The notes under the pieces were generated by a model. The model made no database searches. It was not told the DNA's origin and saw only the letters and a program-made list of their open reading frames with translations. Below, piece by piece: positions 1-64,000 of a stretch of DNA of 64,000 nt (positions are counted from its first letter, which is position 1; each line of letters opens with the position of its first letter). Position numbers and translations under genes: made by a program. The stretch comes from Utricularia gibba (Eukaryota > Plantae > Magnoliophyta). The DNA is taken from NCBI GenBank assembly GCA_002189035.1, contig CM007991.1, positions 1,860,001 through 1,924,000 of the forward strand, given 5' to 3'.

Positions 1-933
1 AAATTTCATCCCCCTTCATTAAATTGTCCAGCCCAGGTAACAAATGGACCCAGTGGCTTCGGCCCAAGGAGAAAAGGTAAGCGGTCTGGGCTTTTGATAT
101 AAAGAAGAAGAATTAAAGAACGATAAATAATTATAATTATCTGTATTAAATTTTCAAAAATCAATGACACGTAATTAGCGATTCTAAAAAAAATTGATTT
201 TTAAAACCTAAGGAAATATTTCTTGGATTTGAAGTGGTTACTCGTTAATTCTGAGTCATTTTCCGAATCTCCACTCAAATCTCTTGTTCCTCTTTGTCGC
301 AATCTTTCCCAATTGATTTTCATTTCCCAAGCTCTTTGGTTTTAAATTTATAATTTAAATTTGTATTTTTGGAATATAAAGTAATAAAAATATCTTGAAA
401 ATAATGTATTGTGAATTAGACTCCTTGGATTACCTCGTTCGAAGGGGCTATTTTTGTAAGATAATTAATATAAAAAATCCAATGTATGGAAAAAGAATAC
501 ATTCTAAAAAAGAACTTTTTACTCAAAAAAAAAAAGAAAATTATTGTCTTTCGACGAGAAAATTATAACAATACGCGTGGGGAAAAAAAGTACGGATGAC
601 GCGAATCGTCCAATGAAAGAATGCCACGTCGGGGGTTAGTCCGCAAATGAAACAATCTTACGGGGAAGGTGTGTGAAAACGTAGTAGTTAAGGGGGTGAG
701 ATGCAAAAAGACGTGGTGGGAGTTGAACCACTCGACTTATATATTCAAAACCCTTGTGGAAACCCTTGGTTTTCCAATTTTCCGAAACCCAAAGCGAGAG
801 ACTTTTGCCCTTAGGTCCTTTTGTGGCGGCTCTTTGGGCGTATCTCTATCTCTTCTCCGCTATCCATCCCTCCTGGTCTGGATTCTTCTTCTCTATCGCG
901 GACTCGTCTGCGTTGAAGCACACCTCGGTAATC

Positions 934-3900
934 ATGGCTGATGTCGCTCCTTCGGCGGATCGTATCCCTTTCTGCGTGTTTGTTGCCTTTTATGTTTGCT
1001 TTTGCCTAAGCTTTGACTCGTTTCATCTTTGTCGGCGTCCTTCGTGTGTGTTCCTTGGTGGTAGATCTAGCATCCTGAATGTGGTACCTGGGTGATGCCT
1101 GTATTTTTTCGTATTGACTACTTGCCTCTAGATCTTTTTAGCTAGTGTTGTAGGGGAGGTACGAGGGACGGCGTTTAGATTTGATTTGATGTTTACTGCT
1201 GCAAAAGACTGGCTTCAGCAACTGACGGATGCCAATATAGATGATACATCTATCATGTTTGTGTGCATGTGGCATTACTGGGGGCTGGAATTAAACGAGT
1301 TTGTACCGGGATTTGTGCTTCCTGAAACACATATTTGAGCTTTATAGACGCTTTGGTGCAATTTGTTGATTGCCTAAATAGTTTTCTTGTTTCTGAACGT
1401 CGTGTATGTTAAGGTATGTGTTTTCATAATGAATTCCTTAACTGAATGGTTTAGAAACTGTAGACATGCTACAGAAAATGTCATTAGATTCACGAGCTAA
1501 CCCAATAGACGTTCCTGAATCAACAAAGGTATGGTTTTTGGGTATGTCTGTTTAGCACTGGGATTATAGCCAGCGATTCTCGTGGCTGGGTTATTAAGTT
1601 TGACGATTCTCTTGCAGCTTTCAGTTGATTCCAACAATATTGCTAGTGGGGTTCGGTCAGATCGATCTACAACACCCCTCTTGCCTGATATAACGGATCC
1701 AACTGTGTGCTACCATCCGAATAGTTACACCCCACCTGGGTGCTACTACGGAGGTAAATTCATGTTTTTTTTAGGAGTGCTTTGCCTGTTTTCAAGAAGT
1801 TAGGCAGAACTGAATTAATCTCTGTGATGCAGGCTATGATGGTTCTGACTGGGATATGGTAAGATTCATGAGTCCTGATGGCGTGACTGCCTATGGGGAA
1901 GGTGCTCCTCTTGTGTACCACCCTGGGTATAGCTACAGTCATTATCCTCCATATTCACCTGGTGCTGCTTCTATGGTTCCGACACTCGCACATGATGGTC
2001 AGCTCTACGGAGCACAGCAATATCAGTACCCCAGCCCATACTTTCAGTCAATGGCTCCAACAAGTGGCACGTTAACCAATCCAGCAGCCCCACCAAAGGT
2101 GAGTTGGCTGCTTCTTCACCAAGTGATCAGGCTCCTTCGCCTGTGGATTCTGCTAATTCCAAATCTAATGGTATTGCCGCTGGCGGTGCTGCAAAGGCTA
2201 ATAACGGTAACCTAAATTCCAGACCAGGATATCCCAATTCGTCTTATAATCTGAATAGCGCTTATGGAAGAGCTTCCATCCCTGGAGGGATTCTTGCTTC
2301 CAGTTTTCAGGATCCAAGATATGCATTTGACGGATTGCACTCTCCAATTCCATGGCTGGAGAGCACATATTACTCAGATGGACAACCAAAGCTGGTCACT
2401 AGTTCGTCCATGACTACCTCCGTTCCAAATGTAAATAGCCTTCCTCCTCTTAGGAATCAAGGATTACGTGCTTCTGTGGTATGTTCAAAGGATGCCGCTT
2501 GTTGTTGTAGCTTTTATTTTGCAGGCTTATTTTTCTGGCGCGAGCTGTTCATAATTTTAGTTCCCGTTATATGTCGTGCATCGTTTTCATTTTAATCCTG
2601 GTGTGCATTGTGGAATTTGGTGTATTAATGGTTTTTTTTGGCATATTCAGGGCTTGCATCATCCTAGGCCTCTGGCTACCTTCAGCCCTGTTAGCGGATA
2701 TATGAATAGGATGTATCCTAACAGATTATATGGTCAGTATGGAAGCACTTACCGACCTGGTTATGGATCAAATGATTATGCTTCACGGACTAATGGACGT
2801 GGCTGGATGGCGATTGATGGAAAATACAAGCCCAAAGGAAGAGCGAACCCGCTCTATGTTTATGGAGGTGAGAGTATGGATGGCCTGAATGAATTGAACA
2901 GGGGTCCCAGAACCAAAAGCTCGAAGAATGCCAAGGGCATTACCCAAGTTGCTTTAGCTGTCAAAGGACAAAGCATAGCATCAGCTGGTGCTGTGGATAA
3001 TGAAAAATCAACAACAATTCCTGATCGAGAGCAATACAACCGACCAGATTTTCCTGAAGAATACGTTTCTGCAAAGTTTTTTGTTATCAAGTCATATAGC
3101 GAGGATGATATTCACAAGAGTATCAAGTATAACACATGGTCGAGCACTGAAAATGGAAACAAAAAGCTTGATGCTGCTTTCCAGGAAGCTCAACAGATTG
3201 ACGGAGGTTGCCCTGTTTTTCTTTTCTTTTCGGTGAGCATAACCACAAAAATTTTAACAAAAGGCGATTGTTATTTGTTGTTTATCGCTTAAACATAAGA
3301 GTTTTGTTTGTGTCCAGGTCAATACTAGCGGTCAGTTTGTTGGGGTTGCGGAGATGGTGGGTGCTGTTGATTTCAGCAAGAATGTAGAATACTGGCAGCA
3401 AGACAAGTGGAGTGGTTGCTTCCCCGTGAAATGGCATATCGTCAAGGATGTATCCAATAGTGTGTTGAAGCATATAATCCTTGAAAACAATGAGAACAAA
3501 CCTGTCACGAACAGTAGGGATACCCAAGAGGTAATACAAGCCATTTTATTTAATTATTCTGAGTTTTACGTTCGTGTGTTGCGGTGAATAATTCTTATCG
3601 TTGATCCTTTTTGTTAAACACAGGTGAAATTATATCAGGGGCTCAAGATTCTTAAGATATTCAAAGACCACCCTTGTAAGCAATGTGTTCTTGATGATTT
3701 TGACTTTTATGAGGAACGTCAGAAGAGAATTCAGGAAAAGAAAGGGAAACTACGACAGTTTCAAAAGCAGGTTCTAACGGCATTCCCATAATTTTCTTTG
3801 GCCTTCCTACCATGAACTTGCCATGCTAATGTGTCCATTGTGTAATTACTCCAGGCTCAAGTATGGGAAGGCAAACAAGCAGATGAGAACACTCCGGATA

Positions 3901-4088
3901 AGAATAAAAACTCACAAGAATTGGTCTCAGATTCAGTTGAAGGTCAATCTCTTGTGTCAAACGGTGACCTCAAGTCCAGTGAGAACTCACCACTTGCCAC
4001 CTCCGGTGATGTTGCGATATCTGCAAAAGTAGTAGCATCATTTGTAGAAAAAAAACATCTTCCCAACAGAGTTGCAAACGGTTTCTAG
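934..4088 (+). CDS. ECT2: YTH-domain m6A reader, ECT2/ECT4 clade
   Basis: Hand-spliced exons ~934-961, 1455-1528, 1618-1753, 1833-2478, 2651-3232, 3318-3530, 3624-3770, 3855-4088. N-terminus [24 protein letters not shown] motifs [24 protein letters not shown] and [17 protein letters not shown]-terminus VANGF*. Apparent 1-nt frameshift near 2098. Confidence 0.93.
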
Positions 4089-5030
4089 CTTCGGCATTGG
4101 TGGCGGCATGAGTGCTTGGTGGAATACCCAAGGCATGTGCCGCCCTTACTGTGCGTGCCTACGGGAATGATCCCAAGGCACAAAACCTGGTGCTGCATAA
4201 AAGAAATGTGAGCGTGAAGCTTCTCCAACCGCCCTGCGGGGTGCATTCTAGGCAGTGGAGCTTTGTTTTATTTTACCAGTAGTCTTTTTTGCTTTGTTCT
4301 TCAAGTCTTTAGTTCTCCTCGCTTCCCCTCCTGTGTTTTTGTCATCTTCTTGGTTGGCAGTCTCAGCATGTTACGATTTCCTTGTGTGGTTTCGTCATGG
4401 TTATGCGCTATCATCTGCTTCTGTTTCAAGTTTTTGAATTCCTGTAACGTTTCAGCTGGAAGCAGGGAGAAAGATCTCTGATAATATTTTCATTGCCCTC
4501 CTTTGCTGCTGCTGCTTCGCTTCTTCGTGCCTCAGAGAAGACAAAGCTGTCCAATTGTGAAGTGGAAAGTAGACTAGGGTGTCCACTCAGGAATTCATTA
4601 TTAAAATAAATTAATTTTGCTTGGAATTGATTATCAAGATGATTACAATCAGTCTATGAACTTATTTTGTATTCTGACAGTTGTAGCAATCTATCTGGCT
4701 CTAGTCAAAGTCCAATCAAATAGAGACATGCATCGAGAACAAGCCCAGACGCAAATCTAGATGACTAAGCGATGGAGCTCTCCAGGAGAAATGGAACTTT
4801 CTGGAAGTTCATCAGATTCCTTCCAGACAAAAAGCCAGGAGATGGCATCCACTAAATTACAACAAAATTCATCAGCATGCGTTACAGCTTATGGGCTCAC
4901 TTCGGACAAACAAACGAATGAATAATGGTAGCTGATGATACCAAACGACACTATACACAGGCAGCCAAAACAGGGTTGGTTTATCAGCAAATCACTTCGG
5001 ATCAGAAGAAAATGGAAGCTCTTGGACGCT

Positions 5031-8000
5031 TCAACTAATGTGTATCCGGGCAGGGAGGGAGAGTCCTCCTGCCTGCGCCTCCGTGGGGGAGCCATGGGGA
5101 TGATTTTCCAATTTCATCACCAGTTGGGTGCCTGGGGAAGACGACCAACTGCACTTTCTTCGCAGCTCTCCGATGCTCCAGTGGAGGACTTGTTCGATCC
5201 AAACCCGGAATGCCTTCCTTTCCTCGGCTAACCAACCAGCTGCAAGGATTTGACACATCACTTGTTGATCTATCTCTAGGCAGACGCCTCCATCTTCCTC
5301 CTGTAGTAGCCGATCGATCTCCCTCGCTACTTCGCGTGCAGCGGAATCGAAATTGAATGGGCTGAACACTACGTTCTCTTCCACATGCTCAAGCAGCTCT
5401 TGCAACCACGACAGGGATGATGATGACGACGACGATGAGGAGGATGGCTCGGAATCGTTTGGGCTGCCGCCACCGTCGCCCCCATCTGCACTGCCGGCTG
5501 CATCCATGTACACTTCAGTGTCAACCACTGGTATGTTTAAGTCGATGTGGGATCTGTGGAGCTCATTGTGCAGTAACATCCTCCTTTTGTCAGAAGAGCT
5601 TCTTTGACTACCACTTCCAGTTATCCAGACATTGGCTGCATAGTTCTTCCTTGACATGCTGTGGGCGGTACCTCCAACTGAAAGTTGCATCGGTAGATTC
5701 CTGGATTCGACAATTTTTTCCATGGGAAATTCAGCTGCAACTTCCCCGACAGCGCCCTGTTCTGCACTGGTCCTTACGATGCTAGATTCAAGCACAAAGA
5801 TGGTGCCGGGGATGTTGATGATCCTACCACAGGAGTCTCGAAATTTCCTGGTTTTGATTGCTAGGGATAAGCTTTCCTGAATCAATATATCCGCCTTGTC
5901 AACATTTTCAAGGAACACAACAGAGTTCGGGTGCTTTCTTAGCTCTTCAGCAATGCAATCAACTACTAGTTTCCTTCCTGGTGTCAGGCTCTGCAACTTG
6001 GAGTGGTAGCGATCAACAATAGAACCAGGTGACCAGATCGCATTCTCCATACTGAGGTTAAGACATACAAAATTCCCACTTGCGCCAAAAACAATCTGGG
6101 ACAACAGCACAGCTGTTTTAAGCTTTCCAACTTTATCAGGTCCTAGAAAAGTGAACCATAAGCAGCCTTTGCTTTCCTGCCTCCAACGTGACACAGATCG
6201 ACAGATGACCTGAATCGCATTTATTTGCCAGTAGACCTTCTCAGCCAGGGCATTCCACGGGCCTTCTAATTCTTTTCCAAACACCTGTTTGTCAAGATGA
6301 CCAGAAAGAAATGATGAATTGGTTACTTGGGCACTAACCCTCCCACCATCATCCTCTCTCAGTTTTCGCTTTCTTGAGGATTCATCAGGGAACCCATGAT
6401 TTGTTCCAAGGCTCAAGTCTGTGGCCACATGACTCGATGTGCTTTTCTGGGTGTCATTCAGATCCAAGTTCTGTGCCGCAATATGTTGATATTCCATAGG
6501 CCTGGACGGACTTTTGTCTGATACACTCCCCGCTCCTTCACAATCTTTAGAAAATGGAAACTTGTTCAAACAAGGAACAAGGGATCCAGACGGAGAATTT
6601 CCCCCAACAGATTTTTGAAACGCATGGAGCTTCCGGCAAATGTCGCCCCATTTTCTTCGGATCTCTGTGACCCTGGCATCCAATTCGCATTTCCCTTCTT
6701 TGATCTGCACTGAAAAGTCAGAGGCTATATTTATGATGCATCTTCGAGCTGAAAATCACAGTTTTCCAAGTTCTAAATGATTGGCAAACCTCTAAAGCGT
6801 TGGATGCTTTGCCTATTTGCAACCAGGAAGGGTTTTCTGGGTGTTTATCAGGAACAGTATCCATTGCTTCTCCCTTACGAACTGCAGAAACTTCTTGCTC
6901 GTGCCTCTCATTGCACCAGTCACATAGCTCCATAAGCGGAGCTGCGTTGGAGCGGGAGGTTCCAAGCTCAGACTGGGATGATGAAAAGAATCCCCCAAAC
7001 GGAACAAATGTCCTCATCAAGCTTCACGAATTATCACAACATGAGTAAGAACAATAAATGCATAAAGGGAGGGGAGGATAGATCATTGCTGCTACCCTTA
7101 CATTCAGGCGATACCATAATGAAGTTCGAAAAGCGTAACAGTTCACAGCAACAATGAAAAAAGGTTAAGGAAATGGATCGGAGACCTGGAGTTTAAACAC
7201 TTTCCTCCAATGGCGGAGGAGGTGATGGGAAGAAGATTCAAATCCCAGTCCGCTTCTAGAGAAGGAACTCGCTTTAGCAACTTCTTATAGACATCATCAC
7301 CTGCCAAAAATCCGATCAACCATAACCTCCGGCAAGAGTTCAACAAGGCTTCCTTCAGCGTAGTAACCACGCACGAAACAAGATCAGAAGATTCAGCATT
7401 CACAAGCGCGATTAGATCGCCACAATGTGCAATAGTTCCAGGCCCTTGGCGATTCTCCGTCCTTTCATCAAATTGCTTCAACTTCGATTCCATCTTCGCC
7501 TCACTTAGCCGCCCACTTAGGAACTCTGAAATTTCACGCTCCAGAGAGACCAAATTCAAGCCTTCAACTTCTTTAGGGAGGATTCCAGCCTCGCCCCTCT
7601 TCAAGGAATCGAGAAAACTGGCGTATGCATCATCCGCACACGCCCCAATTAGCAAAGGATTTCTCCGCGCTGGTTTCAAGAGGACTTCTGAAATTCTCTG
7701 TGTATTACCGCCAGCTTTTGCGTCACCATCTTCTAGTAGGAAGGGGAAGTTAGAGGTGAACTTACTCGGCCTGTTGTCGCTCAAACTGCGCAAGAACTGA
7801 GGCGGAGGCCGAGAAAGAGTGGACATGAATCGAGAAACAGGTGGAGGACTCATAACCGTGAACTTCATGTCTTGAGTCTGAAAACCCGCATCGCCGAAGA
7901 CACGGCTGACGATTGGGTCGTCTAAAATCGACATCACGAAATGCTTCAACTCGACTTTTACAGCAGAAATGGAAGGTGGGCTGTCGGGATTCGAATTCAG

Positions 8001-8372
8001 TTGCTGCTGATAAAGCAGAAACGTTTCCGGGTGCCGTCGCTGATTAGCTTGCGATCTCTTAATCGCAGCCATCAGCGAATTCGAGACCGGCGGTTCGTCT
8101 CCGGGGGTCTTCGACACCGAAACTCGGTCGAGAGCAACACCAACAGAGAGTTCCAGAGCCCGGAACTGAAGGCGCTGAGAGTAGGCGACGTTTCTGGAGC
8201 GCGTGCAGGCGTCTCGGAGCAGCGAAGAAGGCAGGGCAAGTAAAGCGGAGACAACGTGCAAGGAAGTCGTCTGCGCATGATTCCTCCGCCTGGCCACGGC
8301 GATTGCGTCGTCGAGGGCCGCGGCCGCATCCTTAGCCAAGCATTGGCGGGCAACATCCACCGGCGTGGGCAT
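5031..8372 (-). CDS. SMXL7: SMAX1-LIKE 6/7/8 (D53-like) ClpB-related strigolactone signalling repressor, about 1030 aa
   Basis: Exons 8372-7186, 7021-6790, 6704-5031, all with GT-AG boundaries. The clade-diagnostic N-terminus MPTPVDVARQCL...ARRRNHAQTTSLH is present, as are SILDDPIVSRVFGDAGF, LMRTFVPFGGFF, the Walker-like GPDKVGK and VVFLENVDKAD. I cannot resolve SMXL6 vs 7 vs 8. Confidence 0.93.
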
Positions 8373-8895
8373 ATTCGGGCAGACCCCAGATCCCCTACTC
8401 CTCCTCTTCCTCACAGAAACAAAACCCGGCTGCAGAAGCAATAAAGAATTGGGAGAATTGGTCCGCTCTCTCAATCTTTTAGGGACCTTTTGAGTGAAAG
8501 AGATTTTGCCCTTGTAGTTGGAGAAGGCTTACCAGAAAAACCCAAATCGCCAATAATTCCTTGCTTTCTGATAGCGAGAAAATATCACAACTCGGAAATG
8601 AAAAGAATCCAAATGAAATGAAAATGAAAAGAAAGGTGGCCGGCTCTGTGCGTGGGGCAGATAGTCTTTGGGAGCATATAAACAAACAACTGGTGGGCGT
8701 AAATTCGAATGCAACACCCCAAGTGGGCATATTCTCATGGCGGATCATGTTTTGTATCCCACTTTTGCTGTTGCTGGCCTTCCCTTCAATCGCCATCACA
8801 CAAAGCAATCATCCTCTGGGCTCTGTCTGTCACTGTTACCTCCTCCTTTTTTAAAAAGGACGGACGGACTACCGCCCCCTTCTTTCTCTCCCTTT

Positions 8896-8921
8896 CCTCC
8901 CCTCCCCTCCCCTCCCCTCCC
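8896..8921. repeat. (CCCCT)n pyrimidine microsatellite upstream of the SMXL gene
   Basis: The tandem cctcccctcccctcccctcccctccc is directly visible. Confidence 0.8.
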
Positions 8922-10443
8922 ATCTTTTTTTTTACACCCTCCTCCCTCTTTACACCAGAGGCAAAGGCATCGCGGTACGGCATCTCTTCTTCCCAACAAA
9001 TTTCATCAACACCATTACAAACACACACAAAATTGACGCACGCCCACCATTCTATCTCGATATTTAGTAAAGCACACTATCAATTATCATCACATAATGA
9101 CGATGGTTTGTTTACACTTAGCAACATATGATCAAGATTAGGCCTTTGAGGCCCCAGGCAGGTACATGCTGTAAAATAGCGAAACCAGAGCTGGGCTCCT
9201 CCAACTCAGTGCCCATCTCCGGAGGACACGAAGGAACAGGAATCAGGGTGCGCCACGTCGATTTACAGAGTCGCAGCTGTGATCCGGGGCGTCGTGGGTT
9301 GTTTGTATACTTGGGTTCAGCGGTTTCGAGACATGGTTTTGGGGGGGGCCGGGCAGTGGGTCGGATGGGGAAAAAGGAAGAGATAAGATAGCTCCTTCCG
9401 TGCAAATCTCAAACGATTCGTGGGCGCTTTTCAAGCAGCACCACTTGCGATGGAGCCCTTGAATCCGACGGCCGACATCTCTCCACGTGCCCCCTCAGAT
9501 CTGAATGAGACTCATCATCAATCTCAGCACTCACCCGGTGATCAAACTCAAGGACGACGACGACGACGATGACACAGCTCACGTGACTGACTTTCTTACA
9601 GCCACCCAGTCGTGGGTCCCTCGGCGCACCCCTTCCCCCTTTTTTAATTAATTTATGCGTACCCTAATTATATGAATAGAAATATTATAACCATTTTTGT
9701 AAAAATAAGAAAAAAACATGATTTGGGGCTCCGATTACTTCATGGGCCACGATTTTAGCCCAGCCCATTAAGGTTCCACACCCGGCCCGAATCGCGTCCC
9801 AAGTATTAATTATTATTAAATAAAAAAGGTCGGAAATTTTTATTTTTAATTTAAATTGCACATATTCCTTTTTATTTTATAAAAACATAGAAATGTATTG
9901 ACTATCGAGTTTCTCATTCAATGTCATTCTTGGGTTGGTCATGAAGTTCAAAATTCAGTCATGATATTTTACATTGATTATAAATAAAGAAATAGCATAT
10001 TTAAATGAATAAATTTTCTTGATCTTGTATAATATTTTTTTGAAAAAAAATGGTAACAATTAAATACTTGAATTGAATAATATGATACAAAAATAACTTG
10101 ATCACATTAAATCACAGAGGAGTTGGGGGTGATGAGTGCCACTATTTCCAAACTACAAATAAATCAACTGCAGAAAGAAAGGAACAAGGAGACTCATAAT
10201 GTCTGTTCTGATCTGATGAAGCTGCAAGAGAAAAGGAGCACAGGTGGTTTTCTGTCAGACGCAGAAGAACTAGAACATTAAAAAGGGACCTGAACTCAAC
10301 AAGGACTCATTCCTTCTATCCGCCCAACCTGTGGTATGGCGCAGCTAATCACCATCCTCTCTAGAAAGAACCAAAGAACCAAGAAATCGAGTAGATTGTG
10401 CGAAAGTTCATGTCATCTGAACCGGGATCCAGATATGGATCCT

Positions 10444-11499
10444 TCAGAGTAGACGAGGTGAAGTTGTGGGAGTAGCAGTTGGTGTTGCATCCACTGCTCT
10501 TGTTCTCATCTCGATAACCTTCTTGTGGGAGTTGGAGTGCAGAGATGGGGTGAAGGTGGGGCTTGCAGCGGGGCGATACTCGGGTAGGAGTCGGCCTGAT
10601 TTGTAACGGACACCGCAGGCGTTGCAGAGGGTCTTTGGCCCCATCGGACCGGCACGCCATTGAGGAGTTTTGGTGATCTCACAATGCATACATTTTCTGA
10701 TCATCTGCGGTGGCGGTGGTGGTGGGGATGCAGTGTCAGTTGCGAGCTTTGGAGCTGTGATCTTGATTTTCTTCTTAGGAGGCTCCGGTGCGGTTGGCTC
10801 TGTGACGTCATTCACTGGGGAGGCGTGTAAATTCTCAGCCCTTTCGCCGATGAACGGCCGAGGGGTCTCGATGAAGGAGGATGAAGAAGGGGGGATGAGC
10901 TGAATCCCGGCTCTTGGATTGAACGTTGCCGGACGGGGGCGCTTGCTTCTGGCACGTTGGCGGCTGGGGCTCGGAGGTGGACTCTGAGTGTTGATACCAG
11001 CGCAATTCGAGCTGCTGCTACTGCTCTCCAACACCGACACCGGACTTGAAGTTTGGAACCGCTGCGCAGAGGGATCCTTTTCGACGCACAAGTTGTCCTC
11101 CGTTCCGATTGTCATTCCTCCACCGGAAAACGAATCCTCGACGAAAGCTGAAAGCCATTCCAGCTGCACGATATCCTCATACTGCACAAGCAAAAAGATC
11201 ACTCAAACTCAGAGGTGTTGAAACACTAGCATCCCGATGATCATCCACACAACTCATATTGAGTCTACGAAGTGGGAGGTAGTTACCGGAACCGAAAGCT
11301 CCGATAAGAAGTTGTCGGCGGTGCTGCAGGAGAAAATGTCACCGGAGTCAGGCAACGAGACATTCCACATGGTCGGAATGTCATTGGAGCCACCGGAGCC
11401 AGAAAAGCACTCCACTTCCGGTGGAAATTTAATCAAGTCGTCGATTTGATCAAAGAAGTTTGATGCAGAGTCAATCTCATCTACCAAGTTCGGGCCCAT
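10444..11499 (-). CDS. GATA8: GATA transcription factor, subfamily A (GATA8-like)
   Basis: Exons 11499-11287 and 11181-10444. C-X2-C-X18-C-X2-C finger [26 protein letters not shown] followed by [21 protein letters not shown]. Conserved [15 protein letters not shown] and RARSKR. Confidence 0.92.
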
Positions 11500-14400
11500 T
11501 TCTTTTTGCCTGAAAGAGAGTAACAAGGAACAGAATCTCTGTAAAACCAGAAGAGTGGCATTGATAACACAGAAGAAGAGGAAATAGAGTAACTTGCACA
11601 GTTTTTATGGCGGTGAAAAATGCATGACAGGATTAAATTTAATGATGGTGGGGAGGAGTGGGGGTTCAGTCTCCTTCCCCGGCAGGCCATTCAAGAACAA
11701 GATGCTGCGACTCATTTACTTGCATTAACCAACCAACTTTTATGGGATTCTGTCAGCGGGTAACTTCACGCCAAACCACAAGTGCTGAATTCTCCACCAC
11801 ACCGACACAACAAAATTCGAACTTCCCACTCACGAATTTCACAAACCAGCAACTGGGTCTCGCCGGAAACAAAGAAAGCTTTCAAATTCTATAGTTTTAG
11901 CCCACGACTGCTAAAGAGCAGCAGCACCCAAATAATTTCCAAAGGAAGAAGACAACTTGAGACTGAACCCAGACGGGATAAGCGAAAAGGAAGAGAAAGA
12001 GCTGTAAAGGCATAGAGTTGAGAAACGAGAGAAAGCATCAAAGGAAATATCCTCAAGAAGAAGATAGGTAACAAACCTGTGATTGCTGAGAAGCAGAAAA
12101 TGTGAATGGTAAGATTTCTTGTTTCTTCGAGGTGGAAGAGAGGCAGGGCACAGAAGGGACACCAAGAGAAGCAGACTCTTAAAACAGGATGGAAGCGGCT
12201 AGCTACTCAAATAATCAAACACGACAAAAAAAAACGAGAGGGGTGTAAGAGGAGAAAAAAACTCCCCATTTTACAGTTTTCAAACCACACAAAAATTATG
12301 ATTCTTCTTCTTTCCTTTTCATATCTTTTCCGTTGAAGCCATATTCCTTTCTTGTATTGAACTCCAAGTGTAAGTGTGATTACGCAGAGGAAGGGTTAAA
12401 AGAAGAAAGAAAAGGGGCGTTTCTGCTGTGGGCGAAGAAGCTGTGGCTTCATTGCAAGCTGTCCTTTACGCTCAACCCCCTCTGTCTTGACGTTCAAGTT
12501 CTACGTCCCCACTCGTCCCCACCGCCAAGAAATACACGCAGTTCCCATTCAAACCGATTTTCAAAATGCAAAAAAGACCAGTAGCATTCATTGCCATACA
12601 ATTAATTCTAGCATAAGCTATCGTGTGTGCTGTGGCGCTGCCTACGCGTATACTGGGAAGGGAAGATTGCCCCTTTACTTCTCCAGTTCTTTTCTTTTTT
12701 TACATTTTTTCACCCAGACAATGGAATCTAATTCCCCCCATGTTTTAATCACCTGTTCATTTCGAACAAACATCAAGAATAGTAGTGTCATTACAACGCA
12801 ACAGATGTTGTAGTAATTCATTCGCTGCTTGCATTAGGGATGATACAACTGCATTCAAGAAATCAAGACTTGTAAAGATTCACCAAATCCGAATCTCCCC
12901 GAATCATAGCTACGAAAACGTGATTCGCGCAATATGCATGCAGGAAAAAAAATAGTGAAATAGAGTGGCCACAAGGTCCCTAGCCTTCAAAACACCAGAA
13001 TATTCCACACCTAATCGCATTCTTCTTAACAAAAACGTGTGTATTTACCTCGTGTGTTATTACAAGATGATGAGAATCTTGGATGAATTTGCAGAGATGC
13101 AGCAGCGTTGGTGTAAGGACTATTCACATTGAAATGAAAACAGTTAGCCATAACCACCACCAACCGTGAGGAGCAAAAAGCCTTGACCACATGTCCACAT
13201 CACGTGGGCTTGTTGTACTGCCGAGGCGACCCTCTCGGAGAAGGGAGATGGGCATGGGGAATTTCACATGTGCCATTTATTGAGTCCCTTCGTCCCCCAC
13301 AGGTCGTATGCATAAGTTTCTACTAGGACCGGGACGGATACGAAGAGCAACGCCATCATTTAACGTAACTTGATCTCCATCATCGAGTACTTCACTGCAC
13401 CAGATTCTCACTTTGAAATGTACGTGCATGTACACGGTTCAAGGAGTAGCTTAGTACAGTTTTACAGTTTCATGTATACATTGATCATATATCTAATTTT
13501 ATACTCATGTACTAAACGTGTTTTTCTTTTAAAATCAAATAAATTAAATACATCAATCAAATACAAATAATCTTTTAAATTTATAAAATCCATTTACCTA
13601 AATTCAAATAAACTAAACTCGAGTTTAAGCGTTACCTACGAACCAAACGTGGCCTAAGAAGATGAATAAGTCCGTAGTCAATTTATATTATAATCGATTG
13701 AGTCTAATTTTTTTAATATAATTTATATTTTTTTATATATTTAAGTTTTAATTGTATCATCAAATCTTTAATTTATGTAATTCTAAGGCGGCAGGCCCTG
13801 TGTTCGGAACTCACTCAAGTTAATCCTGGTTTATTTCGTCAAGGGTAAAAAAAATGACGGTGGAGTGGCATGTGACCGTCGCCTCAACGCGGATGCGCGT
13901 GGGTTCCACGCAAAAATCAACACCGCGTGGAGACGACGGCACCGACGAATTCATTTCGTGCACGTGGGACCCGCTCCGCCGCAAACTCCCCTCCCCTGGC
14001 GGGTCACACGCGCCGGACGCGGTTTGTTTCGTTTCAGGAAAAATAAAGAAAATGAATGAAACATTTGAACTAAATTACCATGATTAAAGCTAAAAATATA
14101 TTTAAAATACACACATTTTATTTTATAAATATGTATTGACAATGACATTGTTTTAATCAATATATTATATTTATTAAAAGAAAAATTTTGAAAAACGTGA
14201 CTGTGATAATTATGAAATATTCTTTAAATCATATATGTATTAAAAAATGTGTATCAAATATAAACTAATGTTGGTCCAAAGACGACACTAATCATTGCAA
14301 TTACGGATGTCTTGATGATGATTTGTGTTAGAGTTAGGTATTGGCCCAAATCCCAACTACTATTTTGTGCTCATTATTGTGATGACATGGCAATTGGCAG

Positions 14401-15096
14401 GGGCCCCCTTTTACGTGGACACGCAAACCCCCGTCATATGTAACTAACTGACACACATGTTGCACCATGTTAATCATGCTTTCAAATTAAAAACTGGATG
14501 AATTAAAATTTAATTTAATTTAATCGCCATGTTTAGTGGAAAAGAGCAAGAAAGAAAAAGACAGCGAAAAATCTACCTCACCGACGGCGACGGTACCGCT
14601 CCCAGCGTCGGTAACTTCATGACACGCCTCCGTCGGTAATGTTAATCTCACTTTTTTTGTAATTGTGTTATTTTTCAGGCATCTACGGCAAGCGGTCCTC
14701 CGAGGAATGGCAGCCGCCGCCGCGATATCAAGCCCTACGTGCACACTCTTTTTCACGCGCAGCCGAATCGCCACATTGAGTGACATTCACGCCCCTCATC
14801 TCCACAAGCTCATCCGCCAAAGGGCTGATTTCTAGATACCGGCGATTCCCTCTCCGCCGCCCTATTTCCCTACTTGACATCGCCGTGGGCTGGGTTCGTG
14901 TCGTGTTGTTTCTCCCCAGTTAATTGCTCGGCCTTGTGGGATAAACCAGGCCTGTACATTGGCGGTGGTTGATCGGAATGTGAGCGCTATTGCGTATACG
15001 AGGAAAATGACATGGGGCGGAGATACTGCCGGCCGGAGGGGAGAATCTGTAATCTTACTGCTGAGGAGGCACTTGAAACTAGAGAACGTATAGATG

Positions 15097-15284
15097 ATGG
15101 GCTTTGGGCTCATACTTTATTGGGCCAGTTTAGGGTAAATTGCTAATGTAATGGGCTTTTGCCTTCATGTATTTTAATGCAAACATACTCTCGGAAATTA
15201 AAAAAATATAAAACCGAGGGAAATATGAGGGCAATTAATACATAAATAGTAACCGGTTATGTTCGTATTTGCGATTTAGGGTTT
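15097..15284 (+). promoter_or_regulatory. Site II (TGGGCY) cluster plus telo-box in the NIFK promoter/5'UTR
   Basis: TGGGCT/TGGGCC occur at ~15098, 15105, 15121 and 15152, and TTAGGGTTT (telo-box, reverse) at 15276-15284. This combination is typical of plant ribosome-biogenesis genes. Confidence 0.6.
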
Positions 15285-15322
15285 CTGGTCCTTCTCTGGG
15301 AGCCGTTTCACTTGCCGGAAGA

Positions 15323-16934
15323 ATGGGAGCTAAAGCTAAGAAGAAAACGAGGGAAACGGAGGATTCTTCTGCTCTGGAAAATGGGGATTCTGATTTTCTG
15401 GTGTGCTATTTTCTTATTCGCTATTCTGTTTTGTCAAATTGGCCAAGTTTTGAGTCTTGATGATGAATTTAGTTGGCTATGCGCACGTTGTGACTTTTAC
15501 GAAAAACAGGCTTTGGAGGTTGGAGCGCCGCCGCGTAAACCAGTGTCAGGGGGTGGAGAAAATAAAGCAACAGTTTTGTATATTGGGAGAATCCCACACG
15601 GTTTTTATGAGAGTGAGATGGAAGGTCTGTTTTTGAACTTATGCTGTTACAACATTCCAGCCGTTTTAAAAGCAACGGCGTGACTCTGTGAATCTTGGCT
15701 TCTGCAGCTTTCTTCCAACAGTTTGGAAAGATTAAGAGACTCATGATCGTGAGAAATAAGAAGGTATATTACCGCAATCTAGCAGGTTTTCCGAATATAG
15801 AATGTGCAATTATGTAAAGTTGATGCACAGTTTATGTGTCTTCCTACATTGTTATGCGGTGGTCAGAAAATCACCACATATTTTTAGTTCTAGCATAATT
15901 CTTTTTTTTTCTTTTGGACAGACAGGAAAATCCAAGCATTATGGTTTTATAGAGTTTGAGTCTGCTGAGGTAGTACACTTGGAGTGTGGTAGAAATTGCA
16001 ACAGCCGTTGTTCTTCATCGATCTCTCTTGGCATACTGTTCATCCATTTAACAATTTCACCCACTCCGTCCTCTCCCTATGCCTGCTGCAGGTGGCAAGA
16101 GTTGTTGAGGAGTGCATGCATAATTATTTAGTATATGAGAGTTTACTGCAAGTCCGCAGAGTCCCCCCTGAACGAAATCACCGGAGATTGTGAGTCCCTT
16201 TTGCTTCTTAACTCGAAACAGTAGCCCGTTTCTGCTTTATGACTTTGAAATCCGAGCTATCTTTTTTATCGTGAAACTCTTTTCCTATTCTGATCTTGAG
16301 GAGACAGCGTTTGATTGTATAGTTATATTGAGTCGTATTATTCAAATGAAATTTTGATGGTGTGATGTTGTTTTGGCTATTTTATTAGTAAATTCAGAAG
16401 GCATTGTAGTTGCCATTTTTTTACTCATCCGGCACATGGATGTCTACGTTTTTTAGATGGAGAAATATAAACCGATTTAAGGAACACTTTGATCCAGTTA
16501 AGATGGAGAGGAAGCATCGGGATAAGGTAGGCATGGAAATGTGTGTTGGAGCCTGAACATTTTATTGTCTATTTGGCATATTAGTTGATGGGCCGATTTC
16601 ATATTTGAGTATGCTTTCAGGAGCGAACTCTTGAACAGCAGCAGAAGGTAGCCGAGAGAATAATTAAAAGGGACCAAAAACGTAGAAAGCGGATCAAGGC
16701 TGCTGGTATTGATTATGAGTGCCCCGAACTTGTAAGGAGCAGGAGCTTCAGCACTTTTCTTCCTTGCCTATGGCCCTCATCGCTGGCTTGCCTAACCAAT
16801 TCGTCATCATAGAGTCCTCAACATTGATTTTTCATTGTTGCATTTGGTCCCACTAATGTTTTCATCTGTCTTATGTCGAGCAGGTTGGTTTCATCCCAAG
16901 TGCTCCGAAGAAAATCAAACTTGATGAGGATTAA
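15323..16934 (+). CDS. NIFK: Nucleolar RRM protein, NIFK/Nop15-like (60S biogenesis)
   Basis: Eight GT-AG exons. MGAKAKKK start, RNP2 VLYIGRIPHGFYESEM, RNP1 TGKSKHYGFIEF, MHNYLVYESLLQV, and C-terminal IKAAGIDYECPEL...PKKIKLDED*. Confidence 0.9.
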
Positions 16935-17434
16935 GAACATCATCAAGCTATGATCAAGCTCCAAGGGAATGCTAGGATCCACAACTCACGAGTGCTAAAC
17001 TCCATGTTTGTTCATGAACAAACCCTTTCCGCATCTATTCAGCATTGTCATGTGGATGCACAATGAGTGGTTATTTTGGTTGTTGGTTCTTTTTAACTCA
17101 TCTCTTGTTCCAACCGACGTCTAGGCGTCACTGTTGACAGGAATTGGAGTGGTATGCCATTTTTGTGCTATACACAAGCTTCTACTGCAACTAAAGCTGT
17201 AAATTTTGAAAGAGCAAGCCTAGTGGTTTAGTTTAGTTAAATCTGGGTCAAGTTTATGCATGATGCATGCTACTGCTAATCACTCACTTCACAATGAAGA
17301 GTAGATACCAGGATCCCCGTCTGCTGTACTTGTTTACGATAAAAGAAACAAAATCACGAGCTCTACAGTTATTGCAACGGGAAGACCCTTCTTTCTATTG
17401 CATAAGCTCTGTTCTGTTGCTGGAATGGCACATG

Positions 17435-18687
17435 CTATATGCTATCATACTGACTCTCTATCATCTCGTGGACCTCACTGACAACCAAATGCGCTTTCTG
17501 TCCTCCGATCACCTCGCTTTGCTTCCGGCCATCCCTCCAAAGCTGATGGATGTGACGACGAAGAAGAATGTAAATGGTACAAGCACAGTAAACACTCGTA
17601 TCCGAGATGGGAGAATAAAGTTCACCTGTATGGTGGGCATCTTCTGCTTGGCATCGTGGTAACAACATTCGTTGAGACACAAAAAACGCAACTTTAGAGA
17701 AGCACACAGGCCTATTCTATGCAGATAAATGCAATAAAACTAGATGGATTTTAGCTATTTCACACTGTACAAACAGTGGACATAATTACGGTTTTCATCA
17801 CACTTGATGAGGATCAAGAGAAACTTACAGTAACTCCAGCACGAACCACAAGACGATGTGGTACTTTGTTGACATCGATGGAGTAAAATCTTACCCTGCA
17901 TTTGAGATTGCGGAAAATAGTGCATAGAAGCATGAAAGCAGGAATAGTTATGCAGCAATGCTATTTCAACTTTGTAAACTGAACCCAAAGAGAAACACCC
18001 ACTAAGCTTACCTTGGGTAATAATCAGCTGCTAGTCTTTCCAACTTTGGTTTCAAGTATATGCATTTCCTGCACCAGTTTGCTAACCTTCAAATTCACAC
18101 ACTTCAGATGGTCAGTTTCTGCTTATGTGCCGGCGTATACAGGAAAGAACATCAATCAGTTTTCAGGCTATTGGCAACGCATTCTACCAGATTACTCATT
18201 CACTCCCTTGATTCACAAAAAGCTACAATCTTATACGGTAAACTATCCCAGTAACTTAAATGCACAAGAGAAGAAGAAGCAGAAAAAGAAAAGAACAATC
18301 CAAGCTTGCAGTGCAGGAAAAATAAGCCAGAGAAAACAAGCGGGAAATCCAATTGACAGACAGAGGATACTACCATAAAACAACAACTGGTTCCTGCGGA
18401 CTTCGTGCCTCACCAACGACCGCATCAAAGTGAGATTCATCGCAGATGGGCTCCAATTCCACCAAAAGCGGCGAACTTTCAGGACCAAGCCTAGTTATCG
18501 GCCCTCCTCCATCACAACTATGGTGCAATGCGAACCTCCGATATTTTTCGAGATCAGAACTCTTCAAAAAAATAGAACCCTTTTCACTTTCGAAAACAAG
18601 TTTTAGATGAGCATCACTGGGAATAGCCGGACAGCACATCGAATAGCTTTTCGAGTACTTCAGGTTTAGAGGGATCGAGATCGCCAT
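17435..18687 (-). CDS. WCRKC1: Chloroplast atypical thioredoxin, WCRKC type (thioredoxin-like 3)
   Basis: Exons 18687-18374, 18086-18012, 17895-17829, 17643-17626, 17542-17435. They splice to ...[73 protein letters not shown]. The active site lies on short exons that the ORF track misses. WCRKC1 vs WCRKC2 is not resolved. Confidence 0.92.
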
Positions 18688-18913
18688 CCCAGCCCTTACA
18701 AAGATTTTAAAAAACGCAAGCGAACAAGTCAGCGAAATCGCCGGAAGTATAAAGTTGCCGTCTGGCGGCGGTAGGCGTTGAACGCAGAAAAAACTATGTT
18801 TGGAAAATCAAACATAATATATTCTCTGGGGTTGGTCTGAAGATTTTCCAATCCCATTTAAAATTTTAAATAAATTTTAATAAAAAATGTTCCTGTACAA
18901 CTGCCTGACTGAA

Positions 18914-21495
18914 TCAGGCCAAGCTGTCGACGATCTTCGCGATTGCTACGTAAGTTCCGATCATCGACGCCGCCACGCCCACGACGATCACCACCGTACA
19001 CAGCGCCCGCTGCATCGTACGGAAACACATCACAACGCATTTCCGTGTTTACACGTAGAGACCAGACCAGAGGTTCTTGAGCGTCCGTACCTGGTAAACG
19101 CTTGTTTTCCCTTCAGGAGGATCAAGTAGCAGCTACAGGGAAGGATTAATGTCTACGAATGACGGCCAACAGCGTTAGACAAAACCCAAGTGTTCATCGG
19201 TTGGAAAGAGTAAGGAGATGACCGTACCACAAGCATTGTGAAGAAAGAGCCAATCAGAGCCATAACCAGACCTGCAGAGTGAACCTGATCACCCAAACAT
19301 GGAGGGAAACAACCCGTTTGGATCAGAGAAACGTACCGAAGAAGGGGATGGTCAGTCCCAGGAGCAAAGTTGATATGACAAGTGCTGTCCTTATGAGGAT
19401 TGAGTAGATGTAGGATCTGGTTTGGGCTGCAGGGATCAGTTCTTCAAGGCACAGGGCAACAGGGGTCATGGTCAATGCATATGTAGTTAGTGTTAGGGAA
19501 CAAAACTTATGTATTTTCATCAGAAACCACAACTCCTGCTAAGGATCAACAACAGAGGGATGAAAGGATATTTTGTTAAAGGGTTGACAACCTGCGAAAG
19601 AAACACCCCACAAACACAAGTAGGTTATTACCAGAACTCTTGAATGATGTAAGAATGGGCTTTTTTGAGTTGTGGTTTTGGCTTACCGTCGTCCAAACAG
19701 CAATCTTGGAAGCAACTAAGTGTTTAGGCAGGTTGAGAGTGAACTGAGATTGAGTTGACTCCCCGAAAAGCAGGTATCCAAAGATGGCGACAGCAGAATA
19801 CAGCAGAGTGCAGAACCCAAAGCTGCACATATCATATATTCATTCACAAGTTCATATAGAAAAAAATGGATTTGGAATGTGGTAAAAGAATGGATTTTTC
19901 TAGTTGCCTGCACAGGAGGACAGCAGGGTACTGGCTAGGCTTCTTCATGGATGAATAGATGTTGGGAAAAACAGCATGACCGGAGTAGCAGTAGCCATAA
20001 ACACCGATAGCAACCGGGAGGGATGACAAATTCAATGTCGTCGCTGAAGTTTGAAACCCAATGCGATCCACTATGCCGACCCAAAACAAACAAGCAGCCA
20101 CTAAGAATGATGCAAGAACTCCAAGAGCTGAAAATTTAAGAAGAGAAGAAGTGATTGAGATCAATAAAAGAGTGGATAGCTTCACAATTATCTTGATTTC
20201 AAAAGGAAAGGGCACCAGATATGTAGCTAAGAATCCTTTGGTCTTTTAGCCACAGTGTTGGAAGAACAACCAGAGCAGCCAGCACAGCAAAAAGCTGCTC
20301 TGACTTCAACTGCAGCACTCCAAGGTTCAGATGTGCGCTCGGGAACAATGATGACAGATTATCGCTTTCCAGTATTATAAACTCAACACAGCAAGCCTGA
20401 AAAACAACACAACCACATCTTCAAAATGAATTTAAAAAGGTTGATGAGTTTTGTTTCATTGATTCTTGGTGTTCGATGCACTTACATATAATTCGACGTA
20501 CAGAATTACCTACGAAAGAGATTTGAAAAGTTAGAAGGGTTGAATTTCTCCAGCTGATAAATGATGAAGGGTATGTAGGAAAGAACAGAACTTACAGATA
20601 TGGCTATTCTCCCTGCTGTACCAAACGCTGCTTCACCAATGTCAGGATATGTTTCTATCCCGGGCCGGTTATCTATACATGCCCTTAAAAGGATTCCAGT
20701 GTAGTAAGAGAGCATGGCAAATATCAGCAGAATAACTAACCCAAACCAGCCTCCCTCTTTCACAGCATAAGGGGTAGAAAGGAGTCCAACGCCACAAAGC
20801 ACATTTATGCCTGCAGGATATAAAGAAACAACCCTGGCTTAAAGGAACAAAACTGATAAGGTAAGAAGCAGCAGCTTGCCATTACCGTTTAACACAGCTT
20901 GGCCATTTGAGCAATTGTTTGAAACCGGAAGCCCATTGGAGTCAACAACTTTGCCATCAGGCAATACGTACTTTGAACTGGATTTCCTTGAAGAAAGGCG
21001 CGGCAGAAGGGAATGTGAGCTTAACCGTTCTTTCGGTTCCTCATCCGCCTCTTTACCATCAAGAAAGGGCTGGCTCAGATGAGGCAGAATTTCCGATGTA
21101 TGCCTTCGAGTAAGCGATGTCGAAAGGAAGGAACTACTTAATCTTGTCAAAGTTGGTGTTCCAAGAAAGTTGAGACCTGGAGATGGTATACTGCTGTACA
21201 AATCAATGGACTGCCTGCAACAAAATGCATTTGGAATCAGCATCATGCTGACATTTGCTTAAACCACACCAAAAGGGGTGCATCCGAAATGAAGGGCAAA
21301 CCTGTAACTCTGAGGCCAAGATGGATTGTAAGAATTAGGCTTGCTGCGTGCCCGATTTTCGTTAGAGGCGCCGCGAGAGGAATGAGACGAATCGGACTCA
21401 TTTCCGTCATCGCTACCCTCATCTTTCTCAAGGGGAATCTCTTCCTCCTCCTCACTCTCTATGTACAGTAGTTGTTCAGGTGCAGAATTCTTCAT
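18914..21495 (-). CDS. AVT1: Vacuolar amino-acid transporter, AVT1 family
   Basis: Acidic N-terminus with SWPQSYRQSIDLYSS. NVLCGVGLLSTPYAVKEGGW, YPDIGEAAFG, YCYSGHAVFPNIYSSM, GLVMALIGSFFTMLV. Last exon ends KIVDSLA*. Includes a 24-nt microexon (VILYVELY). Apparent 1-nt deletion at 19105-19108. Confidence 0.92.
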
Positions 21496-23306
21496 TGTCG
21501 CAGCGCTCTCGATCTCCCTATTCCACCAAGCTTCAAACTCCAATCAGAACACAGATTTTGTACAACTACTTTCGGGAAACATGAAAATCTAAACCACCCA
21601 CTTCAGCACTACGCTTTAAAGCTTAAATGAGTCGAAGTAGTGGAGACGAAACATGAACAAAACGGATCATAAACTCCAGTAACAATAACAAATCATTTGC
21701 ACAAAAAGGTATCAGTATCTCACTTGGAATCTTCCGGAGTGTGAGACACAGCCGACAGATTTTACAAGAGGATTCTCTCCATTTTCAGTTTTAATTTTCT
21801 AGCGAAGAAACAGACAGATTTTTCTGAATAATTAAGACCCAAAAGAAAACAAAACGGACACCAGTGAAATGCTTCATTAACGCTCACTTTTGAATAGAAA
21901 CAAAACCTTCAGAGTTGGCTGCTTTTTCACAAAACTACCAACTTCTCACGCTCCACTTCCTGAATAGCCGCCCCCAGATCCAACTCAACCAACTGCAGTT
22001 TGCAACTCATACGAGGAAGACGACGACTGAAATGACAGACACCTTAAAAACGCCAGTGCTGTTGGATTCCTACAAAAAAATTCCGTTGACAGACATGATG
22101 GTAATTGTCCCAAATCATTGCTAACCTTCCATAAATATCTCCGGTACACGTGATTCCTGGTTATTTTTGGGCCCCGGTAAATCATACCGCATTTTTAACG
22201 GAAAACAGATTTTTCTTACCTTTTTTATTATCCACGTTTTTCATACTTTTATTGAATTCTAAACACATTTATCATATATACAAGTATTATAAATATCCAT
22301 CTATAAAACATAATTTCAATTATAAAAAAATAAAATAATGAACACGGTGGAAGGGTTGTTCCTAGGTTGTTTGGGGAGAGAGTGTTGTACTTTGTCCTCC
22401 ACGGGGAATGCAAAAGGGCAAGTGGAAAATAAATCTGTCGGAATTTGCATGGGTTTGACCCGCCTGGCGGATCCGGGTTTAACCCGAGTAATTAATATTC
22501 ACTTAAATAATTCCATAATGCTTATTTATTTTTTAATTCTATTTATTGTAAATTAGTTATAGAATGGCATTATAGTGTAATAACCTGTTTTTTGGGCAAC
22601 CAAGCAGGTACCATGAATACAAGAATCTTGGCGGAAAATAAGCACGAGGGCTTTTCATTAATTATGCAATAAATTCAGGTTTAATGTCAATTTCATTACC
22701 AATAATAGAATTGCCTCATGGCCTAGCGGTGGGGCCGTTCGGGTCCCTCCGCTCTCACATGCTGATAAAAACATTCTGTTTAATTTATTCATGTGGGCCC
22801 CAGCCCAACCGACGTTATGAAGATTAGTGTGGCATAGGCGTGGGCCTAGGCCCACTTTAATAAGGGGTTTCTTGAGGGAGATTCTATTGGCCCATGTCTG
22901 CCACATGGGCCCGAACCGCGACTTGGGAGTGGGTGGTTCGGTTTTACCCGATTGGAGGGTTTGCACCTTCGGAGGGGGATGGCGAGCACGACGGTTCGTG
23001 TCCGACCTCTGGGAATCCAGAGAATGGAGCATGATAGCGAAATGGAAACGGGAAGCGTGGTGTGCCGGTGGAGGGTTAGGACAACGGAATGAGGTCAAAG
23101 TCAAGAGTGGAGGAACCAAACAGCGCGACTCGTCTTCAAACTTGGGCGACACTTATTAATGTGTGTTGTCTACGACTTTTCAACGTCTGTAGGTTCCGCA
23201 TTTTCCATCGACGGAGGGAGAAGGAAGAGGAGAGGTTTGCCGATTTGTGGTCGAGGCGATTGGGGTTTTGGGTTTCTTTTTTGTCATATAATCGGCGAAA
23301 TCACGG

Positions 23307-25583
23307 ATGAGTATGGAGGGGTATAAGGCAAAGGAAGAGGGTTTACTGGTTCAACTCGCGGAATCCATCAAGCTAATTTCCGCGTTGCCTGATTGCAGAA
23401 CCGTGTCTAGGAACATGTACTGCAATTTGACCAGAAGGGTGAAGCTTATGAGACCTCTTGTTGATGAGTTGAAGCATGGGGGAGCTCAAGAGGGCCTCAA
23501 GGACAACGTCTTTCGGGGGCTTGAAGCTCTCAATATCGCCCTTGACTCTGCTTTTCATCTTCTCAATTCTCTGCATCAGGGCAGTAAGATTTTACAGGTA
23601 AACCTTTTCAATCATTCATCTAACCATCCCTGCTGGTAACATCATTCTTTGAAACTGGATAATGCTATTGTGAAAATCTTGAACCTTTTAATCCTTGTGG
23701 ATGGATGTCTAGAGATTGGGTTTCAAATCCTGTGGATTTATTGGTGTAGGAATTTATTACACAATGAATGGCTGCGTTAGATTCTCTTTTCTGAGTCTGT
23801 TCTGTCCATTATTTCAGGCTCTGCAGATCATTAAAATCGGAAACAAATTCGAAGATGTATCCCGAAAGATTGAAGCTGCTCTGAGCCAGATACCCTATAA
23901 GGAACTGGATATTCCAGAAGATGTTAGGGATCAGGTGCGGTTTTAGCCTGAATCCTCGTGAACTTCAACTTAAGGAATACAAAATTTTTTCTTGATTCTT
24001 GATGCTTCTTTGTTTAGGTTGAACTCTTGCATTTACAATTTAAAAGAGCCATCGAACAAAAGGAGTCATCTGATTTGCAAATAGTGAGGGGCATAGCAGA
24101 TGCACAGATGAACAATGACGCTGATCCTGTAGTCTTCCAAAGGCTCTCAGAGAAGCTCCATCTCAAGACCCAGAATGATATAAGTAAAGAGTGGCATGCT
24201 CTCCGTGATATGCCTGATGGAACTTTTGAGGAGTACCGGGAGACCATGCAATATCTTCTTAGGAAGCTAGAAGACTCATTACCTAAGGAAAGTCCTGATC
24301 GTGATGGAAGTGAAATTGATAAGAGTTTGATGAAGAACCGATCTCCGATCATCCCTCCTGATTTCCGTTGTCCAATATCGCTTGAGCTAATGAAGGACCC
24401 TGTAATTGTGTCTACTGGACAGGTTCAGACCCTCTACTACCTCATTGGCTAGCATCTGTATGTAGTCTTATAGTCTTCATTACTTCTTATGCAGACGTAC
24501 GAGCGATCTTATATCCAGAAATGGCTTGACGCTGGGCAACGGACCTGTCCAAAGACAAAGCAGATCTTATCACATACTGCCTTGACTCCTAATTACGCTC
24601 TGAAAAGCCTGATTGCCCTGTGGTGTGAGAGTAATGGGGTTGAGCTTCCGGGGAAACATGGGAACTCCAGAGGCAGAAAGCCAGGAGGCAGTGGCCCAGA
24701 TTGCGATCGTGATGCTATTGATGCAATCCTGAAAAAACTTACCAATGGAAATATAGAACAACAAAGAGCAGCAGCTGGGGAGCTTCGTTTACTAGCTAAA
24801 CGAAATGATGACAACAGAGTCTGCATTGCTGAAGCAGGGGCCATACCTTTGTTGGTAGAATTCCTGACTTCCCCTGATCCAAGAACTCAAGAGCATGCCG
24901 TTACCGGACTTCTGAATCTCTCGATAAATGATGCAAACAAGGGAACCATAGTGAGCAAGGGTGCTATACCTTACATTGTGGCCGTGCTGAAAAACGGAAG
25001 CACTGAAACTCGGGAAAATGCTGCTGCTACTCTTTTCAGTCTGTCTGTTGTTGATGAAAACAAAGTGATTATAGGATCAGCAGGAGCCATACCACCCCTG
25101 ATCGATCTCCTCCGTCAAGGTACACCACGAGGAAAGAAAGACGCGGCCACCGCGATATTTAACCTCTGTCTCCATCCAGCTGGAATGGAGAACAAGGTGA
25201 GAGCAGTAGCAGCTGGAATCGTCCAACCACTCATGAGCTTACTCACGGATTCGGGTAGCGGCATGGTGGATGAAGCATTGGCCATTCTGGCCATTCTTGC
25301 AACGCATCAAGAAGGGAAGGTAGCGGCCACTGAAGCAGAGCCGATCCCGATTCTAGTCGATTTCATCCGCGCAGGTTCTTCTCGCAATCGCGAGAATGCA
25401 GCTGCCTTGTTGTGGTCTCTGTGCACTGGTAATTTGGAGTGCATGAACATGGCAAGGGAGCTTGGGGTTGAAGATGCACTGAAGGATTTGGCGGAGAGTG
25501 GAACTGAGAGGGCCAAAAGAAAAGCCGGGAGCATTCTGGAGCTTCTGCAGCGAGCCGACGACGAGAAAGCAACTCCGCCGTGA
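23307..25583 (+). CDS. PUB14: U-box/ARM-repeat E3 ubiquitin ligase with UND domain, PUB14-like
   Basis: Exons ~23307-23597, 23818-23934, 24018-24422, 24495-25583. UND motif [13 protein letters not shown]-box [37 protein letters not shown] repeats [13 protein letters not shown] and [12 protein letters not shown], and GTERAKRKA. Confidence 0.9.
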
Positions 25584-25834
25584 GACGCCGCGGAGATGCG
25601 AGCCGTGGAACGTGGTGAGTTGTCAACTTGTGATGTTGTATATGCGTGTAAATTGTAATATACCCAAAATGTGAAGATTAAATATTAATTTTATAATTGG
25701 CATTGAAAATAAATTATCTAAAAATTTATGGTTTTGAAACGGAAACAATTAAAACGAATAAAAATAAATCATCGGTTGTTTTTTTGATTCAGTCGTTTGA
25801 AATAAGGTTCGGAAGGCATTTGCCGCCTTGGGTG

Positions 25835-25851
25835 TCTCTCTCTCTCTCTCT
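25835..25851. repeat. (TC)8 microsatellite (GAGA-type element) at the shugoshin 5' end
   Basis: tctctctctctctctct is directly visible. Confidence 0.8.
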
Positions 25852-26345
25852 AGTGGCTAACGCGCCGGAACCCTAGACCCTGCAATTTCGTGGGAGTAAC
25901 TGCGTGTGCTTTCCTTGAAAACCATTGAATCGTAGAAGATTGAGCTTTTCCGGTAGGAGAGGAGAAGAAGGCAGTTACGGCTGCCTGATCAATGTGGAAC
26001 TCTGATCCTCATCTGATTCCTGGTTCAAGTAATGCTTCGGAGTTTGGAGTTTCCCTTTGAAAAAGATTTGGTTTTCCTTAGCGCTTATGGTTTCTTTGTT
26101 CTGATTTGAATATTTTTCTTTTGTTTTCACTGAATTTGCCGGCCCATTTGGTGGCTTTCTGAAATGCAATACTTGGTGTTAATTTAAGTTTAGCGCTTGG
26201 AGGCTGGTACTGTTCATGGAATCATGAGTTCAATGCGGTTATAACTCCATTGGTTTGAATTTATGTTAATATTGTCCCTGGAGTAAGATCCTGGCCTGAA
26301 TTTCCGGTATGCTCATTTTTTTGTGTCGTCGGAAAAACCTGTAGA

Positions 26346-28379
26346 CGAAAAGGTGAAGGATGCTAAGCCATTCTTACAGAATCCGGCCCGGAGGAAGCTG
26401 GCTGACATCAGTAACCTGCAGAATATCCTTCTAGATCAGAATCTGAAGCCACAAACTGCTGCCAATTCTACTGATGAATATATAGAAAAGCTTCGGAAGG
26501 TTAAGCTATTTTCAAGTTCCATTTCCTTGATTGATGGCCTTGTTCTATCTCAATTTTCGTATTCCTGTGTGATTCAGGAAAACGAGAGTCTAGTAAAGCT
26601 GCTGGCACAACGGAAGTATGCCCTGTCTTGTGTGTTATGTCTCTCGCTCCCTACTCTCTTGGTTTGGTAATCGTTGATGGCATTGTTTGAATTTCTATGG
26701 TAGCAAAATGATTGAGCAGAGAGGAAGAGAGCTTGAGCAATTGACGGTGAATTTCATCAAACTGCGGGAACAGAATCAACAGCTAGCTCTGTTGCATACC
26801 CACACGCTAGCTGTATGTTTACTTTCTCACTCTTTCCATGGAGCCTTTTGTTTCTGTATCACTTGTAATTCAGGAGATAGACTTTGTTTTTTCTTTTTTC
26901 TCTTTCTTCAGGAGCTAAATTCTGGAAAAGATCGGGTAAGCCTAATATGGTTTTCATGTTAAATTCTGGAAAAGTTCTGTTTCTTTTCCATTTGATGTTC
27001 TCCCTGGAGAAAAATCTATCATTGCTTACATGCTTTCTTTCCAAAACTTGCACAGTTAAAAGTTTTACAACATGAGGTTTTATGCAAAGCTGCTTTACTG
27101 GCTTCAAGGAAACCGGAACCTGAGGTTTGTCGATCTAAAATCAATGAGACTGTGCCGCAGATTGGGTGCCATTTATGGCTTATTTATTTCACTATCTAGG
27201 AAAACGCTTCTGTTAGTTTAATCCAGCAGGAAAATGCCGAGGTAAATGAACACGGAGCAGTTGTTCAATTAGTCAAATTCCTTGTGTTTATTCATGCATT
27301 TTTTCCAGTCCATTATCGATCCTATTCTCATGTCCATCTGCGTTCATATTGATAAGTTTCATGGCTTTATGTGAGCTTCGCATTTCCAAATCCGCTTCTT
27401 TAATCTTGTGATCATGCCTTTTTTTTTCCTGTAGCTGCTGGATAGAGAGCCCTCCAAAGAATCCGGAGATGAAGTAAAGTCTGATGTTGGCAGAAAGAGG
27501 GGGCGACCACATGGTGATTATGATGTTTAGAATATCCGCCTGTACGTTCACTTCACAACTCAACCCTGGAGTCATTCCTTGTAGGTTTGCGCTGTCCAGC
27601 TTCATTACCGTCCACAGGGACCGCGTTTAACAGGTTTGTTGTATTTGTCACCAGTAAATGAGGCATGCTTCTGTTTGTTCCGTGTGATGTGTCTTGTTGT
27701 TACCTTTGTGTATTGTGGTTATCTAGGGTGGCAGTTAGAAGACATTCTGCTACGTTCAAGGCTACAGAATCAAAACTAGCGGAGGTTAATGCTCCGGAGA
27801 ACCGCCCAACTTCTGATCGAGAAGAAGCCAACCCTGTTTGTAAAAAAACCAGGGGACGACCTTCAAAGAGTGCGTAATCTTCACCAAATTCCTGCTGTAC
27901 ACTTCACAACTAGAAGACTTTCTAAGCTTAAGTGTTTCTCCTCGTATTCAGGATTGTCCTCCGCCGAATCATCTAATTCCGAAAAGGATGCTGGGAATAA
28001 AAGGTTCGCCTTAAGACAAACCACTGGTTGGCAATGCCTTTCGTTTCACTCACTTTTTTCTCTAACCTGACCATTTACCTCTCTGTTTCCCAGACCCTTA
28101 CCGAGAAGGCAATCCTTAAGACTGAAGGGTATTAAAGCAGAGACTATCGAGGAATCAGTTGATGGAGATGATTCGCAACTCTCCAAGTGTTGCTCATCTA
28201 GGGATCAACAAGTCACGATGGAGCCAACTTCCACTTCTCAAAACGCAGCCACAAACATTGAAGACAAAACGGCCGGTTCTGGAGCATCAGGCTTTAGCAG
28301 GCCCTCAAGAGTGGCGGCCACAAAGGTTCAGTCATACAAGGAGAGACCTATAAATATCAAATTGCGCAGACCCGAGTAG
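26346..28379 (+). CDS. SGO1: Shugoshin (centromeric cohesion protector); the true start codon lies upstream and is not resolved
   Basis: RRKLADISNL. N-terminal coiled coil over short exons: ENESLVKLLAQR-(N)KMIEQ...QNQQLAL-ELNSGKDR-LKVLQHEVLCK. C-terminal SGO motif RPSRVAATKVQSYKERPINIKLRRPE* with stop at 28377-28379. Confidence 0.88.
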
Positions 28380-28743
28380 TAAGAAAACCATTCTCATTAG
28401 CATCAGCCTCTGTACTCTCTGTGCACATTTTGTTGATGCCCCTGGGGATTGCCTTATGAACAGCTGTAGGAACTCTATTTGTAATATGGAATGGACATGG
28501 TTGCAGATACTCAATGTTGGCTAACCAACAGACTCGACAGTATGAGACGCACTTAAGAACACAACATAAACTGATGAAAATACACCCAGAAAAATATCAC
28601 AGGACGGGCTCCAATTGCCCCGTTATCATCACCATCATATAGTTCATTTCACAGAACTTGATACTATGGTTATTTGATTTATCATTCCATAGTATAGAAT
28701 GGCATGAGCGTTTGCTTCCACGTAAAGGGTAGTGTCTGTAGCT

Positions 28744-31648
28744 TTAGTTTTCCCCAGGAAGCATGGTGTCCTCAGGGAGATCACAGACAGCAATGCCCTG
28801 AAATAAAAAGCAAGTTGTAGCTGATTTGTTGAACACAATTATGATGTAAAATGAGCTGCGATGCTACCTCTCCAGTAAGATGGGCTACACATTTCTTCTC
28901 TGCAAGTAGTTCTGCTTCCGTCTGCAACATGAGGTGAAGGCAGAAGCTTATAAATGGAGTTGAAGAAAAGTGAAATCCATGCCTTATGGCACTTTTGCAA
29001 AGAAAAAAATGCATAAAAATGGAAGTCATGTGAATTCATGAGAATGACCTTCTTGATCCGACTCCAGAGGTAATCATCAAATGCAACATCTTTCACAAGT
29101 TCATAGTCACCATCACCCTTCAGTACCAGAAACCGAGATCATATACAAATTCATGACATAAAGTGGTCACAAAAGCTAAACAATCAATAACACATACTTT
29201 GGATCTGCAGGGCATGCTGAAGACGATATCTTCAGCAATCCCATATGGATTTCCAGCAGTGTAAACCTAGAGATTTTGAATGCGTTCTCATGAGGAGACA
29301 GACAATACATGTCGAATATGGTAAAAAAACAGCAACCTTGATGAACGATGCACGAATTTTATGTCAATGAGAAAAAGGTTAGTTAGCTTCAAAAAAAGTA
29401 CTTACCCCAGTGGAAAACCAATCACCCTCTGGTGTAGGTGTCACGAGTGATTTAATAGCATCAACGATTGATACAGCTGTTGATGCAGCAGAGGACCTTC
29501 CCCATTTCTGAATGAGAGCTCCTCCCCTCTGAAAAAATACATTATACAAGTAGTCAGCAATGGTTCTAGATCAGATGTCTACGATGAAGAATCTTTTTTA
29601 AGTGGCACACCTTTTGAACCTTCACAGTGAACTCTTCTTCCAACCACTTACTGTCTTTAATAACTTCTTTAACCGGTAAACCATTGATCTTAGCATTGAA
29701 GAAGTCTGGAACCTGAAACAGAACGTCATGCACATCAAAAGAAGACCAAAAACAGCTCTGTTAGAGTAGGTACATTCAGAGATACATTACCTGAGTTGTT
29801 GAGTGGTTTCCCCAGATGGTCACATTTGACACTTGATCGTAAAATACCCCTGCCTTTAGGGCCAGCTGCTCACAAAATGAGTAACGTATGTTGAATACGC
29901 CACATGAATATGAGTTCAAAGCAAAAAAAAAAACAGAGATGAAGGATACAGACCTGGCATTTGGCTCTATTTTCATCCAGCCTGGTCAAAGCATGGAAGT
30001 TTTTGGCAGGGATATCAGGAGCATTTTTCAAGCAGATTAATGCGCTTTTAAGGAAAAAAAAAGTAGGTTAGTAGACAGTCACCATAAGATGAACACTAAA
30101 GGATGGACAAGCATCAATGTTAGTTTACTTTGTATTGCAAGGGTTGCCAACAACAATCACTTTGACATTGCGAGATGCAACAGCGTTAAGGGCTTTCCCC
30201 TGCAATTATCATTTAAACATATATTTTTCTTATGGCCTCGCTTTCTTTCTTCCTCTCCAACAGCTGTAATGATAAGCATGATCCACTATAAACCCAAAGA
30301 CTTGCCAGGGCAAGAATTTGGAGGGAATAATGAATCACCTGCGCAGCATAAATTTGGCCATTGATGTCTAGTAAGTCAGCCCTCTCCATTCCAGGGCCAC
30401 GTGGCTTTGCTCCAATCAGAAGAGCCCATTCAACATCTTGGAAAACATCGTAAGGATCAATTCCAATGCTCACTTCCCTCAGTAAGGGATATAATGAGTC
30501 CTCAAGTTCCATTGCAACTCCTGAGATTTCACAAGAAAAGCAGTCTCTGATGTACTGTTGAATCAGAAAGGAAGTCTTAAGGAAAAGTGCTCATAAAATA
30601 CTTCTATAATCAGATTACTTTATTTCTGAAACCAAGTACGTCAATGACAACCTAGACAAAGGAGGATGCTCCAATGGCAATTTGGAGGACAAGCCATAAA
30701 AATTAAAGGTTCAATTTCTAAATGATTCTAGGGAGAATGGTGGCCCAGGCAGTGTGCAGGATCATCCTGGTAATATATCACCTTATATAAGGTAGACCCA
30801 TACCTTCAAGCGCTTCAAATGATCGTTCAGATCCTAATAGCTTAAGGGCAATAGGTTGATCTGGTCCAAAAACTTCCCCTGAAGCAAGCTGATAAGACAT
30901 GATCGAATGAGGTATGTAACTATCCACACAATGCATTCTTTAACTGGTGTACATGGCTGAATTCTTATGCAAGAACAGTTTCATAGATCTACCCATCACT
31001 TTGAAAGTAGAAAATCAACAGTTTGGACTTCGAAGAAACCGGTGAAAAATCAAAAGAACTGGCGAAAGAATGATTTAATTCCTTTTTTTGGCCTACCAGT
31101 TCGTGATATCCAAGCCAAGTATTAAGTAATCAATCAAAATAACTTTCAGAAGACAAGATTTGCAGAGCTGATTTCCAACCTTGAAGAGAAGATGATTCGA
31201 TATCATTCCTGCGGCACCTGAAACAGCAACACTAATCAACTTCTTCCATGATTTCGTTTCCTCCTCCTAGGAACAAAATAAGACAATTGTATCATCAAAA
31301 TCCCCTCTAGAACGCAGAGCGCAACATAATATTATACTAACAGCTTTGAGGTCATAAGTGAGACAAAAGACACCAAAGCAGTCCGGTTTTTTCTTGACAT
31401 CCTCAATGTTCACAGCTACCGGCGCTTGAACTTCACTGCAAACCCAGAACCCCATCAACCCAGATTCCAAATTCCACACAACAAAGCAAGCAAAAAACAT
31501 ACTTTGAAACGACGGAGCATGTGGTTACTGAATTCAACCGCTGCCTGAGGTGCAATCGGCGGTTTTGAGTAAAAACGTAGGAGACCCTGAGCGCATTATT
31601 GGCGTATACGGAAGAAGAGGAAGCTGCCGTGAGCTCAGCCAAGGCCAT
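28744..31648 (-). CDS. NADP-MDH: Chloroplast NADP-dependent malate dehydrogenase
   Basis: All exons splice in frame. Transit peptide, N-terminal redox pair [56 protein letters not shown], and C-terminal redox extension [27 protein letters not shown]. Confidence 0.96.
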
Positions 31649-32297
31649 TGATTCGTAGTTTTGAACGGGGATTCAAGTCCCAGTAATGAAGGTTTATGTA
31701 CTTGCGACTGAAACTACAAAAGGGGGCAAGAGGAGCTCAAATAGGATAAATTTGAGATGAACGTTAAAGGTCCAGCATACGACACCTGTCCATATCCATC
31801 TGCAACGCAATCTCCTCCAAAACTTCTCAATCTCCAACACTTGAGCCGCAGCTTATGAGGTATATATTATTATTTACTTATCTCAAACTTGAAATAATTC
31901 ATTGACTGACGCAAGCAACACTTTTTATTATCTTTGAATGCTTAATAATGCACATCATCCCTGAGAACTTGAACACAACAATCTTTCTACCAGGTTGAAC
32001 ACATCAGAATAAATTAAAAATAACGACTTTTTGCAGTGGGCAGGATGACTTGGGGAGACCTCGATAATCGGAATCGCGGGTGGAGGTGTTCGTGAGGTTG
32101 ATCAGAAAAAAGATGAAACTTTGCTGTGAATTAGTTTCGGATTCTCATGCAAATATTTGATAGTATAATATAGTAAAACATATATTAGAATCAAAAAGTC
32201 CAATCCTTGTTCAATCTTTCGTCAAAAACCAGTACACCATTTATTCATGTATGTACCGTACCGCACACAATTGAAAACTGCAACAGTCCAGTCTTTC

Positions 32298-32978
32298 CTA
32301 GCAGCCAGCCTTAAAATTGATGATGAGCATGGGTTTCTGGTTCGTTTTGTAGCCCCACAGTTCCACGATATCTCCCTCCGCGACCCGGTTGTTTTTTCTG
32401 ATCTTCTTCCATGAGTCTTTGGTGAAACCTGGCAGCTTCTGGCTTGGCCATTTCACCATACGAAGAGTATATTCTCGGCAAGATGCATCCAGACACGGTA
32501 AATCTATACCCTTCCCAGACATCACGTCCTCCCGCTCCTCATCATTCAAGAAGTTCATCAGATCCTCGCTTTTGGACAGAAGAAGCCTGTTCAGGTTGCT
32601 GTTGACGTCCGATTCTTCTATACGCTTGCGATACAAGAAAACAGCGCCGCAGTTGGGGATCATGTCCTGGATCAGAGGGAAGTCCTGAAGAGAAGAGACT
32701 GGGACATTGTCTATATTCCTCTGCCTCCTGAATTCTCCCCGTTGTCTCTGCTGCGTCTCGCTGGATGGTTCCTCGTTTCTTTCCCTTCGCTTCCTAGTCC
32801 TTCCTTCTTCTCGTGGTTCAACCCATGGCAGAAGTATTGGTCTTTGGCAGACCGCGGCATCCATGCAGCCATTGGAGTTCACCGGAGTAGGCCTTTCCGG
32901 GGCCGGGAGCCTTTCTGAAGATGGGGGCATTCCCGGGCCACGAATGTGCTGACCGAAAAGCCGAAACCCAGCAGCCAT
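32298..32978 (-). CDS. Intronless atypical B3-domain protein (At2g31720/DUF313-like subgroup), 226 aa
   Basis: The C-terminal B3-like motif order is present: LYRKRIEESDVNSNLNRLLL, MNFLNDEEREDV, YTLRMVKW, SWKKIRKNNRVAEGDIVELWGY. The likely ATG is 32978 (MAAGFRLFG). The longer ORF-track start includes a (GAA)n run that is probably 5'UTR. Confidence 0.75.
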   Translation of the reverse strand: MAAGFRLFGQHIRGPGMPPSSERLPAPERPTPVNSNGCMDAAVCQRPILLPWVEPREEGRTRKRRERNEEPSSETQQRQRGEFRRQRNIDNVPVSSLQDFPLIQDMIPNCGAVFLYRKRIEESDVNSNLNRLLLSKSEDLMNFLNDEEREDVMSGKGIDLPCLDASCREYTLRMVKWPSQKLPGFTKDSWKKIRKNNRVAEGDIVELWGYKTNQKPMLIINFKAGC

Positions 32979-33807
32979 AGAATCCTCCTCTTCTTCTTCT
33001 TCTTCACAACAAGAGAACGCAAAACTCAGGTGTGGCCGCGTTGGGTTTTTATAGGAATGAAGATGATCACAGATACGGAAGGATCTGATATCTCCAGCTT
33101 CCATATACCTGGACGGACTTCCAGCTACACTTTCCATAATCAAACTAATCATTCCATAATCTAAAACTAACCTGAAGGCGGGAGAATAATAATCCGTCTC
33201 TTTTCAAACCAGCAACAGAATAAAAATATTTTTCCAAATATCTTCCTCCCCAGATTTTATCTCCATGGAAATATTTCTAAAACTTAAAAAAAAAGTATGG
33301 ATTTCTTATCTTTCATTATTTGATAGTATCAAATAATATCTTATCAACGCCGTATTATACGCACTCTAACTGCTTTTTGTATGAATTTATCGTACTTCCG
33401 TATGAAATAATTTGTATTGTTTAACTAACTGACGTAATTTATCCTCAAATATTATTTTCAAATCGGATAAAATTAATCTTTAATATTTTCAGTTTCATTG
33501 ATAAAAAATGTTTAAATTTAAATAGTAAATTAATTATATCTGATTCAAATAGAAAAGAAAAATATATGAAATACAAAAGATTGAATACTAATTTTACTGG
33601 ATAAATTAAATATGTTCGATCCAATTACACAAACACGCTATTTTCATTACTACACATTATTTTTCATTAAATAGGGATATTTGATGCCGAGGCCCATGTA
33701 AATAAATGGTTTTAAGACAAATGTACGTATATGTGAGTATGGAGTTTCAGGTGGTAATGAAGGAAGGAGATGACAAATGAAGCTGTTGCGTTTGGGGTGG
33801 TTATTGT

Positions 33808-36800
33808 TTAACCAGATACCCACTTCCAAATGCCACCGGAACTCTCCTTGGGGGCGTTAGAAGTGAGCTCCATGTCACGTTCGAATGCCGATTTTTGGCT
33901 TCTCAGAGACTGAACCTCCTGTTCTAGTGATGGCATCGATTCCAGAATCCTCTTTAGCTCCTTTATCTGTGCCTGGTTTAGTAGAAAAACAAGGGTTTAG
34001 GGACTAGAAACCATTTCATGGCTGCAAGGCCAGTGCCACTAACCTCGAGTTTGGCGCATCTGGATCTCTCGGTAACAAGTTGTCCTTGCAGGGAAAGCAG
34101 TTCCTGAAATGAAGCGATTTGGTGAGGGGTGTGAAGAAGAATGGGTAGAATGCATCGGATTTGGGAGCACGGACCTTGGACAGTTCTGCATGTGTTTCAT
34201 TTGTTTCGTCGAGCTTGGTCTTGAGACCAGAGTTTTGAGCTGTAATGTCCGCTAGAGAGCGCTCCAATGCTCTGTTCTCCTCTTTGATTGCGTTTATTTC
34301 AGAAGAGAGATCCTTCTGGGACGTATCCATGGGTATCTCTTTAGGGTCCACATCTTCTTTGATGAACAAGTCGGAATTCTCAGCTTTTGCCAAGGCATAC
34401 GCTGCAGCAACAGAGGCAGCAGCTGCAGCTGCAGCCGGAGATTCCAATATCCTGGGATTTAATGAGGAGTCTCTTGGTTTGAGCCTCATGACAAATACCT
34501 AAGAGTGAAAAAGTGCAGAATCAAGATTAAGGCTTGGGCACAGAAACTAGAAGGAGTGAACAATCTGAAAAGAATCTAGCTATTCGAAGAGCATGTTTTT
34601 ACGCCAAGTACCCGCTCTACATTTTCTTGGAAGCCAACAGACCACAGAAAATAACAATAATACATACCTCATTGTAGTAATGTCCGTTGTAGCCACCAAA
34701 TGCAAGTAATAAATTCTCGCCACCAAGTAATGCAGATGATAAGCTGATTCCCTGAAGGATGCCATTAGTGATATTTATATGGAGAATAGCAGGGAATAAT
34801 CAAAATACAAAAGGAAGAACATGCTCTCATGTGAAAGAAAACTGATTAAATTGTGTGGGTAATAAATTCCATAGAGCACCAAGGCCTGAAATTTTTCCTC
34901 CAGCCTTCAATTGGTATTAAATCTCTCATTACCTCACTAGCAAGTGCATGTCTTTTTGGTACAGTTGTCACTACTGATACAGCAAGCTTGGACATATCAA
35001 TTGAGAGGGTCTCCAAGGCACCTGGACACATAAATGGTCCCGTATCACTTATAAATCAAAAGGCGAAGAAAACAAAACCTAGAGTGGAAACTCATTCGGG
35101 AAAACTAAAATCCAAGATTTAATTTACCGCTTGTATTATCTCCACCACCAACTACATAGCAGTTTCCTTCAATTGCAACAGCAGCATGTCCTGCCCGCGA
35201 AGAAACTGTATGGCCCAACATTTGTGGCTGCGACCACTCCATCTGTTCAAATTATACAATCATCTAAATTAAATGACAAGGTCGAATTCCATTTATCAGC
35301 AAGCAGTATGTATAGTTTCAGCATGCTTAAGATGGAAACACTAGAGAACACCCCATGCTTATGGGAAATCTAGCATACAAGAAAAAAGCTTACTGTTTGC
35401 AAATCCAGCAGGTGGAGGTCATTGAAAAACAATGAATGCGAGCATCCACCAAAGATAAGAAGATATCTTTCAGCATGCAGTGCAGCTGTGTGATCATATC
35501 TAGGAGTTGGCGGCTTCTGACTGTCAAGAGGAATAATTGTTACGAAAAGCTAAACCCAAGTCATATACACGCAGTCAAGAAAATGGGATGGAATACATAG
35601 TATCTACAGCTTTCCATGTCATTGTCTCCAAATCAAGGACATGGATATCATTCAACAATCTCCTTTTCCAGTCTTCTCCACCAAACATGACAAGTTGAGA
35701 ACCAAACAACGTAACAGTTTGTCCACTGCGTGCTATCTGAAGAATTCCCAAAAATAAACTTACTTGTCTTTGTCGAATCTTTCAAAAAAAAAAAAAGAGG
35801 AAAAAAACTTGATGAAATAAAAACATCATTCAGAAACTTGGATCACGAAGATCAATATCTCCCTATTGGAATCTTCATTAATGAATGATTTAGTTAAACA
35901 GAACTATACTGGTGCAAGAAAGAATAAGTGCTAAAAAGAAAAAAAAAACATTATTACCGGCACTTCCCCTGTGGTTTCAATGGTTCCGCAGGTATGCAAT
36001 TCAAGATCAATGAATCTTACTACAGAGAATAAAGCACAATGTTAGGAAACAAAAGGCCAAGTGTCTTGGAAACAAACGACTCACATGGAAAGATAAGATA
36101 TTCACTATATAGGATTCAAAGGCCTGAATGGAAACACTGTTAGGCATGTCTCAGATCTTGCATAAACGAACCTGTCACCTTGTCATTTGCATTCTTAGTA
36201 AGACCAGCGACAAGAAGAATCTTCGTTCCCCATTTAATCTGAATATCAAAACAATCATCATTATAAAAAACCAGATGACGGAAACTCGTAAATGTCACAA
36301 AACAAAAGTATCAGTAAGCAAAATCCTATTATCAAGCGAATGAAATCTAGGATACCCAGCATACCATGCTATGTCCAGAGGTAGCTAGAAAAACATGGGC
36401 AGGCACACCATCCTTACTGTCCGCGTCATTGGCTTCCATTTTGAGTTTTATGGTAGACCACGAAAGATTTTTCAGATCAAAAGCCTAAATGCAGGAAAAC
36501 ATATTTCCAAAAAAATAAATTAATTTTAAAAGTTAATGAAAATGAAAAATCACAAAAATTGAAGTACCTGAACATCAGATAAGTATCTACCATTTCGACT
36601 TCCTCCCATGATGTATAGTTTCTCATCAACAACAGTTGCCGCATGCTACAATCAGGAATGAATGCATGTTCAGCAGGTAGTCAAAAGACCAAAATTTTAT
36701 GAAAAATAATATTCTGAGAGTTTCTTCATAGTTTAATATCACCTTGTAACGAACAGCTGGGCGTGGACCGGATACTGGCAGCTCTACCCACTGATCATAG

Positions 36801-36838
36801 GATAAATCCAAGAGCCAATTCTCAGCATCTGACCCCAT
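33808..36838 (-). CDS. Kelch-repeat plus coiled-coil protein related to the C-terminal part of ACBP4/5, without an acyl-CoA-binding domain
   Basis: Exons splice in frame: SYDQWVELPVSGPRPAVRYK-HAATVVDEKLYIMGGSRNGRY, MFGGEDWKRRLLNDIH, LIFGGCSHSLFFNDLH, SPAAAAAAASVAAAY, QGQLVTERSRCAKLE, GGIWKWVSG*. Confidence 0.9.
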
Positions 36839-37744
36839 GATTTACCCGATTTCAGGTGCACCACCTTGAGAAAGCAAATACTAGACATTCAAATTAAAGA
36901 AAAAATGACAAAAATCAAAATGAAGAATTCTAACTGCCTGCGCTAATCAATTTCGCACCAAGAAAATCTATGACGATTTACCATTGGTTTTCTAAACCCT
37001 AAGCAGCATACACGACAGCGTCGGAAATGCTAAAACTCGTACATTTATACTACTATGTTCCAAGATTTTCAACAGCATCATAATCTAATCTCAAAAAACT
37101 TTCTCCTTCAAAGAGACAATACAGGAATAGTAAATCAGATGCATGTACTCAAAACTAGCTCACAGGGTCTCCTCTCAGAAACACACAGCATTCTCAACCA
37201 TAAAACCTCCACATCCCCGCTGTCAACCCAAAAATGGAGTGATCAAACATGATGCATGGAAACCGACAGGAATGAAAACGCATCAAATAACTTGCGACTG
37301 AAGAAACAGAAAAGCCGTAAAATCCAACTTGGGATCAATCAAAAGGATCAATGAGCCAGATCCGTTGTGCCGGTGAGTGAGCAGATCGGATCGGGACTAG
37401 CGTGAACGGAGGACGAAGAGCAGTCACCCGCCCGAGAAATGCGAAAGATCAAACAGTACTCACAGCAGCGGCAAAAAAGTCAGTTGACCGAAGAAAGTCC
37501 CACCTGGCTCTGAGAAAGTGAGTAATGGGCGACCGACGATCTCCCTCTCTAACCGTTAATTTTGCCCAAATTGATTTGAGTAAACGCTTTTCTCTTTTCC
37601 TGATAAATACAATTTTAACCCTCATATTTACTATTGCATCCTTGGAGATTTACATGTTTTCAATACTACCCCTACAATTACAAGAATTCAGATTCTCCGT
37701 CCGTACACGCAGAAAAGAACTGCTCATCGTTGAAGACGATCCTT

Positions 37745-38010
37745 TCAAGAGTCGGAGAATTTGGTAGCCGCTTTCGTTCCTTCTGAAACGGCATATTTCA
37801 GAGCTCACGTGGAATCTCATCGAGAAGTAATCCCGGTGGTCTTGTTGTAGCGGGCGTGTCTCGAAGCCTCCTGAGCCAATTTCTCAAAATCGTCACTGAT
37901 ACGGCGCTGTTCATGATAGCTTGGATGAACTTGCTTCAGAGCTTTGAAGATGTAAATCTTCTAGGGTTCGAAGCTCCTCTTGCTTTGTTTCTTCTTTTTG
38001 TCACGGACAA
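37745..38010 (-). pseudogene. H2B: Histone H2B pseudogene
   Basis: The minus strand reads [26 protein letters not shown] / AIMNS / [27 protein letters not shown] / EI / PREL / KYAVSEGTKAATKFSDS*. It has a TAG at 37961-37963, several frameshifts and two multi-codon deletions. Confidence 0.9.
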
Positions 38011-38219
38011 AGGCCCCTGCAGTTTTTGTTCGGACCTCTCTCGAAGCCAATCCATGGCTTCATAGTTCATCGCTGAGATCCTCTTGTATCCCCACTTCTA
38101 GGACTAGGCCTCGAAATCCTCTTGTAATTTCAGGATTCCTTGACACTGATTTGGTATGGGGATGCAGCTTCCATGGCGAACACAATATCATGTGATACAA
38201 CAAGAGTGGATTCTCCACT

Positions 38220-38871
38220 TCAGACTATGACCTCGGACCAACCATTGAGATAGGGATCACCGTTGTGCCTGCAGAACAACTTTGAGTCCTCCACAGCAGC
38301 CTTCTTGTATCTCATGAGCAGGTCTGCATTGAGGTTCCCTTTTCCTTCCACCCATTCCTGCGAACCTAATTCAATCAACTGGGTCACAAGTGCCAGCAGG
38401 AACCCTCACACCATGTTCTTGTACTATGTTTTCTGAAATTGCCATGCCATACGTTGCAACCCACAACAAACCCTTCTGATTCCTGCTTGCAGACTTGGTG
38501 TCTTGCTTGAGACGTTGTAGTTGGTAAAGGATACCAAGCTTGGGCGTCAGGAGATCCATCAAGGCAGCCGACTGGGACAGATAAGAAGATCTGAACGGGA
38601 CAGGACAGCTAAGCTTTGTGACCCTACGGCTGCCTTGATCATACCATACCCTCCGGTCGATGAACAAACGGTGATCATAAGTTTCTGCAATAATTTATGA
38701 TGAACAGCAAGTATCCAAATAGGAATACATCCACGTGCAAGCCCATGAGTAGCCTCAATAATTGAAATAGACATACGAAAAGGAAGAAGATCTCGCCGTA
38801 CTCGAACAATTAACACAAAATACAATAAACAAGAGTCCGTCCGTCAAGATCAGCGGCGTACCTGCCCCCAT
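38220..38871 (-). CDS. Uncharacterised ~160-aa protein (2 exons, one apparent frameshift)
   Basis: ATG GGG GCA G|gtacgc (38871-38862) splices to ttgcag|AAACT (38684). The frame is open to ~38400, and a second frame continues LLALVTQLIELGSQEW...NGWSEVIV* to 38220. Family not recognised. Confidence 0.55.
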
Positions 38872-40250
38872 GGTGCTCTCACCCGGCCCCTACATCCTTC
38901 CCTCCACGACTTCGTGTTGCGCAAATTGCGTATTTAAAATGCCGCTTCTCGGAACTGGCTTCTCTACCGCCGCGCCGCAGCATCCTCTTCCCCAGTCGGT
39001 GTCGCCGCGTCGGAGAAGGTAAAGTAATCGCAAATCCCCTCTGCTTTCGCTTCTTTCTTCAGCCACGGTTACCTGAAAACGGTGGTTAGGGTTCCGATGA
39101 GGCGGTTGATTACCCAATCAGTAATTATGATTTAATTGAAAGTGCGGACCATCTTTGACATTAATCCGCTTCCTTGTCATGGCGTCACGATGCAAGAATG
39201 TTGTTGTCGGGCACAGCAAGAAGGACGAGTTGCTCCTCCGGCGTGCAATTTGTGTTGCATTTCGCATGGTCATTAATAGGATCATAAAGTTCAAAATTGA
39301 CACCAAAGCAAAGTGTGCGCATGCTGGAATTACATCCTTTTTTTAATTACAATTAATCATTAAAATTAATCATTGCACAGGCCAAGCTTGACTCTGTGTT
39401 TATGAGTAATTAAATATTTACTTTCATATTTAACTAATTTAATATTCATTTCATAGACCAAACTTAGCCTTAAATTTAAAACAGTATAGTGTTGACTATT
39501 CTCTTATAATCATTTTTAAAATATTATTAATTATTTTGTATTTTAAAATATAAATATATATATTAATATGTACTGAAAAAGAAAAATTGAGGTGAGAGCA
39601 GTTTAGTTTGTAAGAAGATATAATATATATATTTTTTTCACCTTCACTTCCTCCTAATTTCGTGCTGTGTTTGTTGCCTCAATCCTCTCCCGTTCCGGGA
39701 ATGCTTCTTCGATTTGCTTTTCCTTTTCTTTCAGTTCGATTCTTGGGTGGGGATGGATCTGCGTACGTGAATATATGTATTGTTCTTGGGGGGAAAATGG
39801 CTCGATTTTCTGGAATTTTTTCTTGTTTTCGCGAAGAATAAGGCTCGATAACCACCACGTTTAGTTTTTGTTTTTTTCCGGATCAGTTGTGAACCCCTTG
39901 GTAGGATTCGATTTCTTTTCCATCTTCCGTATTTCTTTTTTGTTTCACTATAATTTCTTGTTATGTGGTTATCTCCTTGAAATGTTCTTATTGGTGGATT
40001 TTGCTTGATCAGGTGGTTTTCTTGGTACAAGTGGCTCAGGGGATAATTGGATTCCTTCTATGATATTTTTTGCATCAAGCTCCGTCTTTTGACTTGTGTT
40101 GTGTTTGGGTTTTGGAAATGTATTTCCTGCGAAGAAATAATAGGTTAAAATGGCTTTTCGATGGTTCTGGTCGGAGTTCCAGTTCTACTACTTTATGTTG
40201 GTGGTGAAGGTTGGTGGTGGAATTGCAAGTTTTTTCAAGGCTTCTCAGGC

Positions 40251-43200
40251 ATGGATGGTGTTGGTCAACAGTTGCAACAGAAGCCTGCGGCTCCGGAGCA
40301 TGATAGTACCTCTGAATTTCGGAGGGGTTATGACGAGTTGATGTGTGGAGATTATGATGATTACTTGTCTTTTGCTTCGTGTAGCTCCCCTAGAACGAGT
40401 ACTACTGAGAATGAAGAGGATGATGGGGAGCAGTTGATTCGGAGGAGGAGATCGGATCTGGATGGAGATGACCTGGCCGAGTCTTCTGCTGCAAGGAGGC
40501 GCCACTCGAGAATTTTGAGCATGTTGGCTGCTGAGCAGGCACAACAAATGATCACTACTATGGAGAGAAGGAATCGTGAGTCAGAGCTGATGGCACTGGC
40601 ACGCTTGCATACGGTTTCAATGCTTGATTCCTCATTCTTGAGTGAATCTCATTCTCCAACTTCTAGACGCCAGGGAAATTTGGAGGGGCTCAGCACTCGG
40701 GCCTCATCTATTCTGCAAATGTGGCGAGAGTTGGAAGATGAGCACCGTGCACGGGAAAGGGTAAGAGAGAGACTAAGGCATCAAAGAAATCCAACTACCA
40801 ACTCAAGAGCATCTGCTGTCATGTCCGAAAGCAGAGAAGGTAATAATCAGAATAATCGGCGTGATGGTAGTGAGATTGGAAGTCATTATTCTACTTGGTC
40901 CCATGATCAGATGCCTGCGCAAGATAGGATTAGGAACAATGAGAATGGGACTCATGAGCAATCTGCTGATCTTGTTGAAGTGGAGAGGGAAAGGGTGAGA
41001 CAAATTGTTCGTGGATGGATGGAGAGTGGTATTGGCGATACTTCCTCTAATGTCATGCAAAGGAACGATAGTCCCAGAGCTGAATGGCTGGGGGAAACAG
41101 AGCGGAGAGGGTCAGGATTGTGAGGGAGTTGATGCAAATGACTAGTCAGCAAAGGGGATCTCGAACTGGACGAAGGGATTCACGGAACACAGAACCTGTT
41201 ACTCGTGCTGATAATGCCGTTCAAGACTCTGCTGCTAACCATGTTGAACACCAACCAGCACGTGCACATAGAGATGTGTTGAGGTTGAGAGGGCGGCAAG
41301 CCATGCGTGATCTTCTTGTTAGAAATGAAAGGGAAAGACATCTTGAACTTCAGAGCCTACTTGAGTATCGTGCAGTTTCTGGTTTTGCTCACCGCAATCG
41401 TATTCAGGTGATCTAAACTAGTTTATGCAAGTGCAAGTTGACAAGACTTATCATTGCCTTGATCATCAAACACATTTAATCGATTGCTATTATTTACTTT
41501 TTGAGTGCTCTTATGACCAATGTTACCAGCAGAAATTTCAGGACTACCTTGGAAATATATTAAGCAAGAACTAGTTATAGCTCATTTATTTGAGTGTTAC
41601 AAGATTATTATTAATGTTGTCATTGCTCTTTTCATTGGCCTCATTTTCCATGTTTACTTTTTTCTTCATATTTTAATGATCTTGATTTCTCTGCCTTGAA
41701 GTTGCAAGAGTTATTTTTTTCATGATCACTTATCTTAGGCAGTTTACCTCCACAACATAGCTTATTAGTAGTCTATCATACCTGCCTCTACCATCACGTT
41801 TGAACATCATTTTTGAAATCAAACGTAATTTACTTTTTTAAAATCTTTATGTTATTCGCTTTATTTTTTTAGGGATTGTAAATCGTATCGTTTGATTTTT
41901 CAGTCACTACTTAGGGGAAGATTTTTGAGAAATGACAGACCTACTGAGGAAGAGAGATTACCTTCAACAACGGCGAGTGAGTTAAATCTGTTGAGACAGG
42001 GACAGACAGTATCTGAACTGAGGTATCATTTAGTCCACATTTTCACTGGCAACTCTTGTCTGCTTTGAAATTTTTTACTTAGGACTCTTCTGCTGAGCAT
42101 GTGTAAAATGTCTTCTTTTTTAGCTTCTTTAAAGTCAATTATTTCACTGAAATTACCTTAAATGTTCTGTAATTTTTTTTATTCAGAGAAGGATTCCGCC
42201 TCAATTCTGACAATGTTCTCCATGGGGAAGTAAATGACCACTCTGAAATTTCACCTAATAGTGACAATGAAGATTCTGAAAATCAGCCAACTAACACAGT
42301 TGTATCACATGAGGTTCTCAATGATGGTTTTTTTGAGGAGACTCGTATTCAATCACAGGATCAGATTGATACTATTGATGGAAATATGAATGTTAATATT
42401 GCAACTCAAGATTCTGGCCCTCATGAACAAGCAAATTTTCATCGGCATATGGCTGAAACCGAGGGGGACAGACCACAACCAACTCCTAATGAATCAGTTC
42501 GTGAATGGCCCTTTGAAGCATTTGCTATTGATGCTACAGCAAGAGATCAGTCTCATCAAGCTGATCAAGTTCGGCGTGAGGATAGAACACAGGAAGTTAT
42601 GACAGATAATTGGTCAGAAGGCCCTCTGGATCCTCCTAGAATTCGAAGATCTGTTCCACATAGAAGACTCACGAGATTCCACCCACCTGATGATGATAAT
42701 GTGTACAGCATGGAGCTCAGGGAGCTCCTAAGCAGGTCAGCGTCTTTTTTTTATGCTACCAGCATTCATTTTTTTTTTTAATTTTCTTTCAACCGACACA
42801 CATCTTGTGCTATAGGAGAAGTGTCTCAAATCTTCTTCGTAGTGGTTTCCGTGAGAGCCTAGATCAGCTTATTCAGTCATATGCGGAAAGACGAGGAAGG
42901 GCTAACATTGATTGGGATCTCCATCGAAACTTGCCTCTTCCTGTAGCTCAAAGAGACCAGGATCGGCAGAGGGTTGAGCCAAGTGAAGATCAACGTGATG
43001 CTCCTGAAGGAGCTTCATTGGTGTTGCCAACACCTCCAGTGCCACCATCACGACCCCTTTGGCATCATGAGCTGCATCACTCTGCTTGGGCTCATCACAA
43101 TCATCGCCTGGAAGTTGTAAGTCAGCATCTCAACAGGAGAAGCAACTTACTTTTTAACTTGAATTGGGAAAGTGGTTTTTTAAATTTGGACTCTTCTGCA

Positions 43201-43972
43201 TCATGGATCTGGGTATTGTTTCATGTTTTCTCCGAAAGTGTTTTAATCCGTGGTAATATTTCTACGTTCAGTTGTAGAATGGGTTTATGATCATCTGAAG
43301 TATCTCACACGCATTAAATTGTTTATTTTTAGGATTAGTAGGTTCATTCCATAGATCTCCTTGTATGATGATCTGTTCAGCTGAAATTTCTTGCCGAAAT
43401 TTTGTAGGACTGGGAAGTGATTAATGACTTAAGAACTGATGTAGCGAAGATTCAACAAGGCATGAATCACATGCAGAGGATGTTGGAGGCTTGTATGGAC
43501 ATGCAGCTGGAGCTCCAACGCTCGGTCAGACAGGAAGTTTCCGCTGCTCTTAATCGTTCAACTGGTGCACGTGGTAAGATCCTCATGCTATCATGTCATT
43601 CCACAATATACCGCCTGCTAATCCTGCGCATCAATTTTTCTAAGCCAAAAAATGTGTCGTCACTGTTATTTGTCATAGGGTCTGCTGAGACGTCAGAAGA
43701 TGGATCGAAATGGTGTGAGGTTAGGAAGGGAATCTGCTGTGTTTGCTGTGATAACCAAATTGATGCCCTGTTGTACAGGTCTGTCAGTCAACCTGATTTC
43801 CTCTTGTTTGAGTTTCTGTTTCAACTTTTTATCTTCTCTGTCCGTTTCTCTCAGATGTGGGCACATGTGCACTTGCTCAAAGTGCGCGAATGAGCTGGTC
43901 CGTGGAGGGGGAAAATGCCCGCTGTGTCGAGCACCAATCGTGGAGGTGATTAGAGCTTACTCCATACTGTAA
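40251..43972 (+). CDS. C3HC4 RING E3 ligase, At5g04460/At2g27950-like
   Basis: [17 protein letters not shown]...[123 protein letters not shown]...CPLCRAPI. Apparent 1-nt deletion at ~41105. Confidence 0.9.
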
Positions 43973-44343
43973 AAAGCTAGTTACATAGAAAAAGCATTGA
44001 ATAAGCAGTTGCTGTGGTACGGAGTCGCTGAGAGATGGTGGAGCTGTGGATCGTTTGTTCTGTGGGGGCTCCCCGGACTTGTCGGGTTATATATAGCTTT
44101 AGTAGTCATCAGTCTCTGTTTTCCCTAATCCTGACTATAAATTAAACTGGCTTGTTTGGAAACAAATGGCTACTGCTAACTGTTACCCTCATTCATTGGT
44201 AAATATTAATGTAGCATGTATTCTTTATGGGCCATTTTATGCTTGTTGTTTTGTCAAAGAATACCATGCTTTCCTTTCCATGAATTTCAAGTGAAAACTG
44301 AAGTCTCAAATACATTGTGGCTATCTACAGACACCTGCATCTG

Positions 44344-46113
44344 CTAAAGAGAGCAAGTCTCTACTTGAGAAGAATATACTTTTCTCCTCATGCTCTTCCA
44401 GTACTCCACTGCCCTAGGATGAGAATTTACATGACTCATAAAAAATCTTTTGTCAGAGGTTGACAGGAGAGTGCTTAATGCCAACTTCTCATCCACCATT
44501 CCTCTTTCTTTGAGCCATTTAAACATTTCGAGTCTAATCTTCACTCTTTCAACTGCGTATGAGATGATCCTGGGATGTGTAAGAATGTCAGACAGAGAGT
44601 ACCCCAATTCATTAACAAAGAAGTTGATCTTTTTCTCTATAACTTCCTTGGACTGGTTCAAAATCTGAGGAGTTGATTTCACAATCTGTACTGCTTCCTC
44701 TCGACTCAAACCCATCCTTGTGAGAGAATGGAATCGTTCATGAAGCTCCAATCCGTTGCCTCTGAGTTTTCTCAACGCCAACTCCATTTCTTTCGAGTTC
44801 TGCTCGATGCCTACGCTCAGTAAAAACTCGGTTTTCATTGTTCTTACCCTTAAACTCCTCTTTTCTTCCTGTATTGGTTGCACTCTTACATGAAGAACCC
44901 AGGTCTTTAACACCTCCGGATTTTCCCTGACAATTTTACACACCCTTTCCTTGCCACAGTTAAGGAGAGTCAGTAAACTATTCATAGTTTTCAACTCACA
45001 TGACCCCAAAATCACTGAGTGCTTACGAACAATGTTACCAACATCTGGGATTGCCATTCCAATTTCACCAAGGAACTTGTAGCAGTTACGCATATTAGTG
45101 GCGAATTTTGAGACTGATACGTTTGGAAAATGAAGAAGTGCATTTTGGGTATCTTCCAATCTGCACCCAAGCTTCAATAAGAATCCAATAAATGAGAATG
45201 TAGCCTGCCCAGAGAGCTCAAGTAAAAGGCAGGGATGCTTCATATACACTTTCTTTTGAATGCCCTTACTCAAACCCAAATCACTTAAGAATGACATAAG
45301 ATCAAGGATATGCTCCCAATTGTACGAATCATCTACTGAGATATGCTTCTCTAGCCAGCCGTTTTCAATTCCTAATGTCTCCAATCTGTTGAGTAGCTCA
45401 ACGAGCTCCTGATTCATCTTCCCTGTCAAGAGATATGGACTTGAAGCAATAAGTTTAATGATGAGAGACTGCTTCAACTCCAAGTTCTTGAAAAATTGAA
45501 GCTTTGAATTTAAAACACCATGTTGAAAATGAAAAACCTCCGCGGCTTCTCTATATATCTTCCCAATTCTATTTCTGGGAACACCATAATCACAAAGAAC
45601 ATGGTAGTTATTCAACAGCAATTGATCTTCATTTAAGAACATCAAATTTCGAGGAAGATAGCAAAAGTATTCAGACGGCTCCAGGCCTATACTCTCAAAA
45701 AAGGGCTCAAACTCATTCACAGGGTGGTATCTCAAGAACCGGGTCAATGCACTGCCAATTCTGTCATCTTTCACAACAACTCTTTTTGTCAAGGAATCAA
45801 AAAATTCTGGAGCATTTTTGCTCATATTCTCAGCATCCAAAAACTGCAAACCCCTAGTTGAATGGAAGTACTCCAATAGAGCAGACTGAGCTTCATTTCT
45901 CGCGATTCGGGATCTCTTAGCAAGCTCACAGAGAGTTCCATCACTCCTCAGATTAGTAGCACTTCCAGAGGCAGAAAATCTTGCCCTTTGTGAGTAATAG
46001 TACGAAGCATCAAGAAAAGTAGATGATTTTGAAAATGAGGAATCACTACAGCCACATGCTATAGAAAGCTTCCTCAGTACATGAGTAATTCTGAATATTT
46101 GCACACCATTCAT
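44344..46113 (-). CDS. mTERF-family organellar protein (SHOT1/mTERF18-related subgroup), single exon
   Basis: Uninterrupted 589-aa ORF with an N-terminal targeting peptide. Motifs AQSALLEYFHSTRGL, RFLRYHPVNEFEPFFESIGL, LRGNGLELHERF and PQILNQSKEVIEKKINF. Confidence 0.88.
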   Translation of the reverse strand: MNGVQIFRITHVLRKLSIACGCSDSSFSKSSTFLDASYYYSQRARFSASGSATNLRSDGTLCELAKRSRIARNEAQSALLEYFHSTRGLQFLDAENMSKNAPEFFDSLTKRVVVKDDRIGSALTRFLRYHPVNEFEPFFESIGLEPSEYFCYLPRNLMFLNEDQLLLNNYHVLCDYGVPRNRIGKIYREAAEVFHFQHGVLNSKLQFFKNLELKQSLIIKLIASSPYLLTGKMNQELVELLNRLETLGIENGWLEKHISVDDSYNWEHILDLMSFLSDLGLSKGIQKKVYMKHPCLLLELSGQATFSFIGFLLKLGCRLEDTQNALLHFPNVSVSKFATNMRNCYKFLGEIGMAIPDVGNIVRKHSVILGSCELKTMNSLLTLLNCGKERVCKIVRENPEVLKTWVLHVRVQPIQEEKRSLRVRTMKTEFLLSVGIEQNSKEMELALRKLRGNGLELHERFHSLTRMGLSREEAVQIVKSTPQILNQSKEVIEKKINFFVNELGYSLSDILTHPRIISYAVERVKIRLEMFKWLKERGMVDEKLALSTLLSTSDKRFFMSHVNSHPRAVEYWKSMRRKVYSSQVETCSL

Positions 46114-46734
46114 GGATCAGCGTCTTCACAAAAGCGGACGAAAAAAAGCAAAAGGCAGAAATCAGAAACCGAATTCAATCATCCCTAACCCCATATTGGA
46201 TGGGAGTCCGGTGACGCTTCTGGCCGCGTGTTGTTCCTGAGCGACGCTGCTGACGGGAAGCGCAATGTTTTCCACTTTCCAGATCAGAGCTGGGCTTCCC
46301 TTTGCTTCAATGGGCCTATTACAAGCATCCTAGTGGGCCTATTTTCGAAATTCCCATCAACAAAAATAAATAATTATTCCACGTCGGTTTTTAAGATAAT
46401 TTAATAGACCCTATTTCGTACTTCACCTTTCGTCTGGAACTCGGTGTTCTCCAGCGAGGGCCGCCTGAACTCCGGCAAGCTACGGCGACGGCTGGGCAAG
46501 ACGCACTTATAGTCGGCCTGTCGCGCCGCCGTCTTTCTTTGTCTCTCCAAACAATGGAAGGATCTTGGGTTCCAGACATTCGGTGGGGATCTCGATCATG
46601 TAGGAGACGTATGCGAGCGAGCGACCACGGCGAAGACGACGATGAAGAAGAACTAACAGTAAGTAAGTATTTCAATTGCTAGGTTAAAATGTGGATAGAC
46701 GACAGGGAAGGCGGCAGCCGAGACTGCAATGGAA

Positions 46735-50225
<3,491 letters not shown>

Positions 50226-50633
50226 CCCTACGGACTAAAGCAATGGTAGTGGTGAAGAAGTGGTGGGACCGTCTGATTCCGACTCGGAAGACGGTGCCTT
50301 CCACACCCCTCCGAGATCATTGAACCCAATTTGCATTTCATTGAACCTTAAATATATGAATTTTAGGGCAGAGTAACGTCACAAGTGATCGGATTGGTGA
50401 AGGCAATCTCGACACGGCTGGTTCAACCGCACACTTTCGGCACTGTTTCTCGGTGGTGAGAATGAAGAGGGTGGAGAAATTACAGACAATTCTTGGTCCT
50501 TGCAAAATTTGGGTTCAGAAAACCCGGTGTTCGGATGAACTTGAAATCGGGACCAGGAAACGAAAATGTAATCAATGGCAATCGGTCAATTTAAGTATAT
50601 TGTTATCCAGCGAACAAGGAGGCAATCGGCTAA

Positions 50634-52212
50634 TCAATCATCACCACCATCTAAAGATTCTGTATCTGATCGCCGGCCAAACTCATCATGGACGTTGTTT
50701 CCCTGCTGAGAAATCACAGAGTGAAGTTGGATGTAGCAGACGGTGTGAAAAAAAACATGAACAGATAAAAAATATACCGGCTGTATCTTGTCCCAGTCTT
50801 TCGATCTTGGATTTGTTAGCATGAAGTTATCACGCATAGGTGCCCAGATTGAGGCTGCTCCATCACCAGAGCCACTGGGTGCGCTTACCTGTAAACATGG
50901 CATGGTTGATTAGCCAGAGAAATGCAGAAAAAGGATAGGCTGACACGAGAAATTTGGGGAAACTCGGGACCAACCCCAGCAGGTAAGGATGGTCTCTTCC
51001 CAAGCTCTGAAAAAAAGGCTTCCTTCCTTCGTTTCTTCAATACTGGCGAATCCAGAGGGATAACATTCATTGAGTTTAAAATGGTATAGTATCGTAACTC
51101 CTAGACTAACTTCAAAACAAACAGTTATTCAAGACAACTGAACTCAAAACATGGCTAAGACATGAACCTTTTACGTCTTTTGATCTTGATGGATTTAAAC
51201 CTTTCTGAGCACTTTGGGCCTTGTTTACCTGTATGAATAGAAACACAGTTTCGAAGTTGGAAAGGTGGCTTTGAAAAAGAGACTGAAAAAAAATAGAGAG
51301 AATGACCACTTACAGCATTGAACAACTTGACCACTGATGGTTGCCAAGTGCAGATAAAGAGAAACAAGATCAGTCATTTCAAAAAAATATATACATGAAG
51401 CAAGGCGTTGTCACACAAAAAAAACAACACCATACCTCCCTTGGTCGCCACTCCCAAAAGAAACTTTTCATGTGCAGTAACGTAGTTTTCTGGCTTCACA
51501 TGCCCCCTCTCCGAAACCTTTTAATCGAACGAATCAAGCAAAGAAATGAATCAACTACTCTAGACGCTAGTTATAAAGATAAATGTGAAGCAGCTATGAA
51601 TTCTAAGCATCCAATAAGGTACCAATATCTTTTCCTTCTTTGCCTCTCCCTTGAATTTCTTTTCTGCTTCTTCTTGCCCAAGCTTCTCAGCTATAAGCTT
51701 CCTTTGAGATGACAAAACAGGTCCCTGCGATACACCATTTTTTAATCACATTCTGCAGTGAATTTCTCACACATTCTAAAGTGATTGTACACATTTCAGA
51801 AACACCTACGCATCACAGAGGCAAACTAAAAAGCTTGGAACATAGAGCATACCAGTACATCCTCCATATCAGAAGTCTTCCCAACAATTTTCTTAAATGC
51901 TAATCTAAAAGCATTGATTCCTTCGGTAAATTTCATGATACCAGGTTGAATACCGCCATCTTCATCATCAGAACCGTCCTGAGGCTCAAACCCCTGGTTC
52001 CCTTCCTCGTCGTCATCAGAAAATTGACTCGGAGAAGCATCTCGCGTTTCCCTGATCTTCTTCACACCAACAGATCGCACATTCTTCTCATCCTCCACAT
52101 CGTCATCTGAATTGTACTGCCTTGCCCTTTTCTTGAACAACCTTTTCATCCTCCTGTCAACCTTAACCTTCTCCCCTTCCTGAGGCACAACTCTTCTCAC
52201 TTTTTTCCCCAT
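50634..52212 (-). CDS. RRP15: rRNA-processing protein RRP15-like
   Basis: Basic/acidic N-terminus, AFRLAFKKI, GPVLSS, GHVKP...HEKFLLGVATKG-VVKLFNA-VNKAQ, WAPMRDNFML...KDWDK. Stop at 50634-50636. Confidence 0.88.
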
Positions 52213-52641
52213 ATCTCCCCGTAACCCTGCCCACTATCACCTCTACCCTTCTACAATTTTAAAACCCACCCCGAGAAAACAGAAGATAAACCGTCAGTAA
52301 ACTCCTCCGAATTTAACAAGGCATCTTACAAAAGAAATATTCTTCAAAGACCGAAGCTTGGCGGGTTTAAGAAATTCGCCCACCGTTGAAGCGGCGGCGC
52401 GAACGGCGGAAAGAAGAGAAAGAAACCTTGGGGGCGATCGAGCAACAGCCGCCGACGGATTCACGTTCAAACCCATTATTTTAGGTCCGAATATAATAAA
52501 CCCAATATCGTAGGCCCAGATACATTAAGCCCATAATAGAGCATTGCTAAAAATGGTTTTATTATTTAATACTAATTTGCGTAAAGAGAAGGTTTTAGTT
52601 GAACTGAAAATCATCAAAGGCATAGAAATCATACTAAATCA

Positions 52642-52864
52642 GTGTTCCGGAATATTTCTGGATACTATTTCTACTTTTGAAATAACAAAAATAATTTTTA
52701 TACGGAACACAATTAATTTCTATTTTTAATTATAGTAGAAATATTTCTAAAATTAAGTTATACGAACAGTAAAAATTAAAAATAACAAGAGTCCTACTTC
52801 ATTTATATTTCTACTTTATATTTTTAGGGAAATAGAAATACTCCGGAGAAATATTCCGGAACAC
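52642..52864. mobile_element. MITE-like element, 223 bp, 18-bp perfect terminal inverted repeats (possibly Tourist/PIF-Harbinger)
   Basis: GTGTTCCGGAATATTTCT (52642-52659) is the exact reverse complement of AGAAATATTCCGGAACAC (52847-52864). The interior is AT-rich and non-coding. TAA and TTA lie just outside the ends, but a clean target-site duplication is not evident. Confidence 0.75.
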
Positions 52865-53344
52865 AGCTTAAGATTTAGTGGGCAAAATATGTACCAACAC
52901 AAGAACGTGAAAGGCACCCTGCGGCATAGTTTCTTCCCTTAGTCTGGTAAGTTGATGCTGTTCTTTGTTTACCTGATCAGACTATTGGCTTTTGTTGAAC
53001 CAAACACTCTGTTATGCTTATGAGATTGTCTGCCAAATACATATCAATGCTTCCAATAAAGCAAGGCATTGTTGAAGATGCTTTTCACATCCTATTAGCA
53101 TAAAAATCACTCACTTTTTCTCAGGAGGAAAATATTGTCATCCAGTTGTTATTTCAACATGTCGGTAAGAGCATACCGACTTATTTTATCAGGAATGAAA
53201 CATACAAGAGGCTACAAGTGCATCTTCATGCTTTTTGGAATGCAGTACATTCGAGGCCGCTTACAGCTCACTGATGCTGTCAGGCACCATCTTCAGCATC
53301 AGAGACGTCAAGGTGAGCTGAGGGAGAACACATCAACCGTTATA

Positions 53345-54949
53345 TTACAAGCTTCCATCGAGCATTGTAGACAAAAGCAGCTCCTGGACAAAGTTGCATC
53401 TCTTTGCTTTCTCTTCCTGGTCTTTCGACGACAAGGGAGGCTGCCTTTCTACTTTCCTGATTAAGGGAATGAGGATTAAGAAGGAATGTATGGATCGTCA
53501 GAAGTGCAACAAACAACTGGAACATAAAGCACATTTCCCAAACTGACGATTCGAGAAATTCGCACTTATGAGCAGACTTTTCCTTAAATAACAGCAAGAT
53601 GAAACGTAGAAGCTAAATAAAATGGGAAGCTGAATCACCTTTCTGAAATGGAATCAACAGTGTTTTTCTTGGCGGACTCCACCATGGAACTTGATGGTGT
53701 TCCCACATATTCTTCACCCATTGGCCGTATAAATGATGACAGCAAGGGGTCTGGGGCTGCGGTGCTCGTGCGTGAAGAGCCTCCAAAGAGAGACCTGAAA
53801 TTTGCTTCTCTCATTTCTTGCTTGAACAGAGATATTGTAGAATTTGTACCAGCCTTTTGTGATTTCCTCTTGCGCTGCATGTGACATCAGCCAAGCACCT
53901 TGTCAAATCCACCCAGCTTTGATCAAAAGAATCTTATCTAACAAAGCATAACCTCATTACTCGAAGTGTTTAGAGAAAGAAGGGAAACGGATACCTTAAA
54001 GATACTGCCATGTTGCAGTGTTATATGTGCTACCATGTCAACACCCACCCTCACTGCACAAACTGGGCAAACCTAAAAATCCAGAACGCTTCATTAGTAT
54101 CACAGAGGGAAGCGAAACAGAAATGAAACGCACTCAATAACCATCACGAGCTAGATCACTTAAGATTGCAACAAGTAGGTAATGCTTCTGTCAAGACTTC
54201 CCATATGGGACACCCAAAAATACTCAACAAACTCTGCAGCATTCCAAATGAGACATGTATCATCACTTAAGGAACGGAATAAACATTGACATGTTGACCA
54301 TATAATACAGGCATAGCTTTCCTAAGATCTGATATGCCAAATCCGACTCATTTATCTGAAAACGTTCCAGACTCTACCCCGTTGTTAGCTTGGACAGGAT
54401 GCTCATCATCAATGTGGCAACAAAGTCCCACAATATCAAAATATTCTGAACAGAATGGACAAGGATACTCCTCCTGTATCTCGTCATCCATTTCAGCATC
54501 TTCTAACCCCATCAAAGTATCTGCATAAAAAACGTCCCTTTTACCTACAAAAATATACAGGAGCACAAATGATCATGATACCCCAGCAGGGGGATAAAAT
54601 CCAGCATCGGAAAACTTCAAAATTCAAAAAATTAGTGAATAACTGCGTTCAAACACATTGGAAACTGTAGCTGAGCTCAAAAACCTGCATCGCAGCACAG
54701 CGAAACACTTCCTAAATTTCAACCAAAAGTCCCAAAATTCCACCATCACATCTTACAAAAGAAAGTTTTTTTTTTTTTGCAGAAAACGAGATTTTGAAAA
54801 CAAAAATTGCGCAATTAACATGAACAAAGACACCCGTAAAAAAAATTAAAAGGGTGAACAAGAAAAGCACCAGATCGAGAGTGAAGAGCTGATTGGTAGC
54901 GCTTGGATGCTGAGAGCAAGCGAGCAGCCCAAGAATTGGCGGCATCCAT
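53345..54949 (-). CDS. DI19: Dehydration-induced 19 C2H2 zinc-finger protein (DI19-3-like)
   Basis: SWAARLLSASKRYQSAL, YPCPFCSEYFDIVGLCCHIDDEH, VCPVCAVRVGVDMVAHITLQH, DPLLSSFI, and C-terminal FVQELLLSTMLDGSL*. Confidence 0.94.
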
Positions 54950-55472
54950 GTCTTTAAGTCCTCCAATCCAAATCCAAACTGAAAGTGGAGATGCAAAACT
55001 AAATTTACGTGTATTTTCGGAAATTGCTGGCGCCAACAATAGAGGGCAATGACAGATCCTTTCCGAAATCAAAAAATATTCCTGATTTGTGAAACCGTGA
55101 AGGGTGACTGAGCAACAAGGAAATGAGAGGAAAACAGAGGACGGAGGATGAAAAAAGACACAAGATCAAGAATATCTTGTCGACTTCCGGTTTTTATACA
55201 ACAGACAAAAAAATTAATTCATCATTTTCTGCCTTTTTTTAATTGTCGATGAAAATGGAAGTTTCACTTTTCATCTTCGCGTGATTCTGTTAAAAAAAGA
55301 TTTAGGTTTTCAACGACGCTTGGGCAGGAGTAATTAGGCAAAAGCTTCCGAGTATCGCGAGCTTGGAGCATTATCGAGGAGGAATTTGCATACTCTGCTT
55401 GTTTTTGCGCACTAAGGGCTAAATCCCTTGTCGAAGTCTCTGCGTTAATTGAGTTTTTTTTTCAGCTGAATT

Positions 55473-58222
55473 ATGAGGGAAATCGTGACTATTCAGGTGG
55501 GAAATTATGCAAATTTTGTGGGTTCTCACTTCTGGAACTTCCAGGTACAGTTTCAGCTAGTGTTCTTTGCGGCATAAATGTGCATGCTTGCTATCACATT
55601 TTGTGTGCTGAACGAGACTCCATTGGTGACAATTTCTTGTTAGTGATGATCTGCGTGATTAAAAAGTCATAGCTTCTAATATGTTTTGAACAAATTTGTT
55701 AGTTTTTTTTATGCGAGGATGGTGCGCAAGCTTCGTAAGGATGACATTTTGATACACTTTTGTATGTCAGGATGAATTGCTTGGCCTGTCTGATAGTCCA
55801 GAGGGAGATCATCTTTTCAGAAACCATGGGCTTGATATGGATGTCATTTATCGTACTGGCAAAACTCAGCAGGTTACAGTTGAACATTTTGGCTGTCATG
55901 TTTTGCAATTTTTGCTTGCATGACCATCTTTTCTGCTAATGGTTGTATTAATGCTATTGTTGGTTTTCTTCTTTCATGAGCAGGGTGTTCTTACCTACAC
56001 CCCTCGCCTAGTTTCAATTGATTTTCAAGGTAAAGGATTCATATGGGGCTTCAGTTCTAACACCTTCTATTAAGATCATGCATACGTATTCTGATTTCAT
56101 TTTTCCATAAAAAAGATGAAATCTTGTGTTCCCATCCTTATATTTCCTGCTTGGGCACGTTAAAGGTAGTGTCTTGAAGGCTGAGGCAGCTTCTTTATTA
56201 GTCTTCTTTTTTATGTTTCGATCTCTCTTTTGACCCTCAACAGGTTCCTTGGGATCCATCAGTTCTGCTGGAACGTTGTATAATGAGTCCACCAAAACAT
56301 CAGAGAGTACCCTAGCATGGTGACAACCAATTGTTGGCGTGTGTGTATTTCGTGTCATTTGACTTTGGCACATTCATGAATTTAAGTTCCTCCAGATTGT
56401 GTCTGTAGGGCTGGTCCTATGACAACCATTGCATCTCAACCTTTAAAGAAGAATTTGTTCTTGCAAAGTTTGTCTGCTGCAGAAAATGAGGATGTGGATC
56501 AATTGAGCAACTCGTTTTCAGAAATTCAAGATAAGGAAATTGTTGAATGCCTGGAAAATGAAGTTCAATTTTGGACGGACTTCTCTAAGGTTCATTACCA
56601 TCCTCAAAGTTTGTATGAATTGAGTGGACTGTGGACAGACTATAAGGACTTCAACAACTACGGGCTTGGCAGAGAGGCATTTTCTCAGGGTGGCCATGCT
56701 GAAAATACTAAAGAGAGGCTTCGGTTTTTTCTTGAAGAATGTGACCTTCCCCAGGCAACTCTTTACATTCATTTTCCTCTTTACTTTTATCATGCCATTA
56801 GGAACCCATTTAGTTTTTCACACTTCACCTATTTGTGCTTGAATAGTTGCTATAATGTTTGTCTCCATCACTACTTCTGCAGGGAATTCAATTTGTTGTT
56901 GATGATGCTGGAGGATTTGCTGGAGTAGCTGGGGAATTTTTGGAGCATATTGCAGATGAATACACAAACATTCCCGTTTTGTTGTACAGTGTTCGTAGCC
57001 CTTACTCTAGCCCGGATACCCAGAAGCTGTCAGTATTGCATAAACTCCATGATGCAGTTTCAGTTTCAAACCTATCATCTCTCTGCAAATTGTTTGTTCC
57101 TCTAGGCTTGCCATCTCTTAACACAAGTAAGCTATGCTGCTATTATGGGTTTGGTATGAGATCCAATTTTTTTCATTGTTGGTCACTGTTGCTTTAAATT
57201 CAGTGATCTTTTGCAGTTCATTTAGCTACACTTATCACAATTACTGGTTATCTCTTTGACTTTAAGGTGGGGCAACCAATTTCCTCTCTCTGGAAGACCA
57301 AAAGTCATACCACAGTAGCGCGATTTATGCAGCTGCATTATATTCCATGAGTCTCCCATTCAGACTACAGCCTCCTGCGCCTAGTGCACAGTTTACCAAT
57401 ACATGTGGGTCGGTGGATATCAACGAACTTGAACAGATGTTAGCTGGGCAGGGTCACCGGAATACGATCATCATCTTGGATGTTGCTATGCCAGCCCCAG
57501 CTATAGCAGGTTGGTGTATTTCCAGAAAACAGAAGCATCTTTTTTAGTTGTGTTTCCTCATCACTGAACGATCATGTTCACAGGTAACCAAGTCCCGCAA
57601 AGACTTTTGAAGGAGTTGCAGGCTCTATCCCCAGACATAGCAGATGATGTCGAAGACATGCAAGCTCTAGAATCCATTTGTGTCCATGGAGTCTTTGCCT
57701 CAGGTACAATTCTGAGCTCTCTGCGTACAACTACAGAATTTGGAATCCTAAATTTTTCACTTGCAATCAGAATCCGAAAGGGCATCCATTTCACAAGTCA
57801 AGGATGCAGTAGAAGCAGCATACTCAGAAACAGCAGAAAAACCCAAATTCTCTCATCTGTCTGCTGCTCAGTGCCCTCTCCCCATCCCTCTGCCTTTCCC
57901 CTCAATATTTGGGAGCCGTGTTGGGCAGCATGGAGAGATCCTCAAAACCCCAATTCCAGGTTCGAGGTCAGGGGGTTCCCTTGAAGTGCATTCCATCCCT
58001 ATGGCGACAAGACTGCGTTCTAGCAAGGCTGTTTTGCCGTTCATAGAGAACCGGTTGGCGAACCTCAATAACTTGTGTATCAGACGAGGTGCACCTGGAA
58101 TGGAGTTGCTCAGAAGATGGGGTTTTGGGAAGGAAGATATGGATGACATGGGAGAGGCTCTTTCTTCCTTGGCAATGAAGCTCAATCCTTTTTCAGCAGA
58201 CGACTCTTCTGATTCTGATTAG
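55473..58222 (+). CDS. MSTO1: Misato/DML1 tubulin-FtsZ-like protein
   Basis: MREIVTIQVGNYANFVGSHFWNFQ, YTPRLVSIDFQGSLG, FWTDFSKVHYHPQSL, RLRFFLEECD-QGIQFVVDDAGGF, PLPIPLPFPSIF, SIPMATRLRSS. Stop at 58220-58222. Confidence 0.94.
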
Positions 58223-58512
58223 CTAGTTCTTCACCGTACAGACCTCTGAAGTATGAGTGTAGTTTGTTACTGTTTTTCACCACATTAAAAAAAATGAAAA
58301 AAAATTCTTGGAAAGAAGGCTCATTGTTACGGTGTCCGAAAAGCCCATGTTGTAGGCCCACTATTACAGTAGCCCAAAAACGTTTTGACTTCGCGTTACA
58401 AACTTACAGGTTCTTCATTTGGTTGTTGTACCTTTTGCTGCAGCGCTTCAGTGGATTGTACCTTGGAACTAGGTAATTGAAACCGAAGACAGGAGGATAG
58501 TGAAGTGCTGGG

Positions 58513-59252
58513 ATGTCTGCGTTAGGTACGTCGAAGGGGGTTCTGGAGATTGGGAAATTCGCTGTATACGTCACTATCCCAATTGGGCTGATGTATTTTT
58601 TCGCCAGCAACACGAAGAATCTCCAGAAGTTCATGGGTAATGTAAGGATCGTTCTCGATAAGTATTTTTATTTCTGGTGCCGCTCGGGTGAAAGGCGATA
58701 AATTATTCATTGTTGCTGTGTGAATGTTCATTTTGGCAAAAAGGGATCCTGTACTGCTGTTGAAATTGGATTTCGCTGTGTTGTTGATGCTGCGCTTGAT
58801 CAATGATTTTATGGTGAAAAGCTACTTTTCTGCAAACATGTGTTCTGTTCGCTGCCCTCTTGTTTTAGCCTCTGTGTCAGCTTATTGGCTATGTTGGCTG
58901 TTCATTTACTGTGCTGGTTCCTTCTTCACTTCGACATTTTCACGCTGTCTTTGTTGTTGTGCCTTCAGAAACTCGGAATGGTAATTTATAGAAAGCCTTG
59001 ACCAAGGCAAGAAACTTGTTTTGGTAAACATGTGATTGACATGGCACTAGAAATATGTCGAGTTGCTGAGTCTTTTGATTCTTGTATGAGGTACCCCTTT
59101 TTTGCCTTCACTATTATCATCTGGAGCTAACTTGTTGATGCATCATGAAGCGCCAATATGTGGTCTGCCCGCCTGCAGGACCGCCGCCTCCATCACCAGA
59201 GGAACTGAGAGAGGCAGCAAGGGAACTAGCACGCAAGAGAAGGGCAGAATGA
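58513..59252 (+). CDS. PET100: PET100-like cytochrome c oxidase assembly protein (plant At4g14615-type), 76 aa
   Basis: Exons 58513-58641 and 59151-59252 give MSALGTSKGVLEIGKFAVYVTIPIGLMYFFASNTKNLQKFMGN-RQYVVCPPAGPPPPSPEELREAARELARKRRAE*. Site II motifs lie upstream at ~58341-58378. Confidence 0.82.
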
Positions 59253-59688
59253 TGGGAGTCCATCAAGTCATGACTGGCTGATTTCCTTGATGTAGTCCAT
59301 CAAGGCACCTAGGTGCCGCAAGCTCCAGAATTCAGTCAACTTGTATGTCGTGTATAATGACTCATGGATCATCATAACTTATCAAGAGCAGTGAAATCAA
59401 TAATACCTCCATGGCATTTGCTCTGTCTTTAAGCTCACGCAGTGCTGAAGCTTTCTCTATCCCAGTACTCCTCTTTTCCATGGCTGCAAATGAAGATGAT
59501 GGAACACTGCGGGAGCACCTCCTCTCCATCTCCATCTTCATTGTTGCCGTGGCTCTGCAGGTCTTCAATGTCCCAAGCCCATCCACGTCAATGATCATGA
59601 TCAAGAGCCTTGTCTCCTTCCAGAATGTTCCTTAGTCCCAGGAATGAGGTCTGCGACTCGTTTAGCAAAGTAGCTATCACGCAATAAA

Positions 59689-59772
59689 TGGGCTTCCAAA
59701 CTGGGCTCTACGTAGTATTTATTACAATGGGCCTAAAAACCCTACTTACTATTTAAAGCATTATTGGCCCAC
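59689..59772. promoter_or_regulatory. Site II (TGGGCY) cluster not assigned to a known gene
   Basis: tgggctt, tgggctc, tgggcct and ggccca occur within about 85 bp. Confidence 0.45.
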
Positions 59773-60742
59773 CCACATGTCCCTCGGAGTGACCTTCTCT
59801 TTTAACATTTTGCTGTTAAATGACTAAAACAACCCGAATATGCCAGATTTGGAAACACCTATGATTAATTTATTCAAAGACTTTTAAAATTATGTTATAA
59901 TGACAAATGGTGCATATAAGTTATGATCAGAACCGTTTCTCTTTCTAAAAAAATATTTTATTATTTTTAATAAGCTATAAAAACCAAATTTTATTTTATT
60001 ATAATTTAACTAAATAAAGAAATATGACACTTTTGTTAGTACTCATGAACCGAGTGATTGGCTCATATTTGAATTCGAATTGCCTACTAAAAAAATAAGG
60101 TTGTAATTAGCATATACATACACACAATTAAAGCACCATTAATTGCGTGGTTAAAAAAGCCCTAATGAGCGTTAATATTGCGTAATGATGTTGCACTCTC
60201 TGGAGAATCAAAGTCTTCCTAGATCCCAATATTGCCTCGTTTTTTATCCTGTCAACTTAACTCCATATATAGTTAACTGTGCTCATAATGGTTTGCGTGA
60301 CCTCAATTACAATTTCAAAACTTTTTTCTCTATTACACCCACTATGAAAACGATCATAGATTTCATATATATAATTTCGTATACGATATTATTCATTTTG
60401 ATGTATGATGTAATAAGAAATTCGATTTTCGAAACATATGAATTTGACATTAGGCTACCATTGATGAACCCACATAATAATCATATTCTATCTTTATTAG
60501 TAATGTAAATGTGCCCAAATGCAAAAGTTACACTGGTTTTTTTTATTACAAAAAATGATTTTTTTAATAAGATTATTGTTTATATATAAACTGACTATTT
60601 CATTTTTGTGCGTGTAAGTAATTCCTTGGGAAAAGGTAGTTAGAGTAAATTTAAAATTGCTCACAAGTTTCCCTATAAAAGGCCCCATCCACTACACAAT
60701 CTTCAAGGTGCATAGAGGCGTCACAGGAGAAGCGTCGTAAAA

Positions 60743-61779
60743 ATGGGAGGAGAGGAGTCCGGAGCCTCCTCTGCCGGCGGTCATGATTTTCGTGAAGAAA
60801 TAAGCAGTTGCTGTTCGACGCCGTACGTCAGTGCGCCTTCTAGTCCAGGCCGCGAGGGGGCTCCGTTCACCGGGTTCTACTATAGTGCTCCGGCAAGTCC
60901 GACGCACTTCTTCATCTCCGCTTCTACTCGCGCTATCGCCTACCCTGCCGCCGCCGTTACCGCTGCAGACGATTCTTCGTTCGAGTTCGATTTCTTCGCC
61001 AAGTTTCCGGCGAGTGAGGGTTCGGCTTCGGGATCCATGACTTCCGCCGACGAATTGTTCTCCAACGGCCAGATCCGGCCGATGAGGCTCTCCACGCATC
61101 TACAGAGGCCGCAGACTCTCGAGCCGTTGGTTGAATCCGACGACTTCGGGAAGAGGAGCAAACATTCTCCCGCACCAGAGAGATGAAGCTCCGGGCCGGA
61201 TCTCTTCGCCGGAGAACCAGATCCATGTCGCCTAACAGAAGTACGGATACGGAGTCGTTAGTCGGGGAACACGACGTCGTTTCACAGAAACACCACGAGG
61301 AGCAGAGTAACATCGCCGAAATTGACGGAGCAAAAGAGAAGGCGCAGCCTTCGAGGTTATCATCCGGCGGGCGAAGCTCTGGGCGCTGGATTTTCCTGAA
61401 AGACTTCCTGTACAGAAGCAAAAGCGAAGGGCGAAATGAAGGGCACAAATTTTGGGGATCGCTCTCGTTTTCACCAGTGAAGGATAAGGACAAGAAGCCG
61501 GCAGCGAGAGATCACAGTCACAGTCACCCCATCAACAACGACGGTAAAAAGAAAGCGGCGGCTCCATCAGCAGGCAACAAAAACACCGCCGGAAAACGAC
61601 GGATCCCTCCTGCGTCGCCGCATGAATTGCATTACGCGGCGAAACGAGCCCAGGCGGAGGAGATGAAAAGGCGAACATTCTTACCATACCGCCAAGGGCT
61701 TTTCGGATGCCTGGGCTTCACCTCCCGGAGCTACGGCGCCATGAATGGATTCGCTCGATCCCTGAAGATAAGAAGCTAA
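60743..61779 (+). CDS. Intronless DUF1645-type plant protein split by one apparent frameshift
   Basis: STPYVSAPSSPGR, YSAPASP, FEFDF, ADELFSNGQIRPMRLSTHLQRPQ in frame 1. RTRSMSP, WIFLKDFLYRSKSEGR, HELHYAAKRAQAEEMKRRTFLPYRQGLFGCLGF in frame 2. The junction is at 61176-61186. Confidence 0.82.
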
Positions 61780-64000
61780 AGGAAGGAAAGAGATGAGTCA
61801 TGAGTGGGCGAATCGAAGGGAAATCTGTTCCCTTTTTGTCTCCTTCCATAGTGCCTTTTTTTATTTTTTCGCACATTCCCAAAGGCCTCTTCTCTCTTCA
61901 TTTTCACTTTCCCATTAAAAAAATAATACATATTATTATCGTGGATTATCATGATTAATCCCGTGATTAGCAGCCCGTCTGAGACGGGACACCCACATTT
62001 AAATTATGATGTTGGACACGTTTCACTAAATATTACATTATCCGTATTATTACCATCATCTTATTTCAAAACATAGCCTTTAATTTATTTCTTCAGGTAA
62101 CATATGTTGATAAGGACGTGGCCTATTGCTTTGGTAAAACCCTCTTTTTGTTTCGAGCTCCCACAGAACCATGTTTGTAAAAATCGAATCTTTAGCTTCA
62201 CCATATAGTTATTATATTTGCAAAACAAAAAAAAGACTAAAATTCTCATCAGAGTTTGGATTTTTTTTCCCAAGTTGATCGATAGAGTATAGATTCAAAA
62301 CTGCAATCATCAAACCGACCGACCGGAAAAATGCACCGGTAGCTACCCCATCTCATTCTCAGACACCCCTAAACTCCTCCATCTGGTATTCGCCTAAGGT
62401 TCGAGTTGGACACTCAAGACTAGAATTAGAAACACCAGCACCTTTTTCTTAAACAAGGCGTTTTCACTAACCGGGAGAGGAGTGGGGGGACCAAAGAGAC
62501 AGTTAGTTCCAGTCTGTAAGAGTGTACGAGAATGCTATTACGCAAGTAAAAGAGACACTGTTTCTGGGAGGTTAAAAAAATGCATTGGAGCTTGGCTAGG
62601 GTTTGGGGAGGACAGGATTAGAGTGTGTGAGTTGGTGCTGTGGAGGTACCTACCAGCAGGAGGCGGCAGGGCACATGCCCAAAATCTGTGGTGCTGTAGT
62701 GTTAGGTGGCGTGCTCGCACAGAGACGTGACGGAGCTGAAGTGAGGAGCAGATGTTGTTGGAGGCCGGCCTACCGCTTTGTCCCATAATATTTCTTTAAC
62801 TCACCAGCGTTGTAACAGTTCGAGTATCTAGATCAAGCTACTACGCTCTTTAATGTCTGCGATTACTCTCAACCACCCTCCACAGTAGGGTTTTGTTTGT
62901 TTAGAATGCATGAATAATGAATCAATCACTCAATCATCTCAGGCCAGATCAGACCCATCTTCTTCCTGCCTGCCTTAACAACTCTCACTGTCTTGTCCGC
63001 ACCAAACCACATCCTCTGTGTCAACAATGGAGCTTTGTCCACACAGCGTTCTGGTCGAAAAAAACACTCCTGATCCACAGTGCGTGACGGAAGATGCTCC
63101 TTTTCCTTGCAGTTCAGGAGGTGGGCACACAGTCTTGCTGGAAAAGACACACAACGAGAACGACTGCATTCCGTGAATAACAGCAGAACCCCACACCCAT
63201 TCACGGCTCGGAGTCGGAGACCTGAACTACTGTGAAAACATCACCTCTTTTTCTACCTTACAAAAGGTGTTTTGGCATGGATCTTTTGACAAAGAATGGC
63301 CACCTCCCATTTATCTCTCATACATTAAAAACAAAATTTTATATATAATATAATTAATTTATTCACATACTCAAAATATATTGACCACTTTTATATTACA
63401 TACTTTTGGTATGGATATTAAGGTATTATTTAGAAAAGTGATCTAGGACCTTTATATTTCATATACTAAGAATAATTTTTTGCACATATAACACACAATT
63501 TTCTCAAATATTCAAAATACAGTGGTCACATTTGTAATACATTTGGGTATTAAATCGGTTAAATTAATTATAACTATATTATAAAAATAAATTTATTATT
63601 TCAATGTAATATTCTAAAGTTCATTATTTTTTTTAATTTTATATCAAAATTATTGAATCAAATTCAAGAAATCATGAATTCAATTCGAATCAAAAGGTGA
63701 AGTAAATGAATGTTGTGTAAATTATTTTTGAAATAAAATTTATAAAAGAAATAATATTTACTCTTAAATTGCATCCAATGCATATTAAAAAATAATCAAT
63801 TCTATTTCATGAACATTTTTTAAAAAATCAAAAATAATTTCAAAAACACAAATTTAATATTTCAAAGGTGCATTAGTGAGAGTGTGTGTAGGGTCATATT
63901 ATTAACACGCTGATTAAAAATTTGATTGGTCCATTTTTCAATAATTTTCTTGGAATGATTGGTGTCCAGCACTAAATGATTGCACTGTTGTAACGGCTTC

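Follow-up and report, generated by a model that had tools for sequence, protein, structure and literature searches.

Structure and expression of an SMXL gene of Utricularia gibba

The 64,000-nt stretch of U. gibba DNA that we analyzed (the window) carries on its minus strand an SMXL gene of three exons, whose 3093-nt coding sequence encodes a protein of 1030 aa and contains no internal stops. The gene model was built from the list of open reading frames together with splice signals; its exons, introns, and principal motifs are given in Table 1. Contigs from four public runs, belonging to four studies, were compared with positions 4900-8500, and both introns were found to be skipped exactly in contigs of X3 and X9, two RNA-like runs that come from separate studies. 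These joints confirm the gene model and show that the gene undergoes transcription and splicing. The intact open reading frame of ~1030 aa described in the first-pass annotation was upheld, with 1030 codons open and both introns backed by spliced contigs.

Table 1. Features of the U. gibba SMXL gene, with positions counted from the first letter of the window.
Feature	Positions	Strand	Content or support
Exon 1	7186..8372	-	Start codon (MPTPV...), double Clp-N type N domain, D1; aa 1-395 plus 2 bases
Intron 1, 164 nt, GT..AG	7022..7185	-	Joint 7021>7186 in X3 and X9 contigs
Exon 2, SLMRTFVPFGGFF..., portion of the M domain	6790..7021	-	Splice signals and spliced contigs
Intron 2, 85 nt, GT..AG	6705..6789	-	Joint 6704>6790 in X3 and X9 contigs
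Exon 3, remaining M domain, D2a, EAR-like motif, D2b, stop	5031..6704	-	Open reading frame and Pfam AAA_2
GPDKVGK, degenerate Walker-A-like stretch in D2a	6123..6143	-	Conserved in all aligned relatives
GRKL, aa 716-719, at the site of the RGKT loop	5967..5978	-	Codons; four runs; orthologs with xGRK[M/L/T]
IDLNI, EAR-type co-repressor docking motif between D2a and D2b	5532..5546	-	aa 860-864

Within exon 3, the minus-strand codons GGA AGG AAA CTA (5978..5967) specify G-R-K-L in the context QSLTPGRKLVVDCIAEELRKHPNSVVFLENVDKADI, so that the (F)RGKT motif considered canonical for the SMXL7 clade is absent from the U. gibba protein. Contigs of the four runs from four studies contained no variant letters at 5967-5978, and MAFFT alignments with relatives were free of gaps from the motif to the LENVDKA block, leaving the length of the loop unchanged. 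The earlier claims that GRKL stands in place of RGKT, and that the difference is a substitution and no indel artifact, were thus both borne out. Although De Bruijn contigs ended beside the GRKL motif, it is extremely improbable that the motif stems from an assembly or sequencing error or that the gene is a decaying copy: the agreement among the four runs, the spliced transcripts of two studies, and the open 1030-codon frame led us to reject error and pseudogene alike, and the same type of motif is carried by orthologs. Moreover, runs X8 and X9 showed 26 coding differences from the reference, all outside the GRKL codons, as compared to 6 in 249 intron bases, meaning that coding SNPs (26 in 3090 nt) are about one-third as dense as those of the introns (6 in 249 nt).

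Family membership and domain organization

Exon 3, used as the query of a word search, yielded matches of only ~38%, full-length relatives lying beyond its length limit of 1.75x, while in an exhaustive search of representative proteins the best matches were SMAX1-LIKE 6/7-like proteins of Lamiales (Buddleja, 45%; Olea, 43%; Primulina, 42%). Relatives were gathered with two full-length queries, the Primulina protein (clade A) and an SMXL8-like protein of Ipomoea (clade B), and a tree restricted to 82 full-length proteins of the SMXL7/8 group was computed with IQ-TREE. In this tree, the U. gibba protein nests within Lamiales clade A, with SH-aLRT values of 100 both for the 18 Lamiales rows and for core Lamiales, and of 97 for a 12-row set. 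Lamiales clade A shares its side of the tree with Cardamine SMXL6 and Petunia D53A, a side that corresponds to the SMXL7 clade as defined by Walker et al. (2019; PMC6728956), and the other core-eudicot clade (B) contains proteins named SMAX1-LIKE 8 by NCBI. The closest relative by identity was Paulownia (55% over the whole protein, 80% within the N domain). Judged by its sequence, then, the gene is an ortholog of the SMXL7 clade (AtSMXL6/7, D53), a group whose members are normally degradable. Since the tree placed it on the SMXL7 side with SH-aLRT values of 97-100, the first-pass annotation had correctly counted it among the normally degradable SMXL6/7/8 (D53) proteins; the MPTPV...ARQCL N-terminus that it cited was correct as well. 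As the tree comprised SMXL7/8 proteins, we rejected membership in SMAX1 and in SMXL3/4/5 on the basis of this N-terminus and of the ranking of matches, the best of which were all SMXL6/7-like.

The domain layout of the family, i.e., an N domain (double Clp-N), D1, M, D2a, EAR, and D2b, is present in the U. gibba protein, although some Pfam scores are low. The AAA_2 match in exon 3 reached 29 bits (cut-off 27), as compared to 46-58 bits in two other Lamiales orthologs, the N-terminal Clp_N match (20.3 bits) fell slightly below its cut-off of 20.7, and the NBD_SMAX1 match was weak; a Paulownia ortholog obtained similar scores in the same profile library. By sequence, the top match in the PDB was Arabidopsis SMAX1 in the MAX2-HTL7-SMAX1 complexes 9KKX, 9KLD, and 9KLV. 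The EAR motif (LxLxL or LDLNL) occurs as the variant IDLNI, in which I replaces L at both ends, and its L-to-I change at aa 864 counts among the altered conserved columns considered below.

With Arabidopsis SMXL6/7, rice D53, and petunia D53A, the U. gibba protein has in common its clade, domain order, and MPTPV N-terminus, and it also contains the GPDKVGK stretch, an EAR-type motif, and the VVD-x-IAEEL...VVFLENVDKAD block that follows the loop. It differs from them in carrying GRKL for RGKT and IDLNI as its EAR motif, and in a D2a that is much more diverged; petunia D53A, however, is itself non-canonical (LRRKT). The non-degradable angiosperm clades SMXL3/9 and SMXL4/5, from which the motif was lost altogether (PMC6728956), likewise have no canonical RGKT, but they belong to another super-clade and have another N-terminus, whereas the loop of U. 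gibba retains an arginine, a lysine, and its length.

The loop motif in Lamiales and other plants

All 18 Lamiales rows of clade A in the tree were non-RGKT, with xGRK[M/L/T] or a close variant in its place (Table 2); the arginine was invariant and the lysine present in 15 of the 18. More widely, motifs of the GRK[M/L/T] type were found in ~35 Lamiales sequences, including those of Oleaceae, Orobanchaceae, Pedaliaceae, Phrymaceae, Lamiaceae, and Gesneriaceae. Among the orthologs annotated as SMAX1-LIKE 6/7-like, the same xGRK[M/L/T] loop occurs in Paulownia fortunei (P0180), Olea europaea (P0161), Erythranthe guttata (P0195), Striga asiatica (P0199), and Sesamum alatum (P0181). In alignments free of gaps from the motif to the LENVDKA block, the arginine of the clade A sequences sits one position later than in RGKT. 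Sister lamiid orders, by contrast, put the arginine first (LRGKT in Nicotiana, FRGKT in Ipomoea and Coffea, and FRGMM in Lithospermum), and Solanales, Gentianales, and other eudicots mostly have [F/L]RGKT.

Table 2. Residues at the loop site in SMXL7-clade proteins of Lamiales.
Taxon	Motif
Olea, Abeliophyllum	FGRKM
Paulownia, Penstemon, Phlomoides, Orobanche, Buddleja, Rehmannia	SGRKM
Erythranthe guttata	SGRKL
Erythranthe tilingii	SGRKM
Sesamum	AGRKL and AGRKM
Striga	LGRKM and LGRKT
Castilleja	MGRKM
Andrographis	SGRKT
Salvia	PGREL
Perilla	SERTT
Gesneriaceae	SERKM and SDRQM
U. gibba	PGRKL

Oleaceae are an early branch of Lamiales. Since GRK-type motifs occur in all 18 Lamiales orthologs, the state appears to be older than the radiation of the order, and parsimony suggests that the RG-to-GR swap and the T-to-M/L change each arose a single time, in the stem lineage of Lamiales and ahead of the divergence of Oleaceae. 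GRKL is, as far as these alignments tell, an inherited, order-wide state and no bladderwort novelty. The first-pass annotation had proposed that this lineage uncoupled SMXL6/7/8 from strigolactone. Its observations on clade, intactness, and substitution held, while its view of the motif as a change special to the lineage did not, 18 of 18 Lamiales orthologs being alike; consequently, hormone uncoupling in the U. gibba lineage does not follow from GRKL, and the motif is no evidence for an altered sensitivity of the U. gibba copy. It had also reasoned that GRKL in known degradable orthologs would count against this idea, an objection that applies in part: GRKL-type loops do occur in orthologs from plants for which no strigolactone blindness is known, and these orthologs may be degradable.

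Departures from RGKT were also seen in 18 of 51 non-Lamiales SMXL7/8 rows, in a sample biased to top matches, and included RRKT in legumes, LRRKT in Petunia D53A, RGKH in clade B of Solanaceae, RGQT in Cucurbita, and GRKA in Rumex. Because the exact tetrapeptide fails in these proteins as it does in Lamiales, it is unreliable as a defining feature of the clade. Indeed, FRGKT has been described as merely "broadly present" in SMXL7/8 (Walker et al., 2019; PMC6728956). Two SMXL7/8-group ("clade II") proteins of poplar, PtSMXL7a and PtSMXL7b, offer a parallel in that two motif residues are replaced and signaling is possibly affected (PMC9945404). Their motifs are atypical in another way, with ST and with SM or MT (the paper contradicts itself here) standing in for GK and no RG swap, and PtSMXL7b binds D14 in a GR24-dependent manner (PMC9945404). 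The poplar change is an independent event limited to one genus, whereas the GRK form is order-wide.

The SMXL8-side proteins of core Lamiales have a remodeled loop as well: 11 of 11 rows of clade B showed MRG-T or MRC-T, in which the lysine is lost and the loop shortened, whereas Oleaceae retain IRGKT in this clade. Among the best 120 of ~700 matches in either search, there was no core-Lamiales SMXL7/8 protein with the canonical motif. The lack of this motif from both clades of core Lamiales could mean that MAX2 and D14 have co-evolved with the loop or that turnover is weaker.

We regard the U. gibba gene as an addition to an established family with, on present alignments, an order-wide variant loop. 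For this gene alone, the outcome is mostly deflationary, as an inherited motif says little on hormone insensitivity. The order-wide pattern is of more interest than the single gene and is directly testable: RGKT is routinely taken as the degron of D53/SMXL7, yet a whole order has a rearranged loop in one lineage, and the presence or absence of RGKT is a poor proxy for degradability in surveys of the gene family. Lamiales comprise ~24,000 species, including sesame, olive, mints, and the parasites Striga and Orobanche, and their loops constitute a natural test of three loop features, i.e., the position of the arginine, the lysine, and the length. A literature search found no description of the Lamiales GRKM form and no degradation test of a Lamiales SMXL7.

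Predicted consequences for strigolactone-dependent degradation

The argument that a protein lacking RGKT escapes degradation draws on deletion alleles. The dominant alleles rice d53 and delta-RGKT SMXL7 and SMAX1 affect the same loop as GRKL does in U. gibba, but they are deletions that shorten it, whereas the U. gibba loop showed no indel in any alignment. The RGKT loop occupies the position of the ClpB pore loop, within the composite MAX2-receptor-D2 interface, and is no ubiquitination site. Replacing RGKT by AGAA had no detectable effect in vitro, while deleting RGKT reduced the complex, and the authors cautioned that in vitro assays may understate effects in planta (PMC12639087). The Lamiales pattern complements this recent cryo-EM work, in which deletion only, and not substitution, had an effect. 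In a yeast three-hybrid system, deletion of RGKT nearly abolished the binding of MAX2, and in models R719 and K721 of SMXL7 face D167 of D14 and D610 of MAX2 (PMC13233607).

Considering these data, we think it likely that the U. gibba gene is an ordinary Lamiales SMXL7 ortholog whose product is still degradable. The protein would act as an EAR-dependent transcriptional co-repressor, with D2a as the domain that docks onto SCF-MAX2 and ligand-bound D14, the GRKL loop would still form part of this docking surface, and strigolactone-triggered destruction would probably be retained. Four observations suggest that docking has been kept. Across the order, the arginine is invariant and the lysine usually kept; the orthologs of Paulownia, Primulina, Salvia, Striga, and Olea retain 30-31 of 31 conserved D2a columns; the equivalents of the SMAX1 contact residues L731 and R744, in the alignment of the U. 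gibba protein to chain D of PDB 9KKX, are kept as L and K; and the AGAA substitution was tolerated in vitro, deletion alone being disruptive (PMC12639087). Against the still-degradable reading, the one-place shift of the arginine could matter in planta, given the contacts that the models predict.

Such a shift might have had consequences for the order as a whole. It is conceivable, but in our judgment unlikely, that the RG-to-GR swap left the SMXL7 clade of Lamiales poorly degradable or non-degradable, and that signaling in the order relies on the SMXL8-side clade, on SMAX1 (via D14), or on changes in MAX2 and D14 that offset the swap. The absence of the canonical motif from every Lamiales clade A row points in this direction, as do the loss of the lysine in all core Lamiales clade B rows where Oleaceae have IRGKT, the near abolition of MAX2 binding by RGKT deletion (PMC13233607), and the lack of a canonical core-Lamiales protein among the best matches, although a canonical copy could lie outside the best 120 of ~700. 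On the other hand, an arginine that is invariant, a lysine that is nearly so, and a D2a that is otherwise kept fit a loop under selection for docking, and the in vitro tolerance of AGAA argues the same way.

Divergence of the U. gibba copy

Although GRKL tells little in this respect, a hormone-insensitive U. gibba SMXL7 might still be proposed from the divergence of its sequence. The protein kept 189 of 204 family-wide conserved columns over its full length and 83 of 85 in the N domain, but only 25 of 31 in D2a, where 6 of its 15 losses fall (E635N, E676Q, D689N, G759R, E801M, and K848R); G759R adjoins the lysine equivalent to R744. By comparison, Lamiales orthologs retained 29-31 of the 31 D2a columns (30-31 in Paulownia, Primulina, Salvia, Striga, and Olea), so that more conserved D2a positions are changed in the U. 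gibba copy than in any relative compared. The 6 losses in 31 columns exceeded the 13 in 341 pooled over 11 relatives (Fisher P = 0.0026), and within the U. gibba protein conserved columns were lost more often in D2a than in the remainder (Fisher P = 0.014). D2a identity to Paulownia was 50%, as compared to 60-69% for other core Lamiales. In the 82-protein tree, the terminal branch of U. gibba measured 0.75 against a median of 0.2 and was 3-4 times longer than the branches of Lamiales orthologs. Between runs, the 16 non-synonymous and 10 synonymous differences gave a pN/pS of 0.49 (one-sided binomial P = 0.06 against neutrality).

These results are modest evidence that selection on the D2a input domain may have been relaxed or changed in the U. 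gibba lineage, and fast evolution together with the changed D2a positions may have altered the hormone sensitivity of this copy. A bladderwort-specific uncoupling, in which such a change in selection made the repressor partly or wholly insensitive to the hormone, revives the idea of the first-pass annotation on grounds other than GRKL. The concentration of losses in D2a beside a well-kept N domain, the low AAA_2 score, the pN/pS value, and the long terminal branch favor it, yet we consider it doubtful. The long branch may reflect a genome-wide fast rate of the lineage, plain identity shows M and D2b to have diverged about as far as D2a, and the numbers are small; moreover, the reading frame, the EAR-like motif, and expression have all been kept. 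A broader scenario, to which we likewise give little weight, would combine both levels: the degron loop of core Lamiales would have been remodeled in both SMXL7/8 lineages, accompanied by co-change of MAX2 and D14 or by weaker turnover, and drift of D2a in the rootless bladderworts would have yielded a branching repressor partly insensitive to the hormone. As for the hormone itself, U. gibba retains a single copy each of CCD7 and CCD8 (Suppl. Data 3 of PMC6379432), the retention of which the first-pass annotation had suggested verifying; strigolactone is therefore probably still made in the bladderwort family, which argues against uncoupling.

Loop Motif in Lamiales and Other Lineages

The alignment of SMXL7/8-type proteins showed MRG-T or MRC-T at the D2a loop, with the motif lysine absent, in all 11 core-Lamiales rows of the SMXL8-side lineage (P0328, P0332, P0336, P0339, P0341, P0343, P0349, P0359, P0370, P0376, and P0391), and one further residue was gone after KKP in each of them. 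Thus, among the matches listed (the best 120 of about 700 per search), no canonical RGKT was found in core Lamiales in either SMXL7/8 lineage. IRGKT was kept in both Oleaceae rows of the SMXL8-side lineage (P0329 and P0082). A Lamiaceae-like clade A (SMXL7-side) orthologue was also observed in transcript (L001, a Logan contig of SRR32856089, positions 307-3593); its loop reads SERKT, nearest to the SERTT of Perilla. Its coding sequence is divided between two ORFs (555 and 618 aa) that overlap, reflecting either intron retention or an assembly frameshift.

Departures from RGKT were common outside Lamiales as well (rows P0221, P0022, P0254, P0266, P0311-P0315, P0020, and P0065), with LRRKT in Petunia D53A, RRKT in legumes, FRGKH in Solanaceae clade B (SMXL8-side), FRGQT in Cucurbita, and SGRKA in Rumex, where the GR swap is an independent event.

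Candidate Second Copy and Gene Neighborhood

De Bruijn contigs broke at short stretches of the SMXL gene in all four sequencing runs, and shared unitigs at these stretches had approximately double depth (e.g., 21 vs. 9-11 in X1, 78.7 vs. 39-45 in X8, and 137.5 vs. 85-96 in X9). Together, these results suggest a second SMXL gene copy, <95% identical overall but with an exact match to the 36-mer that encodes GRKLVVDCIAEE; this candidate is apparently present in the RNA-like runs too.

The runs also differed in length by 3 bases at three sites, two of them immediately upstream of the SMXL start codon. The third, seen in X8 and X9, lies between the EAR motif and D2b in an acidic/serine-rich tract, i.e., a D/G-rich stretch and a run of about ten serines. 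Finally, a neighboring YTH-domain fragment and the SMXL gene are arranged tail-to-tail, and their spacing of about 1.5 kb suggests a compact genome.

Window coordinates of features at and near the SMXL gene
Feature	Position	Strand
YTH-domain (ECT-like m6A reader) protein fragment, encoded by neighboring ORFs	2576-3590	+
Contig break	5943-5978	
Contig break	6121-6158	
Contig break	about 5661-5721	
3-base length difference, coding	5416	
3-base length difference, 5' leader	8395	
3-base length difference, 5' leader	8398
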